A stretch of 64,000 nt of DNA, taken from a virus. Positions 1 through 64,000 of this stretch are shown one piece after another. The notes below the pieces were generated by a model. That model was not told the origin of the DNA. It saw nothing but the letters and a program-made list of their open reading frames with translations, and ran no database searches. Each line of letters opens with the position of its first letter. Position 1 is the stretch's first letter. Position numbers and translations under genes: made by a program. The stretch spans positions 120,745 to 184,744 of IMG/VR virus record IMGVR_UViG_3300033143_002031. One strand, given 5' to 3'.

Positions 1-201
1 GGGACGGAGGCTGCCGAGCGCGACCGGCTCGCCCTTCGAGACTTGGAATTCCCTGGGCGGCCGTTCGACCCTCCAGGCAAGGGTGGGAACACCTTCCGAA
101 TCGAACAGATCGACATCGTTGACCTACCTGGCAAGGGGGACATCGACGCTCGAAAACCCGAGGAAGTGCAGTCACTTCTAGGGCCACGAAATACCGCTTG
201 A
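1..201 (+). CDS. 3' end of a gene cut by the window edge, possibly a primase (TOPRIM C-terminus)
   Basis: Frame 1 is open from base 1 to TGA 199-201 (GTEAAERDRLALRDLEF...IVDLPGKGDIDARKPEEV...). DLPGKGDID resembles the last TOPRIM motif; replication-module context. Confidence 0.35.
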   Translation, partial: GTEAAERDRLALRDLEFPGRPFDPPGKGGNTFRIEQIDIVDLPGKGDIDARKPEEVQSLLGPRNTA

Positions 202-226
202 CAATCGGATCGCTATTAGGTAGTTT
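198..226 (+). promoter_or_regulatory. sigma70-like promoter
   Basis: TTGACA 198-203, 17-nt spacer, TAGTTT 221-226; near-identical element at 5107-5134. Confidence 0.6.
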
Positions 227-275
227 TCGAGTTGCCGTGTAGGCAATTGATGGCCTTGGGCCAGGAGGAAGTAGC

Positions 276-974
276 ATGACTGTCCGGACGAATTCGGTCC
301 AAACCTGCGACCGATGTGAGAAGCCTTTCAACGAAAAGCACCTGAAAGCGGCCGACGTCGTGCCGACTTTCAAACAGCATGGTCTCGTCGTCACGGAGAC
401 CAAGGGGACGAACAAGGACCCGGAGCCGAAGTTCACTGTGGTCATTTCCTTTGACGACATGTGCCCCGACTGCCAGAAGGCGATCGACAACCTGATCGCG
501 AAGATGCGTTTGGACGGGAAGAAGAAGCGCGGCCCGGCGAAGAAGCGCGGCGAGAAGAAGCCCGAGGAGAAGAAGCCTCCGAAGACCCCGGAGTACTCCG
601 AGAACCCGGAGGACGACCCAGCGAAGGCCGAGGGCGAGACCGTGAAGGAGACGGCAGAGAAGGTCGAGAAGGCCGCCGAAAAGGCGACCGAGACCGGAGA
701 GCCGCAGGTTACGGCGGTGCAGGGTGAGGAGGAGCCCGAGAACCCGGAGGAGCCCCCAGCCGATGCGCCCGCCGAAAACTCCGAGCCCGAGGAACCAGAA
801 CTCGCGAATGAGCCAGGCGAGACCTCGGATGGGGACAACGGTGCGGAAGCGACTTCCGAGACCGATGACGGGCTCGTGGAAGACCCCTTGACGGGCGACA
901 GGTACGACCCAGAGACGGGGGAGGTCAAGGTGCGGGGGAACAAGGGACAGAACGGGGAGAAGCACCCCTTCTAG
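276..974 (+). CDS. hypothetical protein, N-terminal Zn ribbon and acidic low-complexity tail
   Basis: CDRC...CPDC pairs, E/P-rich C-terminus, SD AGGAGGA upstream. Confidence 0.75.
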   Translation: MTVRTNSVQTCDRCEKPFNEKHLKAADVVPTFKQHGLVVTETKGTNKDPEPKFTVVISFDDMCPDCQKAIDNLIAKMRLDGKKKRGPAKKRGEKKPEEKKPPKTPEYSENPEDDPAKAEGETVKETAEKVEKAAEKATETGEPQVTAVQGEEEPENPEEPPADAPAENSEPEEPELANEPGETSDGDNGAEATSETDDGLVEDPLTGDRYDPETGEVKVRGNKGQNGEKHPF

Positions 975-1019
975 GCCGGATGGCCACATAACGATCATGT
1001 AGATCGAGAGGAGAGAATC

Positions 1020-1820
1020 ATGGGCGACGGATCATGGTACGACACTGGGTTTGAGGGGATCAGCGGCGAAGAGGCCGCACTCGACGCCGCGCAGGGACCG
1101 CACCGCTTGTGGATTCCCGGTGGGGCATCCAAGGACACCGTGTGGGTTGATGACGAGCCGGTTTGCGTGCACGAGCACAACCCCAAGATGAACGGCAACT
1201 ACCGCAACTGGCTCACCTGTCAGCAGGGAGTTTACGACGAGGTGGTGTGCTGCCAGAAGCTCGGTCCGAGGGGCCGCTACTACGTCGGGTACCTCACGGC
1301 GGTGGACTGCTCCGAGTGGACGGATCAGCGTGGGAACAAGCACCAGTACGAGATGCGGCTGGTGCCGATGAAGCTGCGCTCCCTGAAGAAGTTCCGCCGG
1401 AAGAAGGAAGACCGGGGCTCGATGGTCGGGACGATGTGGAAGATGAACCGCGAGGACGACAACGCGGCGAGCATCGGCGACGACTGGGACTTCCAGCGCG
1501 ATATCGACATGGAGAAGATGTTCGATTTCGTGAACTACCGTGGCACCAAGTTGTCCGAACTCTGGGAGCAGGCCGAGGCCGACCCGGAGGTCATGGCACG
1601 GGTCACGCGGACCTTCCAGGTCAAGCCGGATGAGGAGGGCAAACTCCCTCGTGTCGTCCCGGCGTTCAACTACATGGAGGTCTTGAAGCCGAAGACCCCG
1701 AAGGATCTGCGTCTGCTCCTCGGCGCCGTCCAAGAGGACGACGAAGACAACAAGCGAGGCGCGTCGGGTGGCGGGGGTGGCGGGGGTGGAGCCTCGAAGG
1801 AGGACAAGGTTCCGTTCTAA
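1020..1820 (+). CDS. phage ssDNA-binding protein (gp32-like, Zn-binding)
   Basis: DDEPVCVHEH...C...CC motif, Gly linker and SSB-type C-terminal tail EDKVPF; replication context. Confidence 0.6.
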   Translation: MGDGSWYDTGFEGISGEEAALDAAQGPHRLWIPGGASKDTVWVDDEPVCVHEHNPKMNGNYRNWLTCQQGVYDEVVCCQKLGPRGRYYVGYLTAVDCSEWTDQRGNKHQYEMRLVPMKLRSLKKFRRKKEDRGSMVGTMWKMNREDDNAASIGDDWDFQRDIDMEKMFDFVNYRGTKLSELWEQAEADPEVMARVTRTFQVKPDEEGKLPRVVPAFNYMEVLKPKTPKDLRLLLGAVQEDDEDNKRGASGGGGGGGGASKEDKVPF

Positions 1821-1863
1821 AAGGGTACTTGTAGTCTCGTCGGGAGGGCGCTAGTCTGGTTGC

Positions 1864-2295
1864 ATGGAAGAGCAGAAAACATGCTTCAAGTGCGGCCGGG
1901 CGAGGCCCCTCGACGAGTTCTACCAGCACCCGGAGACGGCCGACGGACGTCTCAACAAGTGTAAGGAGTGCGCGAAGGCTGATGTTCGAGGCAACTACAG
2001 GAAGACTCGTAAGAAGCGGCAGGGGTACGAGCGGAAGCGCGAACAGTCCCCTGAGCGGCGAGCGAAGAAGCGGGAGTACGCCAGGAGAGCCCGGCAAGCT
2101 CACCCTGAGAAGTACAGGGCGAACACAGCCATCAACAATGCAATCCGAGACGGCAAGGTGGTGCGGGGGTCTTGTGAAGCGGAAGGGTGCGAACGACCGG
2201 CCGAGGCACATCATGAGGACTACTCGAAGCCCTTGGAGGTGCGGTGGCTTTGTCGGAAGCACCATCGAGCGGAGCATGGACAGGTAGCGGATTGA
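1864..2295 (+). CDS. HNH-family endonuclease with N-terminal Zn finger
   Basis: CFKC...EFY...CKEC N-domain; EAHHEDYSKPLEVRWLCRKHH is a typical phage HNH core. Confidence 0.8.
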   Translation: MEEQKTCFKCGRARPLDEFYQHPETADGRLNKCKECAKADVRGNYRKTRKKRQGYERKREQSPERRAKKREYARRARQAHPEKYRANTAINNAIRDGKVVRGSCEAEGCERPAEAHHEDYSKPLEVRWLCRKHHRAEHGQVAD

Positions 2296-2513
2296 CGGGC
2301 CTACGCCCCCGGGCCTTCCTCGGTTCGACCATCCGAGGAGAAGCAGGATGCTGTAGGGGGCACTTGATCGGGTTGGAGTCGAGGGCAGGGAACAGTGGTG
2401 GGGCAACCGCGCCATGGAGCGGCCACTCGGCCCCCCTGCTAGCGGCGATCAGTGGGCGACTCCTGCTGCGGGTCCGGGTGGAGGCGCAGCACCCCTAGCG
2501 ACCATTGGTCGCA
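2296..2513 (+). ncRNA. candidate structured RNA or cis-regulatory element (unassigned family)
   Basis: About 220 nt with no convincing ORF and several 6-7 bp complementary pairs plus a GCAA tetraloop hairpin (see findings). Confidence 0.3.
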
Positions 2514-2521
2514 GGAGAATG

Positions 2522-2761
2522 ATGGACGACACGACCCCCAAACTCCGATTCGTCCGGCTCTATCTGGGCAAGAGCAAGATGGATGTTGCTCTGGACGACC
2601 CGCTCTCGGAGAAGCCTCGACTGGTGAAATACAACTGGAAAGCCCTGGAGGCCAAGGACGTGCCTCCGGACATCTGGCACGAGGCTGTGCTCCGGGAGGT
2701 CCAGCACCAGCGGGGGTTGGAGCACAGGCGGCGGACGGGGCGAGCGTTGCCCGGGGAGTAG
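2522..2761 (+). CDS. hypothetical protein
   Basis: SD GCAGGAG then ATG (2519 or 2522); stop abuts the helicase start. Confidence 0.65.
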   Translation: MDDTTPKLRFVRLYLGKSKMDVALDDPLSEKPRLVKYNWKALEAKDVPPDIWHEAVLREVQHQRGLEHRRRTGRALPGE

Positions 2762-2764
2762 ACC

Positions 2765-5110
2765 GTGGATGTGACAGTCACAGGGTGGGCGTGGTTGCCC
2801 AAGGCGGACCTGACGCCAGACCAGATCGTGAACATGGAGCGCATGCTCACGGTTCACCCGCAGAAGATCGGGGACTACCCGGGCGACGAGCCCCTGCCGA
2901 TCCACCTGTATGCGAACGAGAGTGACCGCTTCGGCGTCCCCCGCGAGTTCTTTTTCAGCAATCGGCGTGCGACTCACAACATCGACCTCCAGGTCACAGA
3001 AGGATCTAAGGACTGGTGGCCGGCGGAGTTTGTCGGCCTCCTTCGGACGGAGCAGAAGACCGCTCTGAACGAGGTGGTGGCGATGTTCCGGGCCGGGCGG
3101 ATGGGCGGGATCATCCAAGCCAAGCCGGGCTGGGGGAAGTGCCTGGGTATCGGAACTCCCGTGCTCATGTTCGATGGAGCGATAAAGCCTGTCGAGGACA
3201 TTCAAGATGGCGATCTTCTCATGGGGCCGGACAGCCGACCCCGCCGCGTTTTGTCTACGACACGCGGCACCGGACCGCTATACGAGATCGTTCCGTTGCG
3301 TGGAGAGTCCTGGGTGTGCAACGACGCTCACATCTTGACTCTGGTTCACTCCCTGACAGGAGAAGTACAGGATATTGAGGTGGGGGAGTACCTGAAGCTA
3401 TCGAAGACGGAGCGGCATTACCTCAAGCAGTTTGCTCCGGAGCAAGGGGTCGACTTTCTCTCAGCCGAGCCACTTCTGCTGGACCCGTACTTTTTGGGGG
3501 TGTGGTTCGGGGACGGTACGAAGGGTGCGGACGAGGGGGTCTTGAGGAAGGTAGCGGTCACTAAGCGGGACGAAGAGATCAAGAAGCTGTGCGAGGATGT
3601 GGCGTCGAGGTACGGTCTCCATGTCCGCGTGGAAACTTCTGGAGGTACGCGGTGCCCTACCTACCATCTCACAACTGGCAGGACGGGAGGAGGCCGGAAC
3701 GCGCTTCTCGATCTTTTGCGTCGTGTCGTGGGGGACGCATCTGAGGTCCCTCGTCAGTATCTCACCGCGTCCAGGTCGGATCGAAGGGCACTGCTCGCGG
3801 GTTTTTTGGACTCGGACGGCCACCTCAATAACGGTTATTTCGACATCGTGCAGAAGCGGCGCTCTTATGCGGAGGCCGTCATGTTCCTCGCCCGATCTCT
3901 TGGGTTTCGGGCGAGGGTGTCGGAGAAAATTGTACACGGGGAGGTCTACTGGCGCATGGGTCTGTCCGGCGATTTCTCTACACTTCCCCTGCGTGTGTCC
4001 CGAAAGAAGGCCCCTCCCCGGCGACAGAAAAAGGTGCCTACTCGGACAGGGTTCGATGTTCGTTTTGCGGGGACCGGGGCGTATGCGGGGTTTACGTTGG
4101 ACGGGGACGGGCGGTTCCTCCTCGGAGATTTCACCGTGACTCACAACACGGTCGTGGCGCTGGCTATCGCTGCCGAGCTAGGTGTGCCTACCCTCGTCGT
4201 AGTCCACAAGGAATTTCTGATGGACCAGTGGACGGAGCGGATCGAGAAGTTCCTTCCGGCGGCGAAGATAGGTCGCGTCCAGCAAGACACCTGCGACTTC
4301 CGGGGCAAGACTGTGGTCATGGGCATGGTTCACTCCCTTGGAGGAGAGCAGCCCTACCCTGAAGACCTGTGGGAGTGGCCGGGTTTGGTCATCGTGGACG
4401 AGGTGCACCGTATCGGAGCCCGCACGTGGGCTCCTGTTCCTCCGAGGTTCCAAGCCAAGTACCGCCTCGGATTCACGGCGACGCCCCGGCGCAAGGATGG
4501 CGCCGACGACGTGTTCTGGCAGCACATCGGTCCGATTATCTTCGCGGGGAAAGAGGAGCGATTGAAGCCCGTCGTCAAGCGAGTGTGGACCAAGTTCAAA
4601 CTCGTGAAGACGGACCGCTTCAATCCGAATCTGGCCCCGAAGGCGCTCATCACTCGGTTCCTGGTCAAGAGCCGCTACCGCAACGATCTGATCGCGGAGC
4701 AACTCGTCTCAGCCTTGGAGGCGGGGAGGAAGATCCTTGTGCTGAGTGAGCGCTTGCAGCACCTACAGGACATGGAGTCGCAGCTTCGGAATATGTGGCC
4801 AGCGGTGGCCGGAGACGTTTCGATCGGTCAGTACGTCGGAGGTCGAACCAAGGTCCAACTCGAACGGTCGGCGCAGGCTAAGGTCATCTTCGCCACGTCT
4901 CAGTACGCGGCCGAGGGTCTGGACATCCCGGCGCTGGACACGCTGTTCCTGACCACGCCAATGAGCGACGTGGAGCAGGCGGTGGGTCGTATTCAGAGGC
5001 CGCACCCGGACAAGAAAGATCCTATCGTGGTGGACTTCCGCGATGACTCGATTCCTATGTTCGAGGCGATGGGTAGGAAACGAGAGAAGTTCTACACGAG
5101 GATAGCTTGA
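2765..5110 (+). CDS. SF2 DNA helicase (UvsW/ResIII-like), intein-containing
   Basis: Walker A AKPGWGK|T split by the intein, IVDEVH, FTATP, helicase-C motifs (EGLDIPALD, QAVGRIQR); spliced length 445 aa. Confidence 0.92.
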   Translation: MDVTVTGWAWLPKADLTPDQIVNMERMLTVHPQKIGDYPGDEPLPIHLYANESDRFGVPREFFFSNRRATHNIDLQVTEGSKDWWPAEFVGLLRTEQKTALNEVVAMFRAGRMGGIIQAKPGWGKCLGIGTPVLMFDGAIKPVEDIQDGDLLMGPDSRPRRVLSTTRGTGPLYEIVPLRGESWVCNDAHILTLVHSLTGEVQDIEVGEYLKLSKTERHYLKQFAPEQGVDFLSAEPLLLDPYFLGVWFGDGTKGADEGVLRKVAVTKRDEEIKKLCEDVASRYGLHVRVETSGGTRCPTYHLTTGRTGGGRNALLDLLRRVVGDASEVPRQYLTASRSDRRALLAGFLDSDGHLNNGYFDIVQKRRSYAEAVMFLARSLGFRARVSEKIVHGEVYWRMGLSGDFSTLPLRVSRKKAPPRRQKKVPTRTGFDVRFAGTGAYAGFTLDGDGRFLLGDFTVTHNTVVALAIAAELGVPTLVVVHKEFLMDQWTERIEKFLPAAKIGRVQQDTCDFRGKTVVMGMVHSLGGEQPYPEDLWEWPGLVIVDEVHRIGARTWAPVPPRFQAKYRLGFTATPRRKDGADDVFWQHIGPIIFAGKEERLKPVVKRVWTKFKLVKTDRFNPNLAPKALITRFLVKSRYRNDLIAEQLVSALEAGRKILVLSERLQHLQDMESQLRNMWPAVAGDVSIGQYVGGRTKVQLERSAQAKVIFATSQYAAEGLDIPALDTLFLTTPMSDVEQAVGRIQRPHPDKKDPIVVDFRDDSIPMFEAMGRKREKFYTRIA
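3140..4147 (+). mobile_element. intein with in-frame LAGLIDADG homing endonuclease (336 aa)
   Basis: Starts CLGIGTPV right after Walker A GK, ends FTVTHN before Thr; LAGLIDADG-like blocks YFLGVWFGDG and LLAGFLDSDG. Confidence 0.93.
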
Positions 5111-5134
5111 CAATCGGGGCCTATTTGGTAGAGG
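5107..5134 (+). promoter_or_regulatory. sigma70-like promoter, sister of the element at 198-226
   Basis: TTGACA 5107-5112 overlapping the helicase TGA, 16-nt spacer, TAGAGG; shares TTGACAATCGG...CTATTwGGTAG. Confidence 0.55.
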
Positions 5135-5141
5135 TAGGGGG

Positions 5142-5942
5142 ATGCCCAGAGCCCCGAAAGCTCAGGACTACTTCCAGAAGTGGTATGACGACAATCGAGA
5201 CGATCTGAATGAGCGTCGGCGTGAGAAGTACGCTAGTGACCCTATGTACCGAGCGAAGGTGCAGAAGTGGAACCGGGACGCCAGGGCACGCCGCCGGAAG
5301 GACGTCGAGAAAGAGGGGCTCCGAGCGAAGCGGGCTGTGAAGATGCAGACATCCGGGGCATGGAAGACGGTGCAGGTCGAGGTGGATGGCGTCATGGTAC
5401 GCATGTTCACCATTGGGGCTCTTGCTCGTGCTATCGGAAAAGGCATCTCTACCATCCGCGTCTGGGAGCGCAACGGCACGCTCCCCCAGACCCCCTACAG
5501 GTCAAAGAAGGGGGACAGGCTCTACACCCTGGAGATGGTTGAGTCGATTCAGGTTGCGCTTCGCAAGGCAGGAAAACTCGAAATCGGTGCGCTGAAAGAG
5601 AAGAAGCGTCCGACCTACGTGGAGAAGGATGTCCGGTTCAAACGGCTAAAGACGCCGATCCGGATGAGGCTCTACAAGATCGGAACGCTCGCCAAGGCTG
5701 TGAACAGGACGGTGGTGGCTCTCACGCAGATGGAGAAGCGTGAGGTGCTGCCCAAAACACCGCTCGTGTCGTCCTCCCTGTCGTACCGACTCTATACGCT
5801 CGACATGATCGAGGTCGTGCAAGGGGCGTTCGACAGGAGGGGAGGAGCGATCCGAGGGCAGTCCGAGTGGGAAGATTTCTACGACGAGATCGTGGATGGA
5901 TGGACGAGGTTAGGAGTCATGGACGCGAGGTTGGAAGAATGA
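5142..5942 (+). CDS. tandem MerR-type HTH DNA-binding protein
   Basis: Two repeats: FTIGALARAIGKGISTIRVWERNGTLP...RLYT and YKIGTLAKAVNRTVVALTQMEKREVLP...RLYT. Confidence 0.8.
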   Translation: MPRAPKAQDYFQKWYDDNRDDLNERRREKYASDPMYRAKVQKWNRDARARRRKDVEKEGLRAKRAVKMQTSGAWKTVQVEVDGVMVRMFTIGALARAIGKGISTIRVWERNGTLPQTPYRSKKGDRLYTLEMVESIQVALRKAGKLEIGALKEKKRPTYVEKDVRFKRLKTPIRMRLYKIGTLAKAVNRTVVALTQMEKREVLPKTPLVSSSLSYRLYTLDMIEVVQGAFDRRGGAIRGQSEWEDFYDEIVDGWTRLGVMDARLEE

Positions 5943-6394
5943 AAACGAGTCCAGTCGAGGATGCTCACCCGACCCTTGAAAAGCAGGTCGAGGCGGACAT
6001 GGAGCAGGTCGAGGAGGCCCTGACGGAGACGGTGGAGCCGGGAGGCATCGTCGCCATGAAGCCCATCGTGATGCGAGTGCGCCGGCAGTACAAGGAGAGC
6101 GGTGACCTCGTGATCGACCCTGAAGAGGCGGTGGAGGAGATCCTGGTGCAGGACTTCCACACGGACCCCGCTCACGCGGGTCTGCGTGTGAACCACACGC
6201 TCAACCTCGGCAACTTCTGGTCTCTGTCGGTGCAGGTCTCGCTCGACGTACCGTGCTACCGCGAGGAGTACGCCGAGGCTCTGGAGTTTGTGGCCAAGAC
6301 GGTCGGTGAGCGACTGGCCACGGAGATCGAGACCGGCCAGGAACGTGCTGCCGAGCTACGCAAATCCAAGGGCTCCGGGAAGCATCTGTTTTAG
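5939..6394 (+). CDS. conserved phage hypothetical protein
   Basis: ATGA overlap with the previous gene; TLNLGNFWSLSVQVS resembles a motif common in phage replication modules. Confidence 0.65.
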   Translation: MKTSPVEDAHPTLEKQVEADMEQVEEALTETVEPGGIVAMKPIVMRVRRQYKESGDLVIDPEEAVEEILVQDFHTDPAHAGLRVNHTLNLGNFWSLSVQVSLDVPCYREEYAEALEFVAKTVGERLATEIETGQERAAELRKSKGSGKHLF

Positions 6395-6402
6395 GGGGAC
6401 TC

Positions 6403-7512
6403 ATGGCGAAGTCGAAAGAGGACCGATTCAAAGCGCTTATGGCGAGCGAGTTGATCGCCAAGATCAAGAAGAAGCACGGCAAGAACATCCTCACGCCGGC
6501 CGACGAGTTCCGGATCAAGAAGATCCCGCGCATCCCCACTGGCATCTTTTTCTATGACTACGCCCTCGGGGGCGGGGGTTTCCCCGGGGGGCGGACGAAC
6601 ATCGTCTGGGGGCACAAGAGCACCGGCAAGACGGTTATCTGCCTGCGAGCCATGGGCAATGCTCAGAAGCTATGTGCCAATTGCTACACGTTCCCGGACG
6701 AGGAGACGGGGGAGTGCCAGTGCGGGAAGTTCCGCGAGACCATCTGTTGCTTCCTCGATGTCGAGGGTTCGTGGGATCACGAGTGGGCCAGGCTACACGG
6801 GGTGAACCCTGACCGGGTGCTTCTGTCCGTTCCCGAGTACGCAGAGCAAACTCTGGACATCGCCGAGGCGCTGCTTCGGTCGGGTGACGTGGACTTTCTT
6901 GTCATCGACTCGTTGGCTTTCCTCACGCCCGCGAAGGAGATCGAGGAGAGTGCCGGCAAGGCTCTCCAGGCGGAGCAGGCGCGTGTTCTCGGCCGAGGCA
7001 TCCGCAAGTTCGGCGCGGCTCTAAACCACATGGGCAACGTCACCGGGCGCCGACCCACCTTGCTCTTCACGAACCAGATTCGGATGAAGGTCGGGCTGCT
7101 CTTTGGCAATCCAGAGACGCAACCGGGCGGCTACGCTCCGGGCTTCTCTGCGACGACCGAGACCAAGACCTACGGCGGCAAGTACGTGATGGACGAGGTG
7201 ACCGGGCGACCCCTTCACGTGGATATGTCGTTCCGGGTCGAGAAGAACAAGTCGTCCGGGGCGAAGATCGAAGGGGAGTGGCGGCTCATGCTGGCCGACA
7301 CGACCATCAAAAAGAAGGGCGAGGTCTACGAGGAGCCCCCTATGGTTGACATGGGGATCAAGATCGGGCTCGTCGAGAAGTCTGGGAACGGTTGGACATG
7401 CCTCGGAGAGAAGTACAAGTCGAAATCTCTTCTGGTCACAGCGATGGTGGAGAACGCGGCCCTGAAGAAGCAGTTCGGGGAGACGCTGATGGGCGTGTTG
7501 ACGGCGGCGTAG
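6403..7512 (+). CDS. recA: RecA/UvsX-like recombinase
   Basis: IPTGIFFYDYALGGGGFPGG, Walker A GHKSTGKT, VIDSLA, TNQIRMKVG, NPETQPGG. Confidence 0.92.
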   Translation: MAKSKEDRFKALMASELIAKIKKKHGKNILTPADEFRIKKIPRIPTGIFFYDYALGGGGFPGGRTNIVWGHKSTGKTVICLRAMGNAQKLCANCYTFPDEETGECQCGKFRETICCFLDVEGSWDHEWARLHGVNPDRVLLSVPEYAEQTLDIAEALLRSGDVDFLVIDSLAFLTPAKEIEESAGKALQAEQARVLGRGIRKFGAALNHMGNVTGRRPTLLFTNQIRMKVGLLFGNPETQPGGYAPGFSATTETKTYGGKYVMDEVTGRPLHVDMSFRVEKNKSSGAKIEGEWRLMLADTTIKKKGEVYEEPPMVDMGIKIGLVEKSGNGWTCLGEKYKSKSLLVTAMVENAALKKQFGETLMGVLTAA

Positions 7513-7904
7513 ACGGCCCCAGACCCAAGGCGTTCGATGCCAACTATGACCGGGCGAAGAAGTCCTCTCGGGAAGAGAAGAAGGTCGCCAAGCGACTTGG
7601 AGGGCGCACCCACGCCCGCTCTGGTGGGCTCCCTTGGTCGAAGAGCGACCCCACCACGGTCTGCGGGGACATCACCACCCCCGACCTCCATATAGAGCAC
7701 AAGCGGATTGAGCCCAACACCAAGTCGATCGGTGTCAAGCGCGACTGGCTTCGGAAGGTCACGGTCGGGGCCAAGCGTCGGATGAAGATCCCGGCGATGG
7801 TGTTCCACTACGAGGGGGCGTCAGGCTATGCCGAGGACTGGCTCATGTTGCCGATGGACGTGGCCGAGCGGTTGTTGGCCATGATGCGAGAGGGTGACGA
7901 GTGA
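7392..7904 (+). CDS. Hjc-like PD-(D/E)XK Holliday junction resolvase (start uncertain)
   Basis: EKKVAKRLGGRTHARSG...GDI...IEHK...WLRKV pattern. The only ATGs (7392/7398) overlap recA by about 120 nt. Confidence 0.7.
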   Translation: MDMPRREVQVEISSGHSDGGERGPEEAVRGDADGRVDGGVDGPRPKAFDANYDRAKKSSREEKKVAKRLGGRTHARSGGLPWSKSDPTTVCGDITTPDLHIEHKRIEPNTKSIGVKRDWLRKVTVGAKRRMKIPAMVFHYEGASGYAEDWLMLPMDVAERLLAMMREGDE

Positions 7905-8266
7905 CTGGCAAGCCGATGCTCCTAAAAGACCTCGAACGCATGCGGCCGTATCTCCATGTGTCAGCCTTCGATCGTGTGCGAGTGATCATAGGAAGAGGGG
8001 ACCGCAATCTCCAACTGGACCTGGAGTGCGTCGCCTGTGAAGACCTGCTAGAATGGGACGCCTCTAAGGGCTGGTGGGTCTGTCCAGGCTGCCAGCAAGA
8101 GACGACGGACCGGGAGGGCGCCGACCTGCTCCGGGCCTGCTACAAAGGGCTCGGAGAGGTGCTAGGCGAGACGGATGACGAGGTGGCTCACACCTGCGAG
8201 CCAAAGGACGCTGGAAGGGGTATAGGACGATGGGTACGGAGGCTCACGGGGATCTCAAGCCGCTGA
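7901..8266 (+). CDS. hypothetical Zn-ribbon protein
   Basis: CVAC...WVCPGC; GTGA-coupled start. Confidence 0.65.
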   Translation: MTGKPMLLKDLERMRPYLHVSAFDRVRVIIGRGDRNLQLDLECVACEDLLEWDASKGWWVCPGCQQETTDREGADLLRACYKGLGEVLGETDDEVAHTCEPKDAGRGIGRWVRRLTGISSR

Positions 8267-9120
8267 TTCGTAGCTCCATTCCGGAAGAGCGAGAGAAGCC
8301 GCCACTAACCGAGGACTCGTGGATCAGAGTCTCCGGTCTCGCAATGATGTGTGCTCGGGAGGAGGTGCTCGCTGTCCGGGGCGAGATCATCCGAGCCGAC
8401 AACGTGGGTGCCGACCTCATGCTCATCTTCGAGCACGGTAATGGGCTCCACTGGGACCTCCAGAACCGCATCCTGCCGCAGACGAAAACTCTGTTCGGGC
8501 GCTGGCTCTGCGCGGTGTGCGGAACCCACCACGGAGGTCGGTCGCTATGGGGCGAGCCTGACCCCGAGGAGACGTACCCGATCTTTCCGGACGAGCCCGA
8601 AAGGGACCACACGTTCGAGGATTCTCAGATACTCCGCCCCGAGGTGTGTCCGAAGTGTGGGAGCGTCCTCACGTCCGACAACAGCATCTTCGAGGAGCAG
8701 TGGATCAAGGACCCGGAGTACCGCCTAGCGGGCCACCCAGATGGCTTTCTGCGCTTGGAAGGCATGCCAGGGCTTGGGGTCCTAGAGGTCAAGTCGATCA
8801 GCCCACGAGGGGCCTACGAGGTCCGCACCTGCGCGAAGCTGGACCATGTGACGCAGGCGCAATGCTACATGTGGATGACCGGCTGCCAGTGGGGCAAGGT
8901 GCTCTACTGGGACAAGGGTACGGGCGGTATGAAGGGCCTGATCGAGCACACGGTCGAGTACGACGAGGACCACGTGGAGGCCATGCAGAACCTCGTTCGT
9001 GACATCTGGACCGGCGTCAAGGACGAGACCAGCAAACTCCCCGAGCGCATCTGCGCGTCTTCGGACTGCAAGCGGGCGGACCTCTGTGCCTGCGTCGAGC
9101 CTTGTTTCGAGGCCGACTGA
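8230..9120 (+). CDS. Cas4/RecB-like PD-(D/E)XK exonuclease
   Basis: EHGNGLH, GHPDG, LEVKS, QAQCYM motifs and a C-terminal Cys cluster. Confidence 0.8.
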   Translation: MGTEAHGDLKPLIRSSIPEEREKPPLTEDSWIRVSGLAMMCAREEVLAVRGEIIRADNVGADLMLIFEHGNGLHWDLQNRILPQTKTLFGRWLCAVCGTHHGGRSLWGEPDPEETYPIFPDEPERDHTFEDSQILRPEVCPKCGSVLTSDNSIFEEQWIKDPEYRLAGHPDGFLRLEGMPGLGVLEVKSISPRGAYEVRTCAKLDHVTQAQCYMWMTGCQWGKVLYWDKGTGGMKGLIEHTVEYDEDHVEAMQNLVRDIWTGVKDETSKLPERICASSDCKRADLCACVEPCFEAD

Positions 9121-9554
9121 TGGGGCACGACACGATCATCGACGACCCTGCATTCCTCCAGGTCGCCTCTCCCAAGTTCGTCTTCCTCGATCCAAAGGTG
9201 CTCCGTCCCCTCCCCCAGTCGCTCTGGAACATCTCATGCGAGGAGTGCGACAAGCGCCAGTCGGTCTGGGAACATTTCCCACCGGAACTTCCTTCTGGGG
9301 TTCGGAAGGGTACCCCCGTGTGCTCCCTGTGCTGGCTCTATGAGTCGGCGTGGGGGAAGGAGAACCGGGAGGCTGTCGACTGCATGATTCGCGCCGTGGA
9401 GGTCCAGAAGGAAGAGATCTTCCGCAAGGCGGGCGACGGCTGTCTCTGGTCCTGTAGGGATGCAGATCGTATCCTCGGAGCGATCGGTGTGACGTCAAGG
9501 ATTGCAGAGCACCATGCACGAATGGCGATGTTCGGGGGAGACGATGGATCGTGA
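9120..9554 (+). CDS. hypothetical Cys-containing protein
   Basis: TGATG coupling; CEEC and CSLC pairs. Confidence 0.65.
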   Translation: MGHDTIIDDPAFLQVASPKFVFLDPKVLRPLPQSLWNISCEECDKRQSVWEHFPPELPSGVRKGTPVCSLCWLYESAWGKENREAVDCMIRAVEVQKEEIFRKAGDGCLWSCRDADRILGAIGVTSRIAEHHARMAMFGGDDGS

Positions 9555-10134
9555 AGTTTACATTCTTGGGTTGGACCCCGGGTTTGCATCGTTTGGTTTC
9601 GGGATCGTGCGGCTATCCTCCTCGTCTGAGAAGGTGATGACGACTGATGTCATCCGCACTCAGAAGTCCGAGAAGAAGAAGGGCGTCAAGGCTGCCGACG
9701 ACAATTTTCACAGAGGTCAGGCTATCTCGGCTGTGCTCCATGAAACCGTGAAGGAGTGGAAGCCTATGGCCATTGCAGCGGAGGCTGCATCGTGGCCCCG
9801 GAACGCCGGAGCCGCTACGAAAGTTGCCCTGTCGTGGGGCATCATTATCGACCTCTGCTACATCTACCAGTTGCCGATGGTCCAGGCGAGCCCGCAGGAG
9901 ATCAAGAAAGCTCTCTGCAACAACAAGTCGGCTACGAAAGAGGACGTCCGGCGTGTCCTAGAGGCTCGCTACCCGTGCCAGTTCGACGGGTTCAAGGCAC
10001 GCTTCCCGGCCAGGAAGCCTCCCCAGCCCAACGGTCAGTGGGAGCACGGCTTCGATGCGGTAGGCGCCGTGGTCACATGTCTGGACAGCGACGTCATCCG
10101 CATGGCAAGAGGGATGGCATCATGCGAGGAATAA
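9544..10134 (+). CDS. ruvC: RuvC-like Holliday junction resolvase
   Basis: ILGLDPGFASFGFGIV, AEAAS, PQEIKK...ATKEDV, HGFDAVG; SD GGGGAG. Confidence 0.85.
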   Translation: MDREVYILGLDPGFASFGFGIVRLSSSSEKVMTTDVIRTQKSEKKKGVKAADDNFHRGQAISAVLHETVKEWKPMAIAAEAASWPRNAGAATKVALSWGIIIDLCYIYQLPMVQASPQEIKKALCNNKSATKEDVRRVLEARYPCQFDGFKARFPARKPPQPNGQWEHGFDAVGAVVTCLDSDVIRMARGMASCEE

Positions 10135-10433
10135 ACAAGGTGATCGTCTCGGGCAACGTGTCTCGCGAGATCAACTATGGCACCCTGCCGGACGATTCGC
10201 CGGTCCTATCGTTCACGATGGCGTCGGACCGCGCTGCCAACGGTGCCACCATCACGGCATGGGCGAAGATCAACGTCTACATCGACATCCTGGTTGAGCA
10301 GTGTCGCACGCATCTCTTTTGCGGGGGGTATGTCATCGTGGAGGGCGAACTCATGAACCGTGAGGGGCGCCATGGAAAACTCATGGAGGTGCGAGCGAAG
10401 GAGATCATCTTCGTGAAGGAGGGTAGGAAGTGA
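10122..10433 (+). CDS. ssb: bacterial-type ssDNA-binding protein (OB fold only, no acidic tail)
   Basis: INKVIVSGNV...VIVEGEL pattern. Confidence 0.8.
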   Translation: MRGINKVIVSGNVSREINYGTLPDDSPVLSFTMASDRAANGATITAWAKINVYIDILVEQCRTHLFCGGYVIVEGELMNREGRHGKLMEVRAKEIIFVKEGRK

Positions 10434-11296
10434 GCAACGTGGCGGCGATTGCGGAACTTCCGGGATCGGAAGCGTGGGGCGCGAAGATACGAAAGCGAGC
10501 GCGAGCACTGGTCAAGACCATCGACCAGGGCTATATGGAGTTGGCGGAGATCCTCCATACTGTCTGGGCCACCCCGATCAACAACGAGTCCCACAATGCC
10601 TGCGTCACCGTGGCGTGGGGTTACGAGAGCTACGTCCAGTGGGGCGAGGAGGAGCTAGGTCTCCACAAGCGCAAGATCGAGCGCTTGAAGGCCATATGGC
10701 ACCACTTCCACATCACGCTGGGCGGAAAACTCGATCGCCCGACTCGGAAGAAGATCATCGCGCTCGGATGGACTAAGGTCCGAGAGTTGATCCGCGTCAT
10801 TGACGCGGATAACGCGGAGAAGTGGGTCGAAGTGGCAGAGCACCTGAACTACGACGAGTTGTGTGAGGCCATCCGTCGCGCGCTGGAAGCCCGAGAGAAG
10901 CACGACCAGGCGAGGGCGGTGGGCACCGCCGACGACGAGGACGACGACGAGTTCAAGGGGGCTCCCCCACCGGACGACGCGGACCGCTTCAAAAAGATGT
11001 GGTTCAACCTCACGCCCGAGCAGAAGGCCAACATCGAGATGGCCATCGGGCGCGCGAAGCAACTGGCAAACTCGGACAGGCCGGGGCACTGTCTGGACCT
11101 CATCTGTACCGACTTCCTGAGCACGAACGACTTCCGGAAGGCCGACGACCCCAACAGACACCTTATCTTCCTCGCCAAGTTCGAGCGACTGCTGGGCAAG
11201 AGACTCGTCGTGATCGACGCGGCGACGTGGGTGATCGAGTACGGCATGGATGCCCTGTCGAGGGCTGCCGAGGTCTTGGAGGCGAACGATGAGTGA
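10430..11296 (+). CDS. hypothetical protein, probably DNA-binding
   Basis: GTGA overlap and normal coding composition; YESYVQWGEEELGLHKRKIERL...LGWTKVREL resembles a common phage HTH-like domain. Confidence 0.65.
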   Translation: MSNVAAIAELPGSEAWGAKIRKRARALVKTIDQGYMELAEILHTVWATPINNESHNACVTVAWGYESYVQWGEEELGLHKRKIERLKAIWHHFHITLGGKLDRPTRKKIIALGWTKVRELIRVIDADNAEKWVEVAEHLNYDELCEAIRRALEAREKHDQARAVGTADDEDDDEFKGAPPPDDADRFKKMWFNLTPEQKANIEMAIGRAKQLANSDRPGHCLDLICTDFLSTNDFRKADDPNRHLIFLAKFERLLGKRLVVIDAATWVIEYGMDALSRAAEVLEANDE

Positions 11297-11528
11297 TCTG
11301 AATCTGGTGCTACCCATAACCCCAGACAACCTGCACACCGAGTTGGAGCACATCGAGGCGACCGTCAAGAAGTGGCGGGAGTACATTGGCCAGGGCATTG
11401 TCGGGATCGACAAGCCGGCTCCGGACTCTGACGAGAAGCTGGACGCCTTCCTCCGGCAGTTTACCGGCGAGATGTTCTTTGTCGCTGGCAAGTGCCAGAA
11501 CATGGCTGTCGTGCTGTCCGAGCGATGA
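11289..11528 (+). CDS. hypothetical protein
   Basis: Overlapping starts and stops on both sides. Confidence 0.55.
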   Translation: MSDLNLVLPITPDNLHTELEHIEATVKKWREYIGQGIVGIDKPAPDSDEKLDAFLRQFTGEMFFVAGKCQNMAVVLSER

Positions 11529-12346
11529 CCCATAAGAAGAAGCTAGAAGGCAGAACGATCTTTGAGATGCTGGACCCGACCCTTCTGGACAACAACCCTT
11601 GGAATCCGAACACGCTGGATCAGGACGACTTCAATCGGCTTGTGAGCGAGATCGAGGACGTAGGATTTATAGCTCCTGTGCAGGTCATCCCAGTCGATGG
11701 TGGGAGGTATCGGATCATCGGAGGAGAGCACCGCGTCGCGGCGGCTGTGGACCTACGTCTTCCTTCTATTCCGGCCATGGTGCTCGATGGACCACGCTGG
11801 AAGGATGAAGACCTCCAGAAGCTCGTCACGGTGCGCCTGAATGTCCTGAGAGGGAAGCTCAACCCGGACAAGATGGCGCTGCTCTATCACCAGATGGCGA
11901 AGAGGTACGGAGAGGACGCTCTCCAGAGCCTCTTCGCCTACACGGACACGCACGGCTGGGACAAGTTGGTCAGCGGGATCAAGCAGGGCCTCTCGAAGGC
12001 GGCGCTGCCGAAGGACAAGCAGAAGGAGTTTGCTGAGAAGGCGAAGGAAGCCAAGACCCTGAAAGACCTCGAACGCATCCTCAACGAACTGTGGTCGAGC
12101 TACGGGGACACGGTGCAGCTATCCTTCATGGTCTTCACCTACGGCAAGCGGGAGCACTTCTACATCGCCATGGATAAGAAGACCCGGGAGGCGGTCAGGC
12201 GCATCGGAGACCACTGCAAGGGCCACGCGAAAGACATCAACACCGTCCTCGGTCCGGCACTCCAAGCGCTCGCTGACGTCCTCGACAAGAGCGAGTCGAA
12301 GAAGACCTCCAAGGCGAAGCCCCAGCAAGATGACGTCGGCTTCTGA
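11525..12346 (+). CDS. ParB/Srx-like protein
   Basis: NPWNPN...LVSEIEDVGFIAPV...YRIIGGEHRVAAA. Confidence 0.85.
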   Translation: MTHKKKLEGRTIFEMLDPTLLDNNPWNPNTLDQDDFNRLVSEIEDVGFIAPVQVIPVDGGRYRIIGGEHRVAAAVDLRLPSIPAMVLDGPRWKDEDLQKLVTVRLNVLRGKLNPDKMALLYHQMAKRYGEDALQSLFAYTDTHGWDKLVSGIKQGLSKAALPKDKQKEFAEKAKEAKTLKDLERILNELWSSYGDTVQLSFMVFTYGKREHFYIAMDKKTREAVRRIGDHCKGHAKDINTVLGPALQALADVLDKSESKKTSKAKPQQDDVGF

Positions 12347-12359
12347 CCTGTGGTACTCC
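12345..12359 (+). promoter_or_regulatory. candidate phage late-promoter motif
   Basis: GACCTGTGGTACTCC; GACCGTGGTACTCC recurs at 45011-45024 upstream of the tail tube gene. Confidence 0.4.
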
Positions 12360-12395
12360 TAAACTCGGCCGAGAGATCGGTAGGGGTAGACGACC

Positions 12396-15300
12396 ATGGG
12401 CATGTTGAGCGAGGCCATTCCGCACACTTCAGGGCTCCTCGTAGAGGCCCCGAAGGCGCCGAACCCGGAGAAGTTCGTTCCGGTGTTCTCGTGGACCATG
12501 AAGCGTGTCTGGGTGTGGGTGAAGAAGGGCGGCAAGGTCTTTGGCCCCACAGAGATCCCTCACGGCCAGGTCAAGAAGTACAAGGGAAAGCTCGGGTGGC
12601 TCCCGACAAAGACTGAGTACGTAGCGCTCTTGGACCCGAGCGCCTACACCGGCCCAGACGACCTGTACCCCCCGGGCTGGAAGTACGGGGATTCACTGGA
12701 CACGTCCACGTTCGTGGGCAAGCCTGTGGACATTCCGATCCTGGCGAAATTTGAACCGCTGGTGAAGCCCAAGGCGAAGAAGAAGGCCCCGAAGCTACCA
12801 CCTGAGTTCACCCTCACGGGCAAAAAGGACCCCCATGGATTCCCCACGGTCGACGACGACACCTCCGGAGATGTGTTTTCGATCCTCCCTGACGGACGTG
12901 TCATGGAGTTCGACCCTGACGACGGGCTCTACTACGAGGTGAAGAAGGAGGGAGCCACCTGGTTCACTCAGGCCGCCCCCACCTACTCGCCCGCCGACCT
13001 GAAGCCGGGGCCAGCCATAAAGCCAAAGGCGAAGCCGCAGCCGATGGAGCCTCCGGAGGACTTCGAGCTACCTCCGAACTACACGATCAAGAAAGTCACG
13101 CCGTCGCATGTGGTCGCCATAACGCCGGACGGCACGGACGTGAAGTGGATCAAGGTCACGAACCATTGGGTCCACGCTGACGACCCCACAAAGGACCACG
13201 AGCCCCTTCAGTCCGCGACTCTCAAGACCAAGACCAAGACCAAGGCCAAGGCCAAATCCAAGGCCCAGTCAAAGAACCCGTTCAAGGTCACCACGAAGAA
13301 GAAGCCCGGGGCGCCGTCGAAGAAGTACAGCACCAAGAAGGGCAAGCCCTCCACGAAAGCTCCGGAGCAGGAGAAGGTCGTTGCGCCTCACGCCGAACTG
13401 GCGCCTCACCTCACCAAGTACACGGGTCAGGTCGATGTGAACGGCCTCCCGCTCGTGGACGAAGTGATGGAGGTGGCTTCCGACGATGAGCAGGTGGCGA
13501 AGGGCCTGACGCTCATGCCGGACGACCGTGTGGCCCGATGGCGCCCGGACAGTGGCGTCTACCTGCTCTACGACTACGATCCCTACTACGGGTTTATGTT
13601 CTCGAAGTCGGGGGAGACCGTCTCCCCGGACGAGGCCAAGAAACTCATGACGGTCTTGTCCCTGACGGTCAAGAACGGCCGCTATCACCAGTTCCAGAAC
13701 GTGGGGGCGGACAAGGCCCAGCCGTCCACCTACAGCGTGCCCTTGCCGAACGACTGCAAGTCGATCTCGCAGAAGGACACGAACGGCCTTCCCATGGTGG
13801 AGTCGATCCCAACCGACGATATGGACGACAACCACAAGTTGACGCTCCTCCCCGACAGCCGCCTGGCCAGGTGGGACCCGCTGTCGATTCAGTACCTCGT
13901 GTGGGAATGGAGGGACATCCTCGGGGACTACAACTACTACCCGACCCACCCGACCGTGTACGTCACCTTGAAGGAGGTCAAGAAACTCCAGGCTCAGGTG
14001 CCCTCTGTGCCCGTCAGCACCCCCGTGGAGCCTCCGGAGTGGAAGCCCAAGGCGAAGCCCAAGGCGAAGCCCAAGGCGAAGCCTACGGGCGCCCTGGAGC
14101 CCGCAAACGCCAAGGACCCCAGGGGCTACCCTGTCGGGCTGTACAAGGGCAGCACGTATGCCATTCTGCCGGACGGCAAGGTCGGCGTCTGGTCCAAAGC
14201 GAACGGCGCCTACGTGCTCCACCAGTATGACGCGCTCGGGGACAGCTACTACAACTCGGGCTACATGTGGACTCCCCCGGGGATGCACCAAGCCCTGGCC
14301 CCGGACCACGGTACTTTCAGTGCTACCTTGGCCCATGTCGTGGACCACGACGGGAAGTCGGTCCTGGTGCTCCCGAACGGGAAGTTTGCCGAGCACAAGT
14401 ACATCGACGGCAAGTCCAAGATCGTCATCTACAAGGCCGACCCGGCGCAGGGGAAGAAGTTCGTTCCGACCGGAGAGATACTCGACCCATCGGACCTGAA
14501 GGACGTGATAGGGGAGCCTGACTACAAGACCCTGAAGCCCACGGGTGAGGTGGATGACAACGGCCTCCCAACCTACAAGGTTGTGCAGGGAGACTCCAAG
14601 CACCTGAAGCCCTTGGCGATGCTCCCGAACGGCTCCATGGCGGCGTGGAACCCCAAGGCGAAGACATACCGCCTGATGGAGTTTGACCCGCAGTTCGCGG
14701 TGTGGGAATTGTCCTTCCCGAAGGAGACATTCGATCTCAGCGACATCGACGCGATGTATCTGAAGTCCGGGGTCACCCCGATATCTGAGCCGCCGGCCCC
14801 CGCGAAGGCGATGACCCCTCTGGTGCCGGCGAAGGCAGTGAAGTCGGACGAGCCCGAGGCACCAAAGAAGCCCCCGAAGATGCCGGCAGCGGCGGCGTTC
14901 GTCACTCCGCAGGCCGACCTCCCCGACCCCGACACGCTGGAGGACATCGGGTCGGCCGGGATGAAGGGTGCCGGAGCCAAGACGCGACTCAAGGACCCGG
15001 ACACAGGCAAGCTCTATCTGTTCAAGCCGTCGATACCGAAGAGCGGCCCGAAGAAGACGCAGGCGTTCCGCGCCAAGTCGCAGGAGGGTTTCGCCGCCGT
15101 GGCGGCCGTAGCTCGCCCGGATGCCTATGTCCCTGTCGAGACGGTGAAGTACAAGGGGCAACTCGGGACGCTCCAACCGATGTTGGACCTGGACCCGAAT
15201 CAGGAAGACCTCGCGGGCGTGGCGCCCGAGGAGTTGACGGAGCAGCAGAAGCAGGACGTCGCCGAAGAGCACCTGCTCGATTGGCTCATGTCCCAGCACG

Positions 15301-17459
15301 ATTCCTTCGCCGCAAACTTCGTCATCACGAAGGAGGGCCGCGTCGTCGGGATCGACAAGGAACAGGGCTGGAAGTACGTCGGTCACAAGTCCCACCCCGA
15401 CGAGTTGAGTACGGAGTACCGACCCAACAGCGACCTCTACGGCGAGCAGGAGCCCTACTACAACAAGTTCTGGCGGGCGTTCGGCGGCGGCACGATGGAC
15501 TTCGATCCGAAGTCCATGAACAGCGCCCTCAAAAAGCTGGAACAGATGCCCGTCGAGACCTTGACCAAGGCCCTGGAGGGGTACGCGGCCACGAACAAAA
15601 AGATGCTCGGAGCGGACAAGGAATACGAGCGCTACGCTTTCGTGAAGAAGATGGTCTCTCGCCGGGCGACGCTGCGTCGGGACTTCGAGGAGTTCATCAC
15701 GGAGAAGTACGTGAAGCGCGAGGGCGAGACCGGGAAGTTTACGTTCGCGGCGGGGTGGGTGAGCGACGCCTCGGAGGCGGCCGGGCCGCAGTCCACATTC
15801 CAGGAGGTCTCGGACACCCTCCGAGGGCTCATCCTGAAGCATCTCGGCTCGAACGCCCTGAAGCCGCACAAGTCGGACCCGGACCTCACGGTCGTGCGTG
15901 TCCAGAATATGGAGCCGATCACAAAGGTCACGGAGTACCTCCAAGAACTAGGTGTCGAGGTGGTGGGAGAGCCGAAGATGGGCTCGAACTACAACATGGT
16001 GTTCGTGAAGAGCGGTGACCTCGACAAGACGATCACCAAGACGATCGAGATCAAGTCCGAACCAGGGCAGAAGTACCAGGACTTCAAGGGCTCCCCGACG
16101 TACCAGTCTGAGGCGTTCGCGCCCCAAGAGGCTCCTGCCAACATCGACGAGATCATCACGGTCGAGCAGGACCACCTGGGCCACGTCGGGAAGCAGTTCA
16201 CCCTGGACGGCAAGGCTGTGGAAGGGCAGTCAGCTAGCATTCAGAGGGTCATCCTCACGAACGGGAAGAAGGCCCACGTCGTCCACTTCAAACTCCGGAA
16301 GCCCTACTGGAAGGACATCACCGGGGGCGAGCCTGGCGAGTACAAGTGGCACCTCGGCGCCTACGACGAGGGCGAGGACGCGGTGCGTTACTCGTCGAGC
16401 GGGGGGCACTCTGAGAAGGCGCTCGTCTTCAAGGGGCCGAAAGGTTCGGAGATGTTCGTGCTCGGGCCGAAGGTGGACCACTCACACTACGGCAACAAAG
16501 CCAGTTACTCCTTCCAGGGGTCGGTGTACGCGATCATCCCTGAAGGGGCTGGGAAGGTGAAGACGGTTCTGAAGAAGCTGCTCGATGAGATCGGACTCGC
16601 GAAGGAGGTTCTGAAGAAGCCGAGCAAGTCGGACGTCGAACTGTTCCATCTATCGCAGGCGCTCTGGTCGGTCTCCCCGAAGGTCCACGACAAACTCATC
16701 GAGGATGACGTTGAGTTGACGATCCCCCTTCTGAAGAAGAAGCTGAAGGGCAAGTTGAAGAAGGACGAGATCGAGGCCATTCGCACAGTCCAAGGCCCAC
16801 TCGGAAGGGCGTCGGCGATCATCCCAGGTCGGTGGAAGACGCTCGGAGGCGGGACCGAGGACGACCCGGTGGTCCGGTTCCCGTTCTGGCAGGTGGACAA
16901 CCCTAGCAAGGTGGCCAACATACTCAAGACCGGAGGCGTAGGCGCTCACGAGCGGATGCGGATGGGGCTTGGTACTGGGGGCTCGTCGGTCCACTCCGAC
17001 ATGGAGACCGGCGGCTCGGACAACGTGACCACGCGGATCGCGATGAAGGACCACTACGGCTCGATGGACCAGGGAAATGTCCAGGGCGCTATCAAACTCG
17101 TCATCGCACCGGAACTCCTGGACCGGCTTGACGTTCACCTTGCGCGGGGGGACTCCTACGGGGCCACCAAGCCTGGGCATTCGTCGTTCTACGACAACCG
17201 GAAGGGGCTGAGCAGCGCGGTCAAGGCGGAGAACGCAAGCAAGCACTCGAACACGGAACTGGTCTTGCGGCGTGGGTTCCCGGCCTCCATGATCAAGCGC
17301 ATTGCGACGGGGGGCGAGAGCACGCGGAAGAAGGTTCTGGCAGCCCTGGATAACGCCGGCATCACCGAGCACAATGGGGTGCCCATCGAGGATTTCGTGG
17401 TCGTTGAAACGGATCAGAAGGCTATGTACACCAAGTACCTGAAGCCGCTGGGGTACTGA
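12396..17459 (+). CDS. 1687-aa multidomain protein: N-terminal repeats, HipA/PI3K-like kinase domain, C-terminal ADP-ribosyltransferase-like domain
   Basis: 5-6 repeats D-x-x-G-x-P...LP[DN]G-x-x-x-x-W; kinase motifs GSAGMKGAG, LYLFKP, DWLMSQHDSFAANF, GIDKEQ; C-terminal NILKTGG...GGSDNVTTR...NTELVLR (ART call weaker). Confidence 0.7.
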   Translation: MGMLSEAIPHTSGLLVEAPKAPNPEKFVPVFSWTMKRVWVWVKKGGKVFGPTEIPHGQVKKYKGKLGWLPTKTEYVALLDPSAYTGPDDLYPPGWKYGDSLDTSTFVGKPVDIPILAKFEPLVKPKAKKKAPKLPPEFTLTGKKDPHGFPTVDDDTSGDVFSILPDGRVMEFDPDDGLYYEVKKEGATWFTQAAPTYSPADLKPGPAIKPKAKPQPMEPPEDFELPPNYTIKKVTPSHVVAITPDGTDVKWIKVTNHWVHADDPTKDHEPLQSATLKTKTKTKAKAKSKAQSKNPFKVTTKKKPGAPSKKYSTKKGKPSTKAPEQEKVVAPHAELAPHLTKYTGQVDVNGLPLVDEVMEVASDDEQVAKGLTLMPDDRVARWRPDSGVYLLYDYDPYYGFMFSKSGETVSPDEAKKLMTVLSLTVKNGRYHQFQNVGADKAQPSTYSVPLPNDCKSISQKDTNGLPMVESIPTDDMDDNHKLTLLPDSRLARWDPLSIQYLVWEWRDILGDYNYYPTHPTVYVTLKEVKKLQAQVPSVPVSTPVEPPEWKPKAKPKAKPKAKPTGALEPANAKDPRGYPVGLYKGSTYAILPDGKVGVWSKANGAYVLHQYDALGDSYYNSGYMWTPPGMHQALAPDHGTFSATLAHVVDHDGKSVLVLPNGKFAEHKYIDGKSKIVIYKADPAQGKKFVPTGEILDPSDLKDVIGEPDYKTLKPTGEVDDNGLPTYKVVQGDSKHLKPLAMLPNGSMAAWNPKAKTYRLMEFDPQFAVWELSFPKETFDLSDIDAMYLKSGVTPISEPPAPAKAMTPLVPAKAVKSDEPEAPKKPPKMPAAAAFVTPQADLPDPDTLEDIGSAGMKGAGAKTRLKDPDTGKLYLFKPSIPKSGPKKTQAFRAKSQEGFAAVAAVARPDAYVPVETVKYKGQLGTLQPMLDLDPNQEDLAGVAPEELTEQQKQDVAEEHLLDWLMSQHDSFAANFVITKEGRVVGIDKEQGWKYVGHKSHPDELSTEYRPNSDLYGEQEPYYNKFWRAFGGGTMDFDPKSMNSALKKLEQMPVETLTKALEGYAATNKKMLGADKEYERYAFVKKMVSRRATLRRDFEEFITEKYVKREGETGKFTFAAGWVSDASEAAGPQSTFQEVSDTLRGLILKHLGSNALKPHKSDPDLTVVRVQNMEPITKVTEYLQELGVEVVGEPKMGSNYNMVFVKSGDLDKTITKTIEIKSEPGQKYQDFKGSPTYQSEAFAPQEAPANIDEIITVEQDHLGHVGKQFTLDGKAVEGQSASIQRVILTNGKKAHVVHFKLRKPYWKDITGGEPGEYKWHLGAYDEGEDAVRYSSSGGHSEKALVFKGPKGSEMFVLGPKVDHSHYGNKASYSFQGSVYAIIPEGAGKVKTVLKKLLDEIGLAKEVLKKPSKSDVELFHLSQALWSVSPKVHDKLIEDDVELTIPLLKKKLKGKLKKDEIEAIRTVQGPLGRASAIIPGRWKTLGGGTEDDPVVRFPFWQVDNPSKVANILKTGGVGAHERMRMGLGTGGSSVHSDMETGGSDNVTTRIAMKDHYGSMDQGNVQGAIKLVIAPELLDRLDVHLARGDSYGATKPGHSSFYDNRKGLSSAVKAENASKHSNTELVLRRGFPASMIKRIATGGESTRKKVLAALDNAGITEHNGVPIEDFVVVETDQKAMYTKYLKPLGY
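14043..14083 (+). repeat. coding 12-bp tandem repeat (AAGCCCAAGGCG x3, KPKA linker)
   Basis: Three exact copies plus a partial fourth. Confidence 0.9.
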
Positions 17460-17460
17460 C

Positions 17461-18654
17461 ATGTCACTGGACTTCAACACCGTCTACAAACTCAGGCTCG
17501 GGAGCGACCCGGCTCACCCCGAGATCGTCATGGCTCCTGTGCCGCTCCCTGCGGGGAAGGGGTGGTGGGTCCGTCGCACCTCTCCAGACCATCCGGAACG
17601 CATCCTCCGAGGCGACACGTTCGAGGGGGAGGGTGGGAAGGTCGTCGTGGTGACTAAGGACGGCCCAGCCACCTTCGAGCCTCTGACGCTGGACCTGTGG
17701 AAGGGGATGAACCCTTCCGATTCCTCCCACCTGCCGTTCGACTCGGATGGCGATTTGCAGGAGTTTTACTGGCACGATTGGATGACGGCCTCGGAGGAGA
17801 CCGGGGTGGGGGACATCGACTCGATCTCCAAGGCCCTCGCCATTCAGTACGGGGCTGAGATACAGGAGGGCCGTAAAGCCAAGCCTGGCGAGGTCCACCA
17901 GTGGAGCGACGGCTCCTACCTGAAGCTGCGCGATGGCACCTGGCAGAAGATACCCGGCACGGAGCCCGCCGCCGAGGGCGCGGAGATAATGGCCGAGACG
18001 ATCACGCGACTGAATGGGATGGTCGGAAGCGGCGAGTTGGCTCCCGGGATGGACATTCAGGACCACATCGACCAGGCCCGTGGCGTCGTGGACGCGCATA
18101 GGAAGGGTGTGGTCGCGTTCGGCGCGAAGCTGGAGGAGATGGCCGGGGGTGGCGCGAATGTCCAGGGCCGGGTGAAAACTCTCGGCTCGGTCCTCGGGAA
18201 GATCGCTACCAAGCCGCACTGGTTCAAAAAGGCGGATGACGTGCAGGACGGCACAGGCTACCGGATCATCCACGACAGCCTAGACGACGTGACGCGCTCC
18301 GTCGGGAAGATCAAGAAACAGTTCAAGGTGAAGGCGGAGCGGGACTACATCTCGAACCCGCAGGGCAGCTACCGATCGCACCACCTGATCGTGGAGGACG
18401 AAGACGGCCTGGAGAAAGAGATCCAGGTCCGGACGCGCCGGCAGCACGAGATGGCGGAGTGGTCGCACGACGTGTTCAAGCCACGGACGTCAGAGCAGAA
18501 GAAGAAGGTCGACGCCAACCGCAAAGAGATCGAGAAGACCCAGGCGAAGATTGCCGAGTGGGCATACGAGAAAGACAAGGGCAAGGACCCCGGCCCCCAG
18601 CCGGAGTGCCCCGAGCAGGTGTCCAACGCAGTCGGGTGCCGATCACTAGGGTGA
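17461..18654 (+). CDS. RelA/SpoT-family small alarmone synthetase with N-terminal extension
   Basis: All synthetase motifs present: GRVKTLGSVLGK, DGTGYRII, DYISNPQGSYRSHH, EIQVRT, QHEMAEWSH; no hydrolase domain. Confidence 0.9.
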   Translation: MSLDFNTVYKLRLGSDPAHPEIVMAPVPLPAGKGWWVRRTSPDHPERILRGDTFEGEGGKVVVVTKDGPATFEPLTLDLWKGMNPSDSSHLPFDSDGDLQEFYWHDWMTASEETGVGDIDSISKALAIQYGAEIQEGRKAKPGEVHQWSDGSYLKLRDGTWQKIPGTEPAAEGAEIMAETITRLNGMVGSGELAPGMDIQDHIDQARGVVDAHRKGVVAFGAKLEEMAGGGANVQGRVKTLGSVLGKIATKPHWFKKADDVQDGTGYRIIHDSLDDVTRSVGKIKKQFKVKAERDYISNPQGSYRSHHLIVEDEDGLEKEIQVRTRRQHEMAEWSHDVFKPRTSEQKKKVDANRKEIEKTQAKIAEWAYEKDKGKDPGPQPECPEQVSNAVGCRSLG

Positions 18655-18659
18655 GGACG

Positions 18660-18884
18660 ATGGCGAAGAAGACAGACATGGAGAAGCGGCTCGAAGCGAA
18701 GGCGAAGATGATCCCGAAGGAGGGGTTCAACCTCGTCGGGTTCGACGACTTCGAGGAGCCTGGAGATGAGCTACACCTGGCGGCGCGATTCGACACGCAC
18801 GAAGAGGCCGACGCCGCCATGAAGAAGCGGATGAAAGACGACCCGAGCCAGCGCTTCTTCATCTACGGCCCCGACGACCACTAG
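18660..18884 (+). CDS. small hypothetical protein (candidate antitoxin/regulator of the synthetase)
   Basis: SD GAGGA, ATG 5 nt after the synthetase stop; 74 aa. Function inferred from position only. Confidence 0.65.
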   Translation: MAKKTDMEKRLEAKAKMIPKEGFNLVGFDDFEEPGDELHLAARFDTHEEADAAMKKRMKDDPSQRFFIYGPDDH

Positions 18885-19130
18885 CCATGCCTGGCACGTC
18901 CGTGTTGGCTGCGATCGTCCCTCCTCGCGTGTGGCTGCGACGGAGTTTGTGACCGCCCTCACCGACAACGGTATCGAGGCTCGCGTCGTCGGGCTGTGGG
19001 CTGCCAAAGTGATGACTCCGCTGGGGCGTGAGAGCAGGGTTGCGGGTGCGCTCGTAGCTGCTATTCTGTCGGTCGATCTGAGGCGTACTCGCGCGCACGC
19101 GAAACTGCTCGGGGTGCGCCTGCTAGCCCT

Positions 19131-19203
19131 TGAAATAAACGGATGCCCTTCAAGAGCAAACGTGGTATAGTCCCAACTATGGATGTTGGGAGCGATCACT
19201 CCC
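19131..19203 (+). promoter_or_regulatory. extended -10 promoter flanked by inverted repeats
   Basis: TGGTATAGT 19163-19171; TCCCAAC/GTTGGGA 19171-19191; TTGAA/TTCAA 19131-19153. Confidence 0.5.
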
Positions 19204-19223
19204 AAGGATAAGGAGATCGGACG

Positions 19224-19685
19224 ATGGCTGATTCAAAAGTCGCAGGTGTCGCCGCAGCCGTGAAGAAGGCCAAGGGGAAGCCAGTGAAGAAGCGCGGCGA
19301 GGCAAAGGCGAAGCCCCACAAGGTGACCAAGCCGAGGAAGAAGAAGGCCGCCGCGAAGAAGGCGCCCCCGAAGAAGACTGCTGAGAAGAAGACCCCGACG
19401 AGCGGTCAGAGCGCTCCGTCCATAGAGCTTTCCACGGACGGTCTCAACACGAAGGAGGACAAGGTCTTCGCCGCGCTCAACGGCCCCGGTTCGGGCGTGC
19501 GGACGATCCTGACCATCGCGGAACTGTCGGAGACGTGCTTCAAGTCGCGCGGGAGGCGGCAGGCCAACTCGTGGACCCGGAACTCGCTTCGGCGCCTCGT
19601 GCAGGCCGGGCTCGTGGAGAAGGTCGCACGTGGCAAGTACCGCGTGTCGGAAGCCGGCCGTAAGAAGCTGGCCCGCGCCGCGTAG
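19224..19685 (+). CDS. Lys/Ala-rich (histone H1-like) N-terminus plus winged-helix DNA-binding protein
   Basis: KKAKGKPVKK...KKAAAKKAPPKK then LNTKEDKVFAAL...NSLRRLVQAGLVEKVARGKYRVSEAG; SD AAGGAG. Confidence 0.75.
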   Translation: MADSKVAGVAAAVKKAKGKPVKKRGEAKAKPHKVTKPRKKKAAAKKAPPKKTAEKKTPTSGQSAPSIELSTDGLNTKEDKVFAALNGPGSGVRTILTIAELSETCFKSRGRRQANSWTRNSLRRLVQAGLVEKVARGKYRVSEAGRKKLARAA

Positions 19686-19687
19686 TC

Positions 19688-21484
19688 GTGCTGGACTACG
19701 ACTTCATCACGCGAGCGGACGACCTGAACCGCGTCGCGCAGGACGTCCTACAGGCCGACGTCCTCGGCCTTGATATCGAGACCACCTCCCTAGACCCTCG
19801 CTACGGAGACATCCGTCTGGTCCAGTTGGTCGTGCCCGGGGTGGAGAACGACGGGCGCGGTCGCATCTACGTCATCGACCTCTTTCAGACCAAGACTCTC
19901 GGCCCTGTGCTCGAAGCCATGCGGGAGACCTCCGCAATCTTCGTGATCCACAACGCCAAGTTCGAGCAGAAGTGGATGTGGTGGAAGTTCCGCCTTCGCA
20001 TCTGGCCGGTGTTCTGCACGTTCCGGTCGAGCGCGATCACGTACAACGGGAAGAAGGGGCTCAGGCACAACCTTGACTCCGTGATCATCCGCGAGTTGGA
20101 CGAGCACCCGGTGAACGTCGGGCAAGGGAAGTCGAACTGGTCCGGGACGCTCAACCAACAGCAGAAGGACTACGCAGCCGAGGATGTTTTGCGTTTGCTC
20201 CCCCTTCGGGTGGCTCTGAAGAAGAAGCTGACGGAGTACGGGCTGCTCACCACCGCGCTTGTGGAGTTTGGCGTGGTGTTCGCGGAGTGCCGGACCGAGT
20301 TGAATGGCTTCGCCCTCGATGAGGAGAAGTGGACCACCCTCGCGAAAGCCAACGCGGCAGCGCGATTCAAGTCCCGCGAGGAGCTACTCTACGAGCTACC
20401 GCACCCGAAGGACCAGATGGCGCTGCCGGGGATGAGCGGGCAGTGGAACGTGGACTCGCCGCAGCAGATGCTCGCTTCCCTGAAACGGCTCGGCCTGAAG
20501 ATCGAGAACACGCCGGAGATCGTCCTCGCGCAGCACGCGGGTAAGTATCCCCTCGTGAAGAAGGTGCTCGACTACCGCCACATCGCACAGCGCGTCAAGA
20601 CGTTCGGAATGACCTTCTTGCGCCATCTAGACGAGGACTCCCGTGTCCACACGGAGTACTTCGGGCTGCTCATTACGGGCCGCTACAGCGCGAACAAGAG
20701 CATGCACCAGATCCCACGGGCGCTGGAGTTCCGGGACTGCTTCGAGGCGCCAGAGGGGCGTAGGCTCACGGGAGCGGACTACTCAGGGATCGAGATGCGC
20801 CTGTGTGCTGAAATCTCCGGGGACCCAGCGCTGACGCAGGTGTTCATCAACGGGGAGGACGCGCACAGGGCGACAGCGGCAGTCATCATGGACATGGACC
20901 CCGACAAGGTGTCCAAGGCCCAGCGGCAGAACGCGAAGCCAGTGAACTTCGGGTTCATCTACGGAATGATGCCAGACAAGTTGGTCCTCTACGCCATGTC
21001 GAACTACGGTGTGGCGTTGACGCCCTACCAGGCGAAGACCTACCGCAAGCGTTACTTCGAGCGCTACGCAGGGGTCGAGCAGTGGCACCGACGAGTGCTA
21101 CGAGACGGGCAGCGCAACGGCTTCTCTCGGACGCTCTGTGGGCGCATCCGCTACCTGGACCCGCATGAGGCGTTCAATGAGTTCTACAACACCCCGGTGC
21201 AGGGCTCCGGAGCAGACGCCCTGAAGACCTCGCTGGCGATCGTGCAGGACGCCATCGACAAGCGCTTTGGGGTCACCTCACCGGAAACTCCTGATGGTCC
21301 CGTGAAGATCGTCCACCACGTCCACGATGAGATCATCCTGGAAACGGACGACACCCATGAGATGGTCGCGGAGGCCGAGAGCCTGCTCAGTGAGGGCATG
21401 GTCGAGGGCATGGAGAAGTTCGTTCACCACGTGCCTGTGGTCGTAGACGCCTCCAACGGAAAGTCATGGGCAGACATTCACTGA
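19688..21484 (+). CDS. polA: family A DNA polymerase with 3'-5' exonuclease, no 5'-3' exonuclease
   Basis: LDIETT, HNAKFE, YAAEDV; motif A ADYSGIEMR, motif B RQNAKPVNFGFIYG, motif C VHDEI. Confidence 0.95.
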   Translation: MLDYDFITRADDLNRVAQDVLQADVLGLDIETTSLDPRYGDIRLVQLVVPGVENDGRGRIYVIDLFQTKTLGPVLEAMRETSAIFVIHNAKFEQKWMWWKFRLRIWPVFCTFRSSAITYNGKKGLRHNLDSVIIRELDEHPVNVGQGKSNWSGTLNQQQKDYAAEDVLRLLPLRVALKKKLTEYGLLTTALVEFGVVFAECRTELNGFALDEEKWTTLAKANAAARFKSREELLYELPHPKDQMALPGMSGQWNVDSPQQMLASLKRLGLKIENTPEIVLAQHAGKYPLVKKVLDYRHIAQRVKTFGMTFLRHLDEDSRVHTEYFGLLITGRYSANKSMHQIPRALEFRDCFEAPEGRRLTGADYSGIEMRLCAEISGDPALTQVFINGEDAHRATAAVIMDMDPDKVSKAQRQNAKPVNFGFIYGMMPDKLVLYAMSNYGVALTPYQAKTYRKRYFERYAGVEQWHRRVLRDGQRNGFSRTLCGRIRYLDPHEAFNEFYNTPVQGSGADALKTSLAIVQDAIDKRFGVTSPETPDGPVKIVHHVHDEIILETDDTHEMVAEAESLLSEGMVEGMEKFVHHVPVVVDASNGKSWADIH

Positions 21485-21499
21485 CCAGGAAGTTTGCCA

Positions 21500-21528
21500 T
21501 TGACTATCCTCCACCTTGCTGGTAGTGT
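21500..21528 (+). promoter_or_regulatory. sigma70-like promoter for the thyX-rpsU cluster
   Basis: TTGACT, 17 nt, TAGTGT with TGG immediately upstream of the -10. Confidence 0.6.
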
Positions 21529-21548
21529 CGCGTGCTTGGGAGGGAAAC

Positions 21549-22196
21549 ATGCCTGAGTTGATTGCCCCGCAATACGTCATCCTGGAGTACCCCGAGGACG
21601 CGCACTTGCGAATCGAGCGAGCGGCGCGCATCTGCTACAAGTCCGAGGACAAGATCACGGAAGGGTCGGCCGAGAAGCTGACGCGCGGGCTCATTGAACG
21701 ACGGCACTACGCGATGGTCGAGTTCGGTGGCTGGATCGTGGTCAAGTTCTTCTCCAACCGGGGCTTCACCCACGAACTGGTTCGGCACCGGCTATCCTCG
21801 CTGGCGCAGGAGTCAACGCGCTACTGCAACTACTCGAAGGGGAAGTTTTCCGGAGCGATCACCTGTGTCGATCCCTCGGCCATGCTGGAGATGAAGGTCT
21901 CCGATCCAGGGAAGCGGGCTGAGTTCAAGGCCGACATGATAGAGTCCTGGGCTCAGTGCGAAGCGAAGTACATGAGCATGGTCGAGTGTGGGTGCCCGGC
22001 GGAGATCGCGCGAGAGGTGCTCCCCATCGGCTTGAAGGCGGAGATCGTCATCGGCGCCAACGTGCGCGAGTGGCGGCACATCTTCTCGCTACGGTGCTCG
22101 AAGAAGGCCCACCCCCGCATGCGCGAACTGATGCTCCCGCTCCGTGAGGAGCTACAGAGCCTCGTCCCCGTTGTGTTCGATGACCTCGGAGAATAG
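21549..22196 (+). CDS. thyX: flavin-dependent thymidylate synthase
   Basis: IERAARICYKS, HELVRHRLSSLAQESTRY (RHRx7S), NVREWRHIFSLR. Confidence 0.95.
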   Translation: MPELIAPQYVILEYPEDAHLRIERAARICYKSEDKITEGSAEKLTRGLIERRHYAMVEFGGWIVVKFFSNRGFTHELVRHRLSSLAQESTRYCNYSKGKFSGAITCVDPSAMLEMKVSDPGKRAEFKADMIESWAQCEAKYMSMVECGCPAEIAREVLPIGLKAEIVIGANVREWRHIFSLRCSKKAHPRMRELMLPLREELQSLVPVVFDDLGE

Positions 22197-22478
22197 ATGA
22201 GTTACGACGATCAGTACCCCCGTGCGGTTCGAGAACCATCTCCACCCCACGGCGAGCGCGATCCTGTCATCCTGAAGCCGGTGGAGGTGCTGGTCACTGA
22301 CGGCAAGTTGGACAAGGCCCTCCGCAAACTCACGAAGAAGATGGCTGCCGAGGGGGTCCTGAAGGAACTGAAGAAGCGCCGCCGGGCTACCAAGCCAAGC
22401 GATCGGAAGCGGCGCAAGCGAGTGGACGCGGCTCGACGACGCAGGAAGCGCGCACGGGCTGCTGAGAAGAAGGGGTAA
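22197..22478 (+). CDS. rpsU: phage-encoded ribosomal protein bS21 with N-terminal extension
   Basis: VEVLVTDGKLDKALRKLTKKMAAEGVLKELKKRR...KPSDRKRRKR...ARRR matches the bS21 pattern. Confidence 0.85.
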   Translation: MSYDDQYPRAVREPSPPHGERDPVILKPVEVLVTDGKLDKALRKLTKKMAAEGVLKELKKRRRATKPSDRKRRKRVDAARRRRKRARAAEKKG

Positions 22479-22484
22479 GTCGCG

Positions 22485-22964
22485 ATGGATAACGACAGGA
22501 AGGGCAACGACAGGCCGCGCAATCCCATCGACCACTGGGAGACGGTGGAGATGTTGCACAGCGATCTCCAGAACGTGGGTAAGGATGCCCTTGGACTCGT
22601 GATCGAGGTCCAGCGACCTGTGTTCGAGGGCGGACGCACGGGTCACGTGGCGATGGGTGTCGTCCTGAAGCGGGGAGAGCGCATGCTGCGGTTGAAGTGT
22701 CATGGCGGAGAGACCACGGAAATCTCCGCTCTCCGCGAGATGCTCAACCGCCTGGACGACGCGAAGCTGGACGAGACCAAGGATCGCTTTGCGGAACTGC
22801 GGAAGGAGCACGACCCGCCCCCGCGCCCGCAGCGACAGGAACGAGGTTCCGGGCCGAGTAGGGTGGGCGGCGGGGCCGGCGGTCTCGGCCAGTTCTCGGC
22901 GCCTGGCAAGACGGCGCGGAAGCGCGAGAACAAGGCGAAGCGGGCCAGGGGCGAGACGGTATGA
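22485..22964 (+). CDS. hypothetical protein
   Basis: Fills the gap; ATGA coupling to the next gene. Confidence 0.65.
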   Translation: MDNDRKGNDRPRNPIDHWETVEMLHSDLQNVGKDALGLVIEVQRPVFEGGRTGHVAMGVVLKRGERMLRLKCHGGETTEISALREMLNRLDDAKLDETKDRFAELRKEHDPPPRPQRQERGSGPSRVGGGAGGLGQFSAPGKTARKRENKAKRARGETV

Positions 22965-23254
22965 AGGAGCACGACCTCAAGACCTGGCCCCGGGAGTTTG
23001 CTGCCGTCGCTGGCTGCGCCAAGCGGTTCGAGTATCGGAAGGACGACCGAGGCTTCGAGGTCGAGGACGTGCTCATCTTGCACGAGTGGGATCCAGCCGC
23101 CGGGGCGCAGTTCGGTACTGGCGGCGAGTACACCGGGAGGGTTCTGCGAGCGCACGTGACCTACATTCTCCATGGTCCGGACTTCGGTGTACCTACGGGC
23201 TACGTGGTCATGTCCATCCTGCCTGACCCGCTGGGGGAGCCGTGGGTAACATAG
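22961..23254 (+). CDS. DUF3850/ASCH-like protein
   Basis: HDLKTWPREFAAV...KRFEYRKDDRGFEVEDVLILHEW...YTGR...VTYIL. Confidence 0.85.
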   Translation: MKEHDLKTWPREFAAVAGCAKRFEYRKDDRGFEVEDVLILHEWDPAAGAQFGTGGEYTGRVLRAHVTYILHGPDFGVPTGYVVMSILPDPLGEPWVT

Positions 23255-23484
23255 GCGAGGACGTCACTCTGGCTGAGATGCACCGCCAGCACGCCGACGC
23301 CCTCCGGATCATTGCCGAGCTACGTGAGCGTGCGGAGAGGGCCGAGCGCAAGGCGGCACGCTGGAAGGAACTGTACGAATCCTCTCTGGCGATCGTCCGC
23401 TGCTACCAGGCCGAGCGGGAGAGTTTGCTGGCTCGCGTGCAGGCCGCGCTCCTCGGAATCGCCTCCGCCTCCGACTCTGACTGA
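23242..23484 (+). CDS. small coiled-coil hypothetical protein
   Basis: GTG start overlapping the previous gene; heptad-like sequence. Confidence 0.55.
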   Translation: MGNIGEDVTLAEMHRQHADALRIIAELRERAERAERKAARWKELYESSLAIVRCYQAERESLLARVQAALLGIASASDSD

Positions 23485-23538
23485 CACCTACACTTCTCCA
23501 CAAATCGACAGAGCGCCGATCTTTTTTCACGTTTGCTC

Positions 23539-23567
23539 TTGACGCCGTCGGCTGGCTCGTGCATGAT
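23539..23567 (+). promoter_or_regulatory. sigma70-like promoter
   Basis: TTGACG, 17 nt, CATGAT, following a T-rich tract at 23522-23527. Confidence 0.5.
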
Positions 23568-23611
23568 GGGGTTATCAGGTCGCGGTTGCTACCGCGAAGG
23601 AGGAAGCGCAG

Positions 23612-24286
23612 ATGAGTCTCAGTAACTACACCGCTCTCAAGAACGTCGACATCCACGCCGCGCCCCCGTGGGCAGCCCTCATGTTGGGGGCGATCCCGCG
23701 CATCGAGGCCGACGCGAAACGCTGGCGCCAGGCCGCGCACGACGTGGCAGTCGCGAACGGTGTCGGCCCGAATGACTCCGTGTGCAGACCCTACTTCAAG
23801 CGTGCGGGTCGGCTCGACAAGCGTGCGAGCATGTTGGCCATGGGCGCGGCTCTCGAAATCGCCGGGCGCGACGTGGCGAACCTGGACGCGGAGATCCTGT
23901 CCTGCTTCACCAAGAAGGGGCGCCACAAGAGCGAGACGATCATACGGCGCCTCTTCAAGGTGTCTTGCTGGCTCGAATATGAATGGGAGCGCACGATCGA
24001 GAAGCGCCTCCGTCGTCTGGTGAACGAGGGTCGGCTCTGGACGGACTACGGCCGCACGAGCGACACCCTTTACCTGCTTCCGACTCCCGAGCGCGTCGCG
24101 GCGGAGGCGGCGGAGAAGGCGACCCATGCGAAGCACGACGCACTCGTGAAGGTGCGCAAGGCCAGGCAGGCGGCCGTGATCGATCTGCTCAAGTCGAAGG
24201 GCTGCGAGAGCCCGACGAAGCACCGCTACGACGACGAGCGCGTGACCATGAGCGTGAGCGACCTGGAGAAATTGCTGGGCCTGTAG
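23612..24286 (+). CDS. hypothetical protein
   Basis: SD AAGGAGG; typical codon usage. Confidence 0.7.
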   Translation: MSLSNYTALKNVDIHAAPPWAALMLGAIPRIEADAKRWRQAAHDVAVANGVGPNDSVCRPYFKRAGRLDKRASMLAMGAALEIAGRDVANLDAEILSCFTKKGRHKSETIIRRLFKVSCWLEYEWERTIEKRLRRLVNEGRLWTDYGRTSDTLYLLPTPERVAAEAAEKATHAKHDALVKVRKARQAAVIDLLKSKGCESPTKHRYDDERVTMSVSDLEKLLGL

Positions 24287-24298
24287 AAGGAGGGTAGG

Positions 24299-24976
24299 AT
24301 GCCGAGAGTCAACCAAGTGAAGCGGAGCCAGAAGGACCAGGGGGCGTGCGGGCGCTGCGGGAAGGCGCTTCCGAAGGGCTCGCCCTACGTGTGGATCAAG
24401 TTCCGCCACGGTGGCCGGCGTATCCGCTGCACCGACTCGGCCTGCCGGTTCCGTCCGAGCGACCTCACGCAGTCGAAGATGAGCGGTGTCTACGCGGCGC
24501 AGGAGAACGCCGAGGACAGCATCGGCGACCTGTGCAGCGTCGAGGGTATCAAGGGCCTCGCCGAAGAGACGGCCGACTCGATCGTGGAGGTCGCCGAGGA
24601 GTACCAGGAGAGCGCGGACAGCATTCACGACTCCTTCTCCGAGTCGACCACGGCGGATGAGTGTGAAGAGAAGGCCGAGGGCTTGAATGACTGGGCCGAG
24701 ACGATCCGCGACTCCGTGAGCGACTTCGCGGACGAGTTCGAGCCCACCAACAGCTTCAATGCGGATGGGGACCGCGTGTGCTCCGAGTGCGGCAGCGAGG
24801 TCGAGGCGGACGCCACTTATTGGATGTGCTGCGACACCATAGGGTGCGGCGCGCACGACGACATCGACCCGAACGAGGACACGGAGCCGCGCGACGACGA
24901 GGAGCGCACCCACGAGGAGTGGGTCGAGGCCGCGCGGGATGCCCTCAACGACACCCTCGGCGAGTGCCCCTGCTAG
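24299..24976 (+). CDS. hypothetical protein with Zn ribbons and an acidic helical region
   Basis: SD AGGAGG; CGRC and CSEC pairs. Confidence 0.7.
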   Translation: MPRVNQVKRSQKDQGACGRCGKALPKGSPYVWIKFRHGGRRIRCTDSACRFRPSDLTQSKMSGVYAAQENAEDSIGDLCSVEGIKGLAEETADSIVEVAEEYQESADSIHDSFSESTTADECEEKAEGLNDWAETIRDSVSDFADEFEPTNSFNADGDRVCSECGSEVEADATYWMCCDTIGCGAHDDIDPNEDTEPRDDEERTHEEWVEAARDALNDTLGECPC

Positions 24977-25095
24977 CCCCTCCCCCGCGCGCCCGCGCAA
25001 CCCCCTCTCCCTGACCCCCTGACAGCCCCTCTAAGCCCCGCAAGCCCGGACAGCCCCTTGGTAGGGCCGGAGCCCTACGAGGCCCCGGAGCCCCT
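24975..25095. repeat. C-rich, ~9-nt-periodic AGCCC(C) repeat tract upstream of terS
   Basis: AGCCC at 24975, 25024, 25034, 25043, 25052, 25071, 25089 plus variants; strong C/G strand asymmetry. Confidence 0.7.
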
Positions 25096-25134
25096 CAGAG
25101 CGCTGCTAGCTGGCTCTCCCTGCCAGGTTGCCCT

Positions 25135-25812
25135 ATGATGGTCAAGATGGGTAGAAAACGATCCAGCGGGAAGCCCCCCGGCCGGAGCACCCGATTCAAG
25201 AAGCTGCGAGCCCTCGCGTGCTACCAAGAGGTCTACGAGCGCATTTGCGCTGGGTGGCCTCTCGCGCAGGTGGCGCGGTTCGTCCAGGAGGAGCGGCGCG
25301 AGTACACCGCAATCTCTTGCCACGGGCTCGAACAGCAGTTGGCCGAGTTCCGGAAGGAGATGCCTCCAGGGGACCTTGTGCAGAAGCGGTTTCCGGAGGT
25401 CTTCGACGAGGCGAAGAAGAAGGTCGAAGAGGGCATCGACGAACTGGTCGAACTGGAGGAGCTATACCGAATCCAGATGCACCGTGTTGGAGTGGACTTC
25501 GCCACTGAGAAGGGGATCGGAAAACTCATGCCGTCGATGACGGGAGAGATCCGAGAGGCCCGGAACATCTTGAAGGACATGGCCGACCTGAAGCTGGAGA
25601 TGGGCGTCCTCGGTCGTGCGCCTCGGGGTGTGGATGTCAACGTCGGTGTCGAGGTGGAGGCTACGCTCTCCGAGAGCGTCCTAGCCAAGTTCGGTGACGG
25701 GGCTGTCGCGAAGGTGTTGGAGGACCCCGAATCACGCCGGAAGGTCATGGGGGTCATGGAGCGGTTTCTGCGGTTGCCAGAGGGCACCAAGCCTCCCGAA
25801 GGGTCCAACTAG
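25135..25812 (+). CDS. terS: probable terminase small subunit
   Basis: Directly upstream of terL; N-terminal HTH-like segment followed by helical region. Assignment mainly positional. Confidence 0.6.
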   Translation: MMVKMGRKRSSGKPPGRSTRFKKLRALACYQEVYERICAGWPLAQVARFVQEERREYTAISCHGLEQQLAEFRKEMPPGDLVQKRFPEVFDEAKKKVEEGIDELVELEELYRIQMHRVGVDFATEKGIGKLMPSMTGEIREARNILKDMADLKLEMGVLGRAPRGVDVNVGVEVEATLSESVLAKFGDGAVAKVLEDPESRRKVMGVMERFLRLPEGTKPPEGSN

Positions 25813-25821
25813 GACCACCGC

Positions 25822-28800
25822 ATGATCGAGTACGAGAATGGCCACTGGCGGTCAGTGCGGACGCCGCAGGAGGGGACCGGGCTCCTGGAGAGAGACCTGG
25901 AGACCCTCACCTCCGAGGAGCGCGAGACGATCGGGGTTCTCATGGCCGAGCTAGCGGACCCCGCCGCGTCTGCCGGGCTCCTCCAGACCATCGGCAACCT
26001 GGAGTGGCTACGCACCCCGGTGGACATGCAAACTTTCTGCATGGACCCGTACTACCTCGGGAACACCTGCGACAACCTGTACCCGAGGCTCCTGGAGGAC
26101 ATCACCGCGCTGTTCGAGGAGGGCTATCGGGAGGCGGTCCTCACGGGCGCGATCGGGTGGGGGAAGACCTTCGCTGCGTCCATCGGCATCTGCCGGCTTC
26201 TGTACATCCTGAGTTGCATGCGGGACCCCCACCGTTCTTTCGGAATCGCAGCCAACTCGAACATCTCGATCGTCTGCCTCTCGGTCAACGAGATCCTGGC
26301 CACCAAGGTCGCCTACGAGAACATCGCTACCAAGATCGAGGCGAGCCCCTACTTTCAGGAAAACTTCCCGTTCGAGAAGACAAAGAAGGAACTTCGCTTC
26401 CCACGCAAGGTGTGGGTGGCCGCGCGTGCGAGCAACGACGGCTCGGTCTTGGGGCTAAATGTTATTGGAGGCTTGCTGGATGAATGTGTGCCAGTCGGGT
26501 CGCTGGTGCTGCTCGGGGATGGTAAACAGGCTCGTGTGGAGACGTTGGTCGGTCGGACCGATGTGGTGGTCGAGACGTTCGACTTCGAGCTAGGTCACGC
26601 TGTGCCAGCACAGGCGTTCGTGAAATGGTCGTCGGAGCAGCCGTGTTACGAGTTGGAGTTGGATAACGGTGGAGTGATGCGCGGGTCGGCCGATCACCCT
26701 GTTGCAGTTCGACAGGTTGACGGCACCTTCACTTTCAACGTAATGGGCGCTATCCTGGACGGGCAGGAGGTTGTGGTTCATGCCCCGATGGACGGAGGAG
26801 CGCCGGAAAGCTCATTCGGAGCGGATGAAGGCTCTGTGGGCGGAGGGACGATACAAGGACCGGGAGATGTCACCCGAGGGTCGCGAGAGGCAGGTTTCGG
26901 CGGTGCGGCAGATGCACGCGGAGGGACGGGGCTTTGTTCCGCCTCCGATGGAGGGGACCGACAACCCGATGTATGGGAAGCGGCTCTCCGACTCGCAGAA
27001 AGAGCGCATAGGCGAAGTGAGCAGAGGCAGGCGGTGGTCGGACGAGGACCGCAAGCGCATGTCCGAGCAGCGGACCGGGAAGCCGGTCCACTCACAAGAG
27101 TTCAAGGACGCGCTGGCCGAACGCAACCGGGAGCGCAAGGGCAAGTTCAAGCACACCGAGGAGACCAAACAGAAGATCTCCGAATCGAACATCTGGAAAC
27201 TCCGCAAGGGGGACTTCCGCTACTTGGGTTGGGCGCAGACGACCAAGGCAGGGCGTGTCGGTTTCCGCAGTCTGTACGAATTGAGAGCCATCGAGTTGTT
27301 GGAGGCGGACTCCTCTGTGACGCGGTTCGAGTACGAGAAGCTGGCGGTCTCCTACTCGTTGAACGGGACGACCCGCCGCACGGTGCCGGACTTTCGAGTC
27401 TGGGGCGACAGGGATCGTGTGATCGAGGTCAAGCCCCGGGGCTTCACCTACCATTGGAAGGAGAAGCTCAAGATGGGTGCCGCGCGGCGCTACTGCGAGG
27501 AGCACGGCTTGGAGTACGTAGTCTGGGACGAGAGCTTTCTGTGGCCCGCGTCGTGTCCAAGAGAGACGTGGGAGTGCAGCCTACCTACGACGTTTCGGTC
27601 CCAGGGTACGAGTGCTTCGTCGTAGACGGGGTTCTCGTCCACAACACCAACTTCATGCCCAAGGCGAGCAAGGGGCAGGACCCGAGGTTCAACCTTCAGG
27701 ACCGGGCCGAGGTGCTGTACAACGCCATGCAGCGCCGGATGAAGTCCAGGTTCGAGCGCAAGGGACGGCTGCCCGGCATTCTGTTCGTCGTCTCCTCGAA
27801 GCAGACCAACGATGACTTCACGGCCAAGCGGGTCAAAGAGTCGATTCTCGACCCGACAGTGTTCGTGCGGGATTACGCTCTTTGGGACGTCAAGCCGGAC
27901 ATCTACTACTCTGACGACTGGTTCCATGTGGTGGTGGGGAACGAGCAAGCTCCCAGTCGAATCATCGAGGTCGATGAAGACCTCGATGAGGTGAGGGTGC
28001 TGCTCCCCGAGGACTGCGTTGTGATCGAAGTTCCGGAGGACTTCCGAGTAGACTTCGAGAAAGACTTGGAAGGGGCCATCCGGGACCTTGCGGGCGTGGC
28101 CACCGTCTCCGTGAGCCCCTACATCCAACGCCGTACCAAGATCGTTGAAGCCATCCGTCCGGGCATGAAGCACCCTTTCAGCGTGGAGGTGTACGACCCC
28201 TCGCAGCCGGGGAGGTTCTACTGGCACAAGATGCTGCGGGCTGCTTCGGACGCCGAGGGCGGCAACAGGCCCATCCTGAGCCCCTACGCTCCCCGACACA
28301 TCCACATCGACCCGTCGATGACAGGCGACTCCACAGGCTTCGCCATGGGGCACATCTCAGGCTGGCGTGAGGTCGTCCGGAGGGACGACGAGGGGAACAA
28401 GTACCCCGAGCGTGCTCCGGAGATCACGTTCGACGTGCTCTTGAAGATCGTCCCGCCTATCGGAGGGGAGATCGTCCTCGGCGAGATACGAAAACTCGTC
28501 TACCAGTTGAGCAAGCACGGGTACATGATCACCTGCGTGTCGATCGACTCGTGGAACTCCGCCGACGCGATCCAGAAGTTGAATCAGCGAGGCTTCAACG
28601 CGATCCAGTTGTCGATCGACAGGACGATGGGACCCTACGACCTTCTGAAGACGGGCCTCTACGAGGACCGCATCTACTACTACGAATACGAGCCTCTCCT
28701 TCGGGAGCTACGCGAGGTCGAGCACGACCGCATGAAGCACAAGGTGGACCACCCGCTGCGTGGCTCGAAGGATATTTCAGACGCAGCGGCCGGGGTCATG

Positions 28801-28998
28801 TGGACGCTCACTGAAAACTCCTCCGCACTGCCTCTCCCCATCCTCCGCAGCGTTCCGCAGAACGGGGATGCGTGGATGCAGGAGCACCAGCAAGCGGCGA
28901 TGGCGAGGAGCTACGGGAGCGAGGACACCTCGGATATGTCGGAGAGTACGGCTTTGCCTCCGTTTCTGGTAGGCTCTGGAAGCGATTGGGGCGACTGA
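25822..28998 (+). CDS. terL: terminase large subunit, intein-containing
   Basis: Walker A TGAIGWGKT, Walker B GLLDE followed by the intein, VVSS, nuclease motifs HIDPSMTGD, SIDSWN, KDISDA; spliced length 671 aa. Confidence 0.92.
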   Translation: MIEYENGHWRSVRTPQEGTGLLERDLETLTSEERETIGVLMAELADPAASAGLLQTIGNLEWLRTPVDMQTFCMDPYYLGNTCDNLYPRLLEDITALFEEGYREAVLTGAIGWGKTFAASIGICRLLYILSCMRDPHRSFGIAANSNISIVCLSVNEILATKVAYENIATKIEASPYFQENFPFEKTKKELRFPRKVWVAARASNDGSVLGLNVIGGLLDECVPVGSLVLLGDGKQARVETLVGRTDVVVETFDFELGHAVPAQAFVKWSSEQPCYELELDNGGVMRGSADHPVAVRQVDGTFTFNVMGAILDGQEVVVHAPMDGGAPESSFGADEGSVGGGTIQGPGDVTRGSREAGFGGAADARGGTGLCSASDGGDRQPDVWEAALRLAERAHRRSEQRQAVVGRGPQAHVRAADREAGPLTRVQGRAGRTQPGAQGQVQAHRGDQTEDLRIEHLETPQGGLPLLGLGADDQGRACRFPQSVRIESHRVVGGGLLCDAVRVREAGGLLLVERDDPPHGAGLSSLGRQGSCDRGQAPGLHLPLEGEAQDGCRAALLRGARLGVRSLGRELSVARVVSKRDVGVQPTYDVSVPGYECFVVDGVLVHNTNFMPKASKGQDPRFNLQDRAEVLYNAMQRRMKSRFERKGRLPGILFVVSSKQTNDDFTAKRVKESILDPTVFVRDYALWDVKPDIYYSDDWFHVVVGNEQAPSRIIEVDEDLDEVRVLLPEDCVVIEVPEDFRVDFEKDLEGAIRDLAGVATVSVSPYIQRRTKIVEAIRPGMKHPFSVEVYDPSQPGRFYWHKMLRAASDAEGGNRPILSPYAPRHIHIDPSMTGDSTGFAMGHISGWREVVRRDDEGNKYPERAPEITFDVLLKIVPPIGGEIVLGEIRKLVYQLSKHGYMITCVSIDSWNSADAIQKLNQRGFNAIQLSIDRTMGPYDLLKTGLYEDRIYYYEYEPLLRELREVEHDRMKHKVDHPLRGSKDISDAAAGVMWTLTENSSALPLPILRSVPQNGDAWMQEHQQAAMARSYGSEDTSDMSESTALPPFLVGSGSDWGD
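26485..27645 (+). mobile_element. intein (387 aa) whose endonuclease is encoded in a different reading frame
   Basis: CVPVGSLV start, block B GSADHP, end YDVSV...FVVDGVLVHN then Thr; the central part in this frame has no endonuclease motifs. Confidence 0.92.
26780..27625 (+). CDS. nested +1-frame homing endonuclease: NUMOD3 repeats plus TnsA-like PD-(D/E)XK domain (281 aa)
   Basis: SD AGGAGG 26765-26770, ATG 26780; NPMYGKRLSDSQKERI, HTEETKQKISES; FRSLYE...YEKLAVSY...TVPDF...IEVKP. Confidence 0.88.
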   Translation: MPRWTEERRKAHSERMKALWAEGRYKDREMSPEGRERQVSAVRQMHAEGRGFVPPPMEGTDNPMYGKRLSDSQKERIGEVSRGRRWSDEDRKRMSEQRTGKPVHSQEFKDALAERNRERKGKFKHTEETKQKISESNIWKLRKGDFRYLGWAQTTKAGRVGFRSLYELRAIELLEADSSVTRFEYEKLAVSYSLNGTTRRTVPDFRVWGDRDRVIEVKPRGFTYHWKEKLKMGAARRYCEEHGLEYVVWDESFLWPASCPRETWECSLPTTFRSQGTSASS

Positions 28999-29037
28999 TC
29001 GGTTTCCACGCTCGGTCGCACGTGGTATTAGAGCAGC

Positions 29038-29379
29038 ATGGACAGCGAACTCAGGCGGCAACTGGAGGAGATCTTCGGAGGCGACATGAACGTCGCACCC
29101 GGGGGTACAGGAGCCGTGCTCATTCGCCCATCGAAGTTGTCTTTGGAGGTCGCGCAGCAAGCCGTCAGGGCTATGCCGATAGACGGGTTGTATCGAGACG
29201 TAGGTGCTGTCGCAGCGCGTGTCCTAGCGGATGAACTGGAGAGGCAGTCTCTCCGGCCGGCGGACTACGCTAACCTCCCCGATCTTCCGAAGGCAGCAGC
29301 GAAGCGAATCGTTGGCTACCTTCTCCGGTCGGAGGAGTTTGCTCGGTCGTTCTCCGAGCACCTGGCCGCGAGGGGATAG
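29038..29379 (+). CDS. hypothetical protein
   Basis: Preceded by TGGTATTAG; stop overlaps the portal GTG. Confidence 0.65.
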   Translation: MDSELRRQLEEIFGGDMNVAPGGTGAVLIRPSKLSLEVAQQAVRAMPIDGLYRDVGAVAARVLADELERQSLRPADYANLPDLPKAAAKRIVGYLLRSEEFARSFSEHLAARG

Positions 29380-31175
29380 TGGGCGCTGTACAGAATGTTG
29401 TTGATCGCCTGCGTGGTGCGTTTGTCTCGGATAAGGAACGGGGAGGGCAACTACTCGCCAAGGGCAGCACCTCTCCAACGTATCCGGACTCTGGGTACGA
29501 CCTGCTTCAAGCCTACGGCTACGATGCTCTGTCGGACTATCTCCGGTTGGAGCACGATCTCCTCAGTCGCTATGTCGACTACGAGGAGATGGACGACTAC
29601 CCCGAGGTCTCGTCGGCCATCGACATCTACGCGGACGACGCCTCACAGCCGGACACGCAACTCCAGCGCACCGTGTGGGTGTCCAGTCCGGACAAGACCC
29701 TTCAGGGCGTGCTCGACGATCTGTTCCATAAGCGGCTCCGCCTGGACGAGGAAATCTGGGAAATCGTGCGCTCCCTGGTGAAGTACGGGAACGACTACGA
29801 AGAGTTGCTCGTCAATCAGGATGGCGTGGTCGGCTTGAACTTCCTTCCGGCGCCGACTGTGCGCCGGGTGGAAGGCCCTCGTGGGGAACTGTACGGGTTC
29901 GTCCAGGACTTCAAAGGCCGGTTCGGCTACTCTCCGCAGGAGTTTCAGAAGATCCTAACCCAGCGCACGGACGCTATCCGTCAGGTCACGCAGCCGGGCG
30001 CCGCTCGACCCCCGGGCAACATGCTACAGCGCGTCTCTGCGCTGGAGCCTTGGGAGGTGTCGCACTTCCGCTTGCGCGGGAAGCACCGCCGGAGCGTGTA
30101 CGGCTACTCGGTCCTCGAATCGTCACGGTGGATATGGAAGCGGCTCATGCTGCTCGAAGATGCCGCGATGATTTATCGACTCCAGCGAGCGCCCGAGCGC
30201 TTCGCCTTCTATGTCGACGTCGGCGATCTACCTCCGGCCGAGGCGTTGGCGTTCGTCAACAAGATCCGGCAGCAGCACAAGAAGAAGCGGTTCGTCAACC
30301 CGTCTACCGGCAAACTCGATATGAAATTCGAGCCGCTGTCCCAGGATGACGACTTCTGGGTTCCGGTGCGTAAGGGTGTGGAGGGTACGCGGATCGAGGT
30401 ACTCGGCGGCCCGTCCTGGCAGCACATGGACGACGTAGAGTATTTCCAGACGAAGCTGTTCACCGCAATGAAGGTGCCCAAGGCGTACCTGGCTCAGGAC
30501 GACAACACGGCAAGAGCGGTCCTCTCTAGCGAGGATGTCCGGTTCGCACGGTCTGTCTTGCGAGTCCAGCGGGAGGTCCGCAACGGTCTTCGCAAGGTGG
30601 CCCGGACGCACCTGGCGGCGCTCAATATCGACCCCTACGCGAGCGACTACACCATCCACATGACCGTGCCTTCGGCCATCTTCGAGTTGGCTCAGTTGGA
30701 GGTACGGAACGCGCGGGCTGACTTGGCTTCGCGTATGCGCGAGCATGTCTCGCTGCGGTGGGTGTTGGAGAACATCTACCAGCTATCGGACGAGGACATC
30801 AAACTCATCATTCAAGAGCGGTCCGAGGATGTGATCCGAGAGGGCAAGGCTCAGGCCGAGGTCGAGAAGATGAGCGCCATGGCGCAGGCTTCGGTAGAGC
30901 AGGCATCGGGTGGAGGTGGAGGTGGTGGCGGTGGCGTGGAGTCGCTCGCAGCCCCTTCGGGTATGCGGAGGCTCGAACGCAAGATCGCTGCGATACCCCG
31001 TCAGTTGCGTGGGGCTATCACCGAGAAGGAGCTTCTAAGAGGGAATCGCGAGGCCGAGAAGCGGGCCGAGGGAAAGTTGGACAGCATCCTCCGGTCGAAC
31101 AGTGCGAACAGCCAACGCTTGCGGGAGAGCGTGGCGCTTCTCCGAGAGGTCGTGGCAGCGGCGCATGGCCGCTGA
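29379..31175 (+). CDS. portal protein (T4 gp20-like)
   Basis: YEEMDDYPEVSSAIDIYADDA, YRLQRAPERFAFYVDVGDLP, EDFW-like DDDFWVPVR...GTRIEVL, DVEYFQTKLFTAMKVPKAYL, EDVRF. Confidence 0.92.
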   Translation: MGAVQNVVDRLRGAFVSDKERGGQLLAKGSTSPTYPDSGYDLLQAYGYDALSDYLRLEHDLLSRYVDYEEMDDYPEVSSAIDIYADDASQPDTQLQRTVWVSSPDKTLQGVLDDLFHKRLRLDEEIWEIVRSLVKYGNDYEELLVNQDGVVGLNFLPAPTVRRVEGPRGELYGFVQDFKGRFGYSPQEFQKILTQRTDAIRQVTQPGAARPPGNMLQRVSALEPWEVSHFRLRGKHRRSVYGYSVLESSRWIWKRLMLLEDAAMIYRLQRAPERFAFYVDVGDLPPAEALAFVNKIRQQHKKKRFVNPSTGKLDMKFEPLSQDDDFWVPVRKGVEGTRIEVLGGPSWQHMDDVEYFQTKLFTAMKVPKAYLAQDDNTARAVLSSEDVRFARSVLRVQREVRNGLRKVARTHLAALNIDPYASDYTIHMTVPSAIFELAQLEVRNARADLASRMREHVSLRWVLENIYQLSDEDIKLIIQERSEDVIREGKAQAEVEKMSAMAQASVEQASGGGGGGGGGVESLAAPSGMRRLERKIAAIPRQLRGAITEKELLRGNREAEKRAEGKLDSILRSNSANSQRLRESVALLREVVAAAHGR

Positions 31176-31214
31176 GTCTACCTTTCGTTTGACAGACGGT
31201 TCGAGGAACAGCTA

Positions 31215-32108
31215 GTGTCGCCCAAGATGATCGAGAGCCCCAACAAACTCCTACCGGATGCCGAATTGCGGCGTCTTCGGTCAGGGAGCTACGAGGTAAA
31301 GATCGAGGAGGTCGCCCGAGCGGTCCGTGCGGGCCTTGGGGACGTTCCTTTCGAGGTGGTGGCGACGCAGGAGTACGGGGCTGTGGTGTACTCCGGTGGG
31401 AAGTACGTTCGCGTGGAGTTGACCGAGGATGGCCCGACGCTCTCGGACCTCGATGTCGAGGTATTCGACATGACAAGCATGCACGGTTTCGTGGGGAGGG
31501 AGGCCGGCGTTGTTGTCGACCTGTTCCTTCGTGGCGAGATGAAATCCGCTGTGTCCCGATTGGAGAATCTAGTTCCGAAGACCCGTGTCTCGGGCGGCAA
31601 GGTTGCAAAGATCGAGGGCATGATAGCGGCCCCGCGACCGTGGAGGCGGCTCTTCGAGGCGCGTGAGGACCACATTCTCGGCTTCATCGAGGGCGATGTG
31701 GAGGCTCTCGAAGAAGGCCGGTTGCGCCAGAAGTTCGGTAAGTTGTATGATGGGGCGATCGAAGAGGGCAAACTCAGTGCCTACGAGGATCGCGTGACAG
31801 AAGGTCTGAGGATCGTGATTGACAGGCTGGGTCAGATTCGAGACGAGGTAGGGACAGCGTTGGCAGTAGCGACCACTACCCTTTCCGAGTCCACCGGGCC
31901 TATCGCTGATATGTTTGCTCGATTTGCTGACGATCTGTTCGCCGACCTCTGTGCGATCCATGAATCAGGCTCCCACGCAATTGAGGCGGTAGACGATATC
32001 CGCTCCCGTGGTAGACTCTGCGACACGCTCGTCGGAGGGTTGCACGATCGGGAGGTCGCTGGCCGCTTCGTCGTGGTGGTGGCCAATAGAATGGTCGAGG
32101 CCAGCTAG
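31215..32108 (+). CDS. hypothetical head-module protein
   Basis: SD GAGGAA before GTG; lies between portal and scaffold. TTGACA-18-TAGTGT at 31189-31218 would favour ATG 31227 instead. Confidence 0.65.
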   Translation: MSPKMIESPNKLLPDAELRRLRSGSYEVKIEEVARAVRAGLGDVPFEVVATQEYGAVVYSGGKYVRVELTEDGPTLSDLDVEVFDMTSMHGFVGREAGVVVDLFLRGEMKSAVSRLENLVPKTRVSGGKVAKIEGMIAAPRPWRRLFEAREDHILGFIEGDVEALEEGRLRQKFGKLYDGAIEEGKLSAYEDRVTEGLRIVIDRLGQIRDEVGTALAVATTTLSESTGPIADMFARFADDLFADLCAIHESGSHAIEAVDDIRSRGRLCDTLVGGLHDREVAGRFVVVVANRMVEAS

Positions 32109-32118
32109 GAGGAATGGT

Positions 32119-33030
32119 ATGACTTTGCTCAGGCACGCGGTGGTAATCACCTCCCTGGAGGAGGACTTCCGGCGCATTGGCCTCATCAAGGAAGATCACC
32201 CCGGCGAGGGAGAGGACGTCCTTGCGGAGTCCGAGTCCGAGGAGACCGACGAGTCCGATTACGACGTGGACTTCGACGACGACGAGGACGAGGCAATCTC
32301 CAAGGCCCGCCCCGACTCCGACGAGGCCGACGAGGCCGACGAGGCCGACGAGTCCGACGAGTCCGACGAGGATGTCGCTATGGCCGAGGCCGTTGCTTTC
32401 CACGAGAGTGCGAAGGCGATGTGGCAGGAGTTCGGTGAGGATGGCATCGAGACGATCGATCTCGACTCGGGGCAGATGTCCGCTCTGGAGGGCATGGGGG
32501 ATACCACCACGCTCCCCGGCGGTGTCATCGACGAGACCATCGACGCTGACGACGAGGACGAGGCCATCGACGAGGACGACGACGAGGATGAGGGCGAAGA
32601 CGCCCCCAACCCGTTCGAGTCCGTGTCCGAGGCCATGAGCGCCATCGAGGCCATCCTGGACGAGGACGCGCGGCCGACCGACTCTCTGGAGGAGGCCACC
32701 CCAGCGTTCGCCAACCTCGCGCTCATCTCGGAGAAGCTGTACGGTTTCTTCACCGAGACCGCCGAGGCTCAGGACGATGCCGAGTACGCGGAGATTGCCG
32801 AGGCGTACAAGAGCATCGCGCAGTACTCGGCAGCGATCGTGGACACGCTCAAGACCGAGAGTGCCGACACGATCAACTTCGAGGCCCTCACGGAGACGTT
32901 CCAGGACTACCTGGCGACGGTCCTCCAGGGCTTGGAGACCTTCGCCATCCTCCGGGAGGCCGATGAGGACGAGGACGAGGACGAGGACGACGGTGAGGAG
33001 CAGGACGAGGGCGATGAGGGAAACGGGTAA
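32119..33030 (+). CDS. highly acidic prohead core/scaffolding protein (303 aa)
   Basis: SD AGGAGG; very D/E-rich with 9-bp DEA coding repeats near 32319-32370; located before the protease as in T4-like head modules. Confidence 0.7.
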   Translation: MTLLRHAVVITSLEEDFRRIGLIKEDHPGEGEDVLAESESEETDESDYDVDFDDDEDEAISKARPDSDEADEADEADESDESDEDVAMAEAVAFHESAKAMWQEFGEDGIETIDLDSGQMSALEGMGDTTTLPGGVIDETIDADDEDEAIDEDDDEDEGEDAPNPFESVSEAMSAIEAILDEDARPTDSLEEATPAFANLALISEKLYGFFTETAEAQDDAEYAEIAEAYKSIAQYSAAIVDTLKTESADTINFEALTETFQDYLATVLQGLETFAILREADEDEDEDEDDGEEQDEGDEGNG

Positions 33031-33086
33031 GGCGACGACTCCGCGCGCTGGCCCTCCGTAAGGGGCGTACAACACGGCGTCGTCGC
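33018..33086 (+). promoter_or_regulatory. candidate -1 programmed frameshift signal
   Basis: G GGA AAC in the scaffold frame (33018-33024), 7-nt spacer, stem GCGACGAC 33032-33039 / GTCGTCGC 33079-33086. Confidence 0.72.
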
Positions 33087-33278
33087 ACAGCGTATTCCTC
33101 GGGGAGACGGGAAGTGGTAGGGATGGAGAAGAGTCCAGTGAAGCGTCAGACTCGAAGCGTAGGAGGATCGCGTTCGGGGCTGGATTTCACTGTCGACCTT
33201 CCCAAGACGAGCATACGGTCCGACGCCAGTCTGGACCGTGGGCCGTTCCGGTCCAACTTCCGCTGGAAGGTGTCATGA
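33018..33278 (+). CDS. -1 frame extension of the scaffold (Arg/Lys-rich, about 85 aa)
   Basis: Frame opens exactly at the slippery site (TGA 33015-33017 precedes it) and its TGA overlaps the protease ATG (ATGA 33275-33278). Absent from the ORF track. Confidence 0.7.
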   Translation, partial: GKRVRRRLRALALRKGRTTRRRRTAYSSGRREVVGMEKSPVKRQTRSVGGSRSGLDFTVDLPKTSIRSDASLDRGPFRSNFRWKVS

Positions 33279-34978
33279 TGGGACAATTGACTGCGACTTC
33301 CCCATCCACCGAGAACCAGTTGATCGACGAGCAGGTTCACCCCTGCAAGCTCGAACTGGTCGAGGGGGAAGGCGAGAAGAAGGGCCGCGTGTTTGCACGT
33401 GGGGAGTTCGGCCATGCGGTCAACCCCACAGCGAACGGACGCCGATACCGGCACAACATCTGGGAGAACAATTTCTCTCGCCTCCAGTCGAACCTGGAGT
33501 CCAAAAAGGTGCTGGGCGAACTCGACCACCCCACGGATGGGCGCACGGCACTGCAACGCGCTTCGCACGTTATCACCGGCCTCCGCTTGGAGGACGACAA
33601 GGTGATGGGTGAGGCCGAGATCCTCGACACGGCCAAGGGCCGAGACCTGAAGGCGATCCTCGCGGCGGGTGTTCCGGTGGGCATCAGTTCCCGTGGTTTC
33701 GGGAGCACCAAGCCGGGCAAGGACGGCATCGAGGAAGTCCAGGAGGACTACAAACTCGTCACCTTCGATTTCGTGGCTGAACCAGCCGACCCGTCGGCCT
33801 ATCCCGAGGTGGTCTTCGAGAGCGCCGAAGAGGGCGCGGCCATGATGTTCGAGGGTGTGGCCTTCGAGACGGCCGAGCCGGAAGGTGCTTCTGAGGGTGA
33901 GGACGAGGGCGATGACGAAAACGTCGCTCCTGTCGTAGGTTCAGCACCTCCGGGCGAGGCAGAGATGGCCAAGCGCTTCGGAGAGAAGGTGGCTGCCGAG
34001 GCTGCCGCTGCGCCGAAGTCCGCCGAGGCAGAGATGGCCGCGCGGTTCGCCGCGAAGGTTCTGTCCGACGCCGAGGGAAACGATGTCTCGGTCGAAGACC
34101 TCCGGCAGGAGTTTGCGGACCAGATCGTAGATCGTATCGCTGCCCTCCGGGGTGACGTCGAGAAGCAGGTTCGCGCTGAGATGGCAGCGGACCCCGCAGT
34201 TGCAGGTGCGAGAGCGGCCTTGGAAGACGTGCAGCGGGCGTTGCTCCCGTTCGCCCTGACCGAGGATGCCCACGCGCTGGTCGCAGAGCGCGACGATGAG
34301 ATACACGCGCTCCGGTCCAAGCTCGAAGAGGTGGAGCAGACGATCGAGCAGCACGAGACGCTGATCGAAACGCTCACCGAGGCGGCTCGGGAGGCAGGCT
34401 ACAGGTACCACCTGGAGTGCTTGCTCCATGAGGATGACGCAGAGATCGAGCGGCTTCGCGTGATCGTTGGGGATGTCTCGCAGTACGACTCCCCGGATGC
34501 GCTTCGCACTCGTGTCGAAGAGGCGTATCAGGAGATGCAGACGTTCCGTATCGAAGAGGAGCGTGTGCAGCAACAACGGTCGGAGGAATCTGATCGTCTA
34601 CGCGGCAAGAACCAGGCATTGGCGGAGGGGCTGGAGAAAGCCCTCGTCGCCAACCGGGACCTGGCTCTACAGGTCTACGCATCCAAGAGGTTGCAAACTC
34701 ACCCTCAAGGTGCGAAGATCCTCCGCATGCTCGAACGATCAGGGCTTCAGTCCCAGGAGCAAGTGGATGCACTGATCGAGGACTTCCGTGAGCCGAAGCG
34801 CGACGCGGACGACCTCGAAGCAGTGCGTGCTCGCGTTCGTGCTCAACTGCATGGTGGGGCGGAGTATCTCGAAGAAGACACGCAACCCTCTGGGCCGCGT
34901 GGTAGTGGATCGAAGGACTACAATGGTCTCGGAGCGTCCCTGGCTGACTTGAAACACCTGGCAGGACTGCGAGACTGA
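33275..34978 (+). CDS. prohead protease (T4 gp21-like) fused to a coiled-coil scaffold
   Basis: NGRRY, LGELDHP, ASHVIT, GISSRGFGS, FDFVAEPA, then about 380 aa of acidic coiled coil. Confidence 0.9.
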   Translation: MMGQLTATSPSTENQLIDEQVHPCKLELVEGEGEKKGRVFARGEFGHAVNPTANGRRYRHNIWENNFSRLQSNLESKKVLGELDHPTDGRTALQRASHVITGLRLEDDKVMGEAEILDTAKGRDLKAILAAGVPVGISSRGFGSTKPGKDGIEEVQEDYKLVTFDFVAEPADPSAYPEVVFESAEEGAAMMFEGVAFETAEPEGASEGEDEGDDENVAPVVGSAPPGEAEMAKRFGEKVAAEAAAAPKSAEAEMAARFAAKVLSDAEGNDVSVEDLRQEFADQIVDRIAALRGDVEKQVRAEMAADPAVAGARAALEDVQRALLPFALTEDAHALVAERDDEIHALRSKLEEVEQTIEQHETLIETLTEAAREAGYRYHLECLLHEDDAEIERLRVIVGDVSQYDSPDALRTRVEEAYQEMQTFRIEEERVQQQRSEESDRLRGKNQALAEGLEKALVANRDLALQVYASKRLQTHPQGAKILRMLERSGLQSQEQVDALIEDFREPKRDADDLEAVRARVRAQLHGGAEYLEEDTQPSGPRGSGSKDYNGLGASLADLKHLAGLRD

Positions 34979-35036
34979 GAAAGAACTTCTGGCGGGCGAC
35001 GACGATCCGCCGTGGGAAAGACTAAGGAGGCAAGCC

Positions 35037-36545
35037 GTGGAAGCTCGACAGATGCTTCAGGAAGAGGGTCGTCGAACGATCGCCGACCAGAGCTACGTCG
35101 GGGCCTTGATCCGGAAGTGGGGAGACTTCCTGGAGGGCCTCGCCGATCGATCCGAGCAGGACAGGTACATCCTCGGATGCACCGCCATGCTCATGGAGAA
35201 CGAGAGCCTCTGGCTCCAGTCTCTCACGGAGGAGACGCGCACGGTGAACGTCGGTTCGTTCACCAAGTTCATCTTCCCCGTTTTGAGGCGAGTTTTCCCG
35301 AACCTCATCGCCAACGAGATCGTCTCGGTCCAGCCGATGACGGCCCCGATCGGTGCTGTCTTCTTCCTCGACTACGTGTACGGTTCGACCAAGGGCGGCA
35401 CGACCGAGGGGAACGTGTTCCCACGTGACTTCGATCGTGACTACTCCAGCGAGTACGTCAACGGCGAGTCGATGGTGACCGGCGATGGCGTCAACTTCGG
35501 TGGTGGTGGTGGTGCGCTCGACCTCACCGGGACCCTCGCGTGGACCCCGGTTCGGCCCCTCGATGCTGCTCGTGAGTTCTCGTGCGCCATCCGGGAGGTT
35601 TCGGCGGCGGACGGGTCGACCGTGCAGGAGGCCGTCGACGATGGGGCGGGCGGCTTCACGTTCACCCCGGCCGGTGGACTCACTTCAGGCTCGATCAACT
35701 ACGCGAACGGCGCGGTGACTGGGTTCCAGTTCCAGAACATCCCCGCCCTCGGGAACCAGGTCAAGGCGTACTACTACTTCGACGGGGAACTCAACACCAA
35801 GGTTCCCGAGATCAAGCTCGACATCAAGAAGGCGCCGGTCGAGGCCAAGCCGCGTCGACTCAAGGCCCTGTGGTCGAGCGAGGCGGCGGAAGACCTCCGT
35901 GCGTTCCACGGTCTCGACGCCGAGACCGAGATCGTGTCGATCATCGCTCAGGAGATCGCGCTGGAGATCGACCGCGAGATCATCAACGACCTCTTCCTGG
36001 CTTCGACGGGGACCACCGGCACGTTCGACCGCATCCCGCCCGGTGGCATCTCGGAGATCGACCACATCCGAGCGCTGATCACGCAGATCAGCACCGTCTC
36101 GAACCTCATCCACAAGAAAACCCTCCGCGCCCCGGCGAACTGGATCATCACGAGCCCCGAAATCTCGGCGCTCCTGACCCAGTTGACCACGCACGGCGAC
36201 TTCAAGCCGATCTGGTCGTCGGACATGAACCCGAACTCGCCGACCGACGTACCTCGGCCGCGCACGGCGCATGGGCAGTTCTCGATCTACAAGACCGGGA
36301 CGCTCATGAACAAGTGGGTCGTCTACGAAGATCCCTTCTTCACGACCAACAAGATGATGGTCGGTCTGAAGGGCGGCAGCTTCCTGGAGTCCGGCTACTG
36401 CTGGGCGCCCTACGTGCCCCTCCAGGTCACGCCGACCTTCCTCGATCCGAGCGACTTCAGCTTCCGCAAGGGCCTCCGGACCCGCTACGCGAAGAAGCTG
36501 CTTCGCCCGGACTTCTACGGCCAGTTGACGATCAACAACCTGTAG
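35037..36545 (+). CDS. major capsid protein (T4 gp23-like)
   Basis: PVLRRVFPNLIANEIVSVQPMTAPIG, RRLKALWSSEAAEDLRAFHGLDAETEI, YCWAPYVPL, GLRTRYA; SD AAGGAGG. Confidence 0.95.
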   Translation: MEARQMLQEEGRRTIADQSYVGALIRKWGDFLEGLADRSEQDRYILGCTAMLMENESLWLQSLTEETRTVNVGSFTKFIFPVLRRVFPNLIANEIVSVQPMTAPIGAVFFLDYVYGSTKGGTTEGNVFPRDFDRDYSSEYVNGESMVTGDGVNFGGGGGALDLTGTLAWTPVRPLDAAREFSCAIREVSAADGSTVQEAVDDGAGGFTFTPAGGLTSGSINYANGAVTGFQFQNIPALGNQVKAYYYFDGELNTKVPEIKLDIKKAPVEAKPRRLKALWSSEAAEDLRAFHGLDAETEIVSIIAQEIALEIDREIINDLFLASTGTTGTFDRIPPGGISEIDHIRALITQISTVSNLIHKKTLRAPANWIITSPEISALLTQLTTHGDFKPIWSSDMNPNSPTDVPRPRTAHGQFSIYKTGTLMNKWVVYEDPFFTTNKMMVGLKGGSFLESGYCWAPYVPLQVTPTFLDPSDFSFRKGLRTRYAKKLLRPDFYGQLTINNL

Positions 36546-36593
36546 GCGTACCGCCTGCGGCGCTGGTCTGAGACTGACCCCGGTTCGTTCATG

Positions 36594-36633
36594 ACGGCCG
36601 CTGGCTCCCAAGGGGCCGGCGGCCGTTTGCTTT
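36594..36633 (+). terminator. intrinsic terminator after the capsid gene
   Basis: ACGGCCGCTGGCTCC-CAA-GGGGCCGGCGGCCGT followed by TTGCTTT. Confidence 0.75.
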
Positions 36634-36640
36634 GAGAGGC

Positions 36641-36666
36641 TGCGACCAATGGTCGCACCTGGTAAG
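36641..36666 (+). promoter_or_regulatory. palindromic operator-like site abutting TGGTAAGGT
   Basis: TGCGACC-AAT-GGTCGCA perfect inverted repeat; sister site GCGACC-ATT-GGTCGC at 2498-2512. Confidence 0.55.
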
Positions 36667-36676
36667 GTAGAGGACG

Positions 36677-36871
36677 ATGGCGAAGACGAGCACGGACGAT
36701 GTGTTGGCCGACTTGAAGCGAGTCGGCGCGGTTGGGGGCGCCCTGAAAGCTCCTATACTCCCTGAGAGTGTGGTCACCGAGGTGGAGGTCGAGCAGGGGC
36801 CTCCAAGCGTGGTCCTTCGGGACCTCCGAGGGACGAAGGCAGCCGAGGCCATAGATGACGCGGTGCGCTAA
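36677..36871 (+). CDS. small hypothetical protein
   Basis: SD GAGGA; follows the terminator. Confidence 0.55.
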   Translation: MAKTSTDDVLADLKRVGAVGGALKAPILPESVVTEVEVEQGPPSVVLRDLRGTKAAEAIDDAVR

Positions 36872-36883
36872 ACAGACGACGCC

Positions 36884-37294
36884 GTGAGGGCGTTCGAGGG
36901 ACTCCGGGAGGCGCTGACGCGACTCCGAGAGGTCTGGGCGCCTGTCGATGACGTCGATGAGGGGCTGGAGACAGTCCTGGAGACGCCTGAGACGCCTCTG
37001 GAGAGCGCAGAAGCGACGGAAGCACCTTCCACACCCCTGAGCCCCCCGAAGCCGTCAGAGGGCACCCAGGAGCCTCCGATTCCTGACGAGGAGGCCCTAG
37101 CCCGCGCCCGAGAGGCCGCGCGAAGGAAGATCCTCGGAGAGGACATCCCCGAAGGAGAGCGCGAGGGAGACGAAGCAGAAGAGAACGTCCCGTTCGTCGG
37201 GATGGAGCGGGCGATGCCACCGGGGCAGGAGCCCGAGGAGATAACGATCGGTACGGTCGGCAAGATCAAGCCGAGTTTTCCAGCGGAGGGATGA
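36884..37294 (+). CDS. acidic hypothetical protein
   Basis: E/P-rich ORF filling the gap. Confidence 0.6.
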   Translation: MRAFEGLREALTRLREVWAPVDDVDEGLETVLETPETPLESAEATEAPSTPLSPPKPSEGTQEPPIPDEEALARAREAARRKILGEDIPEGEREGDEAEENVPFVGMERAMPPGQEPEEITIGTVGKIKPSFPAEG

Positions 37295-37295
37295 T

Positions 37296-37676
37296 ATGGC
37301 ACGTAGGTTCAGGAAGAAGGCAGGACTGGGGGCTTTGTGCCTCCCTGGTGTCGGTGGCATCGGCAACGACTCGATCGTGGAGGGCGACGAATACGCCCGC
37401 TTCTGCCCGGCCGTACTCGAAGAGGTCTTCGACGAGGCCCCTGTCGTGCCCAAGCCAGTCGCGAAGAAGGTAGCGGCGACACCGCCACCGCCTCCTCCTC
37501 CGGCTCCTCCGGCCGATGACGAAGAGCCCGAAGGCGAGGATGAGGAGCCCGAGCCCCCGAACATGGACTGGCTCAAGTCTGAACTCGTCGAGTATGCCAG
37601 GGGGCTCGACCTCGATGTGGACGGGATGACCAAGCGGCAGATCCTCGGTGCAATCGAGGAAGAAGAGGGAGAGTGA
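37296..37676 (+). CDS. hypothetical protein with C-terminal HeH/LEM-like domain
   Basis: WLKSELVEYARGLDLDVDGMTKRQILGAIEE after a Pro/Glu linker. Confidence 0.65.
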   Translation: MARRFRKKAGLGALCLPGVGGIGNDSIVEGDEYARFCPAVLEEVFDEAPVVPKPVAKKVAATPPPPPPPAPPADDEEPEGEDEEPEPPNMDWLKSELVEYARGLDLDVDGMTKRQILGAIEEEEGE

Positions 37677-37677
37677 T

Positions 37678-37842
37678 ATGGACTGCCCAAAGTGTGGGAG
37701 CCCAGAAGCCCTTGTCGAAAGCAAGCCGAACGGGGACAGGCGCGTGAAGTGTGAGAAGTGCGGCCTGGACGAGGTTAGGGACAGCCAGGGACGAAAACTG
37801 CTCCTCGATACTGTGGGTGGTGGCGACGTCCTGCTATCCTGA
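37678..37842 (+). CDS. small Zn-ribbon protein
   Basis: CPKCG...CEKCG. Confidence 0.6.
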   Translation: MDCPKCGSPEALVESKPNGDRRVKCEKCGLDEVRDSQGRKLLLDTVGGGDVLLS

Positions 37843-37852
37843 TCAGTGAGAG

Positions 37853-38599
37853 GTGACGCCGATGGCCCGTCCGCCTGGAAACAAACTGATGAACCGGGAG
37901 GAGTTGGGGGAGTGGATTCTCCGCCGCCTCGGCGCCCCTTTCTGGGACATCGAACTCTGCAAAGACCACGTCAAGGATGCGGTGGAGAACTCCGTTCGGT
38001 GGTTCGCTGGGAAGAAGGGCGTCATGAAGCTCTTCCCGATCCAGGCGCAGTCTGGCGTTGTAGAGTACCAACTCGACTCGGAGATCGACCGCGTGATCGA
38101 CGTGGCCTACGAGACGAACAAGTTGGACCTCTCCCTCATCTTTTCGCCCTTCACACTGCTCGAAGAGAAGATCCCGTATGACGTGTTCGCCTCGGGGGGT
38201 TCGGGCGGTCTCTATTCCAGCTACGTCCAGGCTCTCCAGTACATCGAGACGGCGAAGCGGATTTTGAGCGCCGAGTTCGAGTGGACTGAGATCAATGACA
38301 AGCTCTTCATCGCCCCTCCGCCAGCGAACTCTCGCCGCATCATTATCCTGGCCAAGATCAACTTCACGCAGATCGAAGACCTGGAGGAGCGCGACCACGA
38401 ACTGATCAAGCGGTACGCCCTGGCAAAGGCCCGGGAAGACCTCGCGTGGGTGCGAGGGAAGTACGGCGACTACCCGAGCGCGCAGGGGTCCACGACCTTG
38501 AACTGGGACCGGCTGCTCGACGCAGCAACTACTGAGATCGAGAAGCTCGAAGAGGAGATCATGGGCGCTGGCTATCCAATGGGATTTTGCTCCGGGTAG
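37853..38599 (+). CDS. neck/head-tail adaptor (T4 gp13-like)
   Basis: RRLGAPFWDIEL...DAV..., LIKRYALAKAREDLAWVRGKY...TLNWDRLLDAATTEIEKLEEE. Confidence 0.8.
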   Translation: MTPMARPPGNKLMNREELGEWILRRLGAPFWDIELCKDHVKDAVENSVRWFAGKKGVMKLFPIQAQSGVVEYQLDSEIDRVIDVAYETNKLDLSLIFSPFTLLEEKIPYDVFASGGSGGLYSSYVQALQYIETAKRILSAEFEWTEINDKLFIAPPPANSRRIIILAKINFTQIEDLEERDHELIKRYALAKAREDLAWVRGKYGDYPSAQGSTTLNWDRLLDAATTEIEKLEEEIMGAGYPMGFCSG

Positions 38600-38614
38600 C
38601 CAGGGAGGTGTGGA

Positions 38615-39199
38615 GTGCCTATCACGAAGAAGTGCGATGGCATCGTCAGTTGCGAGTTTGCTCGACTGGAGAAGAGTGGCCCGCAGACGTGCGGACCGTT
38701 CGAGTTGGATGGCCGCGATGCAGCCATGTATGACCACTTCGCGCAGGAGCACGTGGATGCAGTCGGCACAGACATGCTGCTCTGGCACCAGAACCTCGAA
38801 GAGACCCTCCGCGACCCGCTCTACGACGAGCCCATCGACCGTGAGTGGCTCGGGCCGTTCAAATTCAAGGCGTTCGTGGAGTACATCGCCGGGACGCCTC
38901 AGATGACCGAGAACGGGATGACGGTCCGCTGGCAGGGGAGCCTCTGGGTCGCTCGGAAGACCTTGGAGGACGCTGGAGTGCCGGCTCCTCTCGAAGGGGA
39001 CGTGATCAAGTACTGGGACAACAAATTCTTCGCGGAGCACGGCGTCAACGCGGAGCACGGCGTCCACGGAGGCTACTACTACGACGTGATCAACGTGGAC
39101 GATGAGGGGCACGTACAGGACTCAGGCCATTTCGTAGGTCTCACGATCAATATCCTCCGCCGCACGGAGTTTACGCCTGAGCGACGCCTCAACGGCTAA
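38615..39199 (+). CDS. neck/head closure protein (gp14-like)
   Basis: EHVDAVGTDM...DPLYDEP...EGDVI; follows the gp13-like gene. Confidence 0.6.
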   Translation: MPITKKCDGIVSCEFARLEKSGPQTCGPFELDGRDAAMYDHFAQEHVDAVGTDMLLWHQNLEETLRDPLYDEPIDREWLGPFKFKAFVEYIAGTPQMTENGMTVRWQGSLWVARKTLEDAGVPAPLEGDVIKYWDNKFFAEHGVNAEHGVHGGYYYDVINVDDEGHVQDSGHFVGLTINILRRTEFTPERRLNG

Positions 39200-39216
39200 C
39201 GGACAAGGGTGAGGAC

Positions 39217-39675
39217 ATGGACTTGGTGAAGATCGGGCTCGCTGTGAAGAGCGGCGTGTCCATCGTGTGTGCGACCTGCTCTCGGTACTGGGAAGGTCGA
39301 GAGCAGGGGCTTCCGGAACCGAAGTGTACCGTGGTGAGGCCCTGCGGCTCCCCATTCGCCTCGCTCACGTTTCCGGAGTACGCCGGACCCATTACGGACT
39401 TCACGCGGTTCTGCTTCGTGTGCGGGGCTCTAGCGACCAAGGGGGTGAAGGTCCGCGAGGAGCCACGGGTCATCGGCATGTGCGATGCCCACGTGCAGAT
39501 GCTCGGGAAGATCGAGCCTATCGGTCTGAAGCTCAACGGGGAGGCCGTAGCTGACATCATAGACCACCACATGGGTCGCGTATCCCAACAGCAGTTCTTC
39601 GGGAAGCCGAAGAAAACTCTCGTTCAGACCATGGTCGAGACGGAAGCCGAGTGGGCTGACGAGGAGAAGCGTTGA
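39217..39675 (+). CDS. Cys-rich hypothetical protein
   Basis: CATC, CFVCG, CDAH and further Cys; SD GAGGA. Confidence 0.65.
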   Translation: MDLVKIGLAVKSGVSIVCATCSRYWEGREQGLPEPKCTVVRPCGSPFASLTFPEYAGPITDFTRFCFVCGALATKGVKVREEPRVIGMCDAHVQMLGKIEPIGLKLNGEAVADIIDHHMGRVSQQQFFGKPKKTLVQTMVETEAEWADEEKR

Positions 39676-40496
39676 AGATCGAGTTCGACACCAATTTCAG
39701 CGAAGTTCGTGCGCTGGTCGCGGAGTGGCAGAGACGCGCCATCGCGGTCAGAAGGCAGTTCCTATTCCTAGCCGTGGCGGGGGTCTACGACGACGTTATC
39801 GGCCTTCTACCTTCGGACAGGAAGCAGCTTCGGCGCTCTCTGAAGATGCAGCAGATACGAGGGCTCCCTGATTCAGTGGACGGCTACGTCATCCGGTCCA
39901 TTCCGATGGGCCGCGCAGTGTCTAAGTCCGAGAGCGACACGACGGTTGTTTACGTGGCGGCGAAGACTGGCCTCATGAGGTCCATCCCAAAGGAGACAGT
40001 GCTCCTCGAACAGTACAGCCCGTGGACGACGGAAACTCTTCCTTACGCCCCTGACCCCAAGACAGCCGACGTCATCACCAGACGTGTGAGCCCGAGGGAG
40101 GTGGTGCGGGTCCGTTTGCTACGGAAGCGGGACAAGGTGAAGTGGAAGCGCCAGATGATCGAGGAGGGTATCAAGGCGGCTGGTATCGGGCTGGAACCGC
40201 AGGCTCGTGAGACCTTGGCAATCCCAGACACGGCGTTTGAGTCTCTGAGGCTGGAGTTCGGTCTTGGGGGAGCCCCAGCAAAGCCTCACTGGCGCAAGGC
40301 GATCACCAAGTTGGCTCTGCGGGGTGGAACTGGTATGATCGCCAGAAAACGAGAGTTTACAAGGGCGATGACCGACCTATCCTTCAAGTCTTGGGAGCGA
40401 TGGCCGCGACGTACCGCTGGCTTCGCGACGGTGGCGGAAGCCAAGCGCTACGTGCCGTTCCAGAAGAGGCTTGGCCTACGATTGGCGCGACCATGA
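39672..40496 (+). CDS. basic hypothetical protein, possibly tail completion
   Basis: TTGA-coupled start; position in the neck-tail region. Confidence 0.55.
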   Translation: MKIEFDTNFSEVRALVAEWQRRAIAVRRQFLFLAVAGVYDDVIGLLPSDRKQLRRSLKMQQIRGLPDSVDGYVIRSIPMGRAVSKSESDTTVVYVAAKTGLMRSIPKETVLLEQYSPWTTETLPYAPDPKTADVITRRVSPREVVRVRLLRKRDKVKWKRQMIEEGIKAAGIGLEPQARETLAIPDTAFESLRLEFGLGGAPAKPHWRKAITKLALRGGTGMIARKREFTRAMTDLSFKSWERWPRRTAGFATVAEAKRYVPFQKRLGLRLARP

Positions 40497-40783
40497 GGCC
40501 GGCTGCTCGTAGGCGAGCGCGCGAGGGGCGCAGGCGCGAGGGGTTGGTCCAGGCGGCGTTTGAGGGCTACCTGGACATCACGGTAGCTCGCCTCGGAGAG
40601 GTGGGGGTTGAGGGTCCGGTGGCGATGGACGCCGTATTCAACACTGTGGAGTACCTCGGAGGGGAAGGCATTCTTCCCGCGTTCCCTGAAGGGGAAGTCA
40701 GCTACCAGGCGATGGGGAGGTGGCTCATCGCGGCCGTAGACTTCGGGTTCACGGACTTCATGGTAGAGGCAGCGCAAGAATGA
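40493..40783 (+). CDS. hypothetical protein
   Basis: ATGA coupling at both ends. Confidence 0.6.
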   Translation: MRPAARRRAREGRRREGLVQAAFEGYLDITVARLGEVGVEGPVAMDAVFNTVEYLGGEGILPAFPEGEVSYQAMGRWLIAAVDFGFTDFMVEAAQE

Positions 40784-41604
40784 CGCACGACCCACAGATC
40801 GCGGTAGGGGACGTTGAATCGCGTGAGGCTGGTACGGCTCCGTCCGGAATCGTCGGGCTTCGGAACTTCGATGCAGGGGTCGTGGAAACTCTGGGTGCCG
40901 AGGTCCACGAGGTGAGCACCGGCAAGGGGCCGCACTCGAACTACTACATCCTCCCGAGCGCGACCTTCCCTGTCGAGCCTGCACCGGGCCTCCCTGGCAT
41001 CCCGGTCACGTTCTCGCACCCCGAGGACATCTACGCCAGGTACCGTCAGCCCGTGATCGTCGTTCGCCGGGACGACATCTCACCGGCCATGAACCGCTGG
41101 CACCCGGGACAGAAGTCGTGGAAAGCTCCGGCCCAGACAGCGAGGCCGGTCTCGGTCACATTCGATCCAGGTACGTTCGGAGAGACCACAGTCCACGGGT
41201 TCGATCGCTACGAGACCAAGGACACCGGGGTACCCTTCGACATCACCTACTCGATCCAGATCTTCGCGAGGCATCGCGGCAAGGGACCGCTCCCGAAGAA
41301 GGGTGTCCCTACAGGATTCACTGGGGCGGCAGGCTCGCCTCGTAACCAGGTGAACGCGGTTCTGGACTACGTTCTGCGACGGTACGCGCCCTACTGCCAG
41401 GTCATCCTGGAGGACAGTCTCGGGGACAAGCGCAAATACTCGGCCTTCATGGAAGCAGTTTCTCATTTAGATGAGGTTCCCGAAGTCACCGAGCGTGTGC
41501 TAGGATTCGCCGTGACACTACGGGTGGAAGCAGAACTCGATCTGTCTGATCCTGTGGTACAGCGCGCGGCTACGGCATTGACGCTTAGGACTGAAGTGCT
41601 GTAA
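40780..41604 (+). CDS. tail terminator/sheath stabiliser (gp15-like)
   Basis: VPFDITYSIQIFAR...FAVTLRVEAEL; position before the sheath. Confidence 0.6.
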   Translation: MTHDPQIAVGDVESREAGTAPSGIVGLRNFDAGVVETLGAEVHEVSTGKGPHSNYYILPSATFPVEPAPGLPGIPVTFSHPEDIYARYRQPVIVVRRDDISPAMNRWHPGQKSWKAPAQTARPVSVTFDPGTFGETTVHGFDRYETKDTGVPFDITYSIQIFARHRGKGPLPKKGVPTGFTGAAGSPRNQVNAVLDYVLRRYAPYCQVILEDSLGDKRKYSAFMEAVSHLDEVPEVTERVLGFAVTLRVEAELDLSDPVVQRAATALTLRTEVL

Positions 41605-41617
41605 AGGATGGTGGAAT

Positions 41618-41977
41618 ATGGCTAGCTATTTCAATAAAACTCGTGGCCTGGTCACCGTCTCTCTCAAAGACGGGGCGTCGTCGGTCGTCGGACCGAAGCA
41701 GACGATGATCGTCTCGCCGGAACAGGACGGGTCGGCTAGCCTCCACGCGATGGTGCGCCGGGGACTGCTCATTCGGCTCAAGGAAAAGCCCCCGAAGGTC
41801 GTTCTCGCGCCCGAGCCGGCACCCGCCCCGAAGCCTTTGGTCTCCGAGGAGCCGGAAGTACCTTCCCTGAAGTGGAGCAAACCCCAACTGATGGATCACT
41901 CCGAAGCCATGGGCTTGGAAGTTCCGTCTAGCTGGACTAAGGTGGAGATCCTGGAGGCGATCGAGGAGGCGGGTTGA
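41618..41977 (+). CDS. hypothetical protein with C-terminal HeH/LEM-like domain
   Basis: KWSKPQLMDHSEAMGLEVPSSWTKVEILEAIEE, similar to the end of 37296-37676. Confidence 0.65.
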   Translation: MASYFNKTRGLVTVSLKDGASSVVGPKQTMIVSPEQDGSASLHAMVRRGLLIRLKEKPPKVVLAPEPAPAPKPLVSEEPEVPSLKWSKPQLMDHSEAMGLEVPSSWTKVEILEAIEEAG

Positions 41978-42039
41978 TGACGATCACGATCAAGAAAACT
42001 TCGAGGCGCAACGGTCGCCAACAGAGGAGGAACTAGGCC

Positions 42040-44631
42040 ATGGCTGAAATTCTGTCGCCAGGCGTGTTCATCGAGGAGGTTCCGAGCGCCGTTCAGGTCG
42101 TGCAGCCGGTCTCCACGTCGAACATGGGTATCGTCGGTGCGACTCAGAGAGGCCCCACGGATGAGGCGACTCTGGTCACGTCGTTCGCGCAGTTCACACG
42201 TGTCTTTGGCGAGTTGATCGCCTATTCGAGGACCGGCCTCTCCATGGCCGCGTACTTCTCGAACGGTGGTCGGAGGGCCTACGTCGTTCGGGTCATGCCC
42301 GGCGATGCTGTCGAAGCCGGAACGGATCAGTCCGCTCCCTCGGCCTACGACAAGGGCCAGGTCACGAGTGCTCGGAGAGATTTCCAGTGCAACATCGGCG
42401 ATGGCGTTACGGCGGCGGTCACCGAACTGGTGCTCACCCCGACCGCGCTCATCACCGACCTCGTGGCGGAGCCCGGCGTGGCCGGGATCACCTTCCGGTG
42501 GCGCTCGGATGACGTCCCCGTCGTGGCAGAGCCCCTGTTCGATCGAGACGGCATCACTCCTCTCATACAGGATACGATCGGCCACCCGGACGATGCGGTC
42601 CCGTCGTCGCACTACGAGGGCCTTGTCGTCACGTCCATGCCGACTGACGGGGTGGACTCCGCACTGCCGAGCATTTCACCGCAGGGCACGATCACGCTCA
42701 ACTGGTTGAATCAGGTCAGTGGGGCGGTGACCCTGACCCTGTTGCAGGTAGGTACGACGATGCGTGCGACGGGTGCGACGGGGGCTGGATCGACTGCATA
42801 CCTGGACCTCGTGACAGGCTTCCTCACCATGACGTTCGTCGGGGCGGACCGGCCCATCGTGGGTGACGACGGGAACCCGATCACCCTCGACTTCACGCCC
42901 GAGACGGTCGTGCGGTCAATCTCCGATGACGGCAGCGGGACCATCCTGGACACCGGGGCGATCCTCACGGCGGCCGGTTCGGTCGATTACGTCGGCGTGA
43001 CGGCGGGGGCCTATGCCTTCACCGCAGACGCCGGCTACGAGCCCGGGGATGGTTGCCCGATCCTCTGCAACTACGATGTCCAGGCGTGGGATGTTAGCCC
43101 GGTGTCGGTCGGGACGTGGGCCAACGACATGCTCGTGGAGTGCATCGGCAACGATGACTACTACGACGTCCTGACGGACACGTACACCCGCTACAACGTC
43201 AACATCCGTCTCCTCAACTCCTCGACTGGCCTCTACGACATCGTGGAGACCTACGAGGAGATTACCTTCACCGATGCCACGTCGGCGCAGTACTTCCCCG
43301 ACGTGCTCAACGACCTGTCCGACCTCATCGACGTCGTGGAGCCCGCGCTCAACGGCGAGGGGCCGACGCAACTCGACGGTGAAGCGCGGAGTCAGGTCGT
43401 CGCAGGCGGCGACAACCTCATCAGCAACAGGTACATCGGCACCGTGCTCCTGGACGTCCCGGTCGTGCCCCGCTCCTTCCAGTTGGACTGGACGGACGAC
43501 ACGAGTACGGCCCGGAGAATCACAGATGACGGTGCAGGAAACCTCATCGGCGATGTGGACGGTGCGGGCAACAACACCATCACCTACGCCACGGGTGTGA
43601 TCGATGTTCTGCTCTCGAATCCGATCGCACAGTACCAACTTGTGTCGGCGGTGTTCCGGACGACCTCCGAAGAGGACAGCCACCTTGACGGGTTCGCTGG
43701 CGGAACGGACGGCACGTTCGATGCCACGAACTACGGCCGGAGCCAGTTCACGTCGATCATCCTGGAACCAAACTTCCAGGGTCTCTACGCTCTGAACAAG
43801 ATCGAGGAACTGATGCAGGTCTGCATCCCGGACTTCGCCGGGGACGTGCAGATCACGAAAGACCTGATCGACTACGTGGACAGCCGCGAGGTGCTGCCTT
43901 CGGGCGGCGACCGCTTCGCTCTCCTCATGGTCCCGCAGGGCTCCTCGGCGCAAGAGGCGGTGGACTTCCTGCGGATCGACGTCGGGCAGTACTCGAAGTT
44001 CGCGGCCATGTACTGGCCGTGGGTCAAGGTCGCCGATCCGCTCGCGGACAACCGCCCGGTCGTCTTCCCGCCCCTCGGTCACCTCGCGGGCATCTACGCG
44101 AGGACGGATTCGACTCGCAACGTGGGCAAGGTCCCGGCTGGCACCGTGGACGGCGCTCTGAGTTTCCTCGTCGGGCTGGAGATCGACTCGATCAGCCAGG
44201 GCGAGCGCGATGTCGTGTACCCGGCGCGGATCAACCCGCTGGTGTCCGGCCCGCAGACCGGCCTCGCCGTGTGGGGTGCCAGGACGATCTCTCTCCAGTC
44301 GGAGTGGAGGTACATCAACGCCCGGCGGCTCTTCATGTTCGTGGAGAAGTCGGTCTACAACGCCACGCACTGGATCGTCTTCGAGAACAACGGTCCGGGA
44401 CTGTGGGCGAGGGTCAAGGCCCAGATTCAGGGCTTCCTCACCAATCTCTTCAACGATGGGCTCTTCGCGGGTACCACGCCTTCGCAGGCATTCTTCGTCA
44501 CCGTGGACGAGTCGAACAACGACGCCGCCTCGATCGACGCGGGTCAGGTGATCATCGACGTAGGGATCGCGCCGAACAAGCCCGCCGAGTTCGTCCGGTT
44601 CCGCTTCCAGCAGAAGACGCTGGATAGCTAG
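42040..44631 (+). CDS. tail sheath protein
   Basis: LSPGVFIEEV, GPTDEATLVTSFAQFTRVFG, AAMYWPWVKV, PPLGHLAGIYARTD, WRYINARRL, IGIAP-like VGIAPNKPAEFVRFRF. Confidence 0.96.
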   Translation: MAEILSPGVFIEEVPSAVQVVQPVSTSNMGIVGATQRGPTDEATLVTSFAQFTRVFGELIAYSRTGLSMAAYFSNGGRRAYVVRVMPGDAVEAGTDQSAPSAYDKGQVTSARRDFQCNIGDGVTAAVTELVLTPTALITDLVAEPGVAGITFRWRSDDVPVVAEPLFDRDGITPLIQDTIGHPDDAVPSSHYEGLVVTSMPTDGVDSALPSISPQGTITLNWLNQVSGAVTLTLLQVGTTMRATGATGAGSTAYLDLVTGFLTMTFVGADRPIVGDDGNPITLDFTPETVVRSISDDGSGTILDTGAILTAAGSVDYVGVTAGAYAFTADAGYEPGDGCPILCNYDVQAWDVSPVSVGTWANDMLVECIGNDDYYDVLTDTYTRYNVNIRLLNSSTGLYDIVETYEEITFTDATSAQYFPDVLNDLSDLIDVVEPALNGEGPTQLDGEARSQVVAGGDNLISNRYIGTVLLDVPVVPRSFQLDWTDDTSTARRITDDGAGNLIGDVDGAGNNTITYATGVIDVLLSNPIAQYQLVSAVFRTTSEEDSHLDGFAGGTDGTFDATNYGRSQFTSIILEPNFQGLYALNKIEELMQVCIPDFAGDVQITKDLIDYVDSREVLPSGGDRFALLMVPQGSSAQEAVDFLRIDVGQYSKFAAMYWPWVKVADPLADNRPVVFPPLGHLAGIYARTDSTRNVGKVPAGTVDGALSFLVGLEIDSISQGERDVVYPARINPLVSGPQTGLAVWGARTISLQSEWRYINARRLFMFVEKSVYNATHWIVFENNGPGLWARVKAQIQGFLTNLFNDGLFAGTTPSQAFFVTVDESNNDAASIDAGQVIIDVGIAPNKPAEFVRFRFQQKTLDS

Positions 44632-44651
44632 GAGTACGAGGGAGGAATCCG

Positions 44652-44999
44652 ATGCTGGTAACTTTCACGAACGCAGGCACCGAGGAAATCTTCATCAGCC
44701 TGCTCTACAAGCAACTCGCGGTTGGCGAGGCTGTCACGGTCTCCAAGTCCAGGTCGGAACTCGACCAGGAGCAACCCCTGAAGTCGCTGATCCAGGCTGG
44801 CACGATCGTCCTCGCCTTCACGGAGGAGGACGGCGACGATGCGCAGGTCGGCACCGAGCCGAACCCGGAGTTCTCGGACGCATCGCGGCCGGCGGCGACG
44901 GCGTGGCCGATCTTCGCGGCCATCTGGAACACGTCGGACAACGCGCTCAACTGGTCCGACGGGGCTGCGTGGCGCGACGCGGCTGGCGTCATCACCTGA
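44652..44999 (+). CDS. hypothetical structural protein between sheath and tube
   Basis: SD GGAGG; ends RPAATAW...IWNTSDNALNWSDGAAWRDAAG. Confidence 0.65.
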   Translation: MLVTFTNAGTEEIFISLLYKQLAVGEAVTVSKSRSELDQEQPLKSLIQAGTIVLAFTEEDGDDAQVGTEPNPEFSDASRPAATAWPIFAAIWNTSDNALNWSDGAAWRDAAGVIT

Positions 45000-45101
45000 T
45001 AGGTGAGGACGACCGTGGTACTCCCTGCCGGTAGGTCGTGAAAACTCGACTGGACCAACAGGGGGATCGTACTGTAGGTTTGAGGTAAGGGAGGCTGTCA
45101 C

Positions 45102-45632
45102 ATGGCGCGGCCAGTTGCAGAAGACTTTCTCCACTCGATGCGGTTTCACGTCGAGGTTGTCGACGGGTCCCGGCCGGACGCGAGCTTCGGTCCCCCGGAG
45201 GCCGGCTTCTCCATGTGCTCGGTTCCCGAGGCCACTGCGGAAGCGGTCGAGTACAAGGAAGGCACGTACATCTACACCAGGAAGCAGCCGGGCAACACCA
45301 CGTTTGCGGACATCTCGATGTCCCGTGGCGTGGCGATCACCGACTCCGCCTTCTGGCAGTGGATGAAGATCGTCATCGAGGGCGCAGGGGAGTACCGGCA
45401 GGACATCCGGATCAAGCACTATCACCGGGAGGAGGCACTCACCGGGGATGTGGCAGGGAACTTGACGGCGATCCCGATCGAACGTGAGGCGGCGCGTACC
45501 TACGTGATCTTCAACGCCTTCCCGTCCCGTCACAAGGTGGCTGGTGATCTCGACGCCACGGCGTCCGAAATCTCCATCATGGAACTCGATCTGGCGTTCG
45601 AGTACTACAACCTGGTCATCCACACCGGCTAG
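45102..45632 (+). CDS. tail tube protein (T4 gp19-like)
   Basis: RFHVEV...GFSMCS...EYKEG...KQPG...DISMSRG...FWQW...AFP...LDAT. Confidence 0.92.
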   Translation: MARPVAEDFLHSMRFHVEVVDGSRPDASFGPPEAGFSMCSVPEATAEAVEYKEGTYIYTRKQPGNTTFADISMSRGVAITDSAFWQWMKIVIEGAGEYRQDIRIKHYHREEALTGDVAGNLTAIPIEREAARTYVIFNAFPSRHKVAGDLDATASEISIMELDLAFEYYNLVIHTG

Positions 45633-45638
45633 TAGAGA

Positions 45639-45676
45639 GGCCGTGGTGCCGCTTCGGCGGGGCTGCGGCCTTTTCT
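45639..45676 (+). terminator. intrinsic terminator after the tube gene
   Basis: GGCCGTGG...CCGC-TTCG-GCGG...CTGCGGCC followed by TTTT. Confidence 0.75.
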
Positions 45677-45704
45677 GCGTAGGGGCTTACCTAAGAGTTG
45701 ACAG

Positions 45705-46499
45705 ATGACGCGATCGAACCTGACCGACTATTTGCAGAACTACCCGTTCTGGCTTATGGACATCGCGCCGATCGAGCCCCTTTCGTATCCTCTCTTCACG
45801 CCCCTGCTCGGTTTTTCTGCGATCACGGCACCTGAGATCAACGTCGAGATACAGGACATCACCGAGGCAAACTGGTTCTTCAAGCGCAAGGTGGTCAAGG
45901 GTGGCGACGTCTCCAACATGACCCTCATGCGCGCCTCGAAGTGGTACGACGGGGACTTCTACAAGTGGGTGCTGGCGGCCCTCGCTGGGAACACGGGCGG
46001 CCGAGGGGCCATTCACGCGCTGGCGGTGGGTGGAGCTACCCCCCGTCGTGACCTGCTCTTGGTTCACTTCATGTCCAGGAGCCCTCTTCCGGCGGGGGCG
46101 GCCGTCTCATCGGTAGCGGCTGCTGGCGTGCTGGCGCTACAAGGCACCTCTACGGCCCTTACCGCCGGGGGCGCCTCGTCCTTACTGTCTGGGGCTGCTA
46201 TCGGTGGAGCAGCCGCCATAGCAAGCTCTATCGCGTCTTCTGGGGTAGGTGCCCCGCTCGGTCCCTTCGAGTTCGCTCCTCGTGTCCCAGCCAAGGCGTG
46301 GGTGCTCTACGGGTGCGTACCGGCCCGCTACAAGGCCGCAGGGGACTTCGATGCTACAGACGGCGGCATCTCGCTTCAGGAGTTGGAGATTGCCGTGGAG
46401 TCCTGGGATGAACTATCGCTCGGTAGCGACGTGACTACCGCTGCCGTTGCCATGGGCGTTGCGATTGCGGATGCGGTGCGAACGCCGAGGGCGGAGTAG
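45705..46499 (+). CDS. second gp19-like tube/tube-initiator protein with Gly/Ala-rich insertion
   Basis: GFSAITAP...ITE..., NMTLMRA...FYKW, W.LYGC.PARYKA.GDFDAT...LQELEI. Confidence 0.8.
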   Translation: MTRSNLTDYLQNYPFWLMDIAPIEPLSYPLFTPLLGFSAITAPEINVEIQDITEANWFFKRKVVKGGDVSNMTLMRASKWYDGDFYKWVLAALAGNTGGRGAIHALAVGGATPRRDLLLVHFMSRSPLPAGAAVSSVAAAGVLALQGTSTALTAGGASSLLSGAAIGGAAAIASSIASSGVGAPLGPFEFAPRVPAKAWVLYGCVPARYKAAGDFDATDGGISLQELEIAVESWDELSLGSDVTTAAVAMGVAIADAVRTPRAE

Positions 46500-46502
46500 A
46501 CC

Positions 46503-46694
46503 ATGGGCAACGACTGGGAAGACCTGGACACTGAGAAGCTACTTCGCAAGAACCGGGAGCAGCGCGAGCAGACCACCTCGGGCGGCGTGGGAGGCTACGA
46601 GAGGCCGCTCGGAGGCCCGCTCCGTCCCGCTGTCCCTGTACCGCCCTACGAGCCCGTCGAGACACTGAAGAAGAAGAAGGCGAAGAAGCGGTAG
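46503..46694 (+). CDS. small hypothetical protein (T4-like small head protein pattern)
   Basis: EQTTSGGVGGYERPLG motif and a basic C-terminus. Confidence 0.55.
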   Translation: MGNDWEDLDTEKLLRKNREQREQTTSGGVGGYERPLGGPLRPAVPVPPYEPVETLKKKKAKKR

Positions 46695-46763
46695 GGGCCG
46701 AGGGCCTTGCGCTGAGAGTTTGATGCGATTGGCTTTACATCAAATATGCAGTAAAAGGAGTGC

Positions 46764-47348
46764 ATGATGGACGATAGAGCGGAGATCCTGAAGGCGACGG
46801 CGGCTGACAGGGAGGAGGCGTGGGCCACGCGGGTGCATGATGCCTGCGGAGGTCACTGCTCCAACTGCGGCTCGACCGAGCGCCTGAAGGTGGGGATGAT
46901 CGTTCCGAAGGAGTCTGGAGGGCGGGAGGTCGTGAGCAACGGGACGCTCCTTTGCCGGACGTGTGAGTTGGCCCGGGAGATCAGCCTGAAGGTTCCCCAG
47001 CCCGCGTCAGGGGAGCACACGAGGCCGATCAACTTTTTCGTAAGCCAGGAACTCCACGCGAAACTCCAGAACGGGCTGGCCACCGACTACGGGTTCCGTA
47101 GCGTGTCGGCGCTGGTGCGCTTTCTGATGGCGAAGTTCGTGGGGGACGCTGACCAGTTCGATGACCTCGGCCTCTACCAGGACGGCGGCTCGGACGTGAA
47201 GGTCAACGTCTGGGTAGGGCGCGACGTGTACGCCTCCTTCAAGGCGATCACGGATAGGAACGGGATGACGGTGACAGAGACCCTGAAGGGCCTTATCCGG
47301 ATGTACGAGTCGGAGGCCCGGAGCATCGTAGGGAGGACGAGAGCATGA
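46764..47348 (+). CDS. degenerate HNH/Zn-finger fused to tandem ribbon-helix-helix domains
   Basis: CSNCGST.RL.VGMIVP..SGG....N...LCRTCE; RHH-like PINFFVSQELHAKL...SVSALVRFLM and VNVWVGRDVYASFK...TVTETLKGLI; SD AAGGAG. Confidence 0.7.
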   Translation: MMDDRAEILKATAADREEAWATRVHDACGGHCSNCGSTERLKVGMIVPKESGGREVVSNGTLLCRTCELAREISLKVPQPASGEHTRPINFFVSQELHAKLQNGLATDYGFRSVSALVRFLMAKFVGDADQFDDLGLYQDGGSDVKVNVWVGRDVYASFKAITDRNGMTVTETLKGLIRMYESEARSIVGRTRA

Positions 47349-48199
47349 GCGGCGAAGAGCATCTCCAAGACGAACTCGACGACGAGCCCCCGCAAGCTCC
47401 GGTAGGTGGTGCGATCGAGCGCATCCACACCGTGAACCAGATGGAGACCGCGAAGGGCTCGAACGGCATCTTCGAGTTGCCTTGTGGCTACCTCGATCCT
47501 CGAACGCAGGAACTCCACACCGAAGTGCAGGTCCAGGAGATCACGGGTAACGAGGAGGACATGCTGGCCTCTCAGCAAGTGCCCTCGGCTCTGAAGATCT
47601 CGAACCTGCTCGCTGGGTGTGTGGTGCGTATCGGAACCGAGACGGACAAGGGACTCATCTCCGGCATGGTGCAGAACCTCACGGTAGGGGATCGAGTTTT
47701 CCTCGTCTTCGCCATCCGTCGTGTGACGCTCGGCGACGAACTGCCGGTCCGGGAGAAGTGTCCCGAGTGCAAGACCACGACGCTCTTCATGGTGGACCTC
47801 GCCGAAGACCTCACCTCGCGGCCCATGAAGGACCCGACCAAGCGTATCTTCGACGTCACGCTTCCCTCGGGCACGCCGGCCAGGTTCCGCGTCTCGACAG
47901 GGCACGACGAGGCGGCCCTCGCGAAGCTCGTGAAGCGGCAGAAGCACAAGTCCGACGCGCTGTCGCAGTCGCTCCTCATGAGGCTGGAGATGCTGGGGGA
48001 TGAAAAGCCCACCCTCAAGATGGTAAAGTCCCTGGGGATGCGAGATCGGAACTTCCTCCGAGACCAGTTCCAGGAGGTGGAGGGAGGCGTAGACACGGCG
48101 TTGGAGTTGGAGTGCCCGTCGTGTGGACACGAGTGGGAGAAAGATCTGGACCTGAGCGCGGCAAATTTTTTCTTCCCTGGGGGTCGGCGGAAGCCTTAG
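47345..48199 (+). CDS. tail/baseplate assembly chaperone (gp26-like)
   Basis: LPCG...EITGNEEDML...RRVTLG...CPEC...CPSCG; two genes before the tape measure. Confidence 0.78.
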   Translation: MSGEEHLQDELDDEPPQAPVGGAIERIHTVNQMETAKGSNGIFELPCGYLDPRTQELHTEVQVQEITGNEEDMLASQQVPSALKISNLLAGCVVRIGTETDKGLISGMVQNLTVGDRVFLVFAIRRVTLGDELPVREKCPECKTTTLFMVDLAEDLTSRPMKDPTKRIFDVTLPSGTPARFRVSTGHDEAALAKLVKRQKHKSDALSQSLLMRLEMLGDEKPTLKMVKSLGMRDRNFLRDQFQEVEGGVDTALELECPSCGHEWEKDLDLSAANFFFPGGRRKP

Positions 48200-48378
48200 A
48201 GAAGGAAATCTTCTTTCTGATGGAGTGCTGGACAGGTCTCTCCTACGAGTCGATCATGGGTATGCCGGTGACCCGGCGCCACCGCCTCATGCTCGAAAAG
48301 AGCAACTTGGAGCGGAGGCGGCAGCAGGACCACCAGGCAGCGATGCAACGGGCGAAGTCGCGGTCCCGTCGCAGGTAG
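48166..48378 (+). CDS. -1 frameshift extension of the chaperone (G/GT-type)
   Basis: T TTT TTC at 48166-48172 in the chaperone frame; -1 frame reads LPWGSAEALEKEIFFLMECWTGLSYESIMGMPVTRRHRL. Confidence 0.72.
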   Translation, partial: FFLPWGSAEALEKEIFFLMECWTGLSYESIMGMPVTRRHRLMLEKSNLERRRQQDHQAAMQRAKSRSRRR

Positions 48379-48408
48379 GAGGGCGCAGTGGGCTTGAACT
48401 GGGCAGTG

Positions 48409-49107
48409 CTACTCGTGGTTGCGGAACTTACCGCGAACCCAGTTCAGGATGGTTACGTCCGACACTTGGAACTCCTCGGCCAGGGCTCGGCTGCTCTCAC
48501 CGTTTCTGTGTCGTTGGATGACGTGTTGAACGGCGTCGTCTCCGATGCGCCTCAGAACGTCGTTCCTGGTCTGGTGGTAGGTCTGAGAAGGGGTGATCGG
48601 CCCTCCAGCGTGTTTCCATGTCTTCCCTGTGCATACGGACGAGATGCAGGTGGGTGTAACACCGTGCTCTTTTGCCAGCGTCGTCAGGTGCTCTCCTTCG
48701 GCCCGGTGTTTTCGGATACTGACGACGTCTTCGGCGCAGAGCTTTTCTCCCGGCCTGGTGCGTCCGAGGGTCTGGAAAGCGTGGAGGGTGTTTTCCCGAC
48801 AGGTGATGGCCTCCAGGTTTTCCAGGTGGTTGTCGTCCTTGATCCCGTTGATGTGGTTGATTACGTATCCTGTTGGGATAGGCCCCTCGAAGGCTTCCCA
48901 AACGAGTCGATGAACGCGGCGTCCTATGGGATTGGTGCCTGGTCGCGACAACCCTACTTGGTGGTACCCGTCCCTGGAGTGGGTGAGTTTCAAGAGTCGC
49001 CCTGCTTTGGTTCGAGTGACCGAGGTGAGGCGGCGCACACGCCCTCGATCGGAGACCTCGTAGGTGTCAGGCAACTCAGGAACGGGCTTCCAGGTCTCTG
49101 TAGTCAT
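48409..49107 (-). mobile_element. free-standing NUMOD4-HNH homing endonuclease gene, antisense to the tail operon
   Basis: ETWKPV...YEVSDRGRV, VHRLV.EAF.G.IP....INHINGIKDDNHLENLE, two C-terminal HTH repeats; start ATG 49107 (or TTG 49125). Confidence 0.9.
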
Positions 49108-49142
49108 GAGCCCAGTGTATCGCAAAACAGAAAGGGATGCAC

Positions 49143-52100
49143 ATGGGTTTGAACTTCTTAGGCCTTGGATTTTCGTTCGGCGCCAAGGATGCCGGGCTCG
49201 ATGCAGCCCTGTCCGGCGTCAACAACCAGTTCAAGCAACTGGACGACTCGGTCAAGAGTTTCCAAGCCACGGCCGCCGAAGGACTCTCCCCTGCCGAAGG
49301 GATCGCCGACTCCCTTCAAAGCCAACTCGAAGACCTTCAAGCCGGAGCTACCGAGGGCATAGACCTATCGGACGCCATCGACCTTGGTGGCGCCGAGTCG
49401 GACGCTGAGAAGGCTGCGAGTGGCCTTGCCGACGCTCTCGACCTTGGTGGGGCAGGAGAGAAGGCGGAGGAAGAGGTTGGGGGTCTCGGGAACGCAGTAG
49501 CCGGTATGGCGAGTGAGGCAGCGCTCGGTGGAACTGGCTTTGGTCGGATGGCAAACTCGGTCCTCGGCGGTGCCGGGAAGATCACCGGAGCCATGGGGTG
49601 GGTTGGGCTTGCCCTCGGGCCGGTCATTTCGGGCTTCGGTCAGGCGGCTGAGTCGGCTGGAGGTATGGTCGATGCTGTCACTGGGCTCCCTCGGCGCGCA
49701 GGGGATGCGATCCATCGTATTGCTACCGAAGGGGTCAATCTCAGCCACAGCCTCGAAGATGAGGCACTCGCCCTGAGCGTGACGGCCCGGCAGGTCGGCG
49801 CGAACATGGGCTACGTCGGTGCGGAACTCAATCGGTTCGTCGGGCGCTCGACCGGCATGGCGATGGGGTTGAATATCGGTGCAGACGAGGCGGCCCGCGC
49901 TGTCCGTGGGGCGACAGAGGCGGCGAGTGAGCTAGCGGCTATGGGCCTCGAAAGCGCTCGTGACGTGGCTCGGTTCTCGGCAGGCTTCGGGGTGAATGCG
50001 GACCTCCTTCGTAACGCTGGCCTCGGCATGCGACGCGAACTCGGGATGGCGGACGAGCAGATCGGCCAGCTTACGTCCAGCATCGTCGACATGGGGCAGG
50101 AGACAGGCGACGTCGCAGGGGCTCTGAACGAGCTTCCCCAGGTCATGGCGCTCCTGCGTCGGCGTAGGGCTCTTGGTGACACGCCAGAGCAGCTACAGCA
50201 GTTTGCGTCGGACACGGCAGCGGCGGCGCGTGGGATGTTCATGTTCGGTGAGGACTCGGACCTCGCACGAAGCACTTCGGCGGCACTCGCCCAGCAGTTG
50301 ACTGAGAGCCGCGAGACGTTCCGGAACATGTTCTCAGGTGTAGGGGCAGAGCTACCTGGCCTTGTGACGGAGATTTCGATCGTTAGTGGCAGCGTAGACC
50401 AGGCGTTCGAGGCGATGACGCAGGGGCCTGGTCAGTTCATGGAGGCCATGGGCGGGATCGTTCAACAGGTGCGTGACGCGGAAGGGGACGTGGGAGGGAC
50501 GCTGGAGTTTATGCGTGCTCGTCTCCAGGAAACCTTCGGCGTCGACCAAACGGCGTCGATGATCAACTTCTGGCGTGGTATGGACGACGAAACCCGCACG
50601 GCCATGCAGGCTGTCCGTGGGGCTAGGGAGGATCTTGGGGCACTCGGAGAGATGACCCACCGCACAGGGCGGTCGATGAGTGAGGTCATGGATCGGATGC
50701 GAGGGGCCTTCCAAGTTCGGATGCGCCGAGGCGGGAGGGGGTCTGTCGGGCAGTTGCTCCAGAACACCCGAGAGAGTCTTGACGCTGTTGGCGACACGAT
50801 GCAGCGGATGGCCAGGTCGGAAGGACCCCTCCGAGGTGTGATGGGTGTGCTCTCGGACACTCAGGTTCTAGGAGCGTTGGCGCTTTTGCCTGCGGGTATG
50901 CGGGGGTCGGCTATAGCGGCGGACGAGCTTCAGCAGCAGCTAAGACCGCTGGTGGATGCTTTCACCTCGTGGGGAGGGGTGCTCGATACTGCTTTGGTAG
51001 GTGTGTCGTTGTTCGCTACGGAGGTAATGGCGGAACTCGACACGATAGCAGAGGAGGTCGGTGAGGAGGACTTCAACCTGTTCGAGTCGCTCGGGCCTGC
51101 GATCGACCGTGTAGCTGATCGGTGGGCTACGGAGCTTGGCGACTTGCTCAAAAACATCGAGGGGTGGGTAGTCGCGGTTGCAAACACTTTCGCTGAACTC
51201 GATTTCAGCACTCTCTTCGCGACGACTGGGGAAGGCGAAGAGGCCACTGGTGTCATGGGGGCCATCCGTCGCATCGCTGACCAGATCGGTAACATTGATT
51301 GGGACACCATCTGGAACGGCTTCCGGGACGGGTTCAACCACCTCTTCGAGGCTCTGCGGCCCTGGCTCGAAGAGAAGATGACGCAGATTCGAGATGTCAT
51401 CTACAACCGTGTGAACGACTGGTGGAACAGCATCGACTGGGGCGAGGTTTTCAGCACGGTTAGGGGCATGGGTGCGGCACTGTGGGGGGTCTTTAGGCCC
51501 GCCCTAGTCGAACTCGGGAGCCTGATCGGTGACTGGTTCTCAGAGCACTGGGAAGAGGTACTAGGGGGGTCTGTTCTGGCCTTGGGTGTTGTTGGCCTAA
51601 TTCTAGGCGCAGCCCTGATCGTTGGCTTCCTCGCGGCTTTTGTTCTCTTGCCTATAGCTCTCGGGGTGATAATAGGTGGCGTTATCATCCTTATCATCGA
51701 GTACTTCATAAGTCTCGGACCAGCGATTGCTGAGATCTGGCAGTTCGTTGTCAACTCGGTGAAGGATAAGTGGGATGACTTCACCGAGTGGTTTAGAACT
51801 TCACTGGTAACGGTCAGGAGTTTTTTCACTACGGCGTGGGGGCGCATGATCGGGTGGCTCCGGACTCAATGGGATAACTTCAGATCATGGCTTGATCGTA
51901 TGTGGGATCGCGTTACTGGGCGCGTGAACCAGGTTATCGAGGACTGGCAGACGATCTTCTCAGCTATCGCTGGGATCGCTACTACTTTGGGGCAGCGCAT
52001 CCGGACCGCTATCGGTGATGCTATTGCGTGGATTAGTGGCAGGTGGGAGGTTTTCCGGGAGGGCCTGAGCGGGATATGGGAACGGCTATCTTCGGGATGG

Positions 52101-53018
52101 GATACGTTCCTAGAGGGCGCCGAAGAGGTGTGGGAAAACATTGTTGGTATACCGGCTCGCATTGAGACGGCGTGGGGCAATATCATAGCGTTCTTCCGTG
52201 GAATTTTTGCAGGCATCCGCGAGGCTGTCGGCGACGACCTGGAGTCCGCAGGGCAGTTTTTCGAGCGTTTGGCCGAGGCAGGGAGTCGGCTACTCCGATC
52301 GATCGGCCTAACAGGCGACGAGGTATTCGGTAATTCAATCCACACCGTTATCGGCGAGGACATGGCGCAGGCCGAAGCGATCATGACAGAGGCGGCTCTG
52401 CGGATCTCGGAGGTTATGCAGACGGTCCTCCACGACGCGACCGTCCGGGCGATCGTCACGGGCTTCGCGGAGGGCTTCGCTGCGGTCGTGGAGAATATGG
52501 ACGAGTTCTCTGCCGACATGGTTGGAGCCTTCACCACTATGGCCGACAGCATCTCGGAGATCATGACGGAACTCTTCGTCTCGGTCATCGCGCAGGCGGA
52601 AATCTCCATGCTGGCGGCGGAGACGGCAGTAGAGGGGATCATCGGGCGACTGCGAACGATCACGGAAGCGCAGACCGCGCTCGCGTCGGCCCGTTCGGAG
52701 GCTGTCGCTGGGCTCGCTAGGCCACAAGATGAGGAAGCCATGCGGCGCCGGCTGGCGCAGCTAGGCAGCAATGAGGTGCTCCGGGCCATCCACTACCCGG
52801 ACTGGTACAGGGGAGGCGCAGGGATCTCAGGAGGCGGGTACAGAGCGCTATTTGTTGCTCACATGACGGAGCTAAAGCGTGCCATTGACGCGCTTGGAGT
52901 GGCCCCCGCTTCAGGTTCGGTGGAGGCACGACGCCAGGCGATTCGAGAGGCGAGCGCAGCGGTCACGCGGGCGAGAGTCGGCGGCCATGCTGGCGTGCCC
53001 GGCGGAGCGGGGAGGTAG
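49143..53018 (+). CDS. tape measure protein
   Basis: About 1290 aa, helical and Ala/Gly-rich with periodic W/F repeats and hydrophobic segments; follows the chaperone. Confidence 0.9.
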   Translation: MGLNFLGLGFSFGAKDAGLDAALSGVNNQFKQLDDSVKSFQATAAEGLSPAEGIADSLQSQLEDLQAGATEGIDLSDAIDLGGAESDAEKAASGLADALDLGGAGEKAEEEVGGLGNAVAGMASEAALGGTGFGRMANSVLGGAGKITGAMGWVGLALGPVISGFGQAAESAGGMVDAVTGLPRRAGDAIHRIATEGVNLSHSLEDEALALSVTARQVGANMGYVGAELNRFVGRSTGMAMGLNIGADEAARAVRGATEAASELAAMGLESARDVARFSAGFGVNADLLRNAGLGMRRELGMADEQIGQLTSSIVDMGQETGDVAGALNELPQVMALLRRRRALGDTPEQLQQFASDTAAAARGMFMFGEDSDLARSTSAALAQQLTESRETFRNMFSGVGAELPGLVTEISIVSGSVDQAFEAMTQGPGQFMEAMGGIVQQVRDAEGDVGGTLEFMRARLQETFGVDQTASMINFWRGMDDETRTAMQAVRGAREDLGALGEMTHRTGRSMSEVMDRMRGAFQVRMRRGGRGSVGQLLQNTRESLDAVGDTMQRMARSEGPLRGVMGVLSDTQVLGALALLPAGMRGSAIAADELQQQLRPLVDAFTSWGGVLDTALVGVSLFATEVMAELDTIAEEVGEEDFNLFESLGPAIDRVADRWATELGDLLKNIEGWVVAVANTFAELDFSTLFATTGEGEEATGVMGAIRRIADQIGNIDWDTIWNGFRDGFNHLFEALRPWLEEKMTQIRDVIYNRVNDWWNSIDWGEVFSTVRGMGAALWGVFRPALVELGSLIGDWFSEHWEEVLGGSVLALGVVGLILGAALIVGFLAAFVLLPIALGVIIGGVIILIIEYFISLGPAIAEIWQFVVNSVKDKWDDFTEWFRTSLVTVRSFFTTAWGRMIGWLRTQWDNFRSWLDRMWDRVTGRVNQVIEDWQTIFSAIAGIATTLGQRIRTAIGDAIAWISGRWEVFREGLSGIWERLSSGWDTFLEGAEEVWENIVGIPARIETAWGNIIAFFRGIFAGIREAVGDDLESAGQFFERLAEAGSRLLRSIGLTGDEVFGNSIHTVIGEDMAQAEAIMTEAALRISEVMQTVLHDATVRAIVTGFAEGFAAVVENMDEFSADMVGAFTTMADSISEIMTELFVSVIAQAEISMLAAETAVEGIIGRLRTITEAQTALASARSEAVAGLARPQDEEAMRRRLAQLGSNEVLRAIHYPDWYRGGAGISGGGYRALFVAHMTELKRAIDALGVAPASGSVEARRQAIREASAAVTRARVGGHAGVPGGAGR

Positions 53019-53021
53019 CCT

Positions 53022-53342
53022 GTGACAGTCCAGGTGCAAAGGGGTAGCCGGCTCCGATTCGGCAAGTTGACCACGGTCGACGGAGTGGAGTTTTGGGAGG
53101 TGCTGGACATCCCGGGCATTCCGACCCAGCGCGATGACCTCATCCACAGGGTCATGGGGCCGGATAGGATGGACCTGCTTGCGCACCGTTTCTACAGGGA
53201 CGCGAGGCTGTGGTGGGTCATCGCAGTCGCCAATGACATGGAGGAGCTACCCACGGCGTTGAACGTAGGGGATGACATCCGCATACCCTCCCCTCGCTAC
53301 GTCACGCAGGTGCTCTTCAAGAAAGCGACAGTGCAGAGGTAG
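53022..53342 (+). CDS. tail protein X/LysM-like baseplate protein
   Basis: DRMDLLAHRFYRDARLWWVIAVAN...GDDIRIP. Confidence 0.85.
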   Translation: MTVQVQRGSRLRFGKLTTVDGVEFWEVLDIPGIPTQRDDLIHRVMGPDRMDLLAHRFYRDARLWWVIAVANDMEELPTALNVGDDIRIPSPRYVTQVLFKKATVQR

Positions 53343-53346
53343 CAAC

Positions 53347-54792
53347 GTGGCGGCCTACGACTTTTCAGCGCCATTTGTGGCAGCCCGGATCGTGCTCCCC
53401 AACGGGGATGCGTATCCCCTGTGGACGAACGTTGGCGGGGCGGAGACGGTGCGGCCTACCATTCCTGGTCAGGAAGACCTGCAAGCTCTGTGTTTCGTGC
53501 AGGAGGTCCAGGTCCAGTTGGGCTTGGCTGGTCTCCCGCAACTCTCTGTCCAACTGAGTCCTCCTTTCGAGGATGGGGTCAAGTTCTTGGACTCTCCTCT
53601 CGCGGACGGTCTCCGGACTAACCGGCTCGAAGTCCAACTGGGTTACGCAGGGGGAACTGGCGACGCTGGGGCAGTCCTCACGGCGCCTTTTGTGGCTGCC
53701 CTCACGGCTCCCGAGGTGACGGTCGATGTTGAGGTGCAGATCAACCTGAAGGGCCAAGGTCTCGGCCAAAGCGCACAGCTAGAAGGTGGGCGTGTCACAG
53801 GGTGGCCCCACGAGAACCGGGAGGACATCATTCGTCGGCTGGCAGCCGGACGGCTAGGGACCAGGCGCACCTTGGAGGTGGACTTTAGTACGGCGCTGGC
53901 GAACGCCGAGTCACGCCGGCTATTGAAAGAGTCCGCAGCGGAGTACGTGCAGGGGAATCGGACGGACTGGCTGGCCCTGTGGGAGCTTGCTCAGACGACT
54001 CACTGCATCATGAACATCGTTGGGCCAACAGATGACGGCACGGCGTCGCGGCTCCTGTGGATGCCTAGAAGATCGGAGCCCTTCGCAGCTTCGGCCCCTA
54101 CTCGGCGCTATCGGCTCTACCACTACCCGGGTGGCCAGCTTCACGGAACGAGCGGGACACCTGGAATAGTTGGAGGCGCTTACGGGGCAGAGCTTCCCTT
54201 GCTGTCCTTCTCCTGCAACACAGAGGCGATCTGGAACGCCGTCACGTATCAAGACGTCATGAACAGCGGGGTAGAGCTAACGGGTGTCGATGCCGACGCT
54301 GTTGTAGCTGCCGAGACGACAGTGACCTTGGAGGAGCAGGCGGAGGCGGTAGACGGCGGAGAGGGCGCTCAGACCATCGAGGCGAGTGATACCGAGGACG
54401 CTCCCGCCGCGTCTATGAGCCTTCCCGGCGATACGGACAGCGAGGAGGCTGTAGATCGAGCCAGGACGGAGGTGTCATCTGGCGCGGCGATGACCCTACG
54501 GTGCGAGATTGAAACCATCGGGGACCCGGGCGTACTTCCTGGTGACGCTATCGCCCTGGCTGGGCTCGGAAGACGCTTCGACAACCGTGTCTACCACGTC
54601 TTGGAGTTGACGCATTCGATCGGGGTCGGAGGCTACTCCACGAACCTGGTCATTCAGTCGAATATCGACCCCGTGAGGACCGGCCGCCAGCCGACAGGTC
54701 CGAGGGCCACAGTCGACCTCCAGCAAAGGGCGGTCGGCGAGGGGTACACCGCTCGACCTCCTATCCCTCTCCAAGGGTCGAGGGGGTTCTGA
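53347..54792 (+). CDS. baseplate hub (GPD/gp27/gp44-like)
   Basis: TIGDPGVLPGDAIALAGLGRRF...YHVLELTHSIGVGGYST. Confidence 0.8.
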   Translation: MAAYDFSAPFVAARIVLPNGDAYPLWTNVGGAETVRPTIPGQEDLQALCFVQEVQVQLGLAGLPQLSVQLSPPFEDGVKFLDSPLADGLRTNRLEVQLGYAGGTGDAGAVLTAPFVAALTAPEVTVDVEVQINLKGQGLGQSAQLEGGRVTGWPHENREDIIRRLAAGRLGTRRTLEVDFSTALANAESRRLLKESAAEYVQGNRTDWLALWELAQTTHCIMNIVGPTDDGTASRLLWMPRRSEPFAASAPTRRYRLYHYPGGQLHGTSGTPGIVGGAYGAELPLLSFSCNTEAIWNAVTYQDVMNSGVELTGVDADAVVAAETTVTLEEQAEAVDGGEGAQTIEASDTEDAPAASMSLPGDTDSEEAVDRARTEVSSGAAMTLRCEIETIGDPGVLPGDAIALAGLGRRFDNRVYHVLELTHSIGVGGYSTNLVIQSNIDPVRTGRQPTGPRATVDLQQRAVGEGYTARPPIPLQGSRGF

Positions 54793-54793
54793 G

Positions 54794-55663
54794 ATGCCCA
54801 TCACTGCCGAAGACATCCTCGACAACATCACTCGCTACGGGATCGAGTTTTACCGGGTGTACCCTGGGATCTACCGAGGGATCGTGGAGGCCAACGATGA
54901 TCCTCAGAAGCAGGGGCGCGTGAAGGTGCACGTACCCACCATGCAGGAGCATGCCCCGAACATCTGGGTCAAGGCCGCCATGCAAGGGTCCGGGGACGGC
55001 CGAGGGGTCTTCTGGCCCCCCGAGGTGGGGGACCCGGTGTACGTTTCCTTTGCGCAGGGGCAGCCTAGCCGGCCGGAGTGCTACTTTGGCGGCTGGTACG
55101 GTCGCCGCGACAACACCTCCGACGTACCCGAAGACCTCGGCTACTCAGGGGACCACCCTGATATCCGAGGCATGGTCACCAGGATGGGCCACAAACTCAT
55201 CTTCAGCGACGCTCCCGGTGACGAACGTGTCGAGGTCCACTGGAACAAGGCGAACGCAGAAGACGCTGCGAAGCAGGACCGGACCAAGACGGCTGGAGAA
55301 GGCGACAACACGCAGGGTGGTGGCAAGGCGTCGCTCAAGTTCACACCGGACGGCTCGATCGAGATCACGGACAACGCGAACCCGAACCAGACGATCAAGA
55401 TGAACGCCACGCAGGGCACGATCGAGGTCGCCGACAAGAGCGGGAACAAGGTCGTGCTCAGTTCCGCAGGGGCGCGGATCGAGTCCCCTTCTATCGACTT
55501 AGGGGGCAGCGCGACGAGCCCGTCGACAGAGCCAGGTGTGAAGGGGACGGCGTGGTTCAGGTGGGCCGTCGCTCACACGCATCCGACATCTATGGGGCCT
55601 TCAGGGGTGGCCGTACCACCTCCGACTCCGGACATCCTCTCTACGGTGATGAGGATGAAATGA
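54794..55663 (+). CDS. baseplate spike (gp5/VgrG-like OB fold)
   Basis: YRGIV..NDDP..QGRVKV.VP, GVFWPPEVGDPVYVSF..G.P..P, TRMGHKLIFSD. Confidence 0.9.
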   Translation: MPITAEDILDNITRYGIEFYRVYPGIYRGIVEANDDPQKQGRVKVHVPTMQEHAPNIWVKAAMQGSGDGRGVFWPPEVGDPVYVSFAQGQPSRPECYFGGWYGRRDNTSDVPEDLGYSGDHPDIRGMVTRMGHKLIFSDAPGDERVEVHWNKANAEDAAKQDRTKTAGEGDNTQGGGKASLKFTPDGSIEITDNANPNQTIKMNATQGTIEVADKSGNKVVLSSAGARIESPSIDLGGSATSPSTEPGVKGTAWFRWAVAHTHPTSMGPSGVAVPPPTPDILSTVMRMK

Positions 55664-56229
55664 GCCTCGACGCTGGAAAGCTCTATCGCGAGTTCATCTC
55701 GTGGTTCACGGTGCCTGGGGATATCAGCACTCACCCACAGGCCGAAGCCAGGCTCGCCCGGGTCTACCACGTCTACGCACAGGACGCGGAAGACGTGTCC
55801 GGGGAGAAGCCGAACAATCTGGTCTCAAGCAAGTTCCGAACGCCGCTCTCGTTTCAGCGCAGCAAGACGGCCCAGCAGTTCGCTAGGCGGATCGAAGCGG
55901 CTTTTGTTGCGTACTGGACCGGAGTGACGTTTCCGATCCTTGTGGTGCCTCCTCCTGTCCCTCCCTGTCCGAGCGTAGGCGGGACGACTATATTTGCTTC
56001 GGAGACGACTTCGCTGGTGCTCTCAGTGACGCCGGGAGTGATGTACTCTGCAATCTTGCCGATCGTTTCGACGTGGCGTGGCACGGCGCAGTTGAAAGCG
56101 AGGCAATTGGCGGAGGCGATGGACGGAGCGACGAAAAGCGCGGTGACGGTGCTCATCACAGGGCTCGACACAACACCCGGCGGGAGTGGTGGACCGTTGC
56201 CCATAACCAACACGTGCACGGTGTTCTAA
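55660..56229 (+). CDS. hypothetical baseplate-region protein
   Basis: Coupled start and stop between spike and gp25-like genes. Confidence 0.65.
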   Translation: MSLDAGKLYREFISWFTVPGDISTHPQAEARLARVYHVYAQDAEDVSGEKPNNLVSSKFRTPLSFQRSKTAQQFARRIEAAFVAYWTGVTFPILVVPPPVPPCPSVGGTTIFASETTSLVLSVTPGVMYSAILPIVSTWRGTAQLKARQLAEAMDGATKSAVTVLITGLDTTPGGSGGPLPITNTCTVF

Positions 56230-56606
56230 TGGCTGCTCCGATCGTATACAACGGGATCAGGTTCCCGTTCCAGAAGGGCGGAACCTCCTTCCCAGATGGG
56301 GCGACCAACGACGACCTCATCCGGGACTCGCTGCTTCAGTTGGTCATGACGATGAACGGAGAGCGCATCATGCGCCCGACCTTCGGGACCAACGCCATGA
56401 CGTTCGTCTTCGAGAACAACAACGAGGCGCTCAGTAATCTCCTCCGGGCGGAGGTCCAGGGTGCAATAGCGAAGTTCGAGCCGAGGATTCAGATGTCGGA
56501 CCTGGTGGTCGAGCAGCGTGGGGACGAGGTCATATTGACGATCGTGTACATTGTGCTTGCGACTCGGAAGGCAGGCGCCGCTACAATCGCGATCCCGCTT
56601 CCGTGA
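56229..56606 (+). CDS. baseplate wedge/sheath initiator (gp25-like)
   Basis: GIRFPF...IRDSLLQLVMT..GERIMRPTFG...AI.KFEPRI. Confidence 0.92.
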   Translation: MAAPIVYNGIRFPFQKGGTSFPDGATNDDLIRDSLLQLVMTMNGERIMRPTFGTNAMTFVFENNNEALSNLLRAEVQGAIAKFEPRIQMSDLVVEQRGDEVILTIVYIVLATRKAGAATIAIPLP

Positions 56607-56616
56607 GAGGTTAGCT

Positions 56617-58779
56617 ATGGCAGAACTCGCACTAGGGTCTTTGAACCGCGCTCGGTACGCTGGGCTCGACTTCGACACCCACAATGACGATCTCTTGGCC
56701 CGGTTGCAGGTGAAGTACGCGGCCGACTTCAACGACTTCGCAATCTCCAGTCTCGGCATCATGCTGTTGGACCTGACGGCCTACGGACTGGACACACTCA
56801 GCTTCTACCTCGATCGCCGGGCCACGGACACGTACCTCGCGACTGCTAGGACGCGCAAGAGCGTGTCGCGCACGAGCCGGCAACTCGGGTACAAGATGGG
56901 TGGCGCTGTGGCGTCGTCTGTGGACATCAAAACTACGGTGAACGAGGTCTTCTCGTTCAATGTGTCGGTTCCGGCTCGGTTCCAGTTCAACGGGCCGGAC
57001 GGTCTCATTTTCGAGGCAGCCGAGGAGGTACTCTTCACGATCGCAGAGCAGGGGATCGGGAACTTCAAGTTCATCCCGGCCTACGAGGGCGAGACCTTGG
57101 CGGAGAACTTTGTCTCGGACGGCACTCCGGTACAGGTGTTCGAGCTACGTCAGGTCCCAGACGATAAGTTTGTCGTCCAGGGCACGGTGGAGGTCACAGT
57201 AGACGGGGCTGCCTGGGATGTTGTGGACCTTTTGGAATACGGGGCCACGGATCAGTTCGAGGTCGGGTTCAACGACGAGCCCTCTACTCTGCGCTTCGGG
57301 GACGGCATCGCTGGAAACATCCCAACGGCCGGAGCGTCGATCGAGGTGACCTACGTAGCCTCTCGGGGGAAGGCAGGGCAGGTATCGTCCGGCACGATCC
57401 AGGAGGAGGCGACTGGGCTCGTCGTAGCGTTCACGGAGATCCCGCTCACGATCAGCAATCCGGAAGGTTCTTCTGGCGGAGATGACCGGGAGACGTTGGC
57501 CAGTGCCAAGGCGTTCGCCCCGCAGGTGTGGAAGTCGGCAGGCAAGGCCGTGACGGGGGAGGACTACTCCGGGCTCTCAGGTTCCTATGCGGACCCGCTC
57601 TTTGGCCGGGTAGCTGTGGCCAAGGCAATCTCTTCTAGGACGGCTGGTGGGGACCTCACGGTCCAGAACTACCTGACGGACATCTTGAACGGCGTGTTGG
57701 GCTTGAACACGGCCCTCGCGCTGTCGGTGACCAACCTCACGGTGGCGATGGATGCGGCCGATGTGGCTCTTCTGGCGCTCGGAACGGCGGAGGTGAAAGT
57801 CGCGACCGAGACGGCTAAGATCGAGACGAGCGCGACTGCCGCTCTTGCCGCTGCTAGGGCGATCAAGAACAACACTGGAGAGATTGCTGTTGATTCAGGG
57901 GACATCGCGGCCTACGTGGCAGCGGGCGTAGTTCTCGTGAACGCCTCCGGGGCTTCTGCCCCAGAGAAAACGGCCATCAATCAGCAGTTCAACTTGATCG
58001 ACGACGAGGCGGGCACCATAGGCGGGGCAGCGGCCAGTGCTGGGGCCTCGGCTGATACCGTGGTGGAGGAGTCGAACGCGATCCTCACATCGGTGGGTCT
58101 CATAGGGACTGACGGTGTGACGCCCGACACGTACCTGAATGACGTCGTGAACGAATTGGCGGTTCTCGTCACGCAGGGGCTCGTCATTCGTGCCGAGATC
58201 GACAGCATCGACACGGACAATGCCGATCTGCTAGATCTTGTGGATACGTCCATCACGGAGATCAACGCGCACCTCGACAGGGTGCTGGCGTCCGACTGCA
58301 AGGCGAACCTCGTGACGGTGCCCATCCTGTCCCGGGACAAGGGCGGCTTCTATACGGCCCCTTCGACCGGGCTCATCGACTCCCTCCAGAGCTACCTGGA
58401 CGCTCGGAAGGAGGTCACGCAGTCGGTCGCGGTCACCTCTGGCGAAAACTCTCTCATCCCGGCTGTCATTCGGGCGCGCGTCGGCGTTTTCAGTGGGTAC
58501 TCCGAGTCGGTGGTGAAGACCGCAGTGGAGGCGGCGATTGAAGGCGTGCTTCGGGATCGGAAGTTCGGGGTCGCTCTCTACGAGTCGGACCTGGACGATG
58601 TGATTCTGGAGGTGGAGGGAGTCGCTTTCATAAACGCAAGGATCGACGGGCACTTGGAGTCGGACGGGGTTACGATCTCGATCACAGGGCTCGACGCTGA
58701 CGGGAACCTGATTATCTCGGACAGCGAGGTCATCACCCTCGGTACCACCACGATCACCACAGAGGTCGCTACCACATAG
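56617..58779 (+). CDS. baseplate J/gp6-like wedge protein with a long helical insertion
   Basis: LDRRATDTYLATA..RKSV...LGYK, LRFGDGIAG.IP, VTY..SRG..G.V, GGDDRET, KAVTGEDY. Confidence 0.88.
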   Translation: MAELALGSLNRARYAGLDFDTHNDDLLARLQVKYAADFNDFAISSLGIMLLDLTAYGLDTLSFYLDRRATDTYLATARTRKSVSRTSRQLGYKMGGAVASSVDIKTTVNEVFSFNVSVPARFQFNGPDGLIFEAAEEVLFTIAEQGIGNFKFIPAYEGETLAENFVSDGTPVQVFELRQVPDDKFVVQGTVEVTVDGAAWDVVDLLEYGATDQFEVGFNDEPSTLRFGDGIAGNIPTAGASIEVTYVASRGKAGQVSSGTIQEEATGLVVAFTEIPLTISNPEGSSGGDDRETLASAKAFAPQVWKSAGKAVTGEDYSGLSGSYADPLFGRVAVAKAISSRTAGGDLTVQNYLTDILNGVLGLNTALALSVTNLTVAMDAADVALLALGTAEVKVATETAKIETSATAALAAARAIKNNTGEIAVDSGDIAAYVAAGVVLVNASGASAPEKTAINQQFNLIDDEAGTIGGAAASAGASADTVVEESNAILTSVGLIGTDGVTPDTYLNDVVNELAVLVTQGLVIRAEIDSIDTDNADLLDLVDTSITEINAHLDRVLASDCKANLVTVPILSRDKGGFYTAPSTGLIDSLQSYLDARKEVTQSVAVTSGENSLIPAVIRARVGVFSGYSESVVKTAVEAAIEGVLRDRKFGVALYESDLDDVILEVEGVAFINARIDGHLESDGVTISITGLDADGNLIISDSEVITLGTTTITTEVATT

Positions 58780-58888
58780 TCGCGTGATTGCTAATGAATT
58801 TCAAGGTGATCGAGTAGCGTTGCTCGCTATCGTGGTGGTACACTGAGTCAAGTTTTCGACCATTCCGCTGCGGGGGAGGAGAGGGTAC

Positions 58889-60871
58889 ATGACTCGCACA
58901 GCAATTCGGCAAGACGAGCAAGTCCAACCATCTGAGGTCTATGACGACACCGTAGCGCCCTCGCTCGCGAACTTCGAGACGAACACGGCCAACGCGGAGG
59001 ACGACTTCAACAACCTGCGTTCGCAGGTGAGCAACCTGAAGGACGTCCAGACCGGCAACTGGTACGACGACCTGGCTGTGCCAGCCACCTTCACGGGCGA
59101 GGGTGAGGTCAAGCGGGGCGTGGACAACGTCAACTTGGACCTCCACGAGTTGGAGCGCAAGCGCATCCTGCGGCGGCGTCAGGTCGTGGGTGCGGACGTC
59201 ACGGTCCCGGCCGCCGTCAAGGCGACGGGCAATCTCCTGATCAACTCGACTCCCGGCGCTGGTGAGACGGTCACCATCGACTCCAAGGTCTACACGTTCA
59301 CGTCGCCTGTTGGAGCGGTTGATGGGGACGTGTTCATTGGTGTGAGCGCCACGGCTGCGAGGGACAACCTCGTCAAGGCCATCATGCTGTCGGGGGTGGC
59401 TGGTGTGGACTATGCCGCCGCCACGACGCTCCACCCCACTGTAGCGGCAGCGAACGGTGCCGGTACTTCCCTGGATGCAACGGCCAAGGCATTCGGAACC
59501 GTGGGCAATCTCATCGCCACCACGGAAACCATCGTGGACGTGCTCTCGATCTGGGGCGCTGCGACCTTGACGGGTGGCGCTGGAGACGTGGTGATTCTCG
59601 ACGGTGGGGCGAACGAGCTTCCCGGCAACACCACGGCGGCTGTCGGAGCAGTCACGACTCGGGGTACGGTTGTCGCGGCTGTTGTAGCTACATTCGGCAA
59701 GGCGACGGACACGGAGGTTGCGGGTGGGGACGCCATGACCCCCAAGAACCTCTGTAAGATCGCGGACACTGCGACAGGCGACGCCATCTTGGATGCCACA
59801 GGCCGAGAGATCCACGCGCTGATTCAATCCGAGTTCGCGGCCGACGGTACGACGATCACGCTCATCACCCCGAACAGGGTGCAGCTTTCGTTCGTCGTGC
59901 ACAACGCGACCAACGACAATCTCATTCTCGCAGACGCTCAGTACATCGGTGGCCAGAGCATCGACTACTCCGCCGTCGAGCGATACGCCTTCGATGACAT
60001 GCCGGAGCACGCTTGGCTCGGTGACGACTTCATCGACGCCGGAGCCGCGACCACGAACCGGCAAGCGGTCTACGACAATCAGGGGGTCATCCCGGTCGAC
60101 CTCATCACCCACGCCTACCTCGATCTGGAGGGGGCTGGGCTCACCTGGGCGATCAGGGACGATTTGGAGGCGATCCTTTTCCGAGTCATCGAGGGGTCGG
60201 CCGGAGGCACCTCGGAGATCGAGTTCGGGACTGATGTCGATGTCTTCGACAACGATGCTGTCACGAGCGACTTCGCCAACGAACTGAAGGTGGACACGGG
60301 CGGAACGCCGATCCACATCGGTGTGACGGCGGGGCACGTCGAGACCACGGGCGCGGACGACCTGCATCTCCAGGCCGCGAACGAGATGTACCTGGACGAC
60401 GGGAACCAGACGGGTTCCACGTGGGCTCAGACGGACGGTATCAAACTCTCCGAGACCACGGCAGAGTGGGATGCCTTCGAGGCTGAGTTCGGCGAGGTGA
60501 GCCTGCTCAACGCCATCGTGCAAGCGGCTGGCAGCGGGACGACTCGTTGCAAGGCTGTGGCGCATGTGATCGTGGCGGACATCGGGTCCAACACGCTGAT
60601 CGAGGGTGCGAGCGGTCCTGGTGCTGCGAATATCTCGGCGGACCTGTGTGACTACAGGGCGCTCACGTTCGTGGACGACGTGGACATCTTCATCAACGGT
60701 CTCCTCCAGCGCAATGGCGCGGACGCGGCTGCCAACCACGACGTCTACCCGAGCGCAGTGGCAGTGGAGCGCCAGTTCGGCTGTTTCTACGCGGAGTACG
60801 AACTGAAGTTCCGGGCTGGCGTCCGACCCGACGTCATCACGATGCTCGTGTGGGGCGACCCGGTTCCGTGA
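58889..60871 (+). CDS. structural/tail-associated protein (fibre or whisker-like)
   Basis: Beta-rich, Gly/Ala/Thr/Asp-rich composition; SD GGAGG; follows the baseplate. Confidence 0.6.
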   Translation: MTRTAIRQDEQVQPSEVYDDTVAPSLANFETNTANAEDDFNNLRSQVSNLKDVQTGNWYDDLAVPATFTGEGEVKRGVDNVNLDLHELERKRILRRRQVVGADVTVPAAVKATGNLLINSTPGAGETVTIDSKVYTFTSPVGAVDGDVFIGVSATAARDNLVKAIMLSGVAGVDYAAATTLHPTVAAANGAGTSLDATAKAFGTVGNLIATTETIVDVLSIWGAATLTGGAGDVVILDGGANELPGNTTAAVGAVTTRGTVVAAVVATFGKATDTEVAGGDAMTPKNLCKIADTATGDAILDATGREIHALIQSEFAADGTTITLITPNRVQLSFVVHNATNDNLILADAQYIGGQSIDYSAVERYAFDDMPEHAWLGDDFIDAGAATTNRQAVYDNQGVIPVDLITHAYLDLEGAGLTWAIRDDLEAILFRVIEGSAGGTSEIEFGTDVDVFDNDAVTSDFANELKVDTGGTPIHIGVTAGHVETTGADDLHLQAANEMYLDDGNQTGSTWAQTDGIKLSETTAEWDAFEAEFGEVSLLNAIVQAAGSGTTRCKAVAHVIVADIGSNTLIEGASGPGAANISADLCDYRALTFVDDVDIFINGLLQRNGADAAANHDVYPSAVAVERQFGCFYAEYELKFRAGVRPDVITMLVWGDPVP

Positions 60872-60913
60872 TAGTTTTCTGATCTTCCAACGGACGAAAG
60901 GTGAGTAACTCGG

Positions 60914-61549
60914 ATGAATGTTGGGAAATCCATGGTGAAGGTGGACCTGGCGAAGACGCTAGGGTCGCAGTACTCGGAGATGGTGAGAGCGGCTGAGAAG
61001 GACCAGCTTCGTCAGGAAGGGGCCAGGGACGCTCTCAAACTCGCGGCTCGGCGCGTCGGGGACCTCGGGCTCCACGTGGACAAAGACCTCGAAGAGGGGA
61101 AGCTGTCTGCGTCGGACATGAAAGACCCGAAGAAGGTCGAGGAGTTCATAAAGAGGTTCATCAAACGTGCTGTAGGTGTCCTCGACAACTTGGCCACGAC
61201 AGCGGAAGTTGCCCGGACGGTCGCGAACGGCCGAGCGAAGGGGCTTCAGGCGGCCGAGGAGGTCGTCAAGAACATGGGGGAGGGCGAGGTCAAGAAGCTG
61301 GCCGAGCTACAACGACAGATCGAGTCCGGAGAGGTCTCGATCGAGGAGGCCACGAATCGTGAGGCCCCTCCTTCCCTGAAACACCAGCGCGAGGACGAGG
61401 AAGCAGCCGAAGTTGTAGAGGCGGAAGCTACTTCCGAGCCCGCTTCCAAGGGGACCAAGCCCCCGGTGAAGAAATCGGCGGCGAAAGCTCCGAAGAAGCG
61501 GCCGAAGAGGAAGCCGACCCCAAAGAAGGGGTCGTCGAAGAAGGGATAG
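60914..61549 (+). CDS. hypothetical coiled-coil protein with Lys-rich tail
   Basis: Helical composition; basic C-terminus. Confidence 0.65.
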   Translation: MNVGKSMVKVDLAKTLGSQYSEMVRAAEKDQLRQEGARDALKLAARRVGDLGLHVDKDLEEGKLSASDMKDPKKVEEFIKRFIKRAVGVLDNLATTAEVARTVANGRAKGLQAAEEVVKNMGEGEVKKLAELQRQIESGEVSIEEATNREAPPSLKHQREDEEAAEVVEAEATSEPASKGTKPPVKKSAAKAPKKRPKRKPTPKKGSSKKG

Positions 61550-61550
61550 G

Positions 61551-62360
61551 ATGGGCCGCACCCCGGATGCCTATGATGGGCCAAGGATCGATGAAGCGAT
61601 CATCTGGGAGGAGCAGCCCTCCGACCCAACAGAAGAGAGAACTACGCAGTTCGTCCAGAACAAGGGCCTTCTCACCCTCCTGCACGGTGTAACTCGGCCT
61701 ATTGGAGAGACCCCGAATTCCATCTGGCAGACCGAGGTGGACGACGTGTTCGTGGACACGCCGCCCGCCGGTCCAATCACAGGGTACCGTCTCATCGTCG
61801 GCCCGACCCCTGCCGGGGCGTTCGTCGGGCATGAGGGCGAGATCGCGGAGTGGGACGGCACCGCGTGGTGGTTTACGACTCCGAGGCAGGGGACTGCCAC
61901 GATGGTCCGGGCTGTGGGTGTGGAGACGCCCTACGTTCAGTCCGCTATGTCCCTGCCGTGGGTATGGGACAAACTCAACCCTGGCGGCTACTTCGGCTCG
62001 GAACTCCACTACGAGGTGGATAACACCCCTTCGACCACTTCGAGTACATCCTGGCAAACCAAGCTGACGTTGAACACGGACCCGCTGCCGCTGGGCGACT
62101 ATTTCGGGATCGCGGTTGCCGTGGTCGTTGGGTCGGTGGTCGGAACTGAGGTTGCCTCTCAGCTTCTTTTCGATGGGAGCGACCGAGGGGCCGTTCTCGT
62201 CAAGCCAGGTGTCGCGAATGGTGAAGCGTCATTCACACCGTTTTTCATCGAAGCGAATGTCTCCGGCTCTCACACCCTTTCGCTTCAGTGGCGAAAGGCG
62301 GGAGGTGGTGGCAGCGCAACGATCCGGGGCACTCGGATCGCGTGGTGGAGGCTAAAGTAG
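61551..62360 (+). CDS. tail fibre-associated protein
   Basis: TPPAGPITGYRLIVG.TP.GAF.GHEGEIAEWDGTAWWF.P pattern common in phage tail proteins. Confidence 0.65.
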   Translation: MGRTPDAYDGPRIDEAIIWEEQPSDPTEERTTQFVQNKGLLTLLHGVTRPIGETPNSIWQTEVDDVFVDTPPAGPITGYRLIVGPTPAGAFVGHEGEIAEWDGTAWWFTTPRQGTATMVRAVGVETPYVQSAMSLPWVWDKLNPGGYFGSELHYEVDNTPSTTSSTSWQTKLTLNTDPLPLGDYFGIAVAVVVGSVVGTEVASQLLFDGSDRGAVLVKPGVANGEASFTPFFIEANVSGSHTLSLQWRKAGGGGSATIRGTRIAWWRLK

Positions 62361-62849
62361 ATGGCCGACACCCCCTACGAGTACGACGTGCTCAACGACT
62401 TCCCGAACCAGATTGTCGCTCTTGACGCCTTGGAGCAGGAGATTGCGGGCGCGGTGCCTCCGATCACCTCGGCCGCGTTTGTATCCCTCGTGACCTCGTG
62501 GATAGGGGCTCCGGCCAGGGATACGTGCACCATCACGTTCGATGACCCGCTGTCTCCGGGGGACCAGGCGACTCTCGACACTGTGGTCGCCGACCACCAA
62601 GGGATTCCCCTCCCGTCGTACAACGGGCTCGTCGGGCGGCAGGCTCTCCAGACCGAGACGGAGAAGGACACCGACGTCTACTTGGAGCGTGACGGGGCAG
62701 GGAACCTAATGTTCGGAGATCAGGCGACTACCCCGAAGACGCTTGCGGAGCTTGCCACGGCGGGGCAGCCAGACCTGTCGAAGGTGCTTCTGGAGGAGTC
62801 GGGGTCGCTCGTCTACACTGGAGATGGCGACGTCACGACGGTGGAGTAG
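62361..62849 (+). CDS. hypothetical structural protein
   Basis: Abuts both neighbours; acidic beta-rich composition. Confidence 0.6.
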   Translation: MADTPYEYDVLNDFPNQIVALDALEQEIAGAVPPITSAAFVSLVTSWIGAPARDTCTITFDDPLSPGDQATLDTVVADHQGIPLPSYNGLVGRQALQTETEKDTDVYLERDGAGNLMFGDQATTPKTLAELATAGQPDLSKVLLEESGSLVYTGDGDVTTVE

Positions 62850-62852
62850 AGC

Positions 62853-63920
62853 ATGGGCTTGCACAAGAACATCACGGGCACCGATCAGCACTGGACCTAC
62901 GCGGACCAGACAGCGCGATTGGCGGCGACCGGCTTCGCTGCGGCGGACGTTGGGAAGTCGGCGTACCAGGAGTCCGACAGGACGTGGTGGCTGCTGACGA
63001 ATCACTCTCCAATCGCTTGGGTGGACATCACGGCCGGTGGTTCATCTGGAAACGACGAGAAGGTCAAGGTCAGCGGCGACGACACTGTGGCTGGCTTCCT
63101 CACCGAGAAGCTCACGGCAGCGGCACCCATCACGCTCACCGAGGTCAACCCTGGTGGTGACGAAGACCTCCAGATTGGCCTCGGAGCCATCGATCACGAC
63201 AGCCTTGGTGACGTTACTGCGGACCAGCACCACGACCAGGCTCACGCTATCGACGGGTCTGACCATACGGGGTCGCTTGCTCACTCCGCACTGTCTGGGG
63301 TAGAGGCCGACGACCATCACGCTCACACGAACAAGACCGAGATTGACCTCGTGACGGATGGTGACCACGACGTTCGCACTGATAATCCGCATGGAGTGAC
63401 GGCGGGGCAGGCTGGGGCGGCATCCTCGCCACACGCCATTGACGGCGCTGAACATACGGGCACGCTGGACCACGGTGACCTCGCAGGGCTCGCTGACGAC
63501 GACCACCCAGGGTATCTGCCACTGACCGGCGTCAGGGCCATGACGGGGGACCTGGCCCTCGGGGACCACACTCTGTCTGGGGTAAAGCAAGCTCGTTAGC
63601 AAGCTCGTTTCCAGACCGAGGAGAACAACGGGGATTCTGGGGCCGCGAAGACCATCGACTGGACGCAGGGGAACAAGCAACGGCTCACGCTGACGGCAGC
63701 CTGCATCCTCACCTTCACGGCCCCTGGCGGCCCCGCGAACCTCATGTTCAAGCTCATCCAGGATGCGACGGGTTCGAGGACGGTGACGTGGCCTGCGGCA
63801 GTCCTGTGGCCCGGTGGGACGGCTCCGACGCTATCAACCGGGGCAAATGCTGTCGATCTCGTGGCGCTGTACTACGACGGCACGAATTACTACGGAGTAG
63901 CGAGCCTCGCGTTCGCATAG
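62853..63920 (+). pseudogene. His-rich tail fibre-like gene interrupted by an in-frame TAG (63597-63599)
   Basis: H..L.G...D.H repeats. After the TAG the frame continues 106 codons (TIDWTQGN...LIQDATGSRTVTWPAAVLWPGG.APTLST...DL...YDGTNYYG) to TAG 63918-63920. Confidence 0.75.
63586..63609 (+). repeat. 12-bp perfect tandem duplication AGCAAGCTCGTT x2
   Basis: Read directly; the junction creates the TAG. Confidence 0.95.
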
Positions 63921-63932
63921 GAGGAGTTCGAG

Positions 63933-64000
63933 ATGTCGATGACAATCTACGCAGTGCTGATGCTTCCGAACGGCGACCTTCTCAAGCGGGAGTCGTCCCT
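63933..64000 (+). CDS. 5' end of a gene cut by the window edge
   Basis: SD GGAGGAG, then MSMTIYAVLMLPNGDLLKRESS. Confidence 0.55.
   Translation, partial: MSMTIYAVLMLPNGDLLKRESS

Follow-up and report, generated by a model that had tools for sequence, protein, structure and literature searches.

Head module of the window

The window is the whole stretch of DNA that was analysed, 64,000 nucleotides with a GC content of about 62%. It comes from a 184.7-kb IMG/VR virus record (IMGVR_UViG_3300033143_002031) and is a metagenome assembly. Within it lies a head module with the T4-type order: portal gene, a 297-aa ORF, an acidic ORF, a gap of about 244 nt, the gene for a protease/coiled-coil protein, and the major capsid gene. 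The portal gene (29379-31175, plus strand) is identified by a family match to Portal_T4, and the major capsid protein (35037-36545) is of the gp23 type (Gp23). The 297-aa ORF lies between the portal gene and the acidic ORF of 303 aa. The protease gene (33278-34978, plus strand; 567 aa when read from ATG 33275) encodes a prohead protease of the T4 gp21 type (Peptidase_S77) joined to a long coiled-coil, scaffold-like C-terminal half. Apart from the -1 frame described below, no notable ORF is present in the gap (33031-33274). The tail chaperone and tape-measure region of the window is near 47-49 kb, apart from the frameshift site in the head module.

The phage has no close cultured relative. Searches of 50,697 phage records with the region (blastn) and with the tail peptide described below (tblastn) returned no relative, and the nearest protease in these records, from an unannotated 595-kb uncultured phage, is 43% identical. 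No Rfam family matched the frameshift region, and no terminator or promoter consensus was found in 32700-33500.

The acidic gene (32119-33030, plus strand, frame 0) encodes a D/E-rich protein of 303 aa and is flanked by the portal gene, of T4 type, on one side and by the gene for the prohead protease on the other. In T4, genes 67 and 68 sit between portal gene 20 and protease gene 21, and the acidic gene corresponds to them by position. T4 gp21 cleaves core and internal proteins at L-x-E-type sites. The N-terminal leader of the acidic protein carries an L-x-E motif, S-L-E-E, at codons 12-15, and the leader motif T/S-L-x-E...I/L-G-L/I is common to nearly all of the clade's upstream proteins listed. 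S-L-T-E is found in the corresponding N-terminal region of this phage's capsid protein.

Pfam and PHROG searches with the window's acidic protein and six homologues gave nothing but noise at E <= 1, T4 families included, and the homologues of 276-310 aa are all unnamed. The preliminary description had called this protein an acidic scaffold. A D/E-rich gene before the protease is indeed present; scaffold, however, is a positional label with no family match. In view of the gene's position and the leader, head-core protein is the better name. The likelier main scaffold is the C-terminal, coiled-coil half of the protease protein of 567 aa.

Frameshift signals at the end of the acidic gene

The 3' end of the acidic gene reads GAG GGA AAC GGG TAA and contains the slippery heptamer G_GGA_AAC (33018-33024, plus strand) in the X_XXY_YYZ phase, (33018-32119) mod 3 being 2. 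It is followed by a 7-nt spacer (33025-33031, plus strand) that includes the 0-frame stop TAA (33028-33030), one codon past the heptamer. A nearby 0-frame stop is a known enhancer of slipping. On the other side, 7 nt 5' of the heptamer, lies a Shine-Dalgarno-like GAGG (33007-33010, plus strand), a possible upstream stimulator. The dnaX frameshift has an upstream Shine-Dalgarno stimulator; the GAGG may act like it and may equally be a by-product of GA-rich codons, so that the resemblance is only suggestive.

The probable frameshift stimulator is a 55-nt stem-loop (33032-33086, plus strand), in which a perfect basal stem of 8 bp (GCGACGAC/GUCGUCGC) surrounds an inner hairpin. The two arms of the basal stem, GCGACGAC (33032-33039) and GTCGTCGC (33079-33086), are exact reverse complements of each other, and the smaller hairpin between them pairs GCCCU with GGGGC. 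Hairpins were scored as structures starting 5-9 nt after the heptamer and were ranked against random positions of the same locus. On this scale the window's hairpin (-28.2 kcal/mol, 7-nt spacer) falls in the best 3.4%. For the window alone, a 113-nt fold with the heptamer included did not exceed shuffled sequences in stability (z = +0.49).

A TGA at 33015-33017 closes the -1 frame immediately before the heptamer, and with 0 open codons upstream the frame begins precisely there. The extension runs for 86 codons plus TGA (33018-33278, plus strand), and its stop (33276-33278) overlaps both ATG 33275 and ATG 33278 of the protease gene. The predicted trans-frame product of about 386 aa would consist of 302 residues from frame 0 and 84 from frame -1, with the junction ...D-E-G-N-R-V-R-R.... 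The preliminary description had reported a canonical in-phase heptamer at the end of the acidic gene, a perfect 8-bp stem around a smaller hairpin 7 nt past it, and a -1 frame that is open from the heptamer for 86 codons through an otherwise empty gap and stops in an overlap with the protease start. Direct reading of the sequence bears out all three.

Relatives carrying the arrangement

Scans with the protease yielded 2 loci, 6 metagenome loci, 80 IMG/VR loci (of 338 relatives there) and 5 loci from genome bins, and identity look-ups added ENA, JGI and Logan contigs. The comparison rests on 27 sequence types, made up of 25 from the main junction survey together with L004 and L096. These types come from independent samples in four sources (IMG/VR, JGI metagenomes, ENA and Logan). 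Their protease N-domains are from 85% down to about 45% identical to that of the window, and the GC content of the loci ranges from 43 to 65%. L096, an ENA locus, was found through its acidic protein rather than its protease and shows the same arrangement.

A maximum-likelihood tree was built from 64 rows of the protease N-domain. It places all loci with the arrangement in one 32-row clade with 100/100 support. The sister clade, also of 32 rows, has none. L034 is the only member of the clade that was scored as lacking the site; its locus is cut off upstream, and its tail is the same as that of L037.

Conservation of the heptamer and hairpin

Conservation of the heptamer and of the stem in related phages had been named in the preliminary description as something to look for. 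The heptamer is found throughout: the gene directly before the protease carries G_GGA_AAC or G_GGA_AAA in phase in 27/27 distinct sequence types. One further lineage (L099) has G_GGA_AAG, the heptamer of lambda, followed by one codon and a stop, which is the same architecture. The 0-frame stop lies 0-1 codons past the heptamer in every lineage except L032/L033, where the distance is 15 codons. The proteins that bear the heptamer are highly diverse and include acidic D/E tails, mixed acidic/basic bodies, and ends of the type ...LIHKSLDRIG....

The heptamer is kept more strictly than the encoded amino acids would demand. Of the Gly codons in these loci, GGA is the least used (212/1501, 14%), yet the heptamer Gly is GGA in every one of the 27 types. 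The codon preceding it always ends in G, though it encodes E, S, A or L. An internal control is provided by the portal gene of the window, in which an in-phase G_GGA_AAG (31070) is not kept in relatives; these encode E-G-K as GAA GGG AAG, GAA GGC AAG or GAG GGG AAG, and CTG GGC AAA is also seen. Within the window GGGAAAV is rarer than expected (11 vs 24.2 +/- 5.05). The upstream GAGG is placed at exactly -11 in 11/26 sequence types, all in groups A and C, and is absent in group B. In E. coli, G_GGA_AAC is less slip-prone than G_GGA_AAG (Atkins et al. 2016, PMC5009743).

The hairpin is kept in most types. In about 18/24 a hairpin of 49-64 nt, with -20 to -38 kcal/mol, begins at a distance of 5-9 nt from the heptamer on its 3' side, and against random positions within their own loci these hairpins rank in the best 0-4%. 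The stem sequences are unrelated between clades (GCGACGAC, GCGGCG, CCGCUUAUCA, AUCGGUU and GUCGUCUCGGCG), and within group A compensatory changes are seen in 7/18 consensus pairs. Group B (L007, L009, L022 and L028) has weak downstream structure only. L037 has a compact 27-nt hairpin.

The tail peptide

Taken alone, the window offers weak evidence for a frameshift. The chance of an 84-codon open frame at 62% GC is about 8%, as estimated from base composition. Across the relatives, the pattern is far beyond chance. All 27 sequence types, loci of 43-52% GC among them, have an open -1 frame of 57-91 codons that reaches the protease start.

The -1 frame is under coding constraint, also upstream of the internal ATG 33123. 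In three clades, substitutions in the extension are most frequent at third positions of -1 frame codons, less so at first and least at second positions. Variable columns at codon positions 1, 2 and 3 were counted in alignments made on nucleotides only: group A has 37/32/69 of about 78 (p = 7e-10), group B 35/28/50 (p = 1.5e-5) and group C 47/34/61 (p = 6e-6). Upstream of Met 33123 the coding pattern is the same, with 16/10/29 variable columns of 32 (p = 6e-6).

Two short motifs are conserved in the tail. The first is the core SGR.E..G.E, which in the window reads RR-T-A-Y-S-S-G-R-R-E-V-V-G-M-E (33081-33128, plus strand) and lies 5' of and across ATG 33123. In the window, the tail can contain this core only by way of a ribosomal slip. 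The second is the C-terminal end P-F-x-S-x-F-R-W, in the window P-F-R-S-N-F-R-W (33243-33266, plus strand), with an invariant W83. In 30 tails S28, G29, R30, G35 and E37 are invariant, and the mean column identity is 37%. The third residue after the slip is usually Arg, encoded by CGN after ...AAC and by AGG/AGA after ...AAA in 3/4 AAA types; it is Leu where the 0-frame stop directly follows the heptamer. The tail is basic and is predicted to be intrinsically disordered; AlphaFold2 with 30 homologues gave a pLDDT of 58 and a pTM of 0.12.

The codons after P-F-R-S-N-F-R-W double as the ribosome-binding site (AGGT type) from which the protease gene is served, and conservation at the 3' end of the tail is therefore partly dual-purpose. 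AGG is found 5-8 nt before the protease ATG in most lineages listed. A TGATG or TAATG stop/start overlap is also present in about half of the sequence types listed. Since many relatives share this overlap, the comparison favours ATG 33278 over ATG 33275 as the probable start of the protease.

Other forms of the tail module

A word-indexed protein search with the 86-aa tail gave no match, and an ESM Atlas search gave sub-threshold matches only (0.84). A profile of 30 tails, run against 1.84 billion proteins, matched 51 cluster representatives, of which 17 reached E <= 1e-10. Most of the 51 are ORFs of 37-93 aa, started by gene callers at any available start codon.

Some lineages carry the tail in other ways. 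Four members of the clade, L019-L021 and L023, keep it in the -1 frame without G_GGA_AAN. L023 carries G_GGG_GGC; the genes of L019-L021 end ...CGC CCT ACC AAG TAG, with no canonical heptamer and no slip site identified. L097 also has the tail without a canonical heptamer, together with an ATG 24 nt past the upstream stop. At least in L019-L021 and L097, there is thus another route to the tail. In L098 a stand-alone gene encodes the tail; it follows the acidic gene after a 76-nt spacer, is shifted to the +1 frame, includes the conserved core and has GGAGG 5 nt before its own ATG. In L100 and L101 the tail core (hhalign probability 95-96%) is found in frame at the C-terminus of proteins of 217 aa and 202 aa directly before the protease.

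As judged by these gene arrangements, the tail is a real, portable protein module that is attached by frameshift, attached in frame, or free. That the tail can work unfused is shown by L098, where it stands alone. Whatever its attachment, the module always lies directly before the protease gene.

Alternative explanations

The likeliest alternative treats the downstream frame as a small gene in its own right, with translation beginning at ATG 33123 (51 aa, the case raised in the preliminary description) or at GTG 33114 (54 aa), and takes the heptamer and the open frame in 33018-33113 as incidental. Both start codons are preceded by purine-rich sequence in the window, L003 has GGAGGAG 6 nt before its ATG, the module is called as an ORF of 37-93 aa in many metagenomes, and L098 carries a real stand-alone version with its own GGAGG site. 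However, the invariant core RRTAY.SGR.E..G lies upstream of and across the Met and is included in every stand-alone or called version. The window's Met 36 (ATG 33123) is replaced by V, A, Y or F in relatives, and in three of these (L007, L009 and L040) the extension lacks ATG, GTG and TTG altogether. The third-position pattern of substitutions also holds 5' of the Met. With the upstream coding constraint and the unconserved Met against it, an independent 51-aa gene is improbable. Internal initiation at ATG 33123 or GTG 33114 may occur in addition to the slip.

A second alternative takes the gap of about 245 nt as non-coding, with the stem-loop serving in regulation or processing (an attenuator, an RNase site or an mRNA stabiliser) and the open -1 frame as a by-product of high GC. 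The stem-loop is strong, an open frame of this length has the estimated chance given above, and the ribosome-binding site of the protease explains part of the conservation at the 3' end. Against this stand the codon-position periodicity of the -1 frame in three clades, its openness in all 27 types down to the loci of 43-52% GC, and peptide motifs that are invariant where mean column identity is only 37%. The module is found in frame or stand-alone elsewhere, and neither a terminator-like site nor an Rfam family was found here. A non-coding gap is thus very improbable.

A frame break introduced by an assembly or sequencing indel into one continuous ORF is barely credible: the contig does come from a metagenome assembly and in-frame fused versions exist in other lineages, but the same break at the same heptamer, followed by a 0-frame stop, recurs in 27 types from independent samples in four sources, and GGGAAA is no long homopolymer run.

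Other mechanisms were rejected. Transcriptional slippage would have to act on runs of three G and three A, which are too short. Stop-codon readthrough does not fit a tail in a different frame, and termination-reinitiation does not fit the lack of a conserved start codon near the 0-frame stop. The G-x-E of the tail was considered as a T4-type protease site and is a poor fit, as the sites of this phage look like L-x-E (S-L-T-E in the capsid protein and S-L-E-E in the leader).

Comparison with known systems

In tailed phages, the familiar cases of programmed frameshifting are the tail chaperone pair and a small number of capsid proteins. The lambda-type frameshift of the tail assembly chaperone, gpG/gpGT, was reportedly described by Xu, Hendrix and Duda in 2004. 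The present site is like it in having a canonical -1 slip on G_GGA_AAN, G_GGA_AAG in the case of lambda, close to where a structural gene ends, a presumed minor isoform that is extended at the C-terminus, and conservation across very divergent phages. Gene family and assembly pathway are not those of lambda. The site belongs to the head module, with the portal on one side and the prohead protease on the other, and does not lie between tail tube and tape measure; in place of a tape-measure-binding domain, the extension is a short tail that is basic and disordered.

The acidic gene resembles T4 67 and 68 in lying between the portal and prohead protease genes, and it resembles gp67/gp68 and the internal proteins IPI-III in its acidic body, a basic tail as in internal proteins, and the L-x-E motif of the leader. 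In contrast to this likeness, no Pfam or PHROG similarity to the T4 families was detected. To our knowledge, no frameshift is known in T4 67 or 68, and none of the titles returned by text searches pointed to a case.

The Gag-Pol proteins of retroviruses and totiviruses offer another parallel, where a fixed slip rate sets the ratio of plain to extended forms of a co-assembling structural protein. Here the extension is a peptide of 84 residues rather than an enzyme, and the system is bacterial.

Among phages, the slip in the chaperones of T4-like phages is reportedly replaced by separate or fused genes in some cases (Vladimirov et al. 2022, cited in PMC10885494). Some of the lineages described here likewise replace the slip by separate or fused genes. 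The heptamer GGGAAAC co-occurs with the word 'frameshift' in papers on phiCbK, on KL1/AH2 and on a Microbacterium phage, and in the archaeal virus HCTV-1 it serves for the g-t shift (Atkins et al. 2016, PMC5009743). Reported frameshifts in capsid proteins include T7 10A/10B, Lactobacillus phage A2 gp5A/5B and Listeria phage PSA (+1) (references in PMC5221750). Like those, the present system would produce a short and a long head protein by recoding at the end of a gene. In T7, A2 and PSA, however, the major capsid protein is extended and the long form is on the shell, whereas here an internal core or scaffold-like protein is recoded and the extension ends at the protease start.

The accessible text of the 2016 recoding review (PMC5009743) mentions neither 'scaffold' nor 'prohead', and 'scaffold' is not mentioned in the accessible text of the PRFect paper. 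Among the titles returned for frameshifting with 'prohead core', 'scaffolding protein' or 'T4-like', none pointed to such a case. The mechanism is a textbook one, and the context of a head-core gene appears to be new.

Proposed mechanism and significance

A tandem -1 slip of the canonical kind, giving a 303-aa form and a form of about 386 aa, is the best explanation of the locus, with a probability of about 0.88 on the comparative sequence evidence. The programmed -1 shift proposed in the preliminary description, with a long isoform that joins an acidic body to a basic tail, is supported by the conserved heptamer, its spacing, the downstream hairpin, the open frame and the tail peptide. The frameshift site is very probably real and ancient, and its signal is kept through a deep uncultured clade of large T4-like phages.

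In the proposed mechanism, a ribosome at G_GGA_AAC would hold tRNA-Gly in the P site and tRNA-Asn in the A site, with the stop one codon ahead in frame 0 and a stable stem-loop 7 nt downstream. A fraction of ribosomes would then slip back by one base (GGA to GGG, AAC to AAA), read 84 more codons in the -1 frame and end at the TGA that overlaps the protease start. We infer the slip, its efficiency and the minor status of the long form. The disordered basic tail would anchor some of the acidic core protein to a different component of the head. The first candidate for this partner is the protease/scaffold protein, because the tail module always directly precedes its gene. Binding of the tail to DNA, portal or coat is possible, and a role at a special vertex through such binding is speculation.

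A broader and rather doubtful reading is that the slip is an ancient control of head assembly. With the tail module always next to the protease gene and its stop overlapping the protease start, the slip rate would set both the amount of tail-bearing core protein and the delivery of ribosomes to the start of the protease/scaffold gene, with SGR.E..G.E as a possible docking or pseudo-substrate site for the protease.

Gene callers miss the frameshift signal and either leave a gap or call a truncated small ORF, and the site would provide a corrected annotation for many metagenomic phage genomes. The heptamer and hairpin would also provide a compact, testable element from high-GC phages. The frameshift-fused, in-frame-fused and free forms make up a natural series of one module, in which it may be asked why a head core would have a fixed ratio of two isoforms. 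If the reading as a control of head assembly is true, the slip would be a new kind of stoichiometry device for the phage prohead core.

Relatives without the canonical slip heptamer

A sub-clade of relatives carries the tail without the G_GGA_AAN heptamer (L019:2560-2660, L020:2720-2800 and L021:2690-2760), and the same is seen in L097:1387-1460. In all of these loci, the -1 frame still encodes the conserved tail. The upstream gene ends in ...CGC CCT ACC AAG TAG in L019-L021 and in ...AAG AAG TAG in L097, and an X_XXY_YYZ heptamer is absent from this end in all of them. L023, of the same protease clade as L019-L021, has G_GGG_GGC at the site. In the heptamer-less sub-clade, the tail could be reached by near-cognate initiation or by a slip, either in the P site on C_CCT or at the AAG preceding the stop.

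The tail module is also found outside the -1 frame. In L098 (1424-1722), it is a stand-alone gene of 73 amino acids with its own GGAGG site. In L100 (517-1170) and L101 (2501-3109), it is the in-frame C-terminus of proteins of 217 and 202 amino acids, respectively, each adjoining the protease on its 5' side. The L101 module follows an unrelated domain, which has a repeated segment in common with the preceding 501-amino-acid gene.

Neighboring genes and domains

The acidic head-core protein begins with an N-terminal leader (window 32119-32190; M-T-L-L-R-H-A-V-V-I-T-S-L-E-E-D-F-R-R-I-G-L-I). The pattern T/S-L-x-E...I/L-G-L/I is common to nearly all listed homologues and resembles a T4-type leader, either for capsid targeting or for cleavage by the protease. 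In group C, a clade of relatives with the heptamer and tail, the upstream proteins possess a zinc-ribbon-like insert, C-P-K-C...C..C, located C-terminal to the leader (L035:1813-2802; also L039, L040, L041, and L048). This insert matches Pfam DZR below the cut-off (E = 0.009) and is not present in the acidic protein of the window.

The prohead protease (window 33275-34978) is fused to a coiled-coil, scaffold-like C-terminal half of ~350 amino acids. A separate gp22-like gene is absent from the interval between this protease/scaffold gene and the capsid gene of the window. Because many relatives have a TGATG or TAATG stop/start overlap before the protease, the sequence suggests that the true start is ATG 33278 rather than ATG 33275. 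In one relative, on the contig that carries P0008 (ENA ERZ23498361), the first gene called downstream of the acidic gene is not the protease but one on the opposite strand, at a distance of ~1 kb. An insertion may separate the core gene from the protease gene on this contig.

Other slippery words in the window

The portal gene contains an in-phase G_GGA_AAG (31070-31076), 100 nt 5' of its stop, and this heptamer is followed by 40 open codons in the -1 frame. It is not conserved among relatives and is therefore probably not a recoding site. Across the whole window, GGGAAA(A/C/G) occurs 11 times, versus 24.2 +/- 5.05 expected from dinucleotide shuffles, a deficit that is consistent with avoidance of the slippery word.
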